Assembly (NCBI GenBank): GCA_003693705.1
Contig: RBZT01000328.1
Location: forward strand, 36,510-100,509
Direction: 5' to 3'
Source of the DNA: Polymyxa betae A26-41
Lineage: Eukaryota > Protista > Endomyxa: Phytomyxea
DNA: 64,000 bases
The position numbers and the translations under genes are program-made. Below are positions 1 to 64,000 of this stretch, one piece after another. Under the pieces are notes generated by a model that worked only from the letters and a program-made list of their open reading frames with translations, was not told the origin of the DNA and did no database searches. Positions within the stretch are counted from its first letter, which is position 1. Each line of letters begins with the position of its first letter.

Positions 1-53
1 GAGAACATGACGACATGGTAGATACAGTAATGTTTATTCTCAAGTTAGCACAG

Positions 54-2735
54 TTATCTCTGACTGAAACGCTGAATTAATTTGTACAGTATTCGAATAC
101 CTCGTTTCAATGTCGGCTCTTGTAGTTCGAATCGGATTTCTGTAGTTCCTATTACAATTTGATCTCCTGGTTGTAGACTGCAATACTGCACACGACGACC
201 GTTCACAAGCACTCCCACCGATGAACCTAAATCATACAGCTCCATATCTGCAAACCGCTGTTCAATGTCAATCAGCGAATTGTTAAAAACAAACTAACGT
301 TCGTTGCCATATGCTAGTCTTATATGTGATCTGGAAACGTGCTTATCGTTAATAACGAGATCATTGCTGGGATCTCGGCCAATCGTCACTGACGACTTTT
401 CAGGATCCAGAAATACGGTCTGTAGGCGCTCGCCTTTTAGCGTCACAACCAGGGCCAGTTTCATGGATTCATCTATAACGGTTGTGTTGGTGCCCTGTTC
501 GAGGATGCACTAAAAATCTCACTGACTGTCGAAATTCGATTCATTGATGGAAATTTGCAATTGATCTTGGACGAAATTGCGGAATCCTTCTGATGATCGG
601 ATATGCTCTAAAACTGTTTCGAAATGTTCTTGCAATGCCTGCATTGGTGAGTTTTAGAATTACAGACAGTGCTGGAGAATTCTAGTACCTTCTCTAGACC
701 ATCAAATATATTAGTTGGTATTATATCGTCTTCTGCCTTAGATTCGATCTCAGATAAGACCAGATGTGACACATTGGCAATCCTTTCTTGCGCTTTCGGG
801 CAGATGTACTTCTTTACTATGTTTCTGATATCGTTCTTATCGGTTAAACTTGTATTGCTTAATTGCGTCAGGCAATTCAGCATATTGCGGTCGTCGCTGG
901 AAGCTGCAGGAGCGATTTTGAAGAATGCTCAAACACAGGGTTGTAACTTACTGATGAGCCTATGAAATCCTTGAATTGCAGATTGGCTTGAAATTACCTC
1001 AGCAAATGTGTATCCTTGGCTTCGTAAATCTATAACATGCTGAAGATATCTTGAGATGTCATGCAGAAAACCATAATCCGGCTGAGTATCGTTAGGGATG
1101 AGCATCTCTTCCATTTGATGTTGCTTATTGGCAATCGATATGCTTTTCCACATTGTCGAAAAAGTGCTTAACTTTTTATGATGGCGAGGGCGACCGTTTT
1201 CACCGACAGGTCGTTGGTTTCCAGCATTACTGACGAAAGTTACCTCGTCGATGGTCTCTTGTATCGCTGCAATCAAATCAGATGCATTCCGACAAGGAGT
1301 GAGTATGGCGAACCGAAGAACCATTCGCATAATGATATCGCATGTCTCGCCGTGATAGTTACTCGTCGGATCGGCGCTTCCAACATAAAACTCCATTGAC
1401 CACTTCGGATACGGCAATCATCGAAACGTATGGAGGCGGTTGTCAGTGGGACGAAGGATTCCGGTCTTAATGAATTCGACGATCGAAACCAGTATCTACG
1501 AAGCCCATTTAATGCGAGAGCAAGAGATACTTTTGAATCCATAAAAAGGGTAATAAGAAGGATAAAGTGAAAAACTAACAGGGTTTGGTCATATAAAACC
1601 ATGAAATAGGAGGTTGGCTCGATAACAATGCCTTTGATATTCTCATCTATGGTCACTAAGCCCTGGAACTTCTTCGAACTTGAGGCCAACATTGATGAGG
1701 CAACGCTAACCATTCCCTGGGACTTTATTGGCTGGATCCAAGCACAAGCGTGATCTTCTGCTTACCGCGTTTTCTAGAGATTGCAGTATGCAATCAATAT
1801 GATAGCATTGCAAGAACACTTGCTTTTTTATAATGGGCTGGACTTGGGTGGCAGCAATCAGTTTGGCCTGCCACATTTCATCGCCTAAGGCGCGACGTAA
1901 CTGTTCTTGAACGGATCTTAAAAACACCTGCTTCTCGGCAACTGATGGGAATCGGCACATAATGATCTGGTCGGCAGTGACTATCTTGAGAACATTTTCA
2001 AGCAATTCACGTCGGGAGAATGCACCGTATTCTTTTCTTTCCAACTGGTGCTTTTCTGTTAATATCCCGCTGTCAGCTGCATGCAAGGCTTGAATGTTTA
2101 TGTAGTCTTCTGGGTCGATAATAAACGCGATTGGAAAACCTCCCAAAGGCTCAGGGTCAGATTGCGATATCTGATATGTGAGATGGATTCCATTGACCTG
2201 AACCCAATATTGGCTCCATTCCTAAGCAAACGAGTAAGCACAAACTGAATCCGTTTGAGCAGGATTCTGTTCCGTACTTTTGTGAACGAGAACCCGAGGC
2301 CAGATTGTAATTGTATTTCGCCTTGGTAAACGCTCGTAGAGCTCGATTTCGACGTTGACTGTATTAGATTAAAAAACAATTCTATAAGCTTGGAAGGCCT
2401 ACTGATGATGGAACTGTTCGTAATGTGGTGATTGCTGATGCTGAAATCGGAATGTCATAACAACGCCAAACTTGAGTTAAGCGGTCAGATACCGATGTTT
2501 TCGCCAATATTGCTGATAGCTCCACGGGCTCCAAACCTCGGCCCAGAGTTCGCTACTATATTAGTGAGATGATCAAGGTCATCCAGATCAATGTCATCTC
2601 TCGCCCAAGCTTGCAGTTGCTTCAACATAACATCTCCTAACGACGGCCTATCAACTTCATTTGCAGCTATCCACGACAACTCAGAAAAAACCGGCGACGC
2701 CGACCGCCTCCTGTACCTTGCAGACACGCGACATT
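54..2735 (-). CDS. Multi-exon signalling protein: possible PH-like region, RGS domain, C-terminal FHA domain (5' end approximate)
   Basis: FHA motifs VTIGRDPSNDLVINDKHVSRSH (~320-390) and LYDLGSSVGVLVNG (ORF 54..245); RGS-like FAEVISSQSAIQGF and IVKKYICPKAQERIANVS...IFDGLEKVLEF; consecutive minus-strand ORFs separated by short intron-sized gaps. Confidence 0.6.
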
Positions 2736-3035
2736 AAGGGAATATCTTTTAAGGCGTTATGACAATGGCAGCAGCGATGGGATGACCCAGATGTAACATT
2801 ATACTGAGCTCATATGTAAAGACCCACATTGAGGAGGAGCCGCTGGCCCGAAGTCATTTCACCTTTCCAGCGACAATTGGCAGTGAAAATCTTATCATAA
2901 AGAATAAATCTTCAGTAAAAATGGACATGACAAAACCTAACAGTGAAGTGAACGATTTAGGTGACGTCTAGGGGTCTCCCAATGGGACAGTCCTTGCTGT
3001 TGAACCGAAGCTACACTCATTTTACTGCGTAAGAG

Positions 3036-6000
3036 ATGGAGGGGCTGCGCACACAAACGAGTGACATGGACGGTCAATTATCACAACTCTTTAATTGTTT
3101 GAAGAAACTTGTCGTCCAAGTTGAATGAAGCTGCATCTGATCAACGATCTTCGCTTGCCTCATGTTCGGGACAGCTTATGTCGCCGCTTGTGACGTTCTC
3201 GCTGATCCGGCTAGCATCTCGGAGCAAAGATGGCATGCATATCGCGTCTTGCTGGACGTATTGGAACCGCACAAACATATTTGGTGCCAATACGCAGAAT
3301 CAGCGAAGTTTTTATGTGGCCTGTTGGAATTCCCTAGCTCTGATTTATGGAAACGATTCCAGTTTCTTTTACGGTCGATGACTTGCTACGAATGTGTTGC
3401 TGCCTGGTCCGAATGCATTAACAGTATGCAGGTTTCTATGTCACCAAAGCCTCATTAATAATTTCTGCTAGAGTTTCTGCAGGGCCTTTCGAATAGGTTC
3501 GAAGATTATTCTATCGAAGTGTTAGAATCGCAAATGATAAAAGCCGACCTCACTCGGCTGAAGTCGTTACCTGTGGATTTCGCTGCATTCGAACTTCTTC
3601 GACGTCCTCATCTGGCTCGAAATCGCGACTTAAATCGAATCTTATGTCTGTTTGTCGAAGAAAGTGCCCATACTCCGGCAGGGACCAAGTCAATGGTCCT
3701 GAAAAATGGCAAGTTGGCTCCAATGGTGTATCTGTTCTGTCTACATCCAAGAGCGGTTGTTCGATCTTGGTGCCAAAGCTTGGTTCGAGCTCGTTCTGGA
3801 GACAGCGCGTCCCTTGATGGCCTATCTTCTAGCTCTGTCAATGAGATCCTTTTTATTCTTTCGAAGAATTTATTCGAGGATCTTCACGATGCCCAAGCTT
3901 CTGATTTCTTTCTGTACAATTTGGCCACATTTTGGAGCGGATTAAACTTCTTACTGGACATCACTCCTGAGGGGGCTCATGCTGTTACTGCCACTAGGTT
4001 CTTATCTTCAAAACCTGGTGTATTTTTGGAAAAATTATTGTCGCATTCGCGGCTCGTAACAGTTAACGGAAATGGTTCATATAGCAGCCTATCTGAAAAT
4101 GTTCCTGAAAACATATTGTCTCCTACGCTGTCTTGCCTACAATGGTTTATGTTGAATGCGTCCAAAATTTTTTGGGAAAAGCGAACAACAATTGGTCCAG
4201 CGATTCTTGCGGATATACTAAGGAAAGGGGCACTTTATGCCACCAGAAGTCTGGAAGCGCTTTTTGACGCTTCTTATGAAGCTTTAAAAATCATCGATGT
4301 TATTCCCATCTTTGCTATGTCTTTGCCTGAAGCTGGAAGGCACGACTATATTGGCTCCACTGTCCGATTTTTGCTGCAAATCGTCTCCAAATTTCGCTCT
4401 TCGCAAAAAGTGGTAGTTTCTCTAAAAATACGTACTTGGAGTGCGATCTTCAAAATTATTCGATGCTCATTTATGATGAATTCGAACGCAGCAGCGATTC
4501 TTTGTTCTGACGCATGGGCAGCGCCTACTGCTGCCTTCGCTTGCGCTGATTTCTCGGACAGATTCACAGACTTTCTTGAACTCTGTTCCGATAATATCAG
4601 GACCATGCTGATTTCTGACGCTATTGAAGCCTGTCGAATCGCCCTACATTATGATGTGAACAATTTGAAGAAACTCTTCATTCCGGATGAATCTCCTTCT
4701 TTCGCTTTAGATGATAAGCAAAATCGCGTTTTCATTTCTGCTGGTCTGTGGATGCGTCTTTCGACGTCTTATAAATCCAGCTCCATTCCAAGTCAATTAC
4801 TTGAAATATTATTATCTGCAGCGTTTCAGTCTATTGCCATTCCTCCGTCTTTTGTTGCTCTTGGATTTGATCAGCCCGATGATGTTATCTGTGCATATAA
4901 GGCAGTTCGATTGTCGGCTAAAACCGTTCTGCAATCGCTCTCATCTCATCCTGAATTGATACAGAGATTTGCCGATTCCCGGGCAAACATTGCCGGATTA
5001 TTTCTGCTTCTATTATCATACCGCGATTCATCCTCCTTTATCAGCGAACTGCTTCGAAGGGAAGTGCAATCAAAGTTGGCGTTAAGTGAGAAACCGAACT
5101 CGGTCAACGACTGCCTTTCTCTTTTGTATCAACATCAGCCATCTCAGATCTTGGCGCTTTATCTTCAATGCTTCGAGTTTTGTACAAATCCCACTATATT
5201 TCACAGCATTGAAAAACTCGTAAAGAGTCCTGCTAATTTACCTGAATCTGCTGGGGACTTTCTCGGCGACCTTCATCCCTCCATTTTCTGGCTCGATAGA
5301 CTTCTTCACCTTTTCACAGATCGCTCGGAGGTTTTCTTTTCACTGGATTCAGATTCACTCTGGAGGCTCTTTTTCGTTTTGATTGTGAGCTGTATTGGAT
5401 TCCATGTGTTACCAGAATTTGATCGTACATTCTCTGCTCTCTTTGATATGGGGCTGACTCTCATATCGCTGAAGCCCGCCTTTTTAACATCATTTCGAGA
5501 GTTCTTCAAACTGTGGCTCCGAAAACGGGACTCTATACCTTCTGGAACGAGGCGACGTTGGTTCCAATTCGTTCGCTCTTACATTAGGCAATTTCCAAAT
5601 GAGAAAGAAGCCGCTCGCTCTGTGCTTCTCAAATATCACGACGATGCATTCTGGTTACACCGAACAGGACTGTCGGATCAAGCGCAACGAAATTATTTAG
5701 CAAGTTTGGCACCATCACTATTCAAGGAGTCTTCAAGCAGTCAACAAATGCCTCACTCCACCAAATTGTCTATAAATCCACATGGGTCGAGTAGCATCTT
5801 ACATCATCTGCCTGCGGTATCTGTTGATAACAGTAGGCGTGACGTTGGAACGCCGTTAAAGCATACTACCGCTTTATCCAAGTCTCTTTCATCTATTTAT
5901 ACAAGTTCCAGCTCCGTTGCAAACTCCAAGATGATTCATGTTCGATTGGGTTCGGTTTCTAAGCCCACACGGCATTTGTCTTCACAATCCTCTATATCTC

Positions 6001-9000
6001 AGTATTTCCAAAATTGTTTAACAGCTACTGAAGACTCCAAGGCCAACCGGTTACGAGCAGGGTTTCAGTCGTTACGGGATGATCCAGAGTTTTCTAAGCG
6101 CTCCAATGTCATTAAGAGCATCAGTGCCAAACCCTTGACAACGGTGAAATCATCATCCGCTTTGAAGCGACGCACAGCCTCTGGGAAGCCTGGTGTCTCA
6201 ACAGTAACAGAGAGCTCTATTTCCAAAATTGAAAAACTGCCTGTGAGATCGTTAGGGCATTTCCTGAATATCGTCCTCGATTGGTCGCTTTCAGATGTGA
6301 CAGGCGAAGCGCTTCCAAAACAGCTCTCTGAAACAATGATGGACCCTTTACCAAAAGGTTTTCATTCTTTTATTGAATATCGGAAAGCATTCGGGTCTTT
6401 GTTATTAGAGGAGACGCGCGCCATGATTCAAGGCGATTATGGGTCGAGTCGTGATATAAAGCCGAATCTTATTGTTAAGCAAGGACTGGATACGACGCCT
6501 CATCCGTCCTTACCTGGCTCTCTACTGCTATGCTCTCCTGCAGAAGTCCCAGAAAATCAGCGCCTTTCTGAAAACGATTTGCTTTTGCTCTGGCCCATTT
6601 TGGACGATCCCGATTTTTCCGATATTCCTTCGAATGCTGTTTTCGGCATGGTCGATGGCCAATCGAATTCGACCAGGCTCTTGATTCGAGTAACCCGCTT
6701 CCTGTCGACCGACCCGCGATTTAGACACCAGCTGGGATTTGTTCGAATATCGTCACTGGTTACTGCTCAGCGTATGGCTCGGGCGTTAGAATCAGTTGCT
6801 CGTCTTCGGCTCGGACCAGCACTCGTACTGGGTCAGCAAGAATCAGCTGCGTTAGAAACGTCGTTCGATATTGATAATGCTGCTCTCTCTGGTTTGAATA
6901 CCAGCCAGAAAACAGCTATAAAGCATTGTATGTGCTCTAAAGATCCTGTAGTGCTGTTACAAGGTTCCATTGTGCTCTCGTCGTTGTCGTTCTTGATCTT
7001 ATTTCAGTTTAGGGCCTCCCGGAACTGGCAAATCAACTGTTATTATAGCACTGATCAAGGCCTTACTACAAAGGAGTGTGAACAGGAATGCTCACCAACT
7101 CGGTCAAGGCTGGATGAAGGGCGAGTTCGATTCCAGGCATATTCTGCTGTGCACTCCATCGAACGCCGCTGCTGATGAACTAACGAGCCGACTTGTTGCA
7201 GCTTCTATTCAGGTTATAGTGATGCTGTATTCCTGGTGCTCACTCCATAATTGCTATTTTCAGGCGGTCCCGGATGGCACTCAATATCCTGTTATTAGAT
7301 ATGGCAGTAATGTGACATCGGATGTGTTTGCAGAATCTGTGTCGTTGGATCGGCTCGCTTCCGCTACTCAATCAGCTCAGATTCGTTCTGGGTCGCAGCA
7401 CAATCCGACTGCAGTACAACCTGCTGGAATTGATCGAAGGAGTGTGCAGGTTTGTCGTTTTTATCTCGACCAAGTTTCCTTCTTGGTTTACATGCTGTAG
7501 GAATTGCGAGAAAGATTGTTATCAGAAGCCAATGTCTTAGTCTGTACGTTGTCTGGTAGCGGGGCAGCGTTGATAGGCAATATCCCACATACTTTCCAAG
7601 TTGTTATCGTTGACGAAGCCGCTCAAGCTCATGAGATTGAGACTTTAATTCCTCTACAGTATTGCTGCCGAAAGCTGATTCTTGTTGGTGACCCAAGACA
7701 ATTGCCTGCTACAGGTGAATCTCGCTATACCTGCAGTATGTTGTAGCTTATTGGCTGTTTTAGTACTGTCAACATACGCTGGGAAATTCGGTCTGAACAG
7801 ATCTATGTTTGAACGTCTTGAAAGTGTCATTCAGCCTGTTATGCTGACTGAGCAGTATCGTATGCATCCTGAGTTAGTCGTATCATTCACTACTTGACAT
7901 GTTTTGATTTCTGTTTAGCATATGCTTGTTCCCTTCACAGCAATTCTATAATGGCCGTGTCATAACCGCTGGTATTGAGCGCTCGGTTCCCATTCACAGC
8001 AACTCCTTCATCCGGCCTTATCTATTCTTCAACGTTGAAAGCGAGGATTACTTGGTACATTGCAGCGGTTTTCCGTTTCGTCATTTAAAAGACGAATAGG
8101 TTAAATTTTCGCGAAAAAATGTGACAGAAGCTGAATTTGTCGTACACTTGCTATGTCATATTGAACGTACTGTCGCCTTGTACGGGATGGCTCGACCTTC
8201 AGTTGGCATTGTGACTCCTTACCAAGCGCAAGTTCATGAGATTCGATACCAAGTTAGAGATTCTTTCCACTATGTGCTCATTTTAAATTTTCATTCAGGC
8301 ACAGTCAGTAATGAAACAGCAACCCGATGTAAGGACTATCGACAGTTTTCAAGGCCAAGAACGAGATATTATTATTATCTCTGCAGTTCGTGCATCTCCG
8401 GAAAAGGAGCAGTATAAAGGCCTCGGTAATACTGGCAATGTTTGAATTTAACAGTGGTTTGAAAACAGTTTAGGATTTCTTGCCGATAGTCGACGTCTCA
8501 ATGTAGCCTTAACTCGTGCCAAGCTGTATATAGAAGTCATTCTGTAGTCTTTTAGTCTGAAAACCCTTTTAGGTGCTGCCTTGTTGTCGGATCAGCTAGG
8601 ACGTTATCTGATTCCGTTTCGGTTTGGAGAGATCTCATCACGAATGCAAAGGAAAGAAACTGCCTTATTTCTGTTCCTCCAAAAGTCAGATGTTCACAGA
8701 AAACTTCGTACTTTTATTTATCGTATTGCGTTCTGTAGGGCTTTCAGGAATTTTTGCAGCAATCCAATGGGGTTTCCAACAGGTCATTTCCAGGTTCGTT
8801 TGAGGCAGTTCGTCAACAAGCTGGCTCGAAAAACACGAAGTCAAGACCTGGACCTGGCAGCGGTCATATTCCACGAGGACGTCAGAGCGTTCCAGAACCC
8901 AGAGGTCAAACGCCAAATCGGGTCGATAACTTCAGAGCACCAGCTTCTGTTCCAGATCGGAGCTTTTGTCGTGAGAGAAATCCGGATTCCGAATGGCTCG

Positions 9001-9332
9001 ATCGCCCAAAGGATTCAGCTTCCGGACGTCTGGAAACATCTGGGGATTTCAATCCTAACAGAGAAAGACTAGGGTTGTCGCCAAACCCAAGGCGAAGAGT
9101 TCTTCAGCGTAAGCGATTTCATCACGCTGCACCTGATCCTTCAGCTATTAAACGACAAGCATCGTCGCAATCGGGTTTGCATGCAATTCAACGGCCTTCA
9201 TCAGCTGCACAGACAACCCATACTGATCAGCAAACAGCACATCAAAAGGACATGAGTCGCGATAATGTCACGACCGTATTTCAAAAATCAACAGCCACAT
9301 TGGCGCTGGATGACATTCTTGGCGCCATGTGA
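3036..9332 (+). CDS. SEN1: Senataxin/Sen1-like SF1 RNA/DNA helicase
   Basis: N-terminal HIWC...CYECV Sen1_N-like motif; LNTSQKTAI; spliced QGPPGTGKS Walker A (6960-7035); ILLCTPSNAAADEL; VIVDEAAQ; LVGDPRQLP; LTEQYRMHP; GIVTPYQAQ; TIDSFQGQE; RLNVALTRAK. Confidence 0.9.
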
Positions 9333-9443
9333 AAGTCAGTGTCTTAAATCTATATTTACTGAGTGGTTAAATGCTTATTTATCAATCGTTATTATTGTAT
9401 CTTCTGTAAATTTATGCTTGATCGAAATTGTTGCATATGCCCC

Positions 9444-9893
9444 TCATGCAAACTTTGCAGAAGGCAATGCGTTTTTTATATGGGTAGCTTTGACAGGTTG
9501 CATGAGAATCATGGAGACGACAGCACCGATTGCTACCAAGGCACTGATTGCCAACGTCACTAATGTCCAAATCCGATATCTGGCTGTGCTATCATAAACC
9601 TTCAGCAATAATGTCAGAGCTTTACGCAATACAAAGGTTTTATGGTAGTAACGACCGTATTATCATCGATGTCAGTCTCTCGAGGCGCAACGGCAAAAAA
9701 TACAATTGTACCGGCAATTGCACAAAACGCCAGTGCACCGAATAATCTGGCAGATAGTCAGATTACAGTTCTTAGTCGCATGGAACAATTGGTACCCTGG
9801 AGTTTCTGATCGCGAACCTAGAAAGGCGACCAGGCCAGATAAACCGATCACAAGCAAGATTGTAAAGATCCCAACCCCGACGCCGGCGATCAT
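9444..9893 (-). CDS. TMEM218: TMEM218-like ciliary transition-zone membrane protein
   Basis: MIAGVGVGIFTILL N-terminus, three hydrophobic helices, VYDSTARYR...QPVKA C-terminal pattern resembling TMEM218. Confidence 0.65.
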
Positions 9894-9985
9894 GCTGCTT
9901 CGGTTCTTATAAACATTAACATCATATAGACCGAAGATTGACAACAAGATTGAGTGAAACTGAATCGTCACACAGCTTTCTTTTG

Positions 9986-10201
9986 CTATGATGAACGATA
10001 CGAACCGAGAATGCTGCAACCAAACATGAACGTGAGCAATGATAATACTATCAACATACAGAGGCATGAACATGACGGCAGTCCTCGACTGCTAAGAATG
10101 ACGAATACTTGTTGGGTGCGGACAACGGCGAACAATGTCAAGCCAAAGGCGAAGAAGACATCGGTAAGCATCTGCTCGATCGTCAATTGGACACCATCCA
10201 T
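9986..10201 (-). CDS. Possible small hydrophobic protein (71 aa)
   Basis: ATG-started ORF with two hydrophobic stretches between EXO84 and TMEM218; no family recognised. Confidence 0.25.
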   Translation of the reverse strand: MDGVQLTIEQMLTDVFFAFGLTLFAVVRTQQVFVILSSRGLPSCSCLCMLIVLSLLTFMFGCSILGSYRSS

Positions 10202-10297
10202 AATAGTACCCTGATTACAGAATCTGCAACAATTATGTTATTCATTCATCAATTCTTGAGAACTAATCCGATGGGCAAACTGTCGATTTCTGACATT

Positions 10298-12225
10298 TTA
10301 TTCTGAACTGGGAATTGGTTCCTGAGCTGCTTTAGGGGCAATGTCGACTCGTCTTTGTGAGAAATATTCCCTCTGGGCTTTATAGAACTTGATGAGTTGC
10401 TCATGAAACGCCAGAATATCCTCCAAACCTGTGCTTCGTTATCATCTCATCTATCATGTTCAGAGTAATATTGAGAACTACCTCGTTGTTTTCGCAGTCT
10501 GCTTCCAAGCTGCTTTATCAGCCTAGGATACAGATCCTCTGCCAAACATCGGGCATTTCCGACCATTGCCCCGCCTTGCGCCTCGACGATTTCGGGTGCT
10601 TTGGACGCCGACGCCAACTGCACCAAATATTCTTCGAAAAGATTTCGAACTCCATTGATCGCAATCGGTAATAGATCGTTGACTGTCGGGTCGAATAGCC
10701 CTGGGTTCAGCACGACCAGCTTCATGTCAATGATGTACTGGTGAATGATATCGTACAATATACGAGCGCTTTTCGTGATATCTAGCTGTTCATAATAAGC
10801 GATAAGCATAGAATAAGAGATTCACAGGCCTTACTTTGTCCGAGCCTTTGTCTGCATAATCAGCATTGTTAGCTTGTCTAATCCAAGCTTGTTCAACGAC
10901 CCAGTTCTCTGCGCGAACCGCCCTAGTTATGGCTTGACGAGCATTGGATAAGAACAGTCGTAAAGCAGATCTCTACAAAATTTAGATCCTGTTGAATGAG
11001 AAGACAGACCGGTCGACCTACAAGATCATCAATGAAGAACCTCTCTAGGACATATGCGAGCTTAATGCCTTGCTTTTCTAGCACTTTACAGGCAAGAATA
11101 GCGAGATGAATACACTGACAGGCAGTACGAAATGGGGTGTCAGAACGAAACACCTATTAGAACTGATCACTAGGTGAAACCAACTTCTGCATTCAATAAA
11201 CCTGATATCGAACGGTATTGCAGTAAACATTCAGCTCAGTAAACGCCCAGGTGAAGAAACACGAATCGCGAGAAGGATCGCGAAATATTCGCTTAAATTC
11301 AACCCATGCCTTTCCAATGGAAGAAAAGACAGTACCGGAAATGTCGGTGATCAGAGAGATCAGATCTCCCGTTGAGCGATTCTGAGCTGTTGCAAAATCA
11401 AATTCATGCTCAATCAGTTCCAACTCATACATACATTGAGCAGTTCGCATCTCACAGCTTCTTTCTTCAAAGAACAAAGCCAGAGATTTATCTAAACATC
11501 CAAGACGAATCATGTAGGTTAGATAGCGTCTCCTCTCATTTAGCTTTAACGATTGATTCTAAGCCGCATTCATTGTAGGGAGAAACGGATCGACCCAAGC
11601 AAATACCTGAAAAATTTCGCAAGATAAATCGATAATTTTATCTTTTTCGAGATTCAGCATTTCTTTGGCAGCTGCAGCATCGTCAGTTCCATGCTCGAGC
11701 TTCTTGTAAGCTGATTCGATCACTTCAGTAGCTTGTTCAAGTTTTCTCTCATATCGAAGCAAATTTAGTTCTTCAGCGAGCTCATTGATGAATGCGACAT
11801 AGGGTTGCTGCTTTTTGTTCAGCACATTTTTGTTCGCCGAGCTCTCTTCAGCATCTGGGACATTAATTCAGATCAGAACGTGAGCACCAGGAATCCAATC
11901 ACCAGAGTTCATATTTTCAAATGTGTTGATGTCCTGGAGCTTCTTCAGAGAAATTTTATACTGGCTTAGAGCAGTGTGTAAATTCGATAAATCGGCTTCG
12001 ATATCTGTAAAAACAATTAACAAGCTGTAAGCAACCGCAATTGATATTTCGACTTTCAATCTCTTGTGATGTATGAATAAACATCTGGTAATGATCGGTG
12101 ACAAATGTTTTCAAAGCGCCGCTTAACAGTGCTTTCCTATTAGCAAGCTCCTGTTTGTGAGCTTGTTCGTTCTTGTTATGACCAACACGACGTTCTAGAT
12201 ACAATTCCAGTTTGAACGACGCCAT
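10298..12225 (-). CDS. EXO84: Exocyst component Exo84
   Basis: N-terminal Vps51-like LKTFVTDHYQMFIHTSQEI; C-terminal TGDLISLITDIS, SCFFTWAFTEL, CKVLEKQGIKL typical of Exo84; last exon ends in TAA at 10298-10300. Confidence 0.75.
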
Positions 12226-12964
12226 CCCGAATAGCTCCAATGTTGATCGTAGATTGACGACCGATGCAGTCTGAGCTGTATCTGCCTCGCCTACACCATT
12301 GTCTTTCTGGTCATCGATCCGCTGGGTGTCGCGTTTCCTATGCATAGCTACCGAAGACCAGAATAAGAGCACCGACCGCTGGTGTTAACGTGGGCATACT
12401 TTTGGGTCCTCGGCGAAACACGTCGACTCGGTTGGCGACCGCATCGGAGCGCATGGAGATCGTCACCGACGTTAAACGTCTCTGATAGCAGAAATGGCGA
12501 ATAGCGAAGTGATGTAATGTTACAGGGTTTATGATCTCCTCCTTCTTCGTACAACTTGAAGATCAGCAAACAGTATCATAGATGGCTTTCCAGCCCATTC
12601 GTTTGTCCTTTACCACCAGCCGGGGGCGCCTTCCAAAATTGTTCATTTCATCGCACTTTATGATAGTAAATCATTCTGAGCTAGAAACGGTCTCTGGACA
12701 TCAACGTTTAACTGTAGCAGAGCCGAATTCATATTATAATAGAGAGTTCGAACAAGTATGTGCTTCTAGTTGCCGCTCTCTTTCACCTAATAAGCACAAG
12801 AAATCGCTCAACCATTATTGCTTGAAGGAGAACGTTAATTTGTATAAGAACTGATGTAAAGTGTAGTCAGTAGGTGTAGTTAGAACATTAGATGTTGCCA
12901 CCCCAATAGATTGAAAACTTTTCAAAGTGAAATATCGCACTTTTCCACTGAATCGTCTCAGACA

Positions 12965-14083
12965 ATGTATTCGGGTTTAGGAGATGATGCCGCCAAGCCG
13001 CTCAGCCCCCATGGCCGTCCACAAGGTATCTTTGTGCTGTAGACCCAGCAACCGTTCGTGACGTTGTCACCAGAAGAAGATCAGCTCGGGACGGATGATG
13101 ACGATTTTCCTGTCGGGCAGATGACATCGTCCTGTGGGCTCGATGCAGAATCCATCTTCATTAACTGAATGATTTTATGCAGATGACCCGCCAAAGAATG
13201 ATTCATCGAAACCCGGCCCAAGCCAGAACTCAATCCGGGACGGATTTGTCGCCGCCATCAACCCCAACGCTAGCTTCTGGAAGCTGGATTTTTATCGCTC
13301 GTTTTTTGACACTGATGACCAACAGGCTCGTTCAATGTTAGAATTAGGTGTTTAAATTGAACGAGTATGATAGGTGGCAACTCGGTTGTTGCGAGCTTTG
13401 AATCCGAAAGGACTTCCAATCTATGCTGATCAGAGCCTAACAGCTGACGTTGAGTCGGGTGCTAAAGCACAACCAGAACTCTGCGGTTCGGGTTTATAGT
13501 TTTAGGAATTATATTAAATGTTTTTTAGGGCCATTCTGGGTGGTAACCACACTGATTATTCTGTTAGCGATCCTTGGAAATCTCTCGACCTATCTGCTAT
13601 CAGATACGGTCAGTAATCCCGATGTTAAAAAGCTTGTCATTGCCTCGGTTGGTGTTATCGCTGTTGAAGTATTCTACGCTTATTTGATCGCGTCTTTAGT
13701 CGATTCTATATTCATTCTTTGCTCTGGTTCCGACCATTATGTGGTTCTTTATTCGCCGTCTGGAGGCCAGCTTTACCCTCACCGAGCTTATCAGCGTTTA
13801 TGGGTATTCGTTAACGGTTTTCATTCCAGCCAGTGTACGTGTGGCGGTTTCTCTGATCATCAGTTGGATTTGACTTTCACAGATGTTTTGCGTGTTGAAT
13901 GTTGAGTTCCTGCGCTGGATTATAATCGCGGCTGCCTGTTTGCTATCATGTCTGGTCGTGTTCAAACATATAACCAGCCGGATCGTGGATGAATCATTGA
14001 TTAAGCGAGGCGTGTTCATTGCCCTGCTTGTGGTTCCACATCTTTGCTTAGCTATTTATATGAAAATTGAGCACTTTTCTTAA
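12965..14083 (+). CDS. Yip1-domain Golgi membrane protein (YIPF1/2-like)
   Basis: SFWKLDFYRSFFDTD, GPFWVVTTLI...GNLSTYL and YGYS motifs; several TM helices. Confidence 0.85.
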
Positions 14084-14120
14084 GAACATAAATTTTATAA
14101 GGTTATGACGTCTTTAGCGT

Positions 14121-14813
14121 TCAACTCGTAATGGGCTCCATTGTTGTCTGAGCCGTAGTTGTTATCATTTTGGAGATGCCAATCGGATTGCCTTCATTGA
14201 CTTGACCCGCGTATTTCGTCCTAATCTCAAGAACTCGTTTCTGTGTGGCGTAAAGACAGGACTCTAAGCAGGTGCTCTGATGCTCGAATCTATTCAAGTT
14301 TCCACCACATCCACCCCATTGGAAGGGAACGCATTCGCCCTGTTCAGTGGAGAAAGCATAGCGCTGGAAGTCACCCGTACAAATACCTGGATCGGGCTTT
14401 GCTGTACAGTATTCGTAAAAGGGGTCGTTAAACGGTAAGTTCATCATCATCTCTCGCACATAAGCTCGCTGCTGCTTTTTGTCATCTTCGTCTTCGCTCT
14501 CTTCGTCCGCTTGTTTATGATCTTGAGTTGTGCCGTTATCAGTTTGGTTTGGCGTGTTGCTGTATGATTCCTTATTGTGGTCAGTGTTTTGACCTTTCAT
14601 TGCTCTTTGTGATCTATCGTGCTGCTGTTCGCCAACATCTGTGTCGTTGTCTTGTTCCGAAAGAGCTTCAAAATCTATTCCCTTGTCTGATGCAGTTGCC
14701 AAATCGATCAGGTCACTTTCTTCATCATTGGCATCAATAAAGCCCGGATTCTGCAGTAGTAGGAATGCAATGCATAGATATGCAATAGCAGCGCCTGATT
14801 GATAGTATCCCAT
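14121..14813 (-). CDS. Secreted Kunitz/BPTI-domain protein with acidic linker
   Basis: Signal-peptide-like MGYYQSGAAIAYLCIAFLLL; six-Cys Kunitz domain CTAKPDPGIC...CVPFQWGGCGGNLNRF...CLESC; intronless. Confidence 0.9.
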   Translation of the reverse strand: MGYYQSGAAIAYLCIAFLLLQNPGFIDANDEESDLIDLATASDKGIDFEALSEQDNDTDVGEQQHDRSQRAMKGQNTDHNKESYSNTPNQTDNGTTQDHKQADEESEDEDDKKQQRAYVREMMMNLPFNDPFYEYCTAKPDPGICTGDFQRYAFSTEQGECVPFQWGGCGGNLNRFEHQSTCLESCLYATQKRVLEIRTKYAGQVNEGNPIGISKMITTTAQTTMEPITS

Positions 14814-15296
14814 TTGGTCCTGTGTTTTCCAAGTTTGTCCATCACTGCATTCAGGCCCTGTGACTATCCATTGGCTACTGCTACAAGAGATACGGGAGTC
14901 AGAATTATTGAACATTATCTGAAAAGATATCTTTATACAAGGGATCTTTGAATGTCGAGACTGTCCATCGCGCCGTGTTAACTTTTATTCAAGATCTCCA
15001 GCAGCTATGGTCCTATGTTGGCTGTTTCAATTTGATATTTGGAGCTTTCTATTTTAAATTTTAAGATATCTAGATCAGAAGAAGAAAAGGACAATCCTCT
15101 TCGTCAATCGAGAGAATTTGAAACCCTTCTGAGAATGAGGACTTGCTGGCCGCTCCAGGTCGGAATGTAAACCTTTCCGTCCATGATCCTTTTTGAGCCT
15201 TTAGGCTTTTTGCATCCTCTTTTTTCCAATCAAAACCTTTCGGATCTTGAGCTGAATTTCAGAATTAACACATTTGTTGTGAGCTATAAAGTCAAC

Positions 15297-17466
15297 TCAA
15301 CCTTCAACAAGCTGATCGTTCACATAATTCCTAGTAATTATCTCTCCGTTTGATAGGGAAATTACAGCCCGCCCATTTCTCAAGAAATCAATGAATTCAC
15401 CCTCGAATGACGTCCCATCGGCTAGGCGGCAGATTGCCTTGCCATTCAGCTTTCCGTCTGGGAGCAACACTTTACCAAAGCATTCGATTCCGCATCGATT
15501 ACGATTACCAATCCATTGACCCTCGATTGAGACTTTGGCATGAGCATAAAGGAATTTGCCCGAGCCAGTACGACGTCCTTGGACCCAATCGCCATCATAC
15601 ACGTTCCCGTTCTGGTATACCATGACACCGTTTCCATTGGCAACATCCTCCTCCCAATTGCCTGTATAGTCAGATCAATCCAGAGCGGACAGAGCTGTCT
15701 GTACTTCACGAACCGATGTACCTTCTCCTGCCAAAATTCAGCGCACCGAACCCAGATCGAGCTGATCGCAGGAAGCGCCCCGAATAAATCAATGACGTCT
15801 GGGACTGTGTATAGATACCATCACCCGACATTTCATCCTGTTCCCAGGCGCCCTACATTGCTTTAGCCTGCAATTATCATCAATAATTTGCAGCTCTTGC
15901 CGCATAAACGGTGCCATCGATCCAGGTCATGGTTCCTTGACCATGGCGATGTTCGCCTGAAACCTGGCCTTCATATCGCCCACCGTCTTTAAAATATAGA
16001 ACACCTGATCGACCATCCCCGCTGCTGCCACCAAAATCGCCTTCAAATCGTGTACCAGACTGTACGAATTGAATCTCACAGTGACCTATCAAAACTGACA
16101 TTACCCAAGGAAACACACTTTAGTAAAAGCCTGATTCGGAAATTACGAAACTAAATTCGGAAAATGCCAAAGATGGGAGCCTAATGGCGAAATACAGACC
16201 TGACAGCCATCCTTCTATCCAGGTTCCGATATGAATCTCTCCAATCTCACTATATGTAAGTCGACCTTGACCATGCGCAACCCCATTCCTAAAATACCCT
16301 TCATAATGATCTGTAACGTTGATCAATGATGATCTACAATGCCATAGAGAGGTAGACCCGACCTCCTCCAGACCAGAACATTCGTCCGAATCCCATGATG
16401 TTCCCATCGCAGAACTGACCACGGTACTGATTGCAGGCGGCGTCGGGGCCGTTATTCGATGATTGGGTCAGGACGCCAGAGCCCAAGATCCGCCCGTTGA
16501 AAAAGTCGCCTACATATCGGTCGCCGTTGCCGAACTCCAGCTCTCCACGTCCATGCTGGCAATTATGTCGCCAGGAGCCAGTATAGCGCATGCCTGTTGC
16601 TAAATCGACCATGACGCCGTATCCATTCACTAATTGAAGTCTCAGAAACGACACCAAGATATTCTGAAGTGTTTACACATATCATTCTTCCATTGACCCT
16701 CGAAGATCAAATTATCGATCTTATATCGCCCCTCGCCGTTTCGGGCACCGTCCATTAATGGCGCCCCGGTCCACTGCCCGTAGAAACGAGCCGGTGTTTG
16801 CTCTTCGACCTCATCGTCAAAATCATCCTCGTCATCATCCTCGTCCTCATCATCTTCGTCTTCTACCGTCGCCTCTTCTTGATTCGAGCTCACCTAAGAA
16901 GGCCGTAAATCAAAGACAATTTTGTGTTCGGGTTCAAATGCCTTTAGGGCATTAAACTGTTCGATCATGGCCTCCTCTGTTCGGTATCCAACACTGGCTC
17001 TTCTGAGACATGTCACCCATTTCTGACATTCTTCATCGTTCGATGCCTTCAGAGAGATCTTCGACTTGCCGGGATTAAAAATCGAGATGATGCCGGCGAC
17101 CTGGCCCCTGATAAGATAGCCCGAGTTTAAGATGCAAAAAATCTCTTGGCGAGAGGTTTTTTCGTCCGAAACAAGCAGCTGGCTGCCTTTCAGCTGAAAG
17201 TAACGCTTGGTCCAGGATTCTGATGGTTTGCTGCCAGATGCTGCTGCTGTGTATCCATATTGACAGACCATGAGCTCTCCTTCAATAATGATAAAGTCGG
17301 GGGTTTTCTGACATCCTGAAAGAGGTGATATCAGAAGATCTGAGGGATCTGTCCGCTGAGGCGGCTGCCCTAACAGAGCCAATGCTGGCGGTTTAACCTT
17401 AGTTGCCTGCATACAGAACACGTAGCCTGAAAGCTTTACTTGGGCATGCGCCAAAGCAGCCCTCAA
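15297..17466 (-). CDS. PH-domain plus MORN-repeat protein (5' end uncertain)
   Basis: PH motifs WTKRYFQL and LKASNDEECQKWVTCL; many YxGxWxxGxxHGxG MORN repeats across exons. Confidence 0.85.
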
Positions 17467-17749
17467 AAAATCTCATTTATGAGGTAATTCCATTTTATTT
17501 TCATGGTTTTACTAGTAAGCTGATGGCGATAAACATTTATTTATGTTTTAACCTTGAAGAGACAGTTGCCAAATCAACTGTAGCCAATTGATGCTACGAA
17601 GTAAATGGGATTCGTTCCTTTTGTTTGTTAAGGTTGTTCAGGGTTTTGTGGGTTGAGCATCGACAGTAACGCGCGGCCTTCCTCGTTAGATTGTCAATTT
17701 TGAAGAAGTTTCGAAGTTCATTTGGGTGGTGAAGCCTTGGTCAGTTTGG

Positions 17750-18968
17750 ATGCAATGTAAGCAACACAATCCTCTTTGGCTACCAAACCAGCCACATAAC
17801 TCCTGTTATTTGCTTTGCCCTCAAGCTGAACTGGATTTGGACAACACTGAGCGTGTCTGCCTACCCAGCCATCAGTATATCGGGTTCACCAATAACCCCC
17901 CTCGTCGCCTTCGTCAGCATAATCGCGAGATCAAGGGTGGTGCTCGACATACTTCTCGCTTGGCTCCTTGGCAGATGATTTGTGTCATTGTTGGATTTCC
18001 TACACAAACTGCAGCCCTTCAATTTGAATGGGCCTGGCAGGTCGTGGTGCACGTCAATATCCATTCAATTCCCGATTCATAGTCTTTCAGCATCCCAGAC
18101 ATAGTAGCCGTTTGCGACCAATTTATGGGCAATTTACGACATGGCTTCGGCGTTCAGGAAGTAATGTTCGGAAGCGTCAGAGTGGCGTTCATGGCACAGC
18201 AATAGGCGTTACGTCATTGTTTGCTAAATTTGCTCTTCTACATTCTATGATTCAAATATCGCCATGGTCACATTTCGATCTTCATCTTAGGTTTCCGGCT
18301 GCCCTGCTTGATTATTTGTCACACATCTCACTTAAGCCTGCAGGTATCTCCACCCTTTATGCAATTTGTTCCTCGAGGTGTGTCCAGACCTAATTGAAAA
18401 CGTGAAGCTGTCGTCAGCAACGTACTCCTTTGGATATTTCACAGATATCATGCTGCTGTCGTTTGCCAGCTCCGCTATTGATGATGGTGCTGTTCCGTAT
18501 TTTACTGCTATCAACATTGTAATATTTTGTTCAGAAGATATCGACGAACAGACGGACAAGAAATGTCATCTTTGTTTTAATCATAAAACCAGTGCTGTGA
18601 GTAATGGAATGCGTTTTATGGAAATTCTGATAGATCAGTTTCAGACTAAATTCGGTTGCTGTGAACATTGTAAATGTATCATGCATATTACTTGTCTGTG
18701 GATATCTTCGCTTCGCGACCAGTTGTTACCTTCACAAGTAATTTGCCCTAAGTGCAATGAATCAGTTTCGTGGTCGACATTCCTTGGCAGAAACAAGTTC
18801 GTTTGTAGCATCCATCATGTATCGTTTCCCTTAGTCCATGACAGAGAAATTATTGCAGACGTGTCGCTCGCGACCTTGATCAAAGACCAGCCCGGCTCTG
18901 ACCATGAAAACCGTTCAGATCCCACTAACTATTACGACCTTGTCAGCGATTGCGATTCAGAAGATTGA
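17750..18968 (+). CDS. SLX1: Structure-specific endonuclease subunit Slx1 (GIY-YIG plus RING-variant)
   Basis: CYLL...[31 protein letters not shown]; C-terminal CHLC...HITCL...CPKC. Confidence 0.92.
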
Positions 18969-19253
18969 TTCCCCGATCTATAAAGTGCAAACATTATAAA
19001 TATTGAGTAATCCAATGGACATCGCATGTAAGCAGATATGCAAATAGCGAATCAGAATAGTATATGACTGAATAACTGTATAGAATGCCATTAGATCAGA
19101 ATACGAAAGATTTTATCGTGATTCACACAAATATCATCTATCTCACCATCTGACTGTAAATTGAAATTGCGCGCCTTGTTATCATCAGATTCAATACGAT
19201 TCTCCTTGTTAGCTCTATCTTCGTACCCTCGACCGCGATTACCTTTACTGGCG

Positions 19254-20662
19254 ATGTTGGACGAACAACAGCTTCTGGGCATGCCCAGGCGCGAACTCCA
19301 AGATCTTGCTAAGGCCAACGGGATTCGTGCCAACCTTAAGGTGCCTTACAAATCCTACTGATTTAGTCGCCTGTTTTTATAGTTGATCCTTTAGTCATCT
19401 GAAATTATAAAGAAGCTGCTTTCGTCAAAGGAAATCAAAAGTGTCGACGAAAACTCTGTTGAAAACATTGGCGATGAAAATGGTGCTTCTGGCGATGCCG
19501 ACAAGGGTATAGATTCGGGTCTTATAAAGCATTCAGATCAAGGAGAAGGCTCCGAACCATCAGAAGCTGGTATGAAAGAACAGATACCTGATAAGGCTCA
19601 GATCGACCCTAAATGCCCCGCTCTAAAAGACCAATTAGAATCTGCAAGAGAAGGCTCCGAATCACCAGAAGCCGATTTGAAAGAACAGATACCAGTTTCT
19701 GAGCCTCAGATTGATCCTCAACGCCCCGCTATAGAGAACCAGTTAGAATCTGAAGGAGAAGGCTCCGAACCATCAGAAGCTGAAATGACAGAACAGATAC
19801 CTGATTCTGAGACTCAGATTGAGCCTCAATTCCCCGCTTTAAAAAATCAGTTAGAATCTGCGAAAGAGGAAATTATAAATCCGGTTGCCAACCCTGTGTC
19901 TGATATCTTTCCGGAAAATGAAGGATCTCAGGAAGAGAACTCTGTAAATGGACCTGCTCTTTCTGCTGCCTTTTCATCGCTTTCTCCCCGATCTGTTCAT
20001 GTTTCCGATCAAGAGCCTGAATGCGAAGAGGCGAATTCTGGTAATGATATGGAACGGGATGTCGTGAAAGAATCATCGCGAGCTGATGCTGAAGTGTCAG
20101 AGAATGTTCAGGAAGCTCTAGACACATATAGGAAGATAGCTATGGAATCGTCTGCTGCATTAGATAACCATGGCTGCAAAATTCCAGAAACTCCAGCCTC
20201 TAAAAAAACTGCTGTCTCGACCCAGAAGAAAGCTACTGGCAAGAATGACCCGGCTTCTGCCAAAACAATCAAACCAAAGTTTGATCTACAAGAAAGTCTC
20301 TCTAGACCAATTAACTGGGAAATGAAGAAAGGTCGGTTTTGGCAATTGCGATTACATCTGCTATCCAGCCTATTTTATGTTCACTTAGGTCCCCTACCGC
20401 CGGTTTCCGTTCAGATTTTAGAGGATCCAAACCGCCTATGCCTTTGGTCGCCATCCAGAATGGCTGAACGGAAAAAAGAATTCAAGAATAACGATTTTGG
20501 CGGTACGAAGAGGCGACTGGAGGGATATCTGGCTGATGGTTAGCTAAATCACTTGTTCTGAATACCTTGACATTCAATTCGTATAGGACGTTCAAAGCTT
20601 AGCGAAACGGTTCGTGATCACAGAAAAGCTCAAGAAGCAATTGAGGTTCAAGATAAATTATA
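19254..20662 (+). CDS. NuSAP-like microtubule/chromatin-associated protein
   Basis: N-terminal SAP-like RRELQDLAKANGIRANLK; C-terminal KPKFDLQESLSRPINW(EM)KKG resembling the NuSAP conserved motif. Confidence 0.65.
19545..19865 (+). repeat. Coding tandem repeat, 3 x 105-108 bp
   Basis: gaaggctccgaa units start at 19545, 19650 and 19758, encoding EGSEPSEA...EQIP...QIDP...PALKxQLES. Confidence 0.9.
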
Positions 20663-20713
20663 AATTTTATACTTGTGATGGTAGATTTATACAGTATTTG
20701 ACAATGTCGTCTA

Positions 20714-21597
20714 TCAATTAATGTTGATATTCCTGTATCCTGACATCAGATTTCCGGATGCTTTGGATGAGATTCTTGACCCTTGGGATTCTAGCACTGC
20801 CATATAATCAGCCATAGCTAATCTTGACTCTCCCGCCTTTTGGTATGCTTCTGCACGAGCCTTCAGTAGCTCATTGCTATGAGGTCGCTCATCCAGTGCC
20901 AATGTGTAATCATCAATCGCATCGGCGTAATTTTTCAGAGCAAAATTGACGGTTGCACGTTCAATGAACACCTGAACGGGTACAGGAGCCAAATCAACAC
21001 ATTCATTTAGCAGAACCAATGCCTTATCGTAATGTCCCGTCTCTGAGAACAAGGTAGCCTTTGGCAGTAGAAGATCCAGCAAACTGTACTCAGAGTAAGT
21101 GCAACGAATCCCAAATTCTGACAAATGTTGTACGATTACCTTTTCTTAGTTCTCACGTGGGTTCCAGAAATTGAGATGGCTTTCCGGAAATCAGCAATGG
21201 CCTTCTCAATATTGCCTAACTGCTTATAGGCAACTCCTCTGTTGTGATACGTTGATGCGAATTCAGGATTTAGCTCGATGGATCGGTTGAAATCGTCAAT
21301 ACTGGCATGCGTCATTCGGAGCTTCTGGCGTAGATAACCACGATCGAAATAGGTGTGAAAGTCGTCAGGGTTGAGATCGATCGAAATGTTATAATGCCAC
21401 ATGGCTTTCTCGTAATCACGTTTAGCGAAATGACATTCGGCGATGTAGTAATGGATTTTAGAAGAAAGAGCCGGTGTCAAGTTACGATCCAGGCTTAAAG
21501 ATTCTTCGAAATAAGCTGCTGCTTCTTCAATTTGTTTAGCCTTGAACAAGGTCACACCAGTGTCGAAGCGAGAGCATCGCGATTCATCTGATAACAT
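20714..21597 (-). CDS. Tetratricopeptide repeat protein
   Basis: Multiple TPR motifs (e.g. ASTYHNRGVAYKQLGNIEKAIADFRKAI) in two exons. Confidence 0.85.
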
Positions 21598-21955
21598 TTA
21601 AATTAATGATCAGAGATCAATTAGAGTTTTGGACTGTTTAGTTGCTCATCTAACACCTAGGGTCATCATAGAATGATCTGGTGACTCATCGTGAAAGTGA
21701 GAGTTGACTAATTTCGAAAACCCCACCAGACTAACCGAACTGAAATACTGATATCTTGCGAGAATAGATATATATTATAATCGTTGATCTGATGCTTTTA
21801 ATATTAGAAAGCAGTAAAACGAACAATTGAAGGGCGCTTATCAACAAACAGCACGATACAGAACTTTCACCAATGTTGTTCTGATTGTGATAGTAATAAA
21901 TCGAACTGTTGAATAGATAGCTGTATATGATGTAACATAATTTGCTATCATTCTC

Positions 21956-22632
21956 TTGCGATATTTTCGATGTCGTTCTCTTATAAGCTGGATTTCGTCC
22001 TGGGCCAGATCACGAATCCGATCAATCTTGGCAGCGACTCTCTTCCGCTTACGAAAATCGTCTGAGCATATCGATCGATGGCAGAGCTCTGGAATCGGGC
22101 AGATGACCGGGCGCTTCTCTTCTATGGGTTCCAGCATTACAGGCCAGATAACCGGCGACAACTGCTTCAGCGACATAAACACATGAATACGTGATGCAGA
22201 TAACAGCTGTGTGGATCAGGTAGATAGGCAGAGAAATGAAGCCCGAGAACGCTTGAGTGAAGATTTTTCTTTTATCAAAACTGACCAAAAAACCCTCACG
22301 ACTGGACTTGACAACTACGGGACTCACGCGGCGCACTATTTTCGGCTCGGTCAACAAGTGGTATACTCACGAGTGACATCCTCATTCCGTCATCCCTCCA
22401 TACATTCGGCATTTTCGCTCATTATGTCCAATATGTGGCCAACATGACAAAGCCCGATCCGAGTTATAAATAACTGCATATTCTGGAAGTTTCTGTGCCC
22501 ACGCCGAGTGCAGACCGGCCGGTATGGATTCAGGGGAGCTGTTTCGGGAACCGAATCGATCGCATTCTTACGTGGGGGAGCGGTTTGTATTAAAGCCTCG
22601 ACACACAATACAGCAATCCCTGTACGGTACAA
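21956..22632 (-). CDS. Hypothetical multi-exon protein (boundaries uncertain)
   Basis: Chain of minus-strand ORFs with intron-like gaps; basic C-terminal segment RKRKRVAAKIDRIR. Confidence 0.35.
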
Positions 22633-23092
22633 GGTATTGGGTTTGTCCAGTCAAAGAGTCTAAGCAGCCTGCTCTTCATTCAAACCTGTTATTCTGTACT
22701 GTGTATGTTCAGTTTTGTATGTAACAAAAACTACAAAGTGATGTATTGGAGACAGAATCTGGTATTAAATTACCAGGAGTCGTCCAACTGCCTTGCAATT
22801 ATTGGTAGTGGAAGATCCCAAAATCATTGAAGATAATCAGCCATGCCATTGAATGTTGAAATTTAGTTTTCAAAAAATGACGAAATAGACATACAGTTGG
22901 CAGAGAAATGTCTAAAATGCAACAATTTAAAAAAAATGATGTATTGGCAGTGAGTAACAGTTATACAGACACAGTGGGATACTTTGACCGTCCCAATCTG
23001 TATTTCCGCACCTAAATACCCGTTAAGAAAGCTTTTTCAACCGGCAACTTTTCAAGAAGTCTGTGTGCATCAAGCCTCTCTGAATATCAACC

Positions 23093-23525
23093 ATGTGTAA
23101 GCTCTGCTAATTGTCAAGAGCTCAATTCTGAAGATACAACAGCTTCGTGTGTTTGCCCTGCATGCAAATGTGCTGCCATGAATTTGGGCGTTCCCGCTGA
23201 ATGCAGTCAAGATTGTCGGTGCTGTCTTCTTATTGGAATGCTTTGTTTCTAATGTTGTTTAGGTGGTAACTGCTCGTGCCAATCTGGTTGCTCTTGCCCG
23301 TCATGTCCTACCAACAATAAGAGTTCTGAAGGCTGTGGCTGTGCGAGAACCGGGAAATGCATCTGTGGCCCTTTGTGCACCTCATTAGCTTGCCCTGCTA
23401 AAATTAAGCAAGTTGTTCTCGATAATTGCAATTGTGCTCAATCTGGCGTTTGCCAATGTGGACCTAATTGTGGATGCTCTGGCTGTCCATGCAAGCAGGC
23501 TGAAGGTGTTTTCTCAGAAAGTTAA
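23093..23525 (+). CDS. Metallothionein-like cysteine-rich protein (about 112-115 aa, 25-27 Cys), absent from the ORF track
   Basis: Manual splice: ATG-T, intron 23097-23142, exon, intron 23215 (or 23224)-23262, exon to TAA 23525; gives MSSCVCPACKC...CSCQSGCSCPSC...CGC...CICG...CNC...CQCGPNCGCSGCPC; no signal peptide and almost no aromatic residues. Confidence 0.85.
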
Positions 23526-23576
23526 TCGCATTTGTACATGAACCAATAAACGTTAGTTGCCTGCTTAAGCATATAT

Positions 23577-25650
23577 TTAATTCCTTATATTTTGGTTCAA
23601 TTCGACTTGAACAGCAGAATGATTGATATCGGATCCAGATTTTAAAGACTCCAATCCTGCCTTTGGATGGAGCAAGGAAGGTGGAGTCAATAATGCCAGT
23701 CCGTACAGGGAAAAGCTTAGAATGAATAAAACCAGGAACGGCATGTATGGTGCTTTCATTCTGATGGAAAAGTCCCAAAGTGTTCCAATTAGTACTGGCC
23801 CAAGGCTTCTGCTCACACAAGCTAATGTTTGGCCGAGACCGTTGACAGCACCGCGATTTTCACTCGAAGCTGAATTATTGACGAGCAAATCTAGAATCGA
23901 GTGATAAGGTGATGAATGTGAATGATTAACACTCTACTGACTGCTGCATGTGAATGATGTGGTTGTTGGAAGACCCACTATTAGCATCAAAGGGATCGTT
24001 GTAGCCCAATGACCAATAGGAAACACATTGGCTGTATATAAGCAGGCCAGTGGTAGTAAAAGCGAAAATGATAGCAATATTGAGGCTAACCTCAGTAATG
24101 ATATTATCCCGAATCTGGAAAAGAGTGCTCAGTTAAAGAATGGGAGAGCAGATATAATTACTTCTTGGCCAGCTTTGGATAGCAGAACATCTGGAATGCA
24201 CATAATGCAGCTCCCTCAACTGCGAATAAAACGCCAACCTGATATGAGAAACGGTGTAAGATTCTTATATAGATGTATTCAAAAACTCACCTCTGTAGAA
24301 GACATTCCTAATGCCTGAAACAATATGGGCAAAAGAGTTACAGTGGCGATATGAAGCTAAGAGCAGAGTTATTCAAAGCCAGCCAGCCACATTTGCAATA
24401 TCAGCATACAATACAAACTGTGGCGTAAGTGATTGTTGCAAGCACAACTCCTCGATCTCGAATTATTGCCTTGGCCAGATTTTACGAATGGCTTTGAACA
24501 GTTAATAAATTTTTACCGAAATGGAGTCTTGGGATGGCTCTTTCGCCATTGCATTGGTAGCAGAACAATCAGCACACCTGATGGATCCGGACTGCTTTTT
24601 GTTAAGGAATGCTGATGTTTCAGGAAGGAAGATGAAGCTGAGAACAAAAACTATTGCAGCAAACACAGCGCTAAGCAGGTGTTGTGTTTAATCGCTTGTC
24701 ATCCTCATTCCAACCGTACCGACCTTACAATCCCAGGCAAGAAAGCATAAGGCATTCCAGGGGCTTTACCCCCTAGGATGCCACCTGCTAGAGGGGAAAC
24801 CACAGACGCTGCCGCATACACTACTGCAATAAATGCAAAAGCGGATGCCTGGTTTTCTGATGTAGTAACCTTGACTTAGCTGAGCACTAAACTAGTGAAA
24901 CAGCTCATCATACCTCGCCAAGGTACGATTTCAGAACTCCAAGATTGCCTTCGGACCCATTAGCAAAACATAGAATGGCCCGCCACTGAAATCAACCCTA
25001 CCATTCAGCAGCCCGATAAGGAATCTTACTGCCAATGCATACATAAACGTGTTGGACACGGCAAATAGGGCTGTAGCTACAATAGAAGCAGCCGTTCCCG
25101 AAAGAAGAACCGGACGGCGACCTAAATTAGCAGGAAACAGAAATCGGGATTGATAAATGATATTGTATCTCTTCTTACCAATTTTGTCGCTCGCCCAACC
25201 CCAGAGGAAACTTGAAAAGAAGGCAGCAAGGAAGAAAGAACCAGATAATATACCCGAGCTTCGACCGACTTGAGTCGCCAGTTCCTCGGCAGTTATAAAA
25301 GGCTGATCCTTGGCGTAAAATTCAGACACAATGTAGGGCATAATGGATACCCTGAGCATTGTTCAATGCAGCTAGGTAGCATGGTTAGCGAACTGACATA
25401 ATTGTCCCTTGAACAGCTTCTAAAGCCTGTATCAAGCCCAAAGAAAAGTACAGATACGGTGTCATGGACGAAGCACCTTGTCTCGGGAAACATGACAGCA
25501 TAGTTTGTTTTGAAATTCGATAACAGATTTGAGCTAAATCTCAATAAACGGAAGCCAGTGACGCGATCTGTTGGTGAAGGAGAAATACAGGATATGATAG
25601 ATCGAACGTCAGAAAGACCCGGAAGGTCGGGTCAGTGGATTGAGCCACTA
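23577..25650 (-). CDS. MFS transporter, zinc-induced-facilitator (ZIF/ZIFL)/YCR023C-like (5' end approximate)
   Basis: FLWGWASDKIGRRPVLL (MFS motif A), RFLIGLLNG, LVNNSASSENRGAVNGLGQT. Confidence 0.8.
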
Positions 25651-25689
25651 ATGATACGGATAATATTGCGTCTGACCCGTCAAGCCTTC

Positions 25690-28600
25690 AGATTGTTACA
25701 GTAGGCTGGCCGGGAGGGTAACTCCAACTATCGATGGAACCCTCATCCCTCTGTTAAAAGCCGCTGAGCCTCCGGATGCTGTTCTGCATCTGAAGTGCCA
25801 AACTCATATGGACGGCACTTTTATTCGATATCGCAAAATTTTAAATCTCCTTGTAGAAGGACCCAGACCGGAATGGGAGCCCGTTTATAACACTCGAATG
25901 CCGCCGGGTGATAAACGTCTCATTCAACGGAGGCAAGGACGCCCTTGTCAGATTTTTAGACGACAGCCGATAAGAGTCCTCTGGGTCGACATCCAATGCG
26001 CTAATTGGCATAGACTCGGTTGAAAGCTCGCGATTAGGAGCACAGACAAAATTCCTGTGCATACTGTCAAGAAACCTTTGCATGTACAAAATTGGTGGGA
26101 GAATGGTAGGTGCGTCTTTCTCTATGAAACTTTTGACAGTCGTTTCTACTTTCTTATCGAGACTGTAGAATCTGAATACGAGATGAGGCAGCGTCATTCC
26201 AATCTCAAACATATTTTGCACTTTACCGAATATAGTCGATGATACCAACAATCAGCCTTTGGGGAGGGGTCTTTCTGACACCGATTAAAACAGAATAATC
26301 CATGATGTCGAGATTAGCTAAAAACCTAGCATCATTCTCTAAAGCTTTATGAAGAAGCTGCGACGATTCTGTTAGAAGTGGTAATGGATTTCCTTGGGTA
26401 AATAAAGCAAAATTTTCATCTTGAAGAACCTATATGCGAACATCTCATTAACTTGAATCAATCCGATTTTGGAAGTTACTTGTCCAGAAGATGTCTCATT
26501 TGGGTTTACAAAATCTTCAGCATTAATATCAATCCAATCAGCATTCGACTGCAGCTTGTGACAAGCATGCTTGGCATCTGACGATGATTGATCTCTGACC
26601 AACCGTCCTACATGCTTGGTATGAGTGCACGATTGTTTATTCTTTAGCAACAAACCTGATGCTTTGCCTTTCAAGTCAAAAACATGGTCTATCAAGGGAT
26701 CGTTCAGTAGATTCGGCATCAATATGTAAAACTTTGATAAATTTGAAGGAAAAGTGATCTCAAAGATACCAAGAATTGGCGTCAAAGCACTTGCGTGTTC
26801 TTGGAAGATATGATTAGCGATATACTCGAAATAATCAGGAGCTAAGTTGGTAAATGTTTTGGCCTGTTGACAATTAGCACATCATTGGCAGTGACGAAGC
26901 GAAATTAGACCTCAGTGGCATTAATTCTCTTTAAAATCAGGCGACGATCCCAGGTCCTAATGAAGGAGGCATTGCTTTTACCGCCCTTGGCCGCCCAGTC
27001 ACGTGACTTGGCCAGCGAATCGATGACAGCGTAATTATTGTCACACAAACAATGTCTCAAGGCCTATCCACAATTTCACAAGCTGTAGAATTGATACTGC
27101 TTCATACCTGGAATTGCTGTGCAAAACCGACCCACACGCGTCCTACATTCAGAATAAGAACTAGACCAAATATTGAATTCACTCAAAGTACCTGCATCTC
27201 CACAGTCGACAGTAACGGCGAACTTGGCAGGAATGGAACCGTGCTTTACAGATCGAAGGACCGATTCACAGCTGTCCTGACCACTATCCGAGATTGCCGG
27301 TAAAAGTGACGCTTGCAGAACCTATGGCTGGGTGATCAACGGCTTACAACTCGATCATTAATCCGGTCACCTTCTCCAATGGCGTTAGCCGCAATTCTGC
27401 TGGAATATCAGCAATTGATCGTTTGCCCATAATGAAAGCAGCATGCTGCAATGACGATAAGGCATGAGCAATCAGCGTTGATACCTGAAACAATTGAGAT
27501 ACTATTTCGCCACAAAATTGTCAGAATGAAACCTGAGATCGAGTAATTGGAACAATACGGCCCCCAAAAGTGCTTGGTACATCCCATCTGGCCGAAATCA
27601 AAGCAGGCTTTGCGACGCCTGTAAGAAAGGTTCGCAAGATTTTGGGAACAGCCGCAAGCTCATAATTCCGGTCAGTTAAATTTGCCTGAACACATTTCAG
27701 TGTTACTTTAGCAAACATAATTCACTATACTTGTAAAATCCAGCCTGAAGCGGTCTTCAATAAAGGCAAATAGAGTTGGCGAGCGCGAATAAGCCCAATG
27801 TCTTCAAATGCGAGATCCAAAGCGGCTTTTCTTATCTGACCGCATTCCTTCACGATCCTGTTGCGAAGAATATCGCAAGCAGAATCAATGACGAGAGCAG
27901 GAGCATTTCTGTTGATATGTCGAAGAGCCAACTCTTGAGTGACGTCCAGCAACCAAATCAGTCGAGATAGTTCCAGACGTGCCATTCGAGCAGAGAAATG
28001 ATGCGGGATAACGACTCGTTGCATTAATGACAGCTCGAACGGAACTTCCATGGTGTACTGAAATGTGGCGATCATGTTATTGAAGGCAAAGCAACGGATC
28101 ATATCACGATGAATTCTATGACCGCAGGTATCTAGCCTGGACCTGGTCCTATAATCATAAAAGCATATTTCAAAGTACCTATAAATTGGTTGAGAATGAA
28201 TGCAAAGACGGGCTATATTTCAACTTTGTCAGCGAAAGGCGTAAGGTTCGGCTTGAGAGAACTGTAACTGGTGATGAACGACGGCGACATTCAGAGCACC
28301 AAAGCCATGATACGATCCCGTCTGACTGGTCTTGTAATAAGGATTGCGGTAGATTATCGACCTCGATTATCAATTTGCCATTCCCATGGACAATGCAGCA
28401 TCTAGACAAAATCAGGAGCTCGGCATTGGCCAAAACGCAACTTCACCTATGGTCAGCTAATCCTCGACCACAGCTACAGATTCGCTTAGGGTTGAAACAG
28501 GTTTCGAACAGAAACTCACCCAGCGACGACTGTGATTGGCATTGCTAATCAGAATCTGAAAAGCACATGCTCATCTGGGCACCTTACATCTATAGCGCCA

Positions 28601-30512
28601 TAAAAGGTCGTTCGCGCCACTCGAGGACGGAAGCAAACGACATGCTTCTGGCTGGTGGAGACCTCTTTGTGCATCCAGTAAATACCGAAAGTAAGCGACC
28701 AGATGAGCTCAGCGGTACTGGCTTGGCCACTGGCTAGACCACAATGCAAACTAGGTTCTGGTGGCACTTCACTTGAAGTATCATCCCGATCTGATGCCAA
28801 AACATGTGAAGCAACGAGAGGAGATGATGCTAGCGGATTCCAACAAGCAGAATCAACATCAACAATGGCGTCTTCGTCGGTATCCAATATACCGATGCTC
28901 GAAGAAACATGATCGAACTGCTCTGGAGCCACAGTTGCCGAACTGTCAGAGACATAAGAAATTTCAAGAGACAAACTCCAGGCCAGAAATACGGCCGTCT
29001 TTGCAATTGACTCCAAAGCTCTTGACTGAGCAGAACTCGATACTCCTTGAAGAAGCAAAGTCGCATAGAAGGAAGGGTCGCTTCCAGACAACTTCATGAA
29101 CGTTGATGGTTTGGTTTCTGAGAATGATAGCGGATCATCAGCTGGAAGGTCATATCTTTCAATTGAAAACGATCCGCAGCGACCCTGAAGAAAAAACTTG
29201 ATATTGGTCTCGTGACAATAATTCCTACCTACATAAATCTGCTCTGATTCGACAGAAGAATCCATGAGTGTAGTGGCGTTCAGAACCCGGACATGCAAAG
29301 CTCGACGTAGCAAAGCCAAATCAGAATTGGAGACGCCACAAATGACGCTGATCCCATGATCCTGAAAGATTCGGGCAGTTTGCAGCGAGACTGTTTCTAA
29401 GGTCACAGTTAGTAGTTGATGATACACACGCCCACTCGCTAACCTTTACAGATAATCACGTCTGGGCACAGGATCAAGATCTTCTCAACAAACGATTGTA
29501 CGTGAGATGCGGACGGGATTGAGCGCAAAGATGTGAGAGTGCTTGGCAGGGTTAATGCAAGAACTCCATCGATAATCAAGATGTATGGGTCGGCAATAGA
29601 AGTCGCCATCTTCCGGTGTACGACATTGAGTCCCTTTAGAACGACTCCGTTGATAATTATGCTATCACTAGCTGACCCAGATGCCACTCCAACGATCTAA
29701 GAAGACACTCAGAGAAATGAGGACGCCTGCCGACATTTCTTACATTGATCATTTCAGAGATGGTGCCATCTGAGGGCATAGGTTGGAGTTGCCAAGCGCA
29801 GTGCAGGGCGAAATTGACAATAGTTTCGAGCCAGATCTGATACACAAGCCCATGCCGAATCAAAAGCTGTTTCACGACATGCCGCAGGTGACCATGGTAT
29901 AGGTCAACTAAAAGTAGCTTGCTATCAGAGACAGTTCTGGAGAGAATCATGCTTCGCTGCGTTTGGTGTTGCAGAGTTCTATTGTCATACGTGTCCATGC
30001 TGTCAATTAGCAGTTTCATTGCAGGATTCAGATTTGATTCGGCACTAGCCGCTTCGGATCGTTGAAACTCGTTAAGTGTGGGTAATGAGGCCATGGCTGA
30101 AAGCTTGGATCGAGGAATCCTCGAAGCGCGATAATATGTGAAACACGTTAAGCACGCCCTGACCATTGGCTGATCAGGGTAGGAATTTTCAGGACCAGGA
30201 ACCTGACGAGCACTGCAAGATCCACAAAAAATGAAACCGCACAGGCGACAATGGTGCTGCAAAACACCAATCAGTTTCGATTGTCGCTAATCGTCGATGA
30301 CAAATCCAATGTACTCTTCTAACGAGGAAAGAAAAGGGCTGAGTGCAGGACATGCATGCTGGACACGTACTATCTTCTTGCCAGAACTTCGTACCTTTCA
30401 TTGGATACAACGAAGAATGATGTCGTTGAGGTTCATTGGGGACGGATTCCTGACCAGAATCTTGGCCTGACCAGCCAGAAACCAACGAGGCCAGCGATAC
30501 CAGCATGCCCAT
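25690..30512 (-). CDS. FAB1: 1-phosphatidylinositol-3-phosphate 5-kinase Fab1/PIKfyve
   Basis: FYVE domain (WQED..C..C, RRHHCRLCG..FC..CS); chaperonin-like domain (SIIINGVV..NVVHRKM); CSEC motif; PIPK motifs GGKS, FDLKG, IMDYS, VGIIDYIR, PTILPP. Confidence 0.92.
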
Positions 30513-30857
30513 TCAAGTCATGGCGACGAGGTCGACATCGTCACATACATTAATGGGAGATCGTCATATTGTACTAGAGCAGATCAGTTCTAGCACATTC
30601 AGCTTTTTGTTTCTGCCAGCGTCAACATTCCAGAACGTGGGGAATCCAATGTTAGCTGAGCGTTGATTAGAATTCGATCCCAATTTGTTGCATTATGTCG
30701 ATATGATTGAACCATTTGACGTGATAGACAGAAGGTGAAAATTATTATGGGGGACCTGGAAGTCGCTCTGTCTGACGCAGAATTCATTTGATTTGCCCGC
30801 TGTTATCTTCCCAACTCTCTCAGTACTAAAGAAAGGTTCGAGCTACGATTGCAACAA

Positions 30858-31322
30858 ATGGCGACCACCTTTACGAAACAGATTGTGACGCAAGGATCTG
30901 GACCAACACCCAGGCCGCATCAGAAGGTGACAGTGGCTGCCGACCTGTATCTAGCCGCCGATAACACGGCCATCTGGAGCACCCATCAGCCTGCTGTATA
31001 ATTAGTGTCTCGGTATAGCCCGGCAATTCTGACGTTCATTAGGGATTCTTGTTTCCAGCCAAGAATGGCCATCAACCGTTTACGTACGAAGCGGGTGTTG
31101 GTACTGTCGTCCCGGGGTCAGATCGTTTTGTAATTAGCATCGTGTACTTCGAGTTACCCCTTCTTTAGGTGGGAGGATGGCGTTGCATCCATGCAATTGG
31201 GAGAGAAAGCTCGCCTTCACATCCCTTGGCAGTACGCATACGGTGCCAATGGTCATCCGGGATTTAAAATTCCTCCAAAAGCTGACCTCATCTTTGAGAT
31301 TACTGTCATGAACATTCAATGA
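30858..31322 (+). CDS. FKBP12-type peptidyl-prolyl isomerase, absent from the ORF track
   Basis: Spliced translation MATTFTKQIVTQGSGPTP...IWSTH...VVPGWEDGVASMQLGEKARLHIPWQYAYGANGHPGFKIPPKADLIFEI. Confidence 0.9.
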
Positions 31323-31417
31323 ATTGGCAAGCAATTTTCATGCAAAATATGCCTTTATTTTCACGCTTAAGATACTAAGAGGAACACAAATTGCGGTCAA
31401 GAAGGAAGTCGTTAAAT

Positions 31418-34194
31418 CTAGATATCGACGATAACGTAGGCATCTGTTCGCTCGGGTTGTTCATTGACTTGTAAGCTGGCTAGCGTAATGGCCTTGATCT
31501 CGGTCCCGGACTCATGTTTCTGAGCATTGTAAGGCTCACCATGCCCAACTGCATACAGCCGGTACAGCCCATCCTGATCGATAGTGATCTGCTTAACGTC
31601 AACCCGCTTGCAGATGATCTGCTTGCGTGTGCTGAACCGGAACAAGAGTTCATCCAAGAATTTGTAGAGAAGATCCTTGTCGTCTTCGCCAATAACCTAT
31701 AAAACGAAAGTCAGCTTTTAAAAAGTGATCCTTGGAATCCATACTTCAAATACGAAATCATATTGAGGTTCAATTTGCACTTTTCCAGTATTGGCCAGAT
31801 AATTGAACATACAGTCGGCCATATTCCCAAATGCCTCTAACTTTGTAGGGCCCCATGAATGGAATTGAATATCTGCGGGATGTGGCAGATCTACAAAACA
31901 ACCACCGCTTAACATATCGCTTAAACGGTTATATCTTCAGTCAATTACATTCGTATTGAACATGGCGACCACTTTCAGCTCCGACTCCAATAACTTCATT
32001 CTTGGTTTCTGAGAGCAATGTGAGATCGATCCTTGAGTGAGAATAAAGCACTACCAACCGAATGAGGCGGCGCCAGGTTGTTTTCCCTTTTCCTGCTTTA
32101 GCGGCGCCTCGGTGCGTTCATGGAAACCCTCGCGAGGAAATTGCATCTTGGCGAACTCGGAAGTCAATCCACCCATATTTGATATTGGTATCGCTTCGCC
32201 TTGGACTGACGCCGTCTCGCTACCGAATCGCCCAGTTGATGGACCACGCTCAGCAGATGTCTGGTCTGGGAGACGCTCCTGTTGCAAACGCTGTTCTCGA
32301 TTTGATTCACCAAACGACGGCTCGCCTTGCGTGAACGCCTGTTGTTGAGGTTGCTGCTTGCTATCTGGTGGCCGCTGTTGTCGACCTTCAGGCCCTTTAT
32401 ACCCTTCACCCTGTGCGTAGAATATATCGCCCTGGTTCGAAGGTTGCTGACCACGTTCTTCACCCGAGATCGGTTGTGAAGAGCGCTCTGGAGAAGTTGG
32501 GGCGGGTTCAACAGTCGAAATTAGCACGTCCAGTTTGTTCGCTTGCTGTTCACCTAGGAATCCTGTTCCACGTTCGTGAACCTCTTGAAGTTCCGGAGCC
32601 GATGATCGCCTTTGCTGTTCTCCTAATTTTTTAGGAAACTGTTCCGATTCGCCAGCGACGGGAATGTCGGTGGTGACTTGTTCCTCTTGAGTAGTTTTGC
32701 CAGTTCCGCTTTGTTCCGGTCCTGTTGCGGATGGCGGACGGTCAGGTTGTTCCTCTGTTAGTTCCTGACGATATTCTGGGCCTTGTTGTTCGCTAGGTTT
32801 GCGAGGAGCTTGCTCCTCATCGCCAGCGATCGGAATCTCCTTCCCCGGCTGTGACTTTCGCTGACTTTCAACTATACGGGTGGGCTCCGGACGTGGCACC
32901 TGTTTTGAGCCTCTCGCGGCCGACTCTGCAGTTCGAGTGCCAGATTGTCCCTGAGCTAGTCCTGCAGGACGCTTCTGATCAAATGCTCCAATCTGACCGG
33001 ATCCCAATTCTTTCTCGGAAGGTGCCGATGGTTCCGCCGATTCTCCATACCCATTGAAACGCTCCCCAGCTTGGTCGCGAGACAAATCTGTAGGGCGCTG
33101 CTGTTGTTCAAATGCGCCAACCTGATCGGACCCCATTTCTTTCTCGGAAGGTGCCGAAGGTTCCGCCGATTCTCCATACCCCTTGAAATGCTCCCCAGCT
33201 TGCTCGCGAGACAAATCTGTACGGCGCTGCTGTTGTCTAAACGCTGCAACTGGACTGAATCCCAGGTTTCTCTCAGAGGGTACCGATGGGGCCGTCGGTT
33301 CGCCAGCTTCCTCATCACGTTTTCCAGCTTGACCTTGGGCCATACCTGTAGGGTGTTGCTGTTTGAAGGTGCCGGTCTGGCCAGCTCCGAATTCTTTCTC
33401 AGATGGCGCCGATGGTGCAACTGGTTCGCCAGATCTCTCAAACCGTTGGTAGGTTTGAGGGCCAGATTTCGCTTGTTCATCAGGGACGAACCGCTGCTGG
33501 GTTATTGGACGCCCCCCAAAAGCCAGAGGCTCGGAAACGCCTGGCTCTTGCTGATTCGTAGTTTGCTGTAGCCCTTCTCTACCCATACCTGCGCCACCGA
33601 CTGGCTCAGGGCGCCCTTCACGATAGGCCGTCTGTTCCCGCTCGGGCTCCTCACGATATTTCTGTTGCTGGGCCTGCTCGCGATCAGCATCGGCCTGCTC
33701 CGCTATCGATCGAGCTGCTGTTCCTTCGGCAGGCCCTGCGGATGGTACTGGCTCGCCGCCTCCGACCAGCGGCTCTGCCATTTCAGCGACAGATGGAATA
33801 TCACCGCCATGTTGAGTCTGACTACTACGTGTACTAGACTGAGGCTCCGCTGCTTCTGCCATTGATGGAACATCTTCATATCTCTCAGTTTGTTTTAATC
33901 CGCCTCGAGTCCCTTCGTCAGCAGCTTCGGCCATAGAACGCAGGCCTTCACCGCTTTGGCGTCCTTCAGAAACAGGTTTTTCTGCTTGTTCAGACATCAT
34001 TTGGAGATTAGGCTGGTCAGGTTTTACACCAGCTCCGGGTTGGGAACTAAAGTCCTGGAAAGTGTCAGCGAAGGTGGGCAAATGTCGATTGGACAACTTA
34101 CTGGTTTCGTTGAGATTTGCTCCGAAGGCACCTGTAATGCCTGGGCTCTCTCTCGCTCAGAAGACGAGCTCATTTTGCTTTGATGACTTCCCAT
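31418..34194 (-). CDS. Archease fused to a ~700-aa disordered repeat N-terminus with N-myristoylation motif (about 857 aa)
   Basis: Exons 34194-34102, 34054-32059, 32008-31949, 31890-31745 and 31696-31418 joined by 47, 50, 58 and 48 nt GT-AG introns give one 2574-nt ORF; archease motifs YEYLPHPADIQFHSWG, LLYKFLDELLF, GTEIKAIT, terminal VIVDI. Confidence 0.8.
32940..33430 (-). repeat. Coding tandem repeat, about 4 x 126-129 bp (42-43 aa)
   Basis: GESAEPSAPSEKExGSxQxGAFxQ...QAGExFxGY units in ORF 32051..34096. Confidence 0.9.
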
Positions 34195-35174
34195 CATTTC
34201 TCTCACCAGATCGTTCTAGCGTTTGATGACAGAGATAGCGTTGATTTCATTCAAAAACAATGAAATTCTTGTCACGCGTTCTGAGTGGATTTTTCACCGT
34301 TCCGATAAATTGATTACTTGGTCTCCATCCATTCGAGTCCACACTTTGCTGCTTCATCGATGAAGTCTTTGCTATCTGAACTTTTCTGCTGCCTCCCAAG
34401 TTGCGACTGCAGATCTGTTGAAGGTAAAACCAAATGACAAAACTGGTAATATTCGAGAGAATGCAGAGTCTTGTACTTTTGGTCATTCGTTGGATTGTTT
34501 GTGACTACTTATTTCTGTGAGTTTTCGATATAAAAAAGTGGTTTATGCTTTACGCAGATGGTGACAAATGGTAGTGAATGGTTTTTCAAGTGTATGCATC
34601 ATCGTCTGATTTAACCATGATATGGAACAGATGCTTGATCACCATCAACCGTCAGCTGTAGCCGTCTCGACTGCAATCATCATGACAGAGGTCAAACGAT
34701 ACGCCATGGCGGTGACAGCGATGGCTGGCTTCGTTGGATATCGGACGAACCAGACAGGATTTACACGGATCAGGCTACAGATGAAGCTGATGATGAAATG
34801 AAGAGAAACCTCAAAAAAAAGAAACACAAAACACAAAAAAACCTAGTCGAATTTGCATTTCGATGTAAAGCGCTTTAAATCTTTCAAAGCTTCTCGGGAG
34901 GTGTTTTAAACGAGTACCACAAACAGGGAGTTTGAAGCGCTTCGAAATTTTTGCGGAACGTCAATTTGGTTACTTTTGAAACGTTTGAAAGCAGAGCCTG
35001 GAAGCAGCGGAATACGCGACTTTGATGGCCACCTATTGCCTATTGGCTAGTGTTAGCAAACGTAGAAAACATTACAGGGCTTACGCCAGGAGAGAATGTT
35101 GTTTAATGGTGGCGCGTGGTTCGGTGGTTTAACTGGCCTACGCCATTCATGACGCAAACCATCAACCGGTAAAT

Positions 35175-35420
35175 ATGTCGTGTCGATGCTCATCACGAAT
35201 TCGGGCGTCAACTCCATCATTATGGATTGACAGCAGCAACGAAGTCGTTGATTACGACAGCGACATGCTCAGTGCTCTGGGCAACGCGAGTAGCAAGTCT
35301 TTGGACAAACGTTGCTGTGACAAACCGATAGATTCGCTGCCGAAGGGCCAATCATTGCCGGCGCAGAAACAGGCTGAAATCCATAGAATACGACGTTATT
35401 TATTGGAACAGAACAAATAG
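35175..35420 (+). CDS. Hypothetical protein (81 aa)
   Basis: ATG-started intronless ORF; no family recognised. Confidence 0.3.
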   Translation: MSCRCSSRIRASTPSLWIDSSNEVVDYDSDMLSALGNASSKSLDKRCCDKPIDSLPKGQSLPAQKQAEIHRIRRYLLEQNK

Positions 35421-36146
35421 AAAAAGGCATTTTCAAAATGACTCGAACTCGTAATGGCGAACTTCGCGAAACCGAATGGTCGCGCTCTCGCAGGTGTTAA
35501 ACGTGGCCTTTGACAACGGTCTGGACTGAAGACCAGCGGCCGATGCATTTTAGCCTGACGATTGACAATCTTTGCAGGCGACCAGCCGCTCCCGCCATCT
35601 CTTCATAGTTCGCCAATCGACGCCGGACTGATGACCGACCAGATAGAGCATCCCTGGTTGTGCCAACGCCTCGTTGACGATATTAATACGACACGGACTG
35701 CTGCGACCCATGATGGAATGATGATCGGAGATCCTCCATACATAAATCCCTCGCGACGTCCGCTTCAATCGGGCGCCAAATTTCACTGGAAACCCAGCAA
35801 AGCAATTGATCGTTTATGGCTGAAATCTGGCTCAGAATCCGAATTTGTCGTCCACTGTCTAACTACGTTAGCCGGATATTGGGAATCGATCTCAAAATGC
35901 ATTTGATTCTTTGCCCGAGAACCGAGACTAATCGGCTCCCCTCCGGATGCCGTGGCGGCATGAAATGAATTGCGACATTGACCCGCGCGATTTTATCGGG
36001 TCGCTGAGGATCTCTTCGAAGAATCCTGGCGGGTCCAGGAACTCGTCCTCATACCTGAATTGGAAATCGTATTGATTAGTGAGCGTTGTTGTGCCTTCTC
36101 TCGTTGAGATCGTCCATCAATGTTTATGCGTGACTGCGTGTCTGTA

Positions 36147-38128
36147 ATGACATCCTCATATATTGGCATTATCGTTATAGGTTTGCTATCATCTGTAGCG
36201 GCTCTCACCGAAATCAACTTCGAGATCAAACATATTCCAAGCAGCTGGAAGTCCGGGTTCGCGCTCGAAGTAGTACTGGAAGGACGATGCGAAACCAGGT
36301 TGTCGAGCAAGGGTTCGGGTCGCCATGGACCGGAGCCGCTCTGGTCGCACGTCTACTCGAGCAGTTCGATTAGTAAATCGAAAGATGCACTATCTGGGAA
36401 ATTTTCCATTGAAGAGTGCGATTTCACGTCGTATATTCGTGTTGAGATTCTGCGAAATCGTGGTTCACTCTTGTGCCATCGAGAAGAGGTTTTTGCAACA
36501 TCGCGGATTCTAACGTCGCGTTTGTTGAAGCCGGATACGTTTTACTTTGAAAGCGCCGATAATGCCATTATTCACGGGAAGAAATCCATTCCTACCCAGA
36601 TATCGATGTGCCCTGGCTCAAGCTCAATCCCCATCCTTGATGAACCCGATTCCAAAAGACTGCTGTTCATGACTCGAGGAACCCGAGGTGACGTCCAGCC
36701 GTTTGTTGCATCTGCAAGGGAACTGGCTGAACGATACGGCTTTCATGTCACCATTTGTACGGAATCCACCTTCCAGAACTTCATCGAAGGCAACAGTCGT
36801 GTTCGGCGAGGAAGTATCGAGTTTGTACCGTCGGGAGGCAATACAGCCGAGCGCATCAAGGGGACGGCAGCTTCAATATTCATTGATGCCAATTGCGCAG
36901 CTGTTCAAGCCTTTATGATGTCTCGTGCTGAAATCGAATTCTTCGAATCAGAGCCCGTTTTCTATGAGACTGCACGACGCCTCCGTCCTCGTGCTATTGT
37001 TTATGGGTTTATTTTAACATCTTTGGCGACTGTCGTCTCTGAATCTCTTCGTATCCCTATTGTTGGGTTCATTCTTCAGCCTACAATTTTGCCTTCCAGA
37101 GATCATGATCCAGTCATTCCAATCCCTGATTATCATGATGAGGCTTGTAGCAAAGAGCTCATCGCTAGTCTGCGCGCGCTCTCGAAAGGGATTTTCAGCA
37201 TTCGACGACGACGAGGTTTGTGTCCACTGAACAAGCTCTATGATCCTTGGGACTATTTGATGAGACAAAGATCGCCCATGGTGGTTCCCATTCCCACCAT
37301 GGCCTTCGGTAAACGTCCAAGTGATTGGCCTGATGCGATCATGATGACCGATTTTATCTATCTCAATGATGCCCATCATGCTGAATTGTCTCCCGAACTG
37401 GAAGCATTCTTATCCATTGGTGGTGACCGCCCCGTCTTGGCAATCGCCTTCTCCAGCATGCCTGTCAGCAAATCCACAATGAATGATCTGATTCTCTCGA
37501 TCGCATCCAAAAGTTCCACCCAGCCACGAATCATCCTAGTTGGAAAATCGCCCTCTCTGGAGGCTTCATCAAAATCGGTGGAAGAGAAGCTGGAATCGCT
37601 CAGACAGTCGAATCAGTTAATTGAAGTCAGCAGTGCACCGTTTAATCTTCTCTTCCAAGAATCTCTGCTGCTGTCATTCATGGTGGTTTAGGAACAACAG
37701 CAGAAGCAATCAAGGCTGGGTTACCTGTGATTGTTACTGGTACATTACTGATGGATCAGCGATTCTGGGGCGAACGAATCCGTGTCTTAGGGATGGGACC
37801 TTCCATGATATCCATCAGCAAGTTTCTGGAGTCAGCTCCCTCTGTAATCGATGCTCTCTTCGAGCCAGAGGCGTTCGCATCCTACAAACTCAATGCTGAA
37901 CAGTTATCATTGAGTCTGAGGGAGCAGAACTCAGGGGATGCATCGGACGCTCTGGCTTCTGCTATCGTCTCGGCACTTCCTGTCGATTTCGTCAATGTTA
38001 AATTCCAGTTAGTCGGGATGCTCGAAGCGACTACGTTTGTGCTTCGAGCCATTGCAGGCTTATCTTTATCTGCCCTGAACCATGCTTTTCGTGGTTTATC
38101 TGACTCGGTTTTATTCAGATTGCACTAA
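36147..38128 (+). pseudogene. GT1 sterol 3-beta-glucosyltransferase-like glycosyltransferase with 1-nt frameshift (pseudogene or assembly error)
   Basis: TRGTRGDVQPF N-domain motif; at ~37656 TTC CA AGA lacks one base of expected F-P-R; other frame continues ISAAVIHGGLGTTAEAIKAGLP...DQRFWG; intronless. Confidence 0.8.
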
Positions 38129-38309
38129 GATCACGTGATTGCTCCCTGCTCATTGTACATTTGTTTAGTTTTGTCAATACATTCCAAATTGTACTACTAT
38201 CTCGCGTATTCCCACCACTGTTTCAGCTTTCAAGTTCAGCATAGGCTCGAGCTACTTCTAAAACGCCATCGAGAAATTTTACAGAATGTCCTGTATTTGT
38301 GAAAGAGTT

Positions 38310-38991
38310 CTATCTTTCGATTTCGGGATTGACATGATCGAGTTTTGGGGCCTCAAAATTCGTATACAAGTCATACTGATAGACTAAATTTGGGATACAG
38401 GGCTGATAACGAACTCTTCTAGCACTGAATAACTCGAAGATGAGGTCCTTATTCTCAGCAGTCGTGGTCAGAACCACTTTTCCCTGACCATATGTTAGCT
38501 CCGATTCGTAGTCGTACCTGAAACCAACCTTGTCAGGGTTCAACAGGAATGAAGCAGATTGAGCATAGAGCCTCCAAACATCTTCGCTGATGAATGGGGG
38601 ATCAATAGCGACGCAGTCGAAATGGCCTTTAAACCTCGGATCGATATCTAAAGGCGATCGAAAGTCGTAGAATTGGCAGTGTTCGTTTCTTCTCAGCGCC
38701 ATGTCGCAGTCGAACAAAGCGCATCTGGATTGGAATTCGGCGTCGTCTAAAGAGAAGTACAATGATGGCGTGCTGAGAAAAGCGCAGGAACTGATTTCTG
38801 AGGTCTGCAGAAAGTCTACTAAAGTTCGGATTGTGTCTGATGAATACCTAAGCAGCCATTAAGCGTAATATTGATAGATGAAGTGATTGCTTCGACCAGT
38901 ATTGATTAAAGTCTGGGTTTTCGCGAACCTTGGCAACGAATTCGTCGCCCTTGAATGGGCAGTCCCTGCTCGTTGCATCTTCTCCGATCAT
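38310..38991 (-). CDS. EEF1AKMT1: EEF1A lysine methyltransferase 1 (N6AMT2 family)
   Basis: ENPDFNQYWYS, AFLSTPSLY, FYDF and DPPF motifs. Confidence 0.85.
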
Positions 38992-39895
38992 TGAACGAGC
39001 AGGAGAGACAGAATGAAACTGTGACTGTATCGCTATCCATTATTCAGGCCAGGAGACGTTTCGCTGTGATAAAGATGGCTGGATGCACCAGTGATCGTAA
39101 TTGGTCTCGTTAAGACCCGATGGCAATTCATTAGGGCTGTTCTGGGTCCTGAAGGTTCAGGGTGAACAGAGATTTTTTGAAGTACGACCTCATACTTGTA
39201 TGAGACGTGGAAATCAGGATCCAGGGTCTTAAGGATCCCGGGTCTTAACTTACCCTTTCAAATGTGGCTTCAGGACTTATTCTTGAATATAAGAATAGAA
39301 TTGCCATAAACTGAGCATGTTTTTCACAACAATGAGACATTCGCAGATTGCAATGCATTCACATCCATTCTGGATAATCCTCAGCAGAAGCTGATTGCAT
39401 TAATTACCCTTTTGCTACGCCGTTCCTTAAAATATTTCAGCATGAACTGCTGAACAAGTCCACGAATGTGTCATTGACGATATGATGAAGCATATCGGCC
39501 ATGAACCGAGCTTGAAATGCCAGATTATGAACGCTAACCAGATGGCTGCAATTACAAGACTGTAATCACGACATGTCGGGCTGAGACAATCATCGTTTGA
39601 TTGTAGTGAAGTCTGTGGCAAAACCCGGACGCCATGGCATGCAATTACAAGATAATGGGTAGTCTCATCTCTGGCACTTATCTTATGTAACGTAATGAGA
39701 TTTGGGCTGAACGCATTTATGTTGCAGGATTATGTTGGGTGAGATAGGTTATTGATTACCACAAGCTTGTAGTCGATCAGGAACACGCGTCGTTCAGTAT
39801 TCGAACAGCTGCATTATCGATCATTCGTCAAAATAAGTCCCTGCCGGACTGGTCATGGGCCAGACCTGGCCCAGGATCTCATCTTTCAGTAACAC

Positions 39896-41125
39896 ATGGA
39901 TTGGTATGCTGCATCATTGTGTGTTGGTCTCTTGTTTGGGATCCTAAATTACCATTATGTAATAGTATTTCTCATGCTTGCGGTCGTTTATTACATCAAA
40001 AGGCGTCGACGAAAGTTTAATGACATAAAAAATGCATTGAGAGGAAAAACCGTTGTTGTCAATGGCGTCCAATCTGGAATCGGGCACTATATTGCTTTAG
40101 AATGTGGAGCTCGTGGTGCTATTGGTAAGCAATAAGGATATTCGAAACAAAATTATTATCTCAATGGAGCAGTCATTGTTGTAGACTGCAGTGAATCAGT
40201 TGCTGCTTCATGTGCAAACATAATTGATGCAAGGAATGGACGTGCGTTTTACTTCAGCTGTGACACGAGCAATGAGGAGGCTGTCAACCAGGGTCTAATG
40301 GTTCCTTTGCGGAAACTGCAACAAGACAAGCATATCGGTTTCACACGTCATGGTTACAATCACCATCATCTAACTAATTTTTCGTTTTAGGTCTTGTCGA
40401 GGCTCTCATAGATGTCAATGTTCGACCTCCATGCGATGCCAAAGTCGCTCCACCGGTTAATTTGGTACCGACTGAGGCCATTAAGAAGGAATTTGAAGTT
40501 GCTGCCATTGGTCACTTTATAATGCTTCGTGCTTTTATAAAGGATGTATAACGAAAAACATTCTGCCTGAGAGCTTAATTGACATATGCCCAGATGATCG
40601 AGTCAAACAGAGGGACCATAGCTATTGTGTCCTCCAGCGCTGCTCTTACAGGTTCGACGATTCTGTCTCTTTCGTTCTTTAAAGGTCATTGTGGTTTAGG
40701 CGTCGCAAATCAAGTTCATTTTTGTGCGAATCAATTCGCTGCTAGAGGTCTAATGGAAGCGTTGCGCGTCGAGCTTTGCGAATATGGCTTAACTGGGATC
40801 AACGCATTCTGGGGGTGTGTTCATCTAAAATACATAGATCCTGTTGATATCAGGTACAGGAAATGCTTCTAACAACTGTTATTTATACTGTATATACAGT
40901 ACCGATGTCTCAACAAAGCTAGTGTGTCCGGCAACAGACCTGCAGGCAGCAGCTCACGATTTCGTCGAAGGGATTTGCGACCAAAAATCGATTCTGTTTT
41001 GCCCGAGATATCTCGGATACATTTCAATATTACAAAGCGTTCTGAGTCCGACAATGTTTCATTGGGTCTGTTCGATTCTGAAGCTGTCTGGTGGTCACAA
41101 TTACCTCACTACGCTGTCTGTGTAG
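39896..41125 (+). CDS. Short-chain dehydrogenase/reductase (retinol/17-beta-HSD-like), probably catalytically degenerate
   Basis: N-terminal TM segment, VVVNGVQSGIG Rossmann motif, GTIAIVSS, FCANQFAARGLMEALRVEL (YxxxK replaced). Confidence 0.8.
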
Positions 41126-41269
41126 CAGCCTGACTCTAAGAGCGAGTGTTTATAGCAACGTCTTATTCCATTGATCGAAAGAATAAATATCACGAACGCC
41201 ATTTCTGTATTGCTTGTGGCTCTAATTCTCTCATCTAAAAACCATTCTGTCGTTATCTATCAAGTACAA

Positions 41270-41441
41270 CGTTACATACAGGCACCGCATACATAGAGAT
41301 GTATCGTTACATACAGGCACCGCATACCAAAGAGCTGTATCGTTACATACAGGCACCGCATAGCAAAGAGCTGTATCGTTACATACAGGTACCGCATATC
41401 GTTACATACAGGCACCGCATACCATAGAGCTGTATCGTTAA
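41270..41441. repeat. 36-bp minisatellite, about 5 copies
   Basis: cgttacatacaggcaccgcata(cca)aagagctgtat units at 41270, 41305, 41341, 41377, 41400. Confidence 0.95.
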
Positions 41442-41548
41442 CTGATGGCGGCGCAACCCTGAACAGCTGTGCTTGGGGAATTGGGGAAGGCTGTTGAGTG
41501 TTGAGTGTTGACATATTCAATAACTTACTTTATCAGGCAACTTTGATC

Positions 41549-42967
41549 ATGAATCATTCCCGCCGATTTTACAGCTCTCTCTCAAGGCGCTGTGTCGCAT
41601 TAACCGGCCCAGGTTTGACTCAAATTGCAGTAACTTTCCTGCTAATCACTGGTTGTTTGATAGGACAGGTGCCAAGCAGTGGTAGATTTCTAACTATTGC
41701 TGCTTCCAATACGCAATGGAACCGCTCCAGCCGCTGGGGATTCGGCGCTGGAGTTGTAACTGGATCAGCCGTCATTGCGTTGTCGTCTTCCATCGCTTTG
41801 TGTGAGAAAGACGAAACCGTGCAAGTCCCAGTTGATTATGCTCAAATTCGGAAAGACATTGTATGCGGTTGAGTCCTGTTCTAAGTCGCATTCAGTATTG
41901 TTGTAGGCAGACATTCTGGATAACGACAGCCATGATGATGGCTCTTACGGTCCTATCGTTGTTCGCTTAGCCTGGCATGCGGCCGGATCTTTCGACAAAA
42001 CAAAAGGCACAGTGTGCCCAGGAGGGTAAACATCTCAGTACCTTGAATGTCACGAGGTTGACAACCGAGACAGATCTAACGGTGCTACGATGCGCTTCAA
42101 GCCAGAATGTGACTTCGGAGCCAACGCTGGGCTTGGGATTGCTCGTCAGGTTTTAGAGCCAATTAAGGCTAAGCATCCTGGTAATTTGTAATATATGGGT
42201 TTGTGTCAGGCATTCAACTTTACCAGGTATTTCTTATGCCGATCTGTGGACTTTGGCAGCTGTCGTTGCGATTGAGCATATGGGAGGACCAACTATTTCT
42301 TGGCGTCCGGGTAAAATCAATCAACTTATCGTCTTTATTTCGACTGATGTAATCGAAAATAGGTCGAGTTGATGCTGCAGACGGCTCGGCGTGCCCGCCA
42401 GACGGCCGTCTTCCTGATGCAGCGAAGGGAAATGACGGTACCCGTGAGATTTTTTACCGAATGGGATTCAACGATAAAGAGATTGTTGCTCTAATCGGTG
42501 CACACGGTATGTTGATCTGGCGATAGGGCCTTACTGTTTTCTAAACTTGATTATAGCTCTAGGTCGATGCCACAAAAATGCTTCCGGATATACCGGAAGG
42601 TGGACAAATGCTCCAACCACTTTCAGCAATGAATTCTTCCGTCTGCTTTTAGAAGAGAAATGGTACTAGTATTTTCGTTGGTCGATTTTATTGGATTAAT
42701 TGGAGTGTTAGGACTGAAAAGCAATGGAGTGGACCTAAACAGTACGAGGACAAGACTGGAACTTTGATGATGCTTCCAGCAGACCTCGCTTTAGTTGAAG
42801 ACCCCAAATTCAGGAAATACGTCGAAATGTTTGCGAAAGATGAAGCGCTTTTCTTCAAAGAATTCAGCAAGGCCTTCAATAAGCTCATGGAATTGGGGGT
42901 TAATTTCCCTTGTCAAGGATTCTTTGGATGTTTATGGGCTTACGTGTTTGGTTGGATCAAGTGTTAA
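41549..42967 (+). CDS. CCP1: Mitochondrial cytochrome c peroxidase (class I heme peroxidase)
   Basis: Transit-peptide-like N-terminus; [57 protein letters not shown]. Confidence 0.9.
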
Positions 42968-43102
42968 TTCTACGATAACTTTCCCTGGTTAATAAGCATA
43001 AACTGCTGCATAGATTACATTGTTATTCGACAGTGACACCTTAGACACAAAGCCTATTGAGTGTGTTTATCAGAATCAAGAATAGCATTTCAATTATTTG
43101 AA

Positions 43103-43663
43103 TTATAAGAAGAACGCGATCATCAAGGTAGCACCAATCAAGCTGATAGTGACAGCAGAATAATTAGCGCTAGATGTCGCTGGCTGAGAACCTGAGTCCG
43201 TTGCAGAGCCAGATGCAGGCGAAGCCTTCTCTACATTCAGGACTCCGGCCGTCGTCGGTGCTGGCGTGCTGACGACCGTAGTGGGGGCGAACGTCAAGGG
43301 ATTGTTTCCGTTGAAAGGCACAGGAACATTACGAATACCACAATAACCCATAGTTTCAGGATCTTGGCTGCAAAAGTATTCTCCTGGCTGACCTGGATGT
43401 TGACAATCGGAATCTCTTATGCATGCGGTCCTGTTATCGCCATCATAGAAGATGCCTTTTTTTTCTTGGGCGCAAGCATCAGCACGAGTGAAGAAGTCAG
43501 AGCAAAATCCATAATGAGAGCAGCACTCGGGCAATTCAGATGGCGGGCATTCCGCCCATCCATGGTATGGACCACAGCGTAATCCTTCTATTTCCTGGCC
43601 CTTTGCCTGATCGATTGCAATTGGGACCAGTATTGCTAGAGCTACTGCTTGAAACAAAGTCAT
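43103..43663 (-). CDS. Secreted chitin-binding (CBM18/hevein-like) protein, probably GPI-anchored
   Basis: Signal peptide; RCGPYHGWAECP...CCSHYGFC; second Cys motif; Ser/Thr-rich stalk; hydrophobic C-terminus. Confidence 0.8.
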   Translation of the reverse strand: MTLFQAVALAILVPIAIDQAKGQEIEGLRCGPYHGWAECPPSELPECCSHYGFCSDFFTRADACAQEKKGIFYDGDNRTACIRDSDCQHPGQPGEYFCSQDPETMGYCGIRNVPVPFNGNNPLTFAPTTVVSTPAPTTAGVLNVEKASPASGSATDSGSQPATSSANYSAVTISLIGATLMIAFFL

Positions 43664-44733
43664 TTTGGAGAGTGAAACCTATGGCCTCTTGCCTTGTACT
43701 TTAATCTGGGACAATGAGGCACGCGCCGTTCGGTTGCCTTATTGGGCCACTCAAAAGAATTACCGATTTAAACATGTCTGATTAAGGTAGAAGGAACCCT
43801 AACGGCTAACTGCAGTAATTTGTAAGTCCAGCCTATGCACACTAACTGTCTATTTGATCATAAATCGGCGGCGAGCTGTTGGCAATCGTAGAAAGGTAAA
43901 CCAGAATAGTTTATTGCGATTTGACTCATAACAACAGCAGAGAACGATAAAGATGAACCAATCCCGTTAATTAGTCACCGACAGCGTTTCAAGCGATGGT
44001 CTGTCATCGAAGATACTTCAAGTACCTCACATGAGTTGTTGGCAGACATAAATAAATATTGTTGGAACTTTGCTGTTCTATGCGGAAGCAATCCCGCCCA
44101 CCTGTCTACGACCTTTCTAAGTAAATCCTGCATTTCCCTGTCTAGTGTCTACTACCAGAATTACTAAGGCTTGCAAGTTTGTTTTGCAACCAGGTCACAA
44201 ACGCAACGAAAACTCGTAGTGTACACAATTTGGGTAAGCATTGGACCGATTCAAACCTCAGCCAATGTCCTACTATGTTGTTTTGGTAAGTCGGGTATCG
44301 CAGTGTGAAAATATCCTCGACTTGAAATGTGATTGACTTGAATGGGATAAAATAAGCAAAGAGTGACGTGAAATAAACTGAGGGGATGTGAAATTAACCC
44401 TGGCCAGTAAATGTTGTTTTTGGACATTCACCAATGCAACGCTTTCTAATAACGCATTTTAGCACAATGCAGTGGGCAAACTCCAGGTCTAATTGCAGTC
44501 GCCGAAATTCCCATTTGGAACGCATTTGAATTGATTATTTGATCCGCATTAAGGCTCGGCTGCCGGATAGAGATCCAAAGTGCAAGCATTGGTCAATTAA
44601 TAAAGCAGGCGCTGATATGTGGATATCGAACAAATGAATAGGATGTGATGAATTCGTTGGTGTTGGGCGGATCCGTTAATTCACTAATTTAGGGAAGGAC
44701 GCCGTTCTCCCATCTTAATATAAATCTGCAATT

Positions 44734-46307
44734 ATGGTTCGTCGCGAGTGGGAACAAGAGGTTGATTATTTAACATTAGGCCAAGGCACAGATGGCGTTG
44801 TGAATTACATTAAGAAAGGATTCGTGCCTAATATGCGAGTCCCTGGTATTTTCTACGCCAATGATGCCATCCGTCCCATGTTATTAGATGAATTACGAAG
44901 TCAATCCGGTCCTGGATCAGGACGAGGTGGGTTTCTGCCTGCTTTAAGGCAAATCGCCAATGTGGCTTCACTACCTGGGATCCAGAAATACTCCATCGGT
45001 TTACCTGATTGCCATGCTGGTTACGGATTCGCAATTGGCAATGTTGCTGCCATGGACATGGAAGATCCAGAAGCTGTTGTATCACCGGGTGGTGTTGGGT
45101 TTGATATATGCTGTGGAGTTAGACTAATCAGGACCAATCTGAGCGCTGATGATATAGCTCCTTATGTCCAGCAACTCACTAACAAGCTGTACGAACTGAT
45201 TCCGGTTGGAGTCGGCAGACGAATTGGAGTTCCTATTGAAATGTCAGATTTGAACGAGATCTTGAAGAATGGAATGGCTTGGGCTGTAAAGCACGGTTAC
45301 GCCACCCAACATGATCGAGAACATATCGAAGAACATGGGTGTGTTCCTGGTGCTGACCCAGATAATGTATCCGGTCGAGCCAAAGAAAGAGGTCTTTATC
45401 AATTAGGCACATTAGGGGCAGGAAACCATTACTGTGAAGTTCAGAAAGTGCAGAAAATTTATGATGTCGAGGCTTGTCACGCTATGGGAATCAATGATGT
45501 TGATCAGATCTGTATTATGATTCACAGCGGATCACGAGGATTAGGGCATCAAGTCTGTACTGATTATATTCAGTCTATGAGACCGTTCAGAACGAAATAT
45601 AACCTCAACGATCAGCAGCTAACATGTGCACCAATCAAATCCAGTCAAGGAGAAAAGTATCTGGTCAGAAATCGGAAACTTCCTACTCTCAGTAATTGAT
45701 CTTATTTTAGTCGGCATTAGCAGCAGCTAGCAATTTTGCATTCTGCAATCGCTCAGCAATGACGACGATGGTTCGTCGAGCTTTTTACTCAGTCCTCGAC
45801 CGATCCGAGCGCGAGATGGAAATGAGAGTGATATACGATGTCGCTCACAATACAGCCAAAGTAGAAACTCATACGATTGATGGTCGGGATCGACAACTGT
45901 TAGTTCATCGCAAAGGAGCTACACGAGCATTCCCTCCTGGACATCCAAATAATCCCCACGATTATATGAACATCGGCCAGCCTGTTCTTGTTGGCGGTTC
46001 CATGGGTTCTGCATCGTATGTTTTAACAGGTACAGATTATGGAATGGAGACGACATTTGGCAGTACCTGTCATGGAGCTGGCCGTCTCTTAAGTCGACAT
46101 CAGGCTCGCAATGCTATCAAGTCTCGCGATACATTGGCCGGCCTGAAAGCAAAGGGAGTTACGATTAAGGTCGGCAACGCGAAGTTGGTCTCTGAAGAAG
46201 ATGTCGGCTCCTACAAAGACGTCGATGAAGTCGTCAACAGTTGCGAATCGGCGAAAATCTCGAAGCGAGCCGCTCGCTTGGTTCCGGTCGCTGTGATTAA
46301 AGGCTGA
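44734..46307 (+). CDS. RTCB: RNA-splicing ligase RtcB (508 aa, one intron 45664-45710)
   Basis: KKGFVPNM, PGGVGFDICCGVRL, LGAGNHY, IHSGSRGLGH, YDVAHN, HRKGATRA, STCHGAGR, terminal VIKG. Confidence 0.97.
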
Positions 46308-46589
46308 ATTCATACCCCATAGTCCACCAATCTATATACCTAACAATACAGAACTCTTACATTTTCCGGAATGAGAGAACGCGAGCTGTGTTCTGATAGA
46401 ACCGACTTCATCGACGACCCAGCACAGGCCACAGAGAGATGACGGATTGCCCCATTTAGCGACTGACATTAGAGCTTATTGATAGTAGTTGTGGCAGTAT
46501 CATAGAGTCTACTAACAGATGCCTTCCTGTACTGTATAGTGTCAAAATGATGTTAACAGATAATGCGGTAACATGATGTCATATATTCA

Positions 46590-49500
46590 ATGAGAGCATC
46601 CATTGATAATCGAATCGAGCCAGCGTCGTCGAGCAGCGATGATGATCTCGACCTGGGTGCTGATCGCAGATCAATGGGCGCTTCCAGGAAGTTTTCGGGG
46701 ACTGTTTACTCGTCATACGAGGAGTTGATCGGCGCGTGGTCTGGTCACGGTATGACATCGACCCATATTCTGCATTGATAATGTTTTGAAAATTACGAGC
46801 AGAATTGTTCAGAGTATTCTTACAGAGCGATTTTGATGCAGACAAATTCTTTGCTGAAATGCAGCAGCAAAGCATGAGCAAAGTTCTCGAGAAATTGAAT
46901 GGTGCGCTGAGAACCATCGACCAGTGCATTTGCAACTCTGTATGATTTCTCAACTATTTTCGTAAAGTTCGTTCTCCGATTGTAATATAGGTAGCTGCTC
47001 ATTTAGAAGATTTGCTGCGCCAATCGATCCAGGTATATATGTTAAAAAATGCTGGAGATTTGGCTCAGAAAATGATAGATTACTGGAGTAGAACATGATG
47101 CCGAATCGTTGCTGTCTGATTGTGCTTTGCTTAAATCTACATACGATTCAATGTACTCTTCTGTTGTTAATCCACTGGATAAGATAAAAACTCTGGTTCG
47201 AACCGCCGATGATGCTCAGGTATTTCACCCAGAACGGTGCTCATTTTCATTCGAGATGAAGCAACTATAGGAACGTGCTCAACTGCTCAGGAATATACTT
47301 CGGTTCACTCAACTTGTCAAGAAGGCCAGAGAAAGCCTATCTGTCTCTCAGGAACAATCACGCTTTGCGTCGATTCTTTCCGAGATTTCTAATGTGGTGA
47401 CAGTCAACGAGCTTCATCATATTGATCGTTTAAATGAGGATTGTAAGTGGGTTCAGCATCAGATCTCTGCAGTTAGGTCTCACGTATGTGTTGGATGTAA
47501 TATTCTTTCGCGTTGACAAACACTCAGCTCAGGCAGAATTAACTCTCAAAGCAGCAATGCTTCAAAATAACCATGTCCAGATAGGCGCTTCTTTACAGGT
47601 TGTGTCTTGAGCCGGTCATCTCAAATATGTACTGAACCAGACGCAAGATTGCCTACAATTTGTCGACTCTGCCGAGTGCTGTTGAGGCTGTTCTCAGCGA
47701 GATCCAAGCTGACTTCATTGATGGTGTTGCGAAACTGTTTGATAAGGCAAAATTATTCAGTCCACAAGCGACAAAACCGAAAGTAGACCCTAACATTGTT
47801 TCAAGGCACTCTCTTTATTCGCGATTGTTAGGATCCTGAAGGTTTAACTTTTACTAATCCCGTTCGAAGTGCCATCTGGCAACGTTTGGAAAGTGTAACC
47901 TTGTTTTGGCTCTGCTTTTTAAATGCAATCAACTCGACTCATTAGATATTTGATAACGTTTTCGATACGGTGACCTGCATCCATGCTCTCCATTCCGTCT
48001 TAAGCAAGAAATCCGATCCGATAACGCGTCATACCTACGCCGAAATCATAGGTCGCGATATGGGCGCGCTCGTTGATCTTACACTTGGATATCTGGATAT
48101 TGTTCACAAACGTCTTTGCGAACTTGCAGGTTGGTTTATGCGGGTTTGCAAGTACAAGGTTTCAGTTGTCTTTTAGATTCTACCAAAACAGTATCGAATA
48201 TACTTGTCGAAGAATTTCCCCGCCTTTATGACATTTGCGAATCATGTTGGCAACGTGGGCTTGCACGATTACTTCCATCGGATGCCCGCCTACACATCTT
48301 CAGAACTATCGAGATATTCCAAAACCGCTATCTTAGCGATCGTGTCGAAAAAGTTCAGGTTTGAGGAAATTTCTCCTGAAACGCGCTCAAGCAGCATTCT
48401 AATTGCAGCCTCAGGATCCGCTAGCACTCATGTTTCCATCTGGGGTCAATTTAGCCTCAGCAAGTGTTCCAACCATATCAGATGTCGCCACAATGCTGAA
48501 TTGCATTTTGGATACATTGGCTTCATTAGAATCGTAAGCAAATTTTGAAATCGTCTCGGGACTCTCAGTTTTATTGCAGACGAAATGATTTACAGCGATT
48601 TGTTCTCAAAGGCGTAGTGGGGCCGTTGAATCTTTGTGTATCAAAATGTGAAGGTCTGATTAATTATTTAAGATAAGCGCTGGATCCATTATTGAATTTA
48701 TTGACACAGGTCTCATTGGTAGCGAAACTTCTTTATCGCCTCTTCTTTGGAATCAATCAGCTTTTGATCGATTCAACGCTATTCTCTCAATTGCAAGTAG
48801 GCATCAGTGTTCGGATTATCATCGCTAATTCGATCTAGCTTATCTGGATCTGAATCTCGCTGCATTAGCTCAAGGCACACATCATCGTTGCCGTCTTCTT
48901 TCAAAAGAGATTAGCGAACCTCTATTGCGACCAGTAAGGCAAAATGTGAAAAACATCGGATTTCAGATTCTAGACCCAATTTTCGCTCTCACTCGTAACA
49001 ATCTTGAGCTTGCACTGGAAGCAGAATCTTCTATCATTTCTGCTGTGCAGTCTGAGCTTGATCGCAATAAAAGTAGTCTGCTTAGACTATGTTCAAAGCC
49101 AGGATTTTTGCGATTCTATATCCGACCGTTTATCCAAAAGGTGCCACTAAAACTTTGTCGCTGGGTTGCTTTAACAAACCGATATTTAGCTTGAGACCAC
49201 TATTCTCTATCGATTCGCAGCAATTTTGTCTTCTGGGGTCATTCGTATTTCAAGGATTCAACAAGTATGTGACCAGCTTAAGACAATTGAAGATCTATTG
49301 AAAAACTATGCCAACTTCCCTGATCCTCGTAAAAGGCAGGATATGGTGAGAAGGAGTGCTATCCATTTTGCATCAGTCCAGACTAATACACTGATATTGT
49401 AGGTGGCACTTGGCAAGCAGTTGGTTGTCAAAATTCCTGTCTTTCGAAACTGGATTGGTTGTGATGATTGGAGGCCACCGAATGATTCCGAGATCGCTAT

Positions 49501-49783
49501 CATTCCTAAGATAATTTTTGTCTGCTCTTCGGTTGGGATGGCGCAAAGTATTTGTTGTTTCTTCACATTCGGACGCTATTAATTGCCTTTGCTAGGTCTA
49601 ATTCCTGTTTGCGACCTTCTTTGTATATCACCGACGAAACTATATCAATTGATGCTAACACAGACCGAATCCGAAGCGATGAAGCTTTGCAGAGAACAGA
49701 TTATTCCAAATATGGTTCCAGATGATGAGAAATCTAGAAGTATTCTGCAGTTCGTAACCAATCTAGTTAACAATACAACCTGA
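46590..49783 (+). CDS. COG5: Conserved oligomeric Golgi complex subunit 5
   Basis: FLQSDFDADKF...VAAHLEDLL N-terminus; LHSVLSKKSDPIT; EEFPRL; many short introns. Confidence 0.75.
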
Positions 49784-49871
49784 AATACCGTAACATCCGA
49801 ATAATCAATCTGAAAATGATAAAAAACTATTTGCTGTATGAGAGAAAGATCGAACTGTATAATGAATATGA

Positions 49872-52800
49872 CTATTTTCTTGATTTCTTACTACGCTTTG
49901 ATGGACGACGGTCATCGTCATCTTCTCGTCCTCTTCGCGCTGCCCGTTCTTGTTCCTCCCGAATAGCATCCTAGATAACAGATTTGAAATAAATCAAAAA
50001 GAACAAACATTATTTTTACCCTCTCAAGATCTTCCCAAGTCGGTCCCTCATCTTCCTCCTCCTCGTCATCTTCGTCATCAGTCATATCACCACCTACAGA
50101 AAAATATGGAAAAAATGTCAGAAAGCTAAGGGCGCATCGCTACTTTCGTATTCTTCTGAGTCTTGGTCATCTTCAAGTTCATCATCATCATCATCATCAT
50201 TTTCATCTTCATACTCAGATTCTTGTTCAGACTGAGACCTGAATCAAGATTTATTGTCACGTCCAAGACGTAATGGTGGTTACCATACGCGTTCTCATCG
50301 TCGGCTTTTGAGCCCAGAATTGACGCCCAGCCCCCTTGTTCAGTGAAGAAAAACGCAGCGTCCTCTTTAATGACTTTGAGAATATTCTGAAAGAGTTGTG
50401 AGGAAAAATCAACGAAATGAATTCATCTTACATTCCACTGAAGGTTCACTGCACCAACAAAATAGGCAATGTCGGATTCAGTTAAATATTGTTGAATAGA
50501 GTCTAGATGATCCCTTGGAATGGATCGGATTTTGACGATGGGTCTTTCGAAGTCTTTGAAGACAAAAACAAGATCAAAGTTCCGAAGATGGAACTATCAG
50601 AGATACTCAGTTGAAACTTCACTCGACCGCTCCAAAAAATATACCTGAACACGTTCGAAGTAGGCAATTTCAACTTCATCGAGGAACATCACAAAAGGTG
50701 GTGTGTCATCCAATGCAACCAAAGCATGGACGGTTGGCAAGACATTAACATTCGTCTTATTTGGGACTCCAGGGAACATAATCTCACGGTAAGGAATATC
50801 GAACTCAAATTTATGGGAACTAGGGCCAAAAGTTACGACAAAATGGAAATCGATCGACTAGAATCTATACCTATCTAAAGCAGCAACAACATCCTCGACG
50901 TTGCGGGCAAATTCACGAAACTTCTCATTGAATCTAAAAAAACTGAATTAAAGAAATCAAACAGCAAACGCGCAGACCTGTTTCGACGGATACGTTCTTG
51001 CTGTTCTTCTGCAATGCCATCTCGGTCGTACTGACCTTTGCGATTAGCTCCAACCAGATCTTGCGATGACTCAACAACATCGACAAAGAATTGTACAAAC
51101 TATATCGAACTTAGACAAGGTTGCAATGAAAGTGACTTATACATTTGTTCGCTTCTTGGCGATAATCAGCGGACTATGCAGTTCAAAATGGAGCAGAACG
51201 GAGATGGTGTTATCACAAGGTTGAAAGAAGGCGTGCTTGATATTACGGTACAGAATCTCGAGTTTCTGACCTTTGTTTCCGGAAAACAACAGCCCATCTC
51301 GATGAGTTTGTAATGTTCCCTAAGTGGTCATGAACTTGCGGATTTGGAACAAATCGAAGTGAACGTACCGTCAACTTCTTACCGCCAAGATTCGGTCTGA
51401 TCTGCAATTCACGAAGTTTAAAGTCATAACGTGGATCTCTGTTCAGTTGTAAAGGGGCCTGCTCAACAAACGATGCTCTATCGCTTCGCTCCTTTTCCTG
51501 TTGGCTAAAGCAAGATAATCAGTACAGATCAAGAGAAGTCGATCAGCACTGCAACCTAATCCTCTTTTGCAACTCTTTGATAAGACGAAGACTCTTGTTG
51601 AGGTTGCGATCGTCGCTGGCTCGAAATGTCAACTCTTTGATGAAGATTTTGGAATGGTCCGCGTAAGGCTGCAAAAATCAGAAATGCAACAACCCATGTG
51701 CAATAATTCGACCTGCAATGCTTGGGCTGCCTGGGCAGATCCAGGAGCGGCGAGGTTAATTCTGAGATAAGTGTTATTTCCCATTTCTTGAGTTGAAACC
51801 GATTTGATAAAAGAAATATGAAATGGAACAAGACGGCGATTGATAGGAACCAGAATTGCCTCGCGCTGCATATCAACCTGAAGTGGTTCAATAAACAAAA
51901 ATGCAGTAAGTTTAGAGAGATTTACATGAATCTGATTCTTGACAGCATCGCGAGGATAATCCCGAACACTATCATAAGCTTGAACAACAGCATTCTTGAC
52001 ACGTCGCACAGCAGTATCTAATTAATAGTCAGATTTGGTTGAAACTGTCACACATTATCAACCTGGCTGATCGGCATCTCCACTGTATTTTAGACGGGCT
52101 TGCTCTTGTTTTCGTTCAATAAGCTCTTGTTGCGCTTTCCTGCGTTTCTCTTCTTTTTTTTGCTGTTCCAGATCGATCTTTCCTGCAGAGCGTGTTGCAC
52201 GGGTACGGGGACCGTGACCATCTAACACGTTCATGAGAATAATCACGACAATAACATGAAAACCCACCAAGCATCATCGAGGTCGGAATTTCAATAGCCT
52301 CGTCGTCATCATCTTCTTCCTCCATTTCTAGTTTATAAGATACAGAGCTTAAAGCGAATTTAGATTTTGTCAGACAAGCGGCAAGACCTGCAAACATTTC
52401 AAAAAAAGAAATCTCACGTTGGCAAACAAAACATAGCAGACCGTTCTTAATGACAACAGTATCATTGAGAAGCATGGCGGCCGTCTTCTTCTTGGATTTT
52501 AATCCATTGAATCCAACCGATAATATGAAGACCATATTCTCTTTAAAAACAGAGGTACTCTTGGAATTCAACATGAATGACGAATCGCGATATTCCTGCC
52601 CGGTAAGAAATCCGCAATTCTTCACAAAAGCAGGAAGAAGAGTACTGGACCGTGAAGAACCACGAATAACGTTGATTGCTGCCTTCCAGACTTCGTTGGC
52701 TGCATGACCGGGTCGCATTGCCTCTAAACAAGCCTCGCGAACCTGAACAGAATCAGTGAGATTCTTATAACGGGATTGATAGTGGTGAATTACTTGTAGG

Positions 52801-53920
52801 AGAACATTGTACGCTGCTTCAAGGCTCTTCTCAGGATTAATGAAGTATGTACGAGCGACACTGCTACAGTAAGTACCATAACGTGCACCTGCAGTGATTA
52901 TGATAACGTCAGGCGATAGATTATTGTCATTGCTGTAAGCAGATGGGCGTAAATCGAATGGGCCTCCAGATTGAATAATCGGAGTAAAACATGATTCACA
53001 TTCGCCCGCCTCCAATGTCAAATTCATTGCTGCAAATAGACTTTCCAGGGCAGTTGACGAATCAGAAGTAAACCTGAGCGTGATCAGTTCATGTCAAGAG
53101 AGAACTAATTGTTGATACAGTTGCTCTGCATCATCTGCAATACTGGAATGGGTAATATCGACTCCTTCGTCAAGACTCTTTTCAATTGCAGGCAGAATTT
53201 GTTTTTGAATGATGAGGTCGGAAACCGTTGCAGCATTGGTAAACAATTCAACCTCCGACCCTGATCGAATTGCCATGGCCATTGATAATCCAAGAGAGCA
53301 ATCAACAATCTCACAGCCCTAACAGAAATATAACTGAACGATAATTGCAGAATTGAATATCAACCAACATCAAGGTCTCTGAGCGTTTTCGAAACAACTT
53401 GCATGATTCCGTCCTCTGGGAAGTCCTTAACAACAGCTCCAACACGTGGCCTCTCTGCTCCAGCAAGAGATTGTTGAATTAATTTGACAACCTGACTCTT
53501 TGCATCGCTTTTTTCCATAACTGTTAAAGATACAGGAACGACCAGGCCAGCCGATTCAACAGGTCGAAAGATATCAACTAACAACGAATTAAACAAATCT
53601 TAGAGGAATATACAAAGTGAACTTACTCTTCTTCTTTCCACCGATTATAAACAGTTTGCTTTTAGATAATATCATTAAAGTATCAGCTAATTCGAAGCCA
53701 GTCAGCCATAATTGCAATGCAATCGACTTCCGGAAAATAACATCTTGATTGTTCTTGCCGACAGCAATCACGATGTATTCGGCAGATCCAAACGATTCTG
53801 CCTCAATCTGACAGTGAAATTAAACGATAGCTAGATCGATAGAGATACCGCCTCCCAGACCTTCCAGGTCTTATACAAACGAGCGATACGTGTTCGAAAA
53901 TTATCGACATCCAGCGACAT
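49872..53920 (-). CDS. SPT16: FACT complex subunit Spt16
   Basis: ALQLWLTGFEL, FTPIIQSGG.FDLRPS, GARYGTYCSSVART, VPFHISFIK, LRIN, IAYFERVQ; acidic C-terminal tail. Confidence 0.97.
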
Positions 53921-54212
53921 GAGAAGCAGAAGAGAAGTGTTGAGGCGCTGGTTTGAATCAGATGTGAGAGATGCAATAATGACAATGGACCTGGCAACCT
54001 TTTAATGAAGATAGTTCGCACTATATAGACACATCTCCGCTATTAACACTTTTATAAATACAACTTTCCAGAATAGGGATCAACCAGGGGTTCTCTTCAC
54101 CATTTCTGCCTAGTTGGCATTTGGTGTTAATAGTTCAACAGTATTCATCAATCTCACGTAGCCAGTTTCAGCAGTCCCATCTCCTGGAAAACGGGGTTTT
54201 GGTCTCCCATTG

Positions 54213-54268
54213 ATCCTGGTTGCAAGTGATTTCAGAGCATAATCCTGGTTGCAAGTGATTTCAAAGCA
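54213..54268. repeat. Direct repeat (2 x ~29 bp) in the SPT16/COQ10 divergent promoter
   Basis: atcctggttgcaagtgatttca at 54213 and 54242. Confidence 0.85.
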
Positions 54269-54398
54269 ACATTTGATTGCTGATCGACGTCTGATTGACG
54301 AACCCGGAAAATTTTTGCAAGAAACCCTGTTTTGGGAGATGTGTTGATCACTGATGCGGTATTGTTATTATTTGAAGGCGAGATTTCATTCAGAGTTC

Positions 54399-56333
54399 AT
54401 GTCCTTATCAGGACTGGGTTCTATTCATTGTCTCAAGATAACAACCATTAGGCTGGGTCCTGCATATCCATATCGTCTATATCATTCTTGTCGTATTCCA
54501 TCTATCCATCATACTCCCAACCATTATCTGGTCTCTCCCTGCTGTCGTAGACGATTTCACTCGGGTCTAGGACATTGGTCCCATAATGCCAGTTATCCAT
54601 CTGCTAGGAGATCATCAAATCTTAATAACATCAGTCGTCGTTTCTTTCATTATACCAAACAAATGTCGACGAAACTACCAGCCGCCGCCTTTTACGATTG
54701 TGTAGCAGATGTCGGTCGTTATTCAACGTTCGTCCCTTATTGTACGATGTCGGAAGTTGTGTGGCGATCCCCTGACGGAACCTCGATGTTGGCTGATATG
54801 GGTATCGGTTTCATCCAGTTTAAGGAAATGTTCTCTATCAAGTTCGCTGTACTATCTTTAACTGAAATTGGCCAGATATCGATCACGAGTAATGCTTGAG
54901 AAGGACCCACCTAATTATATGATAGCCGCCACAGCTATAGATTCGGTAATAAGAACTTATGATGTTTTGCCATTCTGATTCTTATTGGAAATAGTCGCTA
55001 TTTACGTGTATGGATTCAAGATGGGATATTCTTGGAACAGAACCGCTCAGTACTGACGTTAAGTTCTCTATTGATATGGAGCCTGTCTCAAAGCTTCATG
55101 CTTTGGCAATGCAATTCGTCTTTGAAGATGTAGCAAAGCAACAATTGAATGCATTCATACGAAGGTAGAATAAGTGATATCCTGTTCTGGTCCAGTTTTG
55201 AGATTCGTCTCAGATGCAATGCTATGTTAAAGCCAGTGATCAGAGTTGCAGCTGTCGATGAAGTTGACTTCAGAACCTGTATTCGAGATATCATCTCATT
55301 AGTTCCCAGTTCAAGTACTATCAGAGGTTGCTTAACGATATCAGATGTCGTTTACTTTAAACTCGCTGACGTTTGTGTGTGTGACAGGCGAGTTCTCTCG
55401 CGAAGTATTCGATTTCTACAGCCGTCTTCTGGATCGCTATCAGAAATCGGTGTTCAGTTATGAAGAGTTCGTGGAAATTTGCCGGTGAGATTCGAGACTT
55501 TCAAAAACTCGATGCTTGTTGTTTTATAACACCAATGCATAGCGATATTGGTCGAAATGAAGATATCGAGCTTATGCATAGATATGCTTGTCTTTCAATA
55601 GCTGAAGATCCCGAAATTGCAGAGTGTTCTTGGGAGATGTTACGCCCTGATGACAGTTATAATTTCATTTCCAGGCTTGATGCATTGGTTTCTCTATATT
55701 TCCTAACAGACGACTATATTCTTGACAGGTGGTTGCATTTTAATGTGATTCCTTCATACTAAATTGCCCATATCTCAGGACTTGTTTCTATATTTTTCGT
55801 CAATTTTCCGACAAAACTCGACCTGCTGCTGATTTTGCAGCTGCCACCAGACGAATCTTCAAGCTGCAATTGAAAATGCTTCGACATATGCTCCCAAGTA
55901 AGTGAATGTAGAGCGTTGTGTTTCAATTGCCAGCAACCTTTCCACAGGTTTTATTGTTAGAGCTGTACAACCGTTATCGAAGAACTTGAGAGATTTACAA
56001 GAAGCCACACGTTTAATTGGTACCTTTCTAACAAAGTTCTAATCGGTTTTCTGATATTTTTAGGCGCTTACGGGACCATGGAAGATTTGCTGCAAAAACT
56101 GGAAATAGAAATGGAAGCGCTGGTAAGCGATGTGTTCTATCAGGTATAGTCCTAGATTGCATTTGTGCACGACCTTGCTCATCATACCATTATAGTCTGG
56201 GTCGCAGACCCTCAACGTCTCAATCTGGATGCAATATCTTGCTCAACATCAAGATTTCATCAAGAATGCCTCCGTGAAGGGATTTATATCGCACCTAACA
56301 ATGACATTGTCTAATATAAATCATATACGTTAA
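54399..56333 (+). CDS. COQ10: COQ10 START-domain protein, probably with a long C-terminal extension
   Basis: Transit peptide; YDCVADVGRYSTFVPYC, ADMGIGF, FEDVAKQQLNAFIRR; a 49-nt intron links to further exons ending about 56333. Confidence 0.7.
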
Positions 56334-56444
56334 GGATATTGAAATAGTATGGAGAATCTCTTACTAGAATATGATAGTGAGCCCTGTTTATAGTTACACA
56401 CTACATATCTAATCCTTCTCTATGTATGAAACTTTCTGTATTTA

Positions 56445-57647
56445 ATGAGGTTATACATCTTGATTGTGGCTCTTTTATGTCCATGCCGATCTGATCCTAT
56501 CTGGAGATCAGGCCTCTTGAATGATCAACTCAATGCAACATTGGCCTGGTCTTTCAATGACACGGTCATCTCGTTCGTTGTGTCAGCGAAAGCGGATGGA
56601 TATGTAGCGATTGGGATATCACCAGATGGTCATATGCCTAATAGCTATGTGGTTATTGGTGCTGTTACTGATACCAATTCTTGGGTTGAAGAGTACAAAA
56701 CTTTAGGACATCATGAACAAGGTGTGCAACAAACGTCTCGAAATTTATTAAAAGAAACATTGGCTAAGCATCAAGATGGTACGTATCTCTGTAATATTCC
56801 AAAATTGTAAATAAAGTATTTCAGGTCAGACCACAATTATGTTTAGTCGAGCTATTCAAGATGATATATATCCTATAAGGACAGATAAAATGATTAATAT
56901 GATCTGGGCGTTGCATGAAACATCTTCTATCGTTATTCCGCATACATCACAAGGATCAGTTGCTGTAAATCTAGCTACAGGAGATCTGCAATATACACCA
57001 AATCCACCCCCTGGTATAACAATGCATGGTCAGTAAATCCAGTAACTGCAGATATAATCTCATCATATCAAGGATTGTTGATGTTCTTGGCATTCGGTTG
57101 TATTATTCCAATAAGCGTATTGATAGCACGATTTTCTGAGTCCGATCATCGGATCCGACAGCATCGAGGTCTGCAAATTTTGGCTATTCTGGTAATCTGT
57201 GGTGCCTTCTCTTTAGCAATAGTTCACGTCAAACACGTCGACGATCAACATTTCAATGGTACGTCAAATGGTTCTATTGAACTATGTATGGCTGATGAAG
57301 GAATCCTTGTAGCCAAACACCGACAGCTTGGTTTAGTTGTGGTTATTATAGCACTTGTTAATGCTATTATTGGACCAATAAGTAGCTGTGCTGGTAATGG
57401 TAGACAATATGCTCTTTGGTCATGGATACATTTCCTACTGGGCAGGATCATATTCGTTCTGGGTCCCATCACCATATTCTCAGGATTATTAACATATCAT
57501 GAAGTGATTGGATTGAATGTGTCACCTTTCTTATCAATCCATGTAGCTGTCACTATTATCATCTGGATGGTGGCTATTGTTCTGCAAGTCAGGAAATATG
57601 CTAAACAACGTCAATTCATATCTGTTCCTGATAGTCCTCGTCGCTGA
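56445..57647 (+). CDS. DOMON plus cytochrome b561 protein (ferric-chelate-reductase-like)
   Basis: Signal peptide; GYVAIGISPDGHM (DOMON heme Met); IWA...H; HGLLM, HRGLQ, HRQLG, HFLLGR heme histidines. Confidence 0.9.
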
Positions 57648-57754
57648 ATAAAACATTGAATTCTGATTAATGTGACGAGTCCGCTTTTCAAAAGCTCAAA
57701 GCTGACTGCTGTCATCATCCCTCGTCGGCCATCACACTCATTTCTTAATCGATA

Positions 57755-59426
57755 ATGACAATCAACATGACGTCTTTCAAACATACTCAAACCACCATTT
57801 TAGATCCGGTGAAGTCTCACGAGCCAACCGCCTTCTGGTTCCTTCGTCGTTCTTTTTTAATGGCGCCAATCGTTGGTATCTTGGCCATGATTCTCATTAC
57901 GCCTGACCCGGTATTTGACATTCGCCTTCATCAGAATGGACAAGACGCCTATATCGATGTTCAAGTTAATGGACAATTGAGCAATCTTGGACATAAACTC
58001 AGCTCTATGTTAAACTGTAGTCGAATTGTTCGACGAGTTGGTGATCCTGAGTTTGAACCCTGTCAAGTATATCATAGCTCAGGAATGTTAATCTCTACCT
58101 TACATGACCTACCTGATATGAAAAGCCCAGTTGATTTGTATTTGGTGCCACCTGGGCGCCCTTTTATGTGGCCTTCAGTTCATGTAGGTCATCAGGCTCA
58201 TGCAGGCCATGTGCCAACAGCTGATCAACACAGCATTATCGTCGAGACATTGTCAATGTCGCCCCGAGTGTTTCGTATCCACAATATAATGAGCGAAGAT
58301 GAGGTCGATCAAGTTCTGAAAGAGGCCCGTGATGTCAGACAGAAGAACGTCTCAGACAGATATCGAAGTAATATAAATGAGAGAAGAACTGGTGAAGATT
58401 GGTATTACTTGATATGGAATTGTGTTCCATTGTAAAGTAATCTGGAACTTAGGAATGCCGATAAGTCAGAGACAGTAGAAGCTATTCGTCAAAGAACACG
58501 AGCCATGTTAGGAATGAATGTACCAGATTCATGGTCAGAACCTTTTGAAATGCTCATCTATGGTCCTGGAAAGTGTTTCACATTGCATGATGATTATATC
58601 GATGCTGAGACTCTATCATATCAACCAGAATTTGATATTCGAAGTGAATTGCTGTAAGCTGCTTTCTGGTTTGATCTAGCTCATGATTGCCAATGTATGA
58701 ATAGTGGGAGCAATCGGTATGCGACTGTAATCTTTTACTTTAACGATGTGGAATTGGGTGGAGAGACCGTCTTCGCATATGGCGACCCGATTCCAGGAAT
58801 GGCAATCGATAATCAAGATGCCATCATTGAACATATCATGTCGAACAATACCGAAGCTGAGCTCCTAAAAGCCGCAGGAATCCATCCGGGCACGTTTGAG
58901 ATGTCGCTGCTGGCGACATGTCGGTCCAGATTCTCAGTAAAACCGAAACGTGGTTCGGCTGTTTTATTCTACAACCAGTTGCCTGAGGGAGGAGTTGATG
59001 TTAAAGCACTTCATGGTAATACTTATTGATCTCAGACATGGATTTGATGATTCAGTATCTAATAGGAGGATGCCCTGTATTGAAAGGTAGCGACTTAGTC
59101 ATGCAAATTTCTGTAAAGCCTAAACTGTTCTAGGGGAGAAAGTTGCTGCAAATATTATCACATGGAATGGGCCGACCAATCTTGCTAGTGAAGAAGAGAT
59201 AGAAGCCCTGATCTCACAGACGCTTTACAGCGAAAATAAATCCCTAGAGTCCGATATGATGGCCAACCAAGACGTTGAAATGAATCACGAAGACGAATAT
59301 ATTGTTGAAGAAGACGAGAAAATGGATGGCGATGACGAAATGGAAACTGGAGATGAAGATATGATGCAGGAAGAAGAACCGACCGATGAAGTGACAGATA
59401 TTTCTAATGTCCAGAATAAAGATTAA
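57755..59426 (+). CDS. Prolyl 4-hydroxylase-like 2OG-Fe(II) oxygenase
   Basis: TM anchor; ETLSMSPRVF; LHDDY (HxD); RYATVIFYFNDVELGGETVF; PKRGSAVLFY; ALHGGCPVLKGEK; acidic tail. Confidence 0.9.
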
Positions 59427-59556
59427 CTGCACGAAACAGCTCAAAATAAAACCGGAAAATAATGCATCAACAAAATACAGAATAAACGACATCAAATAGA
59501 ATATAATGGATTGGGTTGCTTGAAGGATGGTCTTAAGTATAGTCTGATTGACTATA

Positions 59557-61700
59557 TTATTGTTCATCTTCGTCAGATTGAGATTCGCTTGGTGAGATGA
59601 TCTCATTGCCATAATTATGAGGAATGTTCAAGACACCGGATCCTATCATCCATTTTAACAGTAAATAGTATCCTGGACGCAAAAGATCCGGTCTCCAAAC
59701 GAAGGTGTGGCAAAGGATAGCAGTAGTTAAGGCAAAGGATATAATGTCAAGTTTGGGAATGTTCACAGCAACGTTCTTTGATAACAAAAAATTGGAAATG
59801 CCCTGAATCAATTTCAACCATTTCCTTGGAATGCAAATGCGGATACATACATAATGAAAAGACGTCAACGCCCGTGATAAAACATATAGCGATATTTCGA
59901 TACGTCTCGGTTTTTTCTCTAAGCAGTATTTATTATGGGCAAGCAGAGGCGTTTATAAAATTTATACCTATTGCAACAGTGGCACCAGCACATAACCCAG
60001 CAACATATCCTGTTAGACTTGAAAACAATCCAACACGCCTGCAAACATTTCCATATCAACTATTGACCTTTTCGCAAAAAAAACCCTTGCCTTTGCAGGC
60101 ACGACGATAGCCAGGCAACAGCACAATAACTTGATAAAAAAGTTGAAGACCTCAAGATTCCCATTGCCGTATGAAATACAGTTTGCCAAGGATGATCTAA
60201 CATTTTCTGTGTGAATGTTCAGAATATATGCAGTATATGTCTAGCTCAGTCAAGCGTTACGTTGGTTCTGAACATGAAAAGTGGCAAGAAATAAACAGGG
60301 ATATAAACAGGGACAGCTCGCTTCATTGCAGTGACAACAAAGATTCTATGAAGCCTCTTAGGACAATAATATGCTCCGACATGAGCATACCCAGCAGCTG
60401 TGAAACAGTTATTATGACTCGGGTGCAGAATATTACAGGCTGGCATTTCCCGAGAATAAGGAATCAATCCTTCCTTCGAGCGATACTGATTCAAGATCTG
60501 CAGACTTGAATCTGACAGCACCTCTCCAGCCATTGCTTGACGATAGGCTTCACAGACTGGTCTGGCTTTACCACCTGTTAGCCACATCAATAGCAGTTCC
60601 TGAAAGATTGAAACACATCAAACTTTGATAATCAAGAAACCCTGTGTATGCTGAATCCAGCGATTTCCTGTCAAAGAGCCATGAGTACAGGACTTGGGAT
60701 GAAGACAGTGACATTATTAGTATATCACTGTGAGGAACATTTGGAAGATATCCTTTCTCACATAGAAGTTTACATGCAATTTCTGTACGTTCTGAGCAAT
60801 GACAAGAGAGAATTGCAATTCATTACCTACACCTCTGATTCCAAAGAATATGGCCAATGGTGTTCGATACGATTGTGGAGCTAAACACAAAGATAAACCA
60901 GCTAGACCACCAACAGTAGCAGTGCTGTATCAATTTTACACTGAATTTCTGTTTGGTAATGGAGTAAATATCTGGGACCTTGCCGACAGAATGCCATCAT
61001 AACATTGATCAACAGTAGCCCAAGCTTCTGAAGCATTTCTTATGACAATATCTTGGGAGTTCTCCAAAGATCTTCGGTAAGAAAAATACAGCTGATTCAA
61101 CAGCATCCCGATTTCGAAGACAGTCAGAAACGTGCCAACAAAACCGCCAAATCGTAATATTTTATGCAACCCAAGCGCGTTTCTGCAACAAAACCAAGTT
61201 GAGAGATCTTGTTCGAAAGGTTCATGAGAAATGACTTACAGAGGTTGCTGCTTATCCCAGGCCTTACGTTTAGATTTTGACAAAATGACCTTAAAGCAAA
61301 CATACAAAGCCTGAACTAGATATCATCACAATTAAATAAACAACTACCATTCAAGATAGTCTTACTTGATGCACCGATCATAAAACCTTTGCCAAACCTC
61401 CTAATCGCCCGGCGAGCCAGAAGTCGCAAAAGTTGCAGGAATTTTCGCCTTGATTTCTCAACGTTATCGTCAGGAATCAATGATTCTTCTCCCCTAATCG
61501 CGGACGAACATCAAGGATCAACAGCGCATACAACGAACATTCGCAGCGCGGTACCCAAATCTTGGAAATTCGTCATCAAAGAACTGTAAAGTTCGCAGTC
61601 GATGACGCCGCCGGTCCAGTCCATCTACCGGACGTCTGACTCTTAATTTGGAAAGGTCATTAGCCAGCGACTCCCATCGGGTTAGAGCATTGAGCTCCAT
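59557..61700 (-). CDS. TMEM135: TMEM135-family membrane protein
   Basis: LRFGGFVGTFL, CNILHP.HNNC, VYIPVY and EKTET...YVLSRA-type segments; multi-exon. Confidence 0.7.
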
Positions 61701-62030
61701 TTAAAGGAAATGGAAGTGAAGGGGCGGCCTCCTTCATACATACTATAGTAATCGCTATTGTCATGTCATCTCTATGTGATTATCACTTTTAATCTCTAGA
61801 GGTCATCCAAGCTAACACATAACATAATCTCTCGAAAACAGCACCAAAGGATCCTTCCTTGATGATATTTGGAAACGGGGCAGTATACTTATATAGTTTT
61901 TACATCAATATGTTTATTATCGGTGAAACGGGATTATCGGGAATTCAGTGGACGATTTGGCAATTGGAATCTCAAATCTGTCTCACCCCTTAGAGAACCA
62001 ATTGCTTTCACAATTTTCACGTCGTCTTTC

Positions 62031-62076
62031 AGTGGGGTCAGTGGCAAAGTTGTAAAACTTTGCCACTGACCCCACT
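62031..62076. repeat. Perfect inverted repeat: 21-bp stem, 4-nt loop
   Basis: agtggggtcagtggcaaagtt-gtaa-aactttgccactgaccccact. Confidence 0.95.
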
Positions 62077-62388
62077 ATGCTGGCAAGGTTTGGGCAAGGT
62101 TTAGAGATGGGTGCGTATGGGTGCGAGATTTAAGGCAAGGTTTAGCGATTTGGGTGCGGTTTTAGGGGACCTTGATCAGGTCTCAACGGCTGCACAAGTG
62201 CCGCATACGCTCCCACGAGTTCCCACGAACTCAAATTCCAAAATTACCCTATCAATTAAATTGAATTTTGTTTTAGATAAGGTTAGTACTTTATTATGCT
62301 GATTGTTACTGCATTGGTATACCGTCTGGTGGATTTCTTTTGATAATCTGTATGATTTAATAGAATTCTTACACGGTCTCTAACGCTG

Positions 62389-64000
62389 TTAAAACTCAAC
62401 CCAATCGACATCAATGGCATACTGCTTGATAGGGACTTTCCCTTGCTTAACTGGTTCTGGAGCTTTGCTAGAACTGACAAGTAGCTGTTCAGTTATCCAA
62501 CCTTCATCAAAAGTCTTTTTTGGAACGACAAAAACCAGAAATACATTCTCCTGCGAGACTCCAAGTGATTCACAAAGAAAATCGAAAATCCTCTGCAACG
62601 GAGCATTTTTCACAGGATGATGAGCAGCGATTGTCGTCTGCAGTAAATAAACAGCATCCATACGAGCATACATTCCATCGATACTCGCAAAGTTCATTGA
62701 CTTGGGAAAATAATAGAAAGGAGCAGACCCTTTTTGGATCTCGTTCAACTGAATGATTTGCCGGGACTGGCATGGCTCAAACAAAATAAATATGGCTTCC
62801 AAATGAGACGACAGCGGTCGAGCTTGTTTGGTGATTCTTGTCAAATTGTTCTTCAGCATCTTGTGAATAAAACCTTAAATTTTTCCACGAAAAGACGCAC
62901 TATCAGGATTCGTTTCGTTTTCGAGGGCAAAACGTTTATATTCCAGGAGAGAATGGTTTTGGGATATTTCGATAATTTTTTCTGCAATTGTGCTGGACAG
63001 AAAATCGAGATGATAGAAATTCCATCCCTTTTCGCCATCATCTGGAACGATTTTCAATAGCCACGACGAGAAATTTTGGTCAGATAAACGTTCACGGGTC
63101 TTTACGTACTGGATCAGCGATAAAGCATTCGAGCTTGCAATGGAACCGTTGATTTTGGTTTCCAAGTACTCGAATTTTGGTTAATTACCAAGCACATAGC
63201 GAGCGATGCCTCCAGCCAAAGTGTACCTTTCTTGAATGTCTCGAATCTGAGCATCGGGAGCGAGAATAGAATACAGCGCATTCGCATTTTCAAGCTCTGA
63301 TAACTCCCAAACTGGCATGTACATTATAGGATGATGTCCTTTTTCGAAAGCTCTGAAATCTCGGTTACCTTGAGCTTTGTGGGAGGTAAATAATATCGAA
63401 ATCGCATTCCATCCGACCAAATGGTCGGAATCTCCATCAATGAAACAGATGATATCCTTATTATGCTTGAGCTAGCTGGGAACTAAACTCGATATCCAGG
63501 AATGAATCACCGTCCAGCATCCAATAATCGCTTTTTGAATTTAGCAGGAGAGTCTGGTTGTATTTTTGGCAAAACCCGTTTAATTACCCGGAAAATGCAA
63601 TACAAATAGAAATACGACTTTCCAATTCCGGGATTCCCAGATATTATTAAATTGGAACCTGGACTCGACGTAAGAATTTGCTCCAGGTTATTAATACATA
63701 TCACGATAGCAGTCTCGAATAAAGACATAATAATGCGTCGAATTGAACGTGATCATCGGAGGAAAGTCTTCGTTTCGATGTAATAGAATAGTTCATCCTC
63801 ATAATCCTCTCGAGATACCTTCTGCAAACTCTGTTCCTCCAAGTTTGGATAAACTTCAGTACGTTTACGCTTTCGAGAGGAAATGGGTTGGGCTATTAAG
63901 ACAGGTGAATAAGTATAGGATCCAATTATAAACACGATACTGCCGAATTTACCTGGTGCCTGCTTGCGAAGGGCGGCGAGGTCGTTATGGATGGCGGTGA
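62389..64000 (-). pseudogene. Crinkler (CRN)/RHS-type NTPase plus restriction-endonuclease-fold gene, disrupted; extends beyond window
   Basis: VFIRDCY, ISGNPGIGKS Walker A, YMPVWELSEL, GGIAR, PKSMNFASIDG...LQTTIAAHH; in-frame TAA at 63181-63183 and 62875-62877; frameshifts near 63775 and 63690. Confidence 0.8.

What the first reader, a model, noticed from the sequence alone, without database searches (positions are those of the whole stretch)
31418..34197. Giant archease: RtcB cofactor fused to a myristoylation motif and ~700-aa disordered repeat tether
Seen: the exon upstream of the archease core (32008-31949) has no in-frame ATG. A canonical 50-nt intron (32058-32009, donor GTTGGT, acceptor CTCAG) joins it in frame to the 681-aa Q/E/P/G-rich ORF, and a 47-nt GTAAGT intron joins that to a first exon starting (M)MGSHQSK. 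The spliced ORF is 2574 nt (857 aa). Established: archeases are normally standalone proteins of about 140-170 aa that promote RtcB guanylylation, and MGxxxS/K is the N-myristoylation consensus. Inference: a membrane-anchored or condensate-forming archease that localises RNA ligation. I know of no described archease with this architecture. Myristoylation needs initiation at the second of two adjacent ATGs, which has the better context (-3 A, +4 G).
Basis: partly seen in the sequence, partly recalled or inferred. Interest (0 to 1): 0.9.

Follow-up and report, generated by a model that had tools for sequence, protein, structure and literature searches.

The report
Giant archease in a root parasite
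In the sugar-beet root parasite Polymyxa betae and its soil relatives, archease, the normally tiny helper that switches on the RNA-joining enzyme RtcB, carries a conserved 700-residue floppy arm with a probable lipid tag, which suggests that these cells control where RNA ligation is switched on.

Summary
Confirmed. The genome is Polymyxa betae (size and contig count match RBZT01). The five-exon model is open (857/858 aa). RNA contigs show all four introns spliced, and the key 50-nt junction appears in three separate studies. It is the only archease found in the assembly, and the essential residues (human D51, K156, D178, terminal I179) are kept. An intronless 844-aa homologue from another organism has the same layout; at least two further lineages carry long extensions. 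They form one clade among plasmodiophorid archeases, whereas Plasmodiophora brassicae has two short ones. The arm is predicted disordered and is under purifying selection (dN/dS about 0.2-0.4). It keeps short motifs: an N-terminal MG-x3-S (12 of the first 16 residues identical), S-x-A-E-x-A-E repeats, P[S/T]AP, and an export-signal-like stretch. Best reading: a working RtcB activator whose arm keeps it in the cytoplasm and loosely at membranes. Myristoylation and location are inferred, not shown; there is no second membrane signal, so 'anchored' overstates it. RtcB lies 10.5 kb away, and both P. brassicae archeases adjoin an RtcB gene. I found no description in the papers searched; the scan had no earlier report on other DNA.

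The parts
34102..34197 (-). Exon 1 coding part (32 codons), starts ATG ATG GGA; an in-frame stop lies just upstream (about 34216-34218)
   Evidence: X2 contig 34101-34241 reads through the upstream stop and joins across intron 1
34150..34197 (-). Conserved N-terminal 16 residues, MMG-x-x-Q-S-x-M-SSSS-x-R-E; myristoylation-type G2/S6 if translation starts at the second Met; a third in-frame Met at residue 9
   Evidence: 12/16 identical to P0001, next 16 residues only 2/16; motif in 1 of 177 Met-starting archease sequences in hand, and that one is P0001
34055..34101 (-). Intron 1, 47 nt, GTAAGT..CAG
   Evidence: X2; X4 as a net 47-nt loss
32059..34054 (-). Exon 2, 1996 nt: low-complexity disordered arm (71% Q/E/G/S/P/A/R, net charge -32, no Cys, no Trp)
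   Evidence: 46% identity over 268 aa to P0001; homologue predicted disordered; all listed indels in other strains keep the frame
33689..33937 (-). Four S-[MVI]-A-E-x-A-[ED] motifs (three in each homologue); the last opens the only predicted helix of the arm; other strains show a 96-nt in-frame duplication here
32979..33415 (-). Repeat family of about 43 aa, each unit with a P[S/T]AP motif (four copies: 33415, 33298, 33160, 33031); includes the 129-nt tandem at 32979-33236
   Evidence: homologues keep one or two P[S/T]AP; about a 5% chance of one copy by composition
32402..32422 (-). Conserved FYAQGEG motif, function not assigned
32138..32176 (-). Conserved hydrophobic pattern (L-x3-F-x2-M-x-F) that fits a class 1a CRM1 export-signal consensus
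   Evidence: pattern in 4 of 5 sequences at the same place, last position Cys in P0001; 15-19% chance of one match per full arm; consensus from my own knowledge
32009..32058 (-). Intron 2, 50 nt, GTTGGT..CTCAG; joins the arm to the archease exons
   Evidence: spliced in RNA runs X1, X3, X4
31949..32008 (-). Exon 3, 60 nt: linker and first strand of archease
31745..31890 (-). Exon 4: archease N-terminal half, LPHPAD; Asp at 31871-31873 matches human metal ligand D51
31418..31696 (-). Exon 5: archease C-terminal half; GTEIKAIT (human K156) and terminal V-D-I-stop (human D178, I179 carboxylate)
   Evidence: X4 changes the stop TAG to TAA
44734..46307 (+). RtcB ligase gene, the only one found in the assembly, 10.5 kb away and divergently oriented; the presumed partner

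Best explanation
This is the single, essential-type archease of Polymyxa betae, made as one 857/858-aa protein. Its C-terminal 155 residues fold as ordinary archease and should bring the third metal ion and the lysine that allow RtcB to be guanylylated. The C-terminus has to stay free because its carboxylate binds metal, so any addition must be N-terminal. An ancestor of a Polymyxa-like clade lengthened the N-terminus by repeated in-frame duplication into a disordered arm with short binding motifs. The arm most likely acts as an address label: ribosomes that start at the second Met make a myristoylated form that binds membranes weakly and reversibly, and size plus an export-like signal keep the protein in the cytoplasm. 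RtcB would then be recharged at a set cytoplasmic or membrane site rather than by a freely diffusing 16-20 kDa factor. SHOWN: gene structure, splicing, conservation, selection, intact catalytic residues, fold of the homologue. INFERRED: activity, start choice, lipid, export signal, location. The gene model alone deserves about 0.97; the confidence given is for the whole reading.
For: Splicing in three studies. Only archease in the assembly. Intronless 844-aa homologue starting MMGGGQS. Further long members in at least two more lineages. Clade support 100/97 inside the plasmodiophorid group. Arm dN/dS about 0.18 (window vs L011, residues 53-245) and 0.42 (P0001 vs L011, whole arm), against about 0.09 for exon 5. 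First 16 residues 12/16 identical while synonymous sites are near saturation. N-myristoyltransferase present. IRE1-type RNase domain present, so membrane-side ligation is a plausible task. Essential residues as in PMC10944509. Model of P0001: core pLDDT above 90, rmsd 1.8 A to human archease bound to RTCB, arm mostly under 50.
Against: Only two full N-termini are known. If translation starts at the first Met, the second Met should block exposure of Gly (general knowledge of methionine aminopeptidase). There is no second membrane signal. The short motifs have 5-19% chance rates. Between close strains the arm changes almost freely: 10 silent and 16 replacement codons among the listed X4 differences. 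A purely cytoplasmic activator must still serve tRNA splicing, whose site in this organism is unknown.
Confidence: 0.55

Rival explanations
1. The arm is mostly tolerated baggage or a plain spacer: it grew by repeat expansion and is kept in frame only because the start codon lies in front of it.
For: Rapid turnover of repeats, indels and replacement changes between strains. Many eukaryotic archeases carry low-complexity N-terminal tails (median 72 residues in this sample). P. brassicae manages with short archeases.
Against: dN/dS well below 1. Islands of identity (AEMAE..VGGGEP, FYAQGEG, N-terminal 16-mer) survive near-saturated synonymous change. Overall length is kept at about 700 residues in three lineages.
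Confidence: 0.15
2. The arm is a scaffold or regulator of the ligase complex rather than a membrane label: its repeated motifs bind RtcB or other subunits, raise local concentration, and may stand in for missing animal-type subunits.
For: Archease-RTCB binding is transient (PMC10944509). Repeated conserved motifs and one confident helix. FAM98 was not detected. Unstructured regions of FAM98A steer the animal complex to granules (PMC13247085).
Against: The FAM98 search had silent controls, so absence is not shown. It does not explain the conserved Gly/Ser N-terminus. No RtcB-arm contact was modelled.
Confidence: 0.2
3. The N-terminal lipid and P[S/T]AP repeats recruit ESCRT-I (Vps23/TSG101), as in retroviral Gag or ARRDC1, and send archease to endosomes or released vesicles.
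For: Four P[S/T]AP copies here and one or two at matching repeats in homologues. A UEV-domain gene is present. Myristoyl plus P[S/T]AP is the known pairing (my own knowledge).
Against: The four copies come from one duplicated unit with about a 5% chance rate. Several homologous units have lost the motif. No PPxY or convincing YPxL.
Confidence: 0.07
4. Two products: the long form is minor, and a short archease arises from an internal promoter or internal Met near the end of exon 2.
For: In-frame Met codons exist near 32176 and 32144; a Met at the second position is conserved. Contigs cannot show transcript starts.
Against: X4 depth is even across exon 2 and the core. No other joints or loose ends. 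Homologue contigs of 2.0-2.7 kb run through the whole arm.
Confidence: 0.03

Closest known systems
Human archease (ZBTB8OS; PDB 8BTX, 8ODO, 8ODP; PMC10944509)
   Same: Fold (rmsd 1.8 A over 143 columns for the homologue model), D51/K156/D178/I179 equivalents, free C-terminus, co-occurs with a eukaryote-type RtcB.
   Different: 179 aa against 857. No long arm or lipid motif. LDHTAD is LPHPAD here.
Plasmodiophora brassicae archeases (CEO98777.1, 156 aa; second copy on CP145414.1)
   Same: Same plasmodiophorid clade (98/95 and 100/99), LPH motif, same two intron positions in the core, RtcB gene nearby.
   Different: Short N-terminus, no match to the arm at either locus, two RtcB-archease pairs each within about 160 bp, HTAD kept.
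Prokaryotic rtcB-archease operon (Pyrococcus horikoshii; PMC3973293)
   Same: Genes for the ligase and its activator are physically linked.
   Different: Here they are separate spliced genes 10.5 kb apart in opposite directions, with other genes between; no shared transcript is implied. The prokaryotic archease is 16 kDa.
FAM98A/B and Ashwin targeting subunits of the animal tRNA ligase complex (PMC13247085)
   Same: Functional analogy: unstructured regions set where ligation happens.
   Different: Unrelated in sequence; in animals the address sits on stable subunits, not on the transient activator.

Membership tests
Archease (PF01951) | Profile match above the curated cut-off | tested here: met
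   Exon 5 76.4 bits, exon 4 37.1 bits, cut-off 25
Archease (PF01951) | Metal ligands D51, D178 and terminal carboxylate of I179; phosphate-binding K156 | tested here: met
   HPAD, GTEIKAIT, VDI-stop
Archease (PF01951) | Arrowhead archease fold | tested here: met
   Tested on homologue P0001, not on the joined window protein: pLDDT above 90, Foldseek E 7.9e-15 to 8ODP
Archease (PF01951) | Small stand-alone protein of about 16-20 kDa (typical, not defining) | tested here: not met
   857/858 aa; about 700 residues before the core against a median of 72 and nearly all under 160 in other sampled archeases
Archease (PF01951) | Promotes RtcB guanylylation and turnover | not testable with these tools
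   Needs a biochemical assay
N-myristoylated proteins | Gly after the initiator Met, allowed residue 3, Ser/Thr at 6 | tested here: inconclusive
   Met only if translation starts at the second ATG; pattern conserved in P0001
N-myristoylated proteins | N-myristoyltransferase in the organism | tested here: met
   PF01233 E 2e-49
Stably membrane-anchored myristoyl proteins (two-signal type) | Nearby palmitoylated Cys or basic cluster | tested here: not met
   No Cys in exons 1-2, no basic cluster, acidic arm
Gene fusion of two pre-existing genes | The arm exists as a separate gene elsewhere | tested here: inconclusive
   No paralogue in the genome, no stand-alone homologue, no Pfam or Atlas match, nothing at the P. 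brassicae loci; fast-evolving disordered sequence is easily missed

The most novel reading that the evidence does not exclude
A clade of plant-root parasites has turned the diffusible activator of RtcB into a lipid-tagged, tethered scaffold with switchable starts (Met1, Met2, Met9). It confines multi-turnover RNA ligation to a membrane compartment, possibly through ESCRT-binding P[S/T]AP repeats to endosomes or vesicles. That would be a new way of controlling where RNA ligation or repair happens.
Probability: 0.15. Interest if true: 0.85.

Novelty: new variant of a known kind. Interest (0 to 1): 0.62.

Why it matters
Archease is described as a small, transiently binding activator (16 kDa in prokaryotes, 179 aa in people), and how the RtcB ligase is directed to different places in the cell is an active question (PMC13247085). 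A natural archease five times the usual size, with a conserved targeting-type N-terminus and intact catalytic tip, gives a direct test of whether the activator itself can set the site and rate of ligation: compare full-length, arm-less and Gly-to-Ala forms, with the short P. brassicae protein as control. It also gives a lineage marker inside the plasmodiophorids, a correct gene model for a crop-virus vector, and a case of rtcB-archease linkage kept in eukaryotes.

Tried and rejected
1) Two separate genes wrongly joined: rejected by junction-spanning RNA contigs and an intronless full-length homologue. 2) Archease starting at ATGs near 32000 or 31963: wrong frame, no donor of the right phase. 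3) Pseudogene: stops in homologue contigs L011 and L015 sit at different codons, and each is a sense codon in the 99.8%-identical sister contig, so they are most likely assembly errors. 4) A true RtcB-archease fusion in P. brassicae (P0155, 687 aa): RtcB ends at its normal stop just before the archease exons, so this is most likely an annotation join. 5) HPAD as a sign of lost function: Pro at that place occurs in 14 of 85 sampled archeases, and LPH is shared with P. brassicae. 6) Origin of the arm: no hit in Pfam, the ESM Atlas, the own genome or the protein collection beyond P0001. 7) The metagenome contig scan returned only the two contigs already known. 8) FAM98 and Trl1-type ligase searches were blank with silent controls, so uninformative; one search used a wrong family by mistake. 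9) The bacterial promoter scan is not meaningful here. 10) No paper links archease with Plasmodiophora or with myristoylation in the library searched.

Full report
Source. The assembly has 27,085,814 bases in 1001 contigs. The published Polymyxa betae draft RBZT01 has 1001 contigs and 27,085,946 bp (PMC6328671). I take the window to be P. betae, a plasmodiophorid root parasite of sugar beet. The short introns and the closeness of its genes to Plasmodiophora brassicae agree with this.

Observation. On the minus strand, five exons (34197-34102, 34054-32059, 32008-31949, 31890-31745, 31696-31418) separated by GT..AG introns of 47, 50, 58 and 48 nt give an open frame of 858 codons from the first ATG and 857 from the second. 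Exons 4 and 5 match Pfam Archease. The frame that runs into the archease core has no ATG of its own before a stop near 32120, and nearby ATGs in other frames have no donor of the right phase.

Splicing is shown in RNA. Four RNA assemblies from four studies were laid on 31100-35300. The 50-nt intron that joins the long exon to the archease exons is skipped in X1, X3 and X4. X1 has a contig with 591 nt of the long exon joined to exon 3. X4, a relative with several percent differences, has a 951-nt contig from 31335 to 32441 with three introns removed, and depth in every bin across the gene. Intron 1 is skipped in X2, whose contig reaches 34241 and so reads through the in-frame stop upstream of the two ATGs. 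All listed indels in the long exon keep the frame (3, 3, 3, 3 and 5+1+3 nt), as does a 96-nt duplication seen in three runs. Limits: these are contigs, so they show no starts or levels; two of the runs are only guessed to be RNA, though intron loss marks them as such; none spans the whole mRNA.

Conservation. A search with exon 5 alone returned as best hit an 844-aa protein, P0001 (78% identity). It is encoded without introns on a 2593-nt JGI contig, so it is a cDNA-like single record of the same layout. It starts MMGGGQS, and its arm is 46% identical to exon 2 over 268 residues (E 4e-54). Other long members are P0154/P0179/P0180 (one organism, contigs open at the 5' end, about 830-845 codons apart from single differing stops that look like assembly errors), P0002, and P0004/P0152 (at least 204 residues before the core, contig cut at the 5' end). 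In a tree of the exon-5 region these form a clade with the window gene (100/97), inside a plasmodiophorid clade (98/95) that also holds both P. brassicae archeases. P. brassicae's are short (156 aa; the second copy is also short). The likely sister lineage P0003 (96/78) sits before a FYVE gene like the window gene and has only 77- and 38-codon calls in the 1.1 kb upstream. That hints at a short form, but no DNA was available. Among the other sampled archeases, N-terminal extensions have a median of 72 residues and rarely exceed 160. So the arm is most likely a gain in one plasmodiophorid branch. The organisms behind the homologue contigs are not named.

The arm. It is 71% Q/E/G/S/P/A/R, acidic, with no Cys or Trp, and scores as unfolded throughout. 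AlphaFold2 on P0001 gives pLDDT below 50 for most of residues 1-693, one helix at 138-161, and a core above 90 that matches human archease bound to RTCB at 1.8 A. The arm is under purifying but relaxed selection: dN/dS is about 0.18 for residues 53-245 (window vs L011, near saturation, so rough) and 0.42 over the whole arm (P0001 vs L011), against about 0.09 for exon 5. Among the listed differences of X4, the arm has 10 silent and 16 replacement codons and no stop. Conserved islands are the N-terminal 16 residues (12/16 identical, then 2/16), three or four S-x-A-E-x-A-E motifs, a repeat of about 43 residues carrying P[S/T]AP, FYAQGEG, GRFG, and an L-x3-F-x2-M-x-F stretch close to the core. No separate gene with this sequence was found, so growth by internal duplication fits better than fusion.

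The core. Human archease uses D51, D178 and the carboxylate of the last residue I179 to hold a third Mn ion, and K156 to bind phosphate; D51A and K156A abolish RTCB guanylylation (PMC10944509). All four are kept here. This is the only archease found in the assembly, and the only RtcB lies 10.5 kb away in the same window. The need for a free C-terminus explains why the addition is N-terminal (inference). LPHPAD differs from the usual LDHTAD, but LPH is shared with P. brassicae and HPAD occurs in 14 of 85 sampled sequences, so it is no sign of a dead protein.

Mechanism. The most likely reading is an active RtcB activator with an address label. From the second Met, both known N-termini read G-x-x-Q-S, which fits the myristoylation consensus (my own knowledge of the pattern). 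None of the other 176 Met-starting archease sequences in hand fits it, and the genome encodes the transferase. In P0001 the first ATG has a pyrimidine at -3, which favours leaky scanning; in the window it has G at -3, so both starts may be used. A third conserved Met at residue 9 could give another unlipidated form. There is no Cys or basic cluster, so a myristate alone would give weak, reversible membrane binding or fit a protein pocket. The export-signal-like stretch and a size near 90 kDa would favour the cytoplasm. An IRE1-type RNase domain is present, so ligation beside the ER membrane is a plausible task, but I have no evidence for the substrate. Rivals are a scaffold for the ligase complex, a mostly neutral spacer, ESCRT recruitment through P[S/T]AP (UEV gene present; about a 5% chance rate), and a short isoform.

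Comparison and novelty. It is a member of the archease family by profile, residues and fold; activity is untested. It differs from described archeases in size and architecture. Searches of the paper library found nothing on archease in plasmodiophorids, with myristoylation, or with such an extension; subscription journals are largely outside that library. I rate it a new variant of a known kind. A related finding: both P. brassicae archease genes adjoin an RtcB gene (tail to tail, 160 bp apart; tandem), which echoes the prokaryotic operon (PMC3973293).

Method note. The joined protein was not used in any search, tree or fold; the natural full-length homologue P0001 served for those. No contig was taken for human, and no step needed referral.

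Noticed in passing
window 44734-46307 (+); L008:10001-12435; L010:10001-12446: RtcB and archease are linked in plasmodiophorids: 10.5 kb apart here. P. brassicae has two pairs, one tail to tail 160 bp apart and one in tandem. Operon-like linkage is known from prokaryotes.
   Followed up: partly
L010:11650-11960 (CP145414.1, XXQ34078.1): The 687-aa 'RtcB-archease fusion' in one P. brassicae annotation skips RtcB's normal stop codon and is most likely a gene-model error; the second archease has no separate entry among the hits seen.
   Followed up: yes
window about 45100-45125; L008; L010: All three plasmodiophorid RtcBs read GFDICCGVR where the usual motif is GFDINCGVR (recalled from memory): an extra Cys next to the oxidation-prone catalytic Cys.
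   Followed up: no
window 33877-33969: Three RNA runs show a 96-nt in-frame duplication absent from the reference: strain variation in copy number of the S-x-A-E-x-A-D unit, or a collapsed repeat in the assembly.
   Followed up: partly
window 30858-31322; L010:1979-2509: An FKBP gene lies next to archease here and 7.5 kb from the RtcB-archease pair in P. brassicae (tblastx E 4e-12); possibly conserved neighbourhood.
   Followed up: partly
window 34150-34197; P0005:1-12: The short P. brassicae N-terminus (Ser/Gln-rich, then K-E-R-R) loosely resembles the first 16 residues here, as if the arm was inserted behind an old N-terminus; low complexity makes this weak.
   Followed up: no
window 43103-43663 (-): 186-aa ORF with a signal-peptide-like start, a weak chitin-binding domain hit (E 0.001) and a hydrophobic end; possibly a GPI-anchored wall protein.
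   Followed up: no
window 36120-38128 (+): Glycosyltransferase (PF03033) split over two overlapping frames near 37620-37730.
   Followed up: no
P0106, P0130, P0168, P0170: A few other eukaryotic archeases are 317-445 aa (one from Symbiodinium natans), with different N-terminal additions.
   Followed up: no
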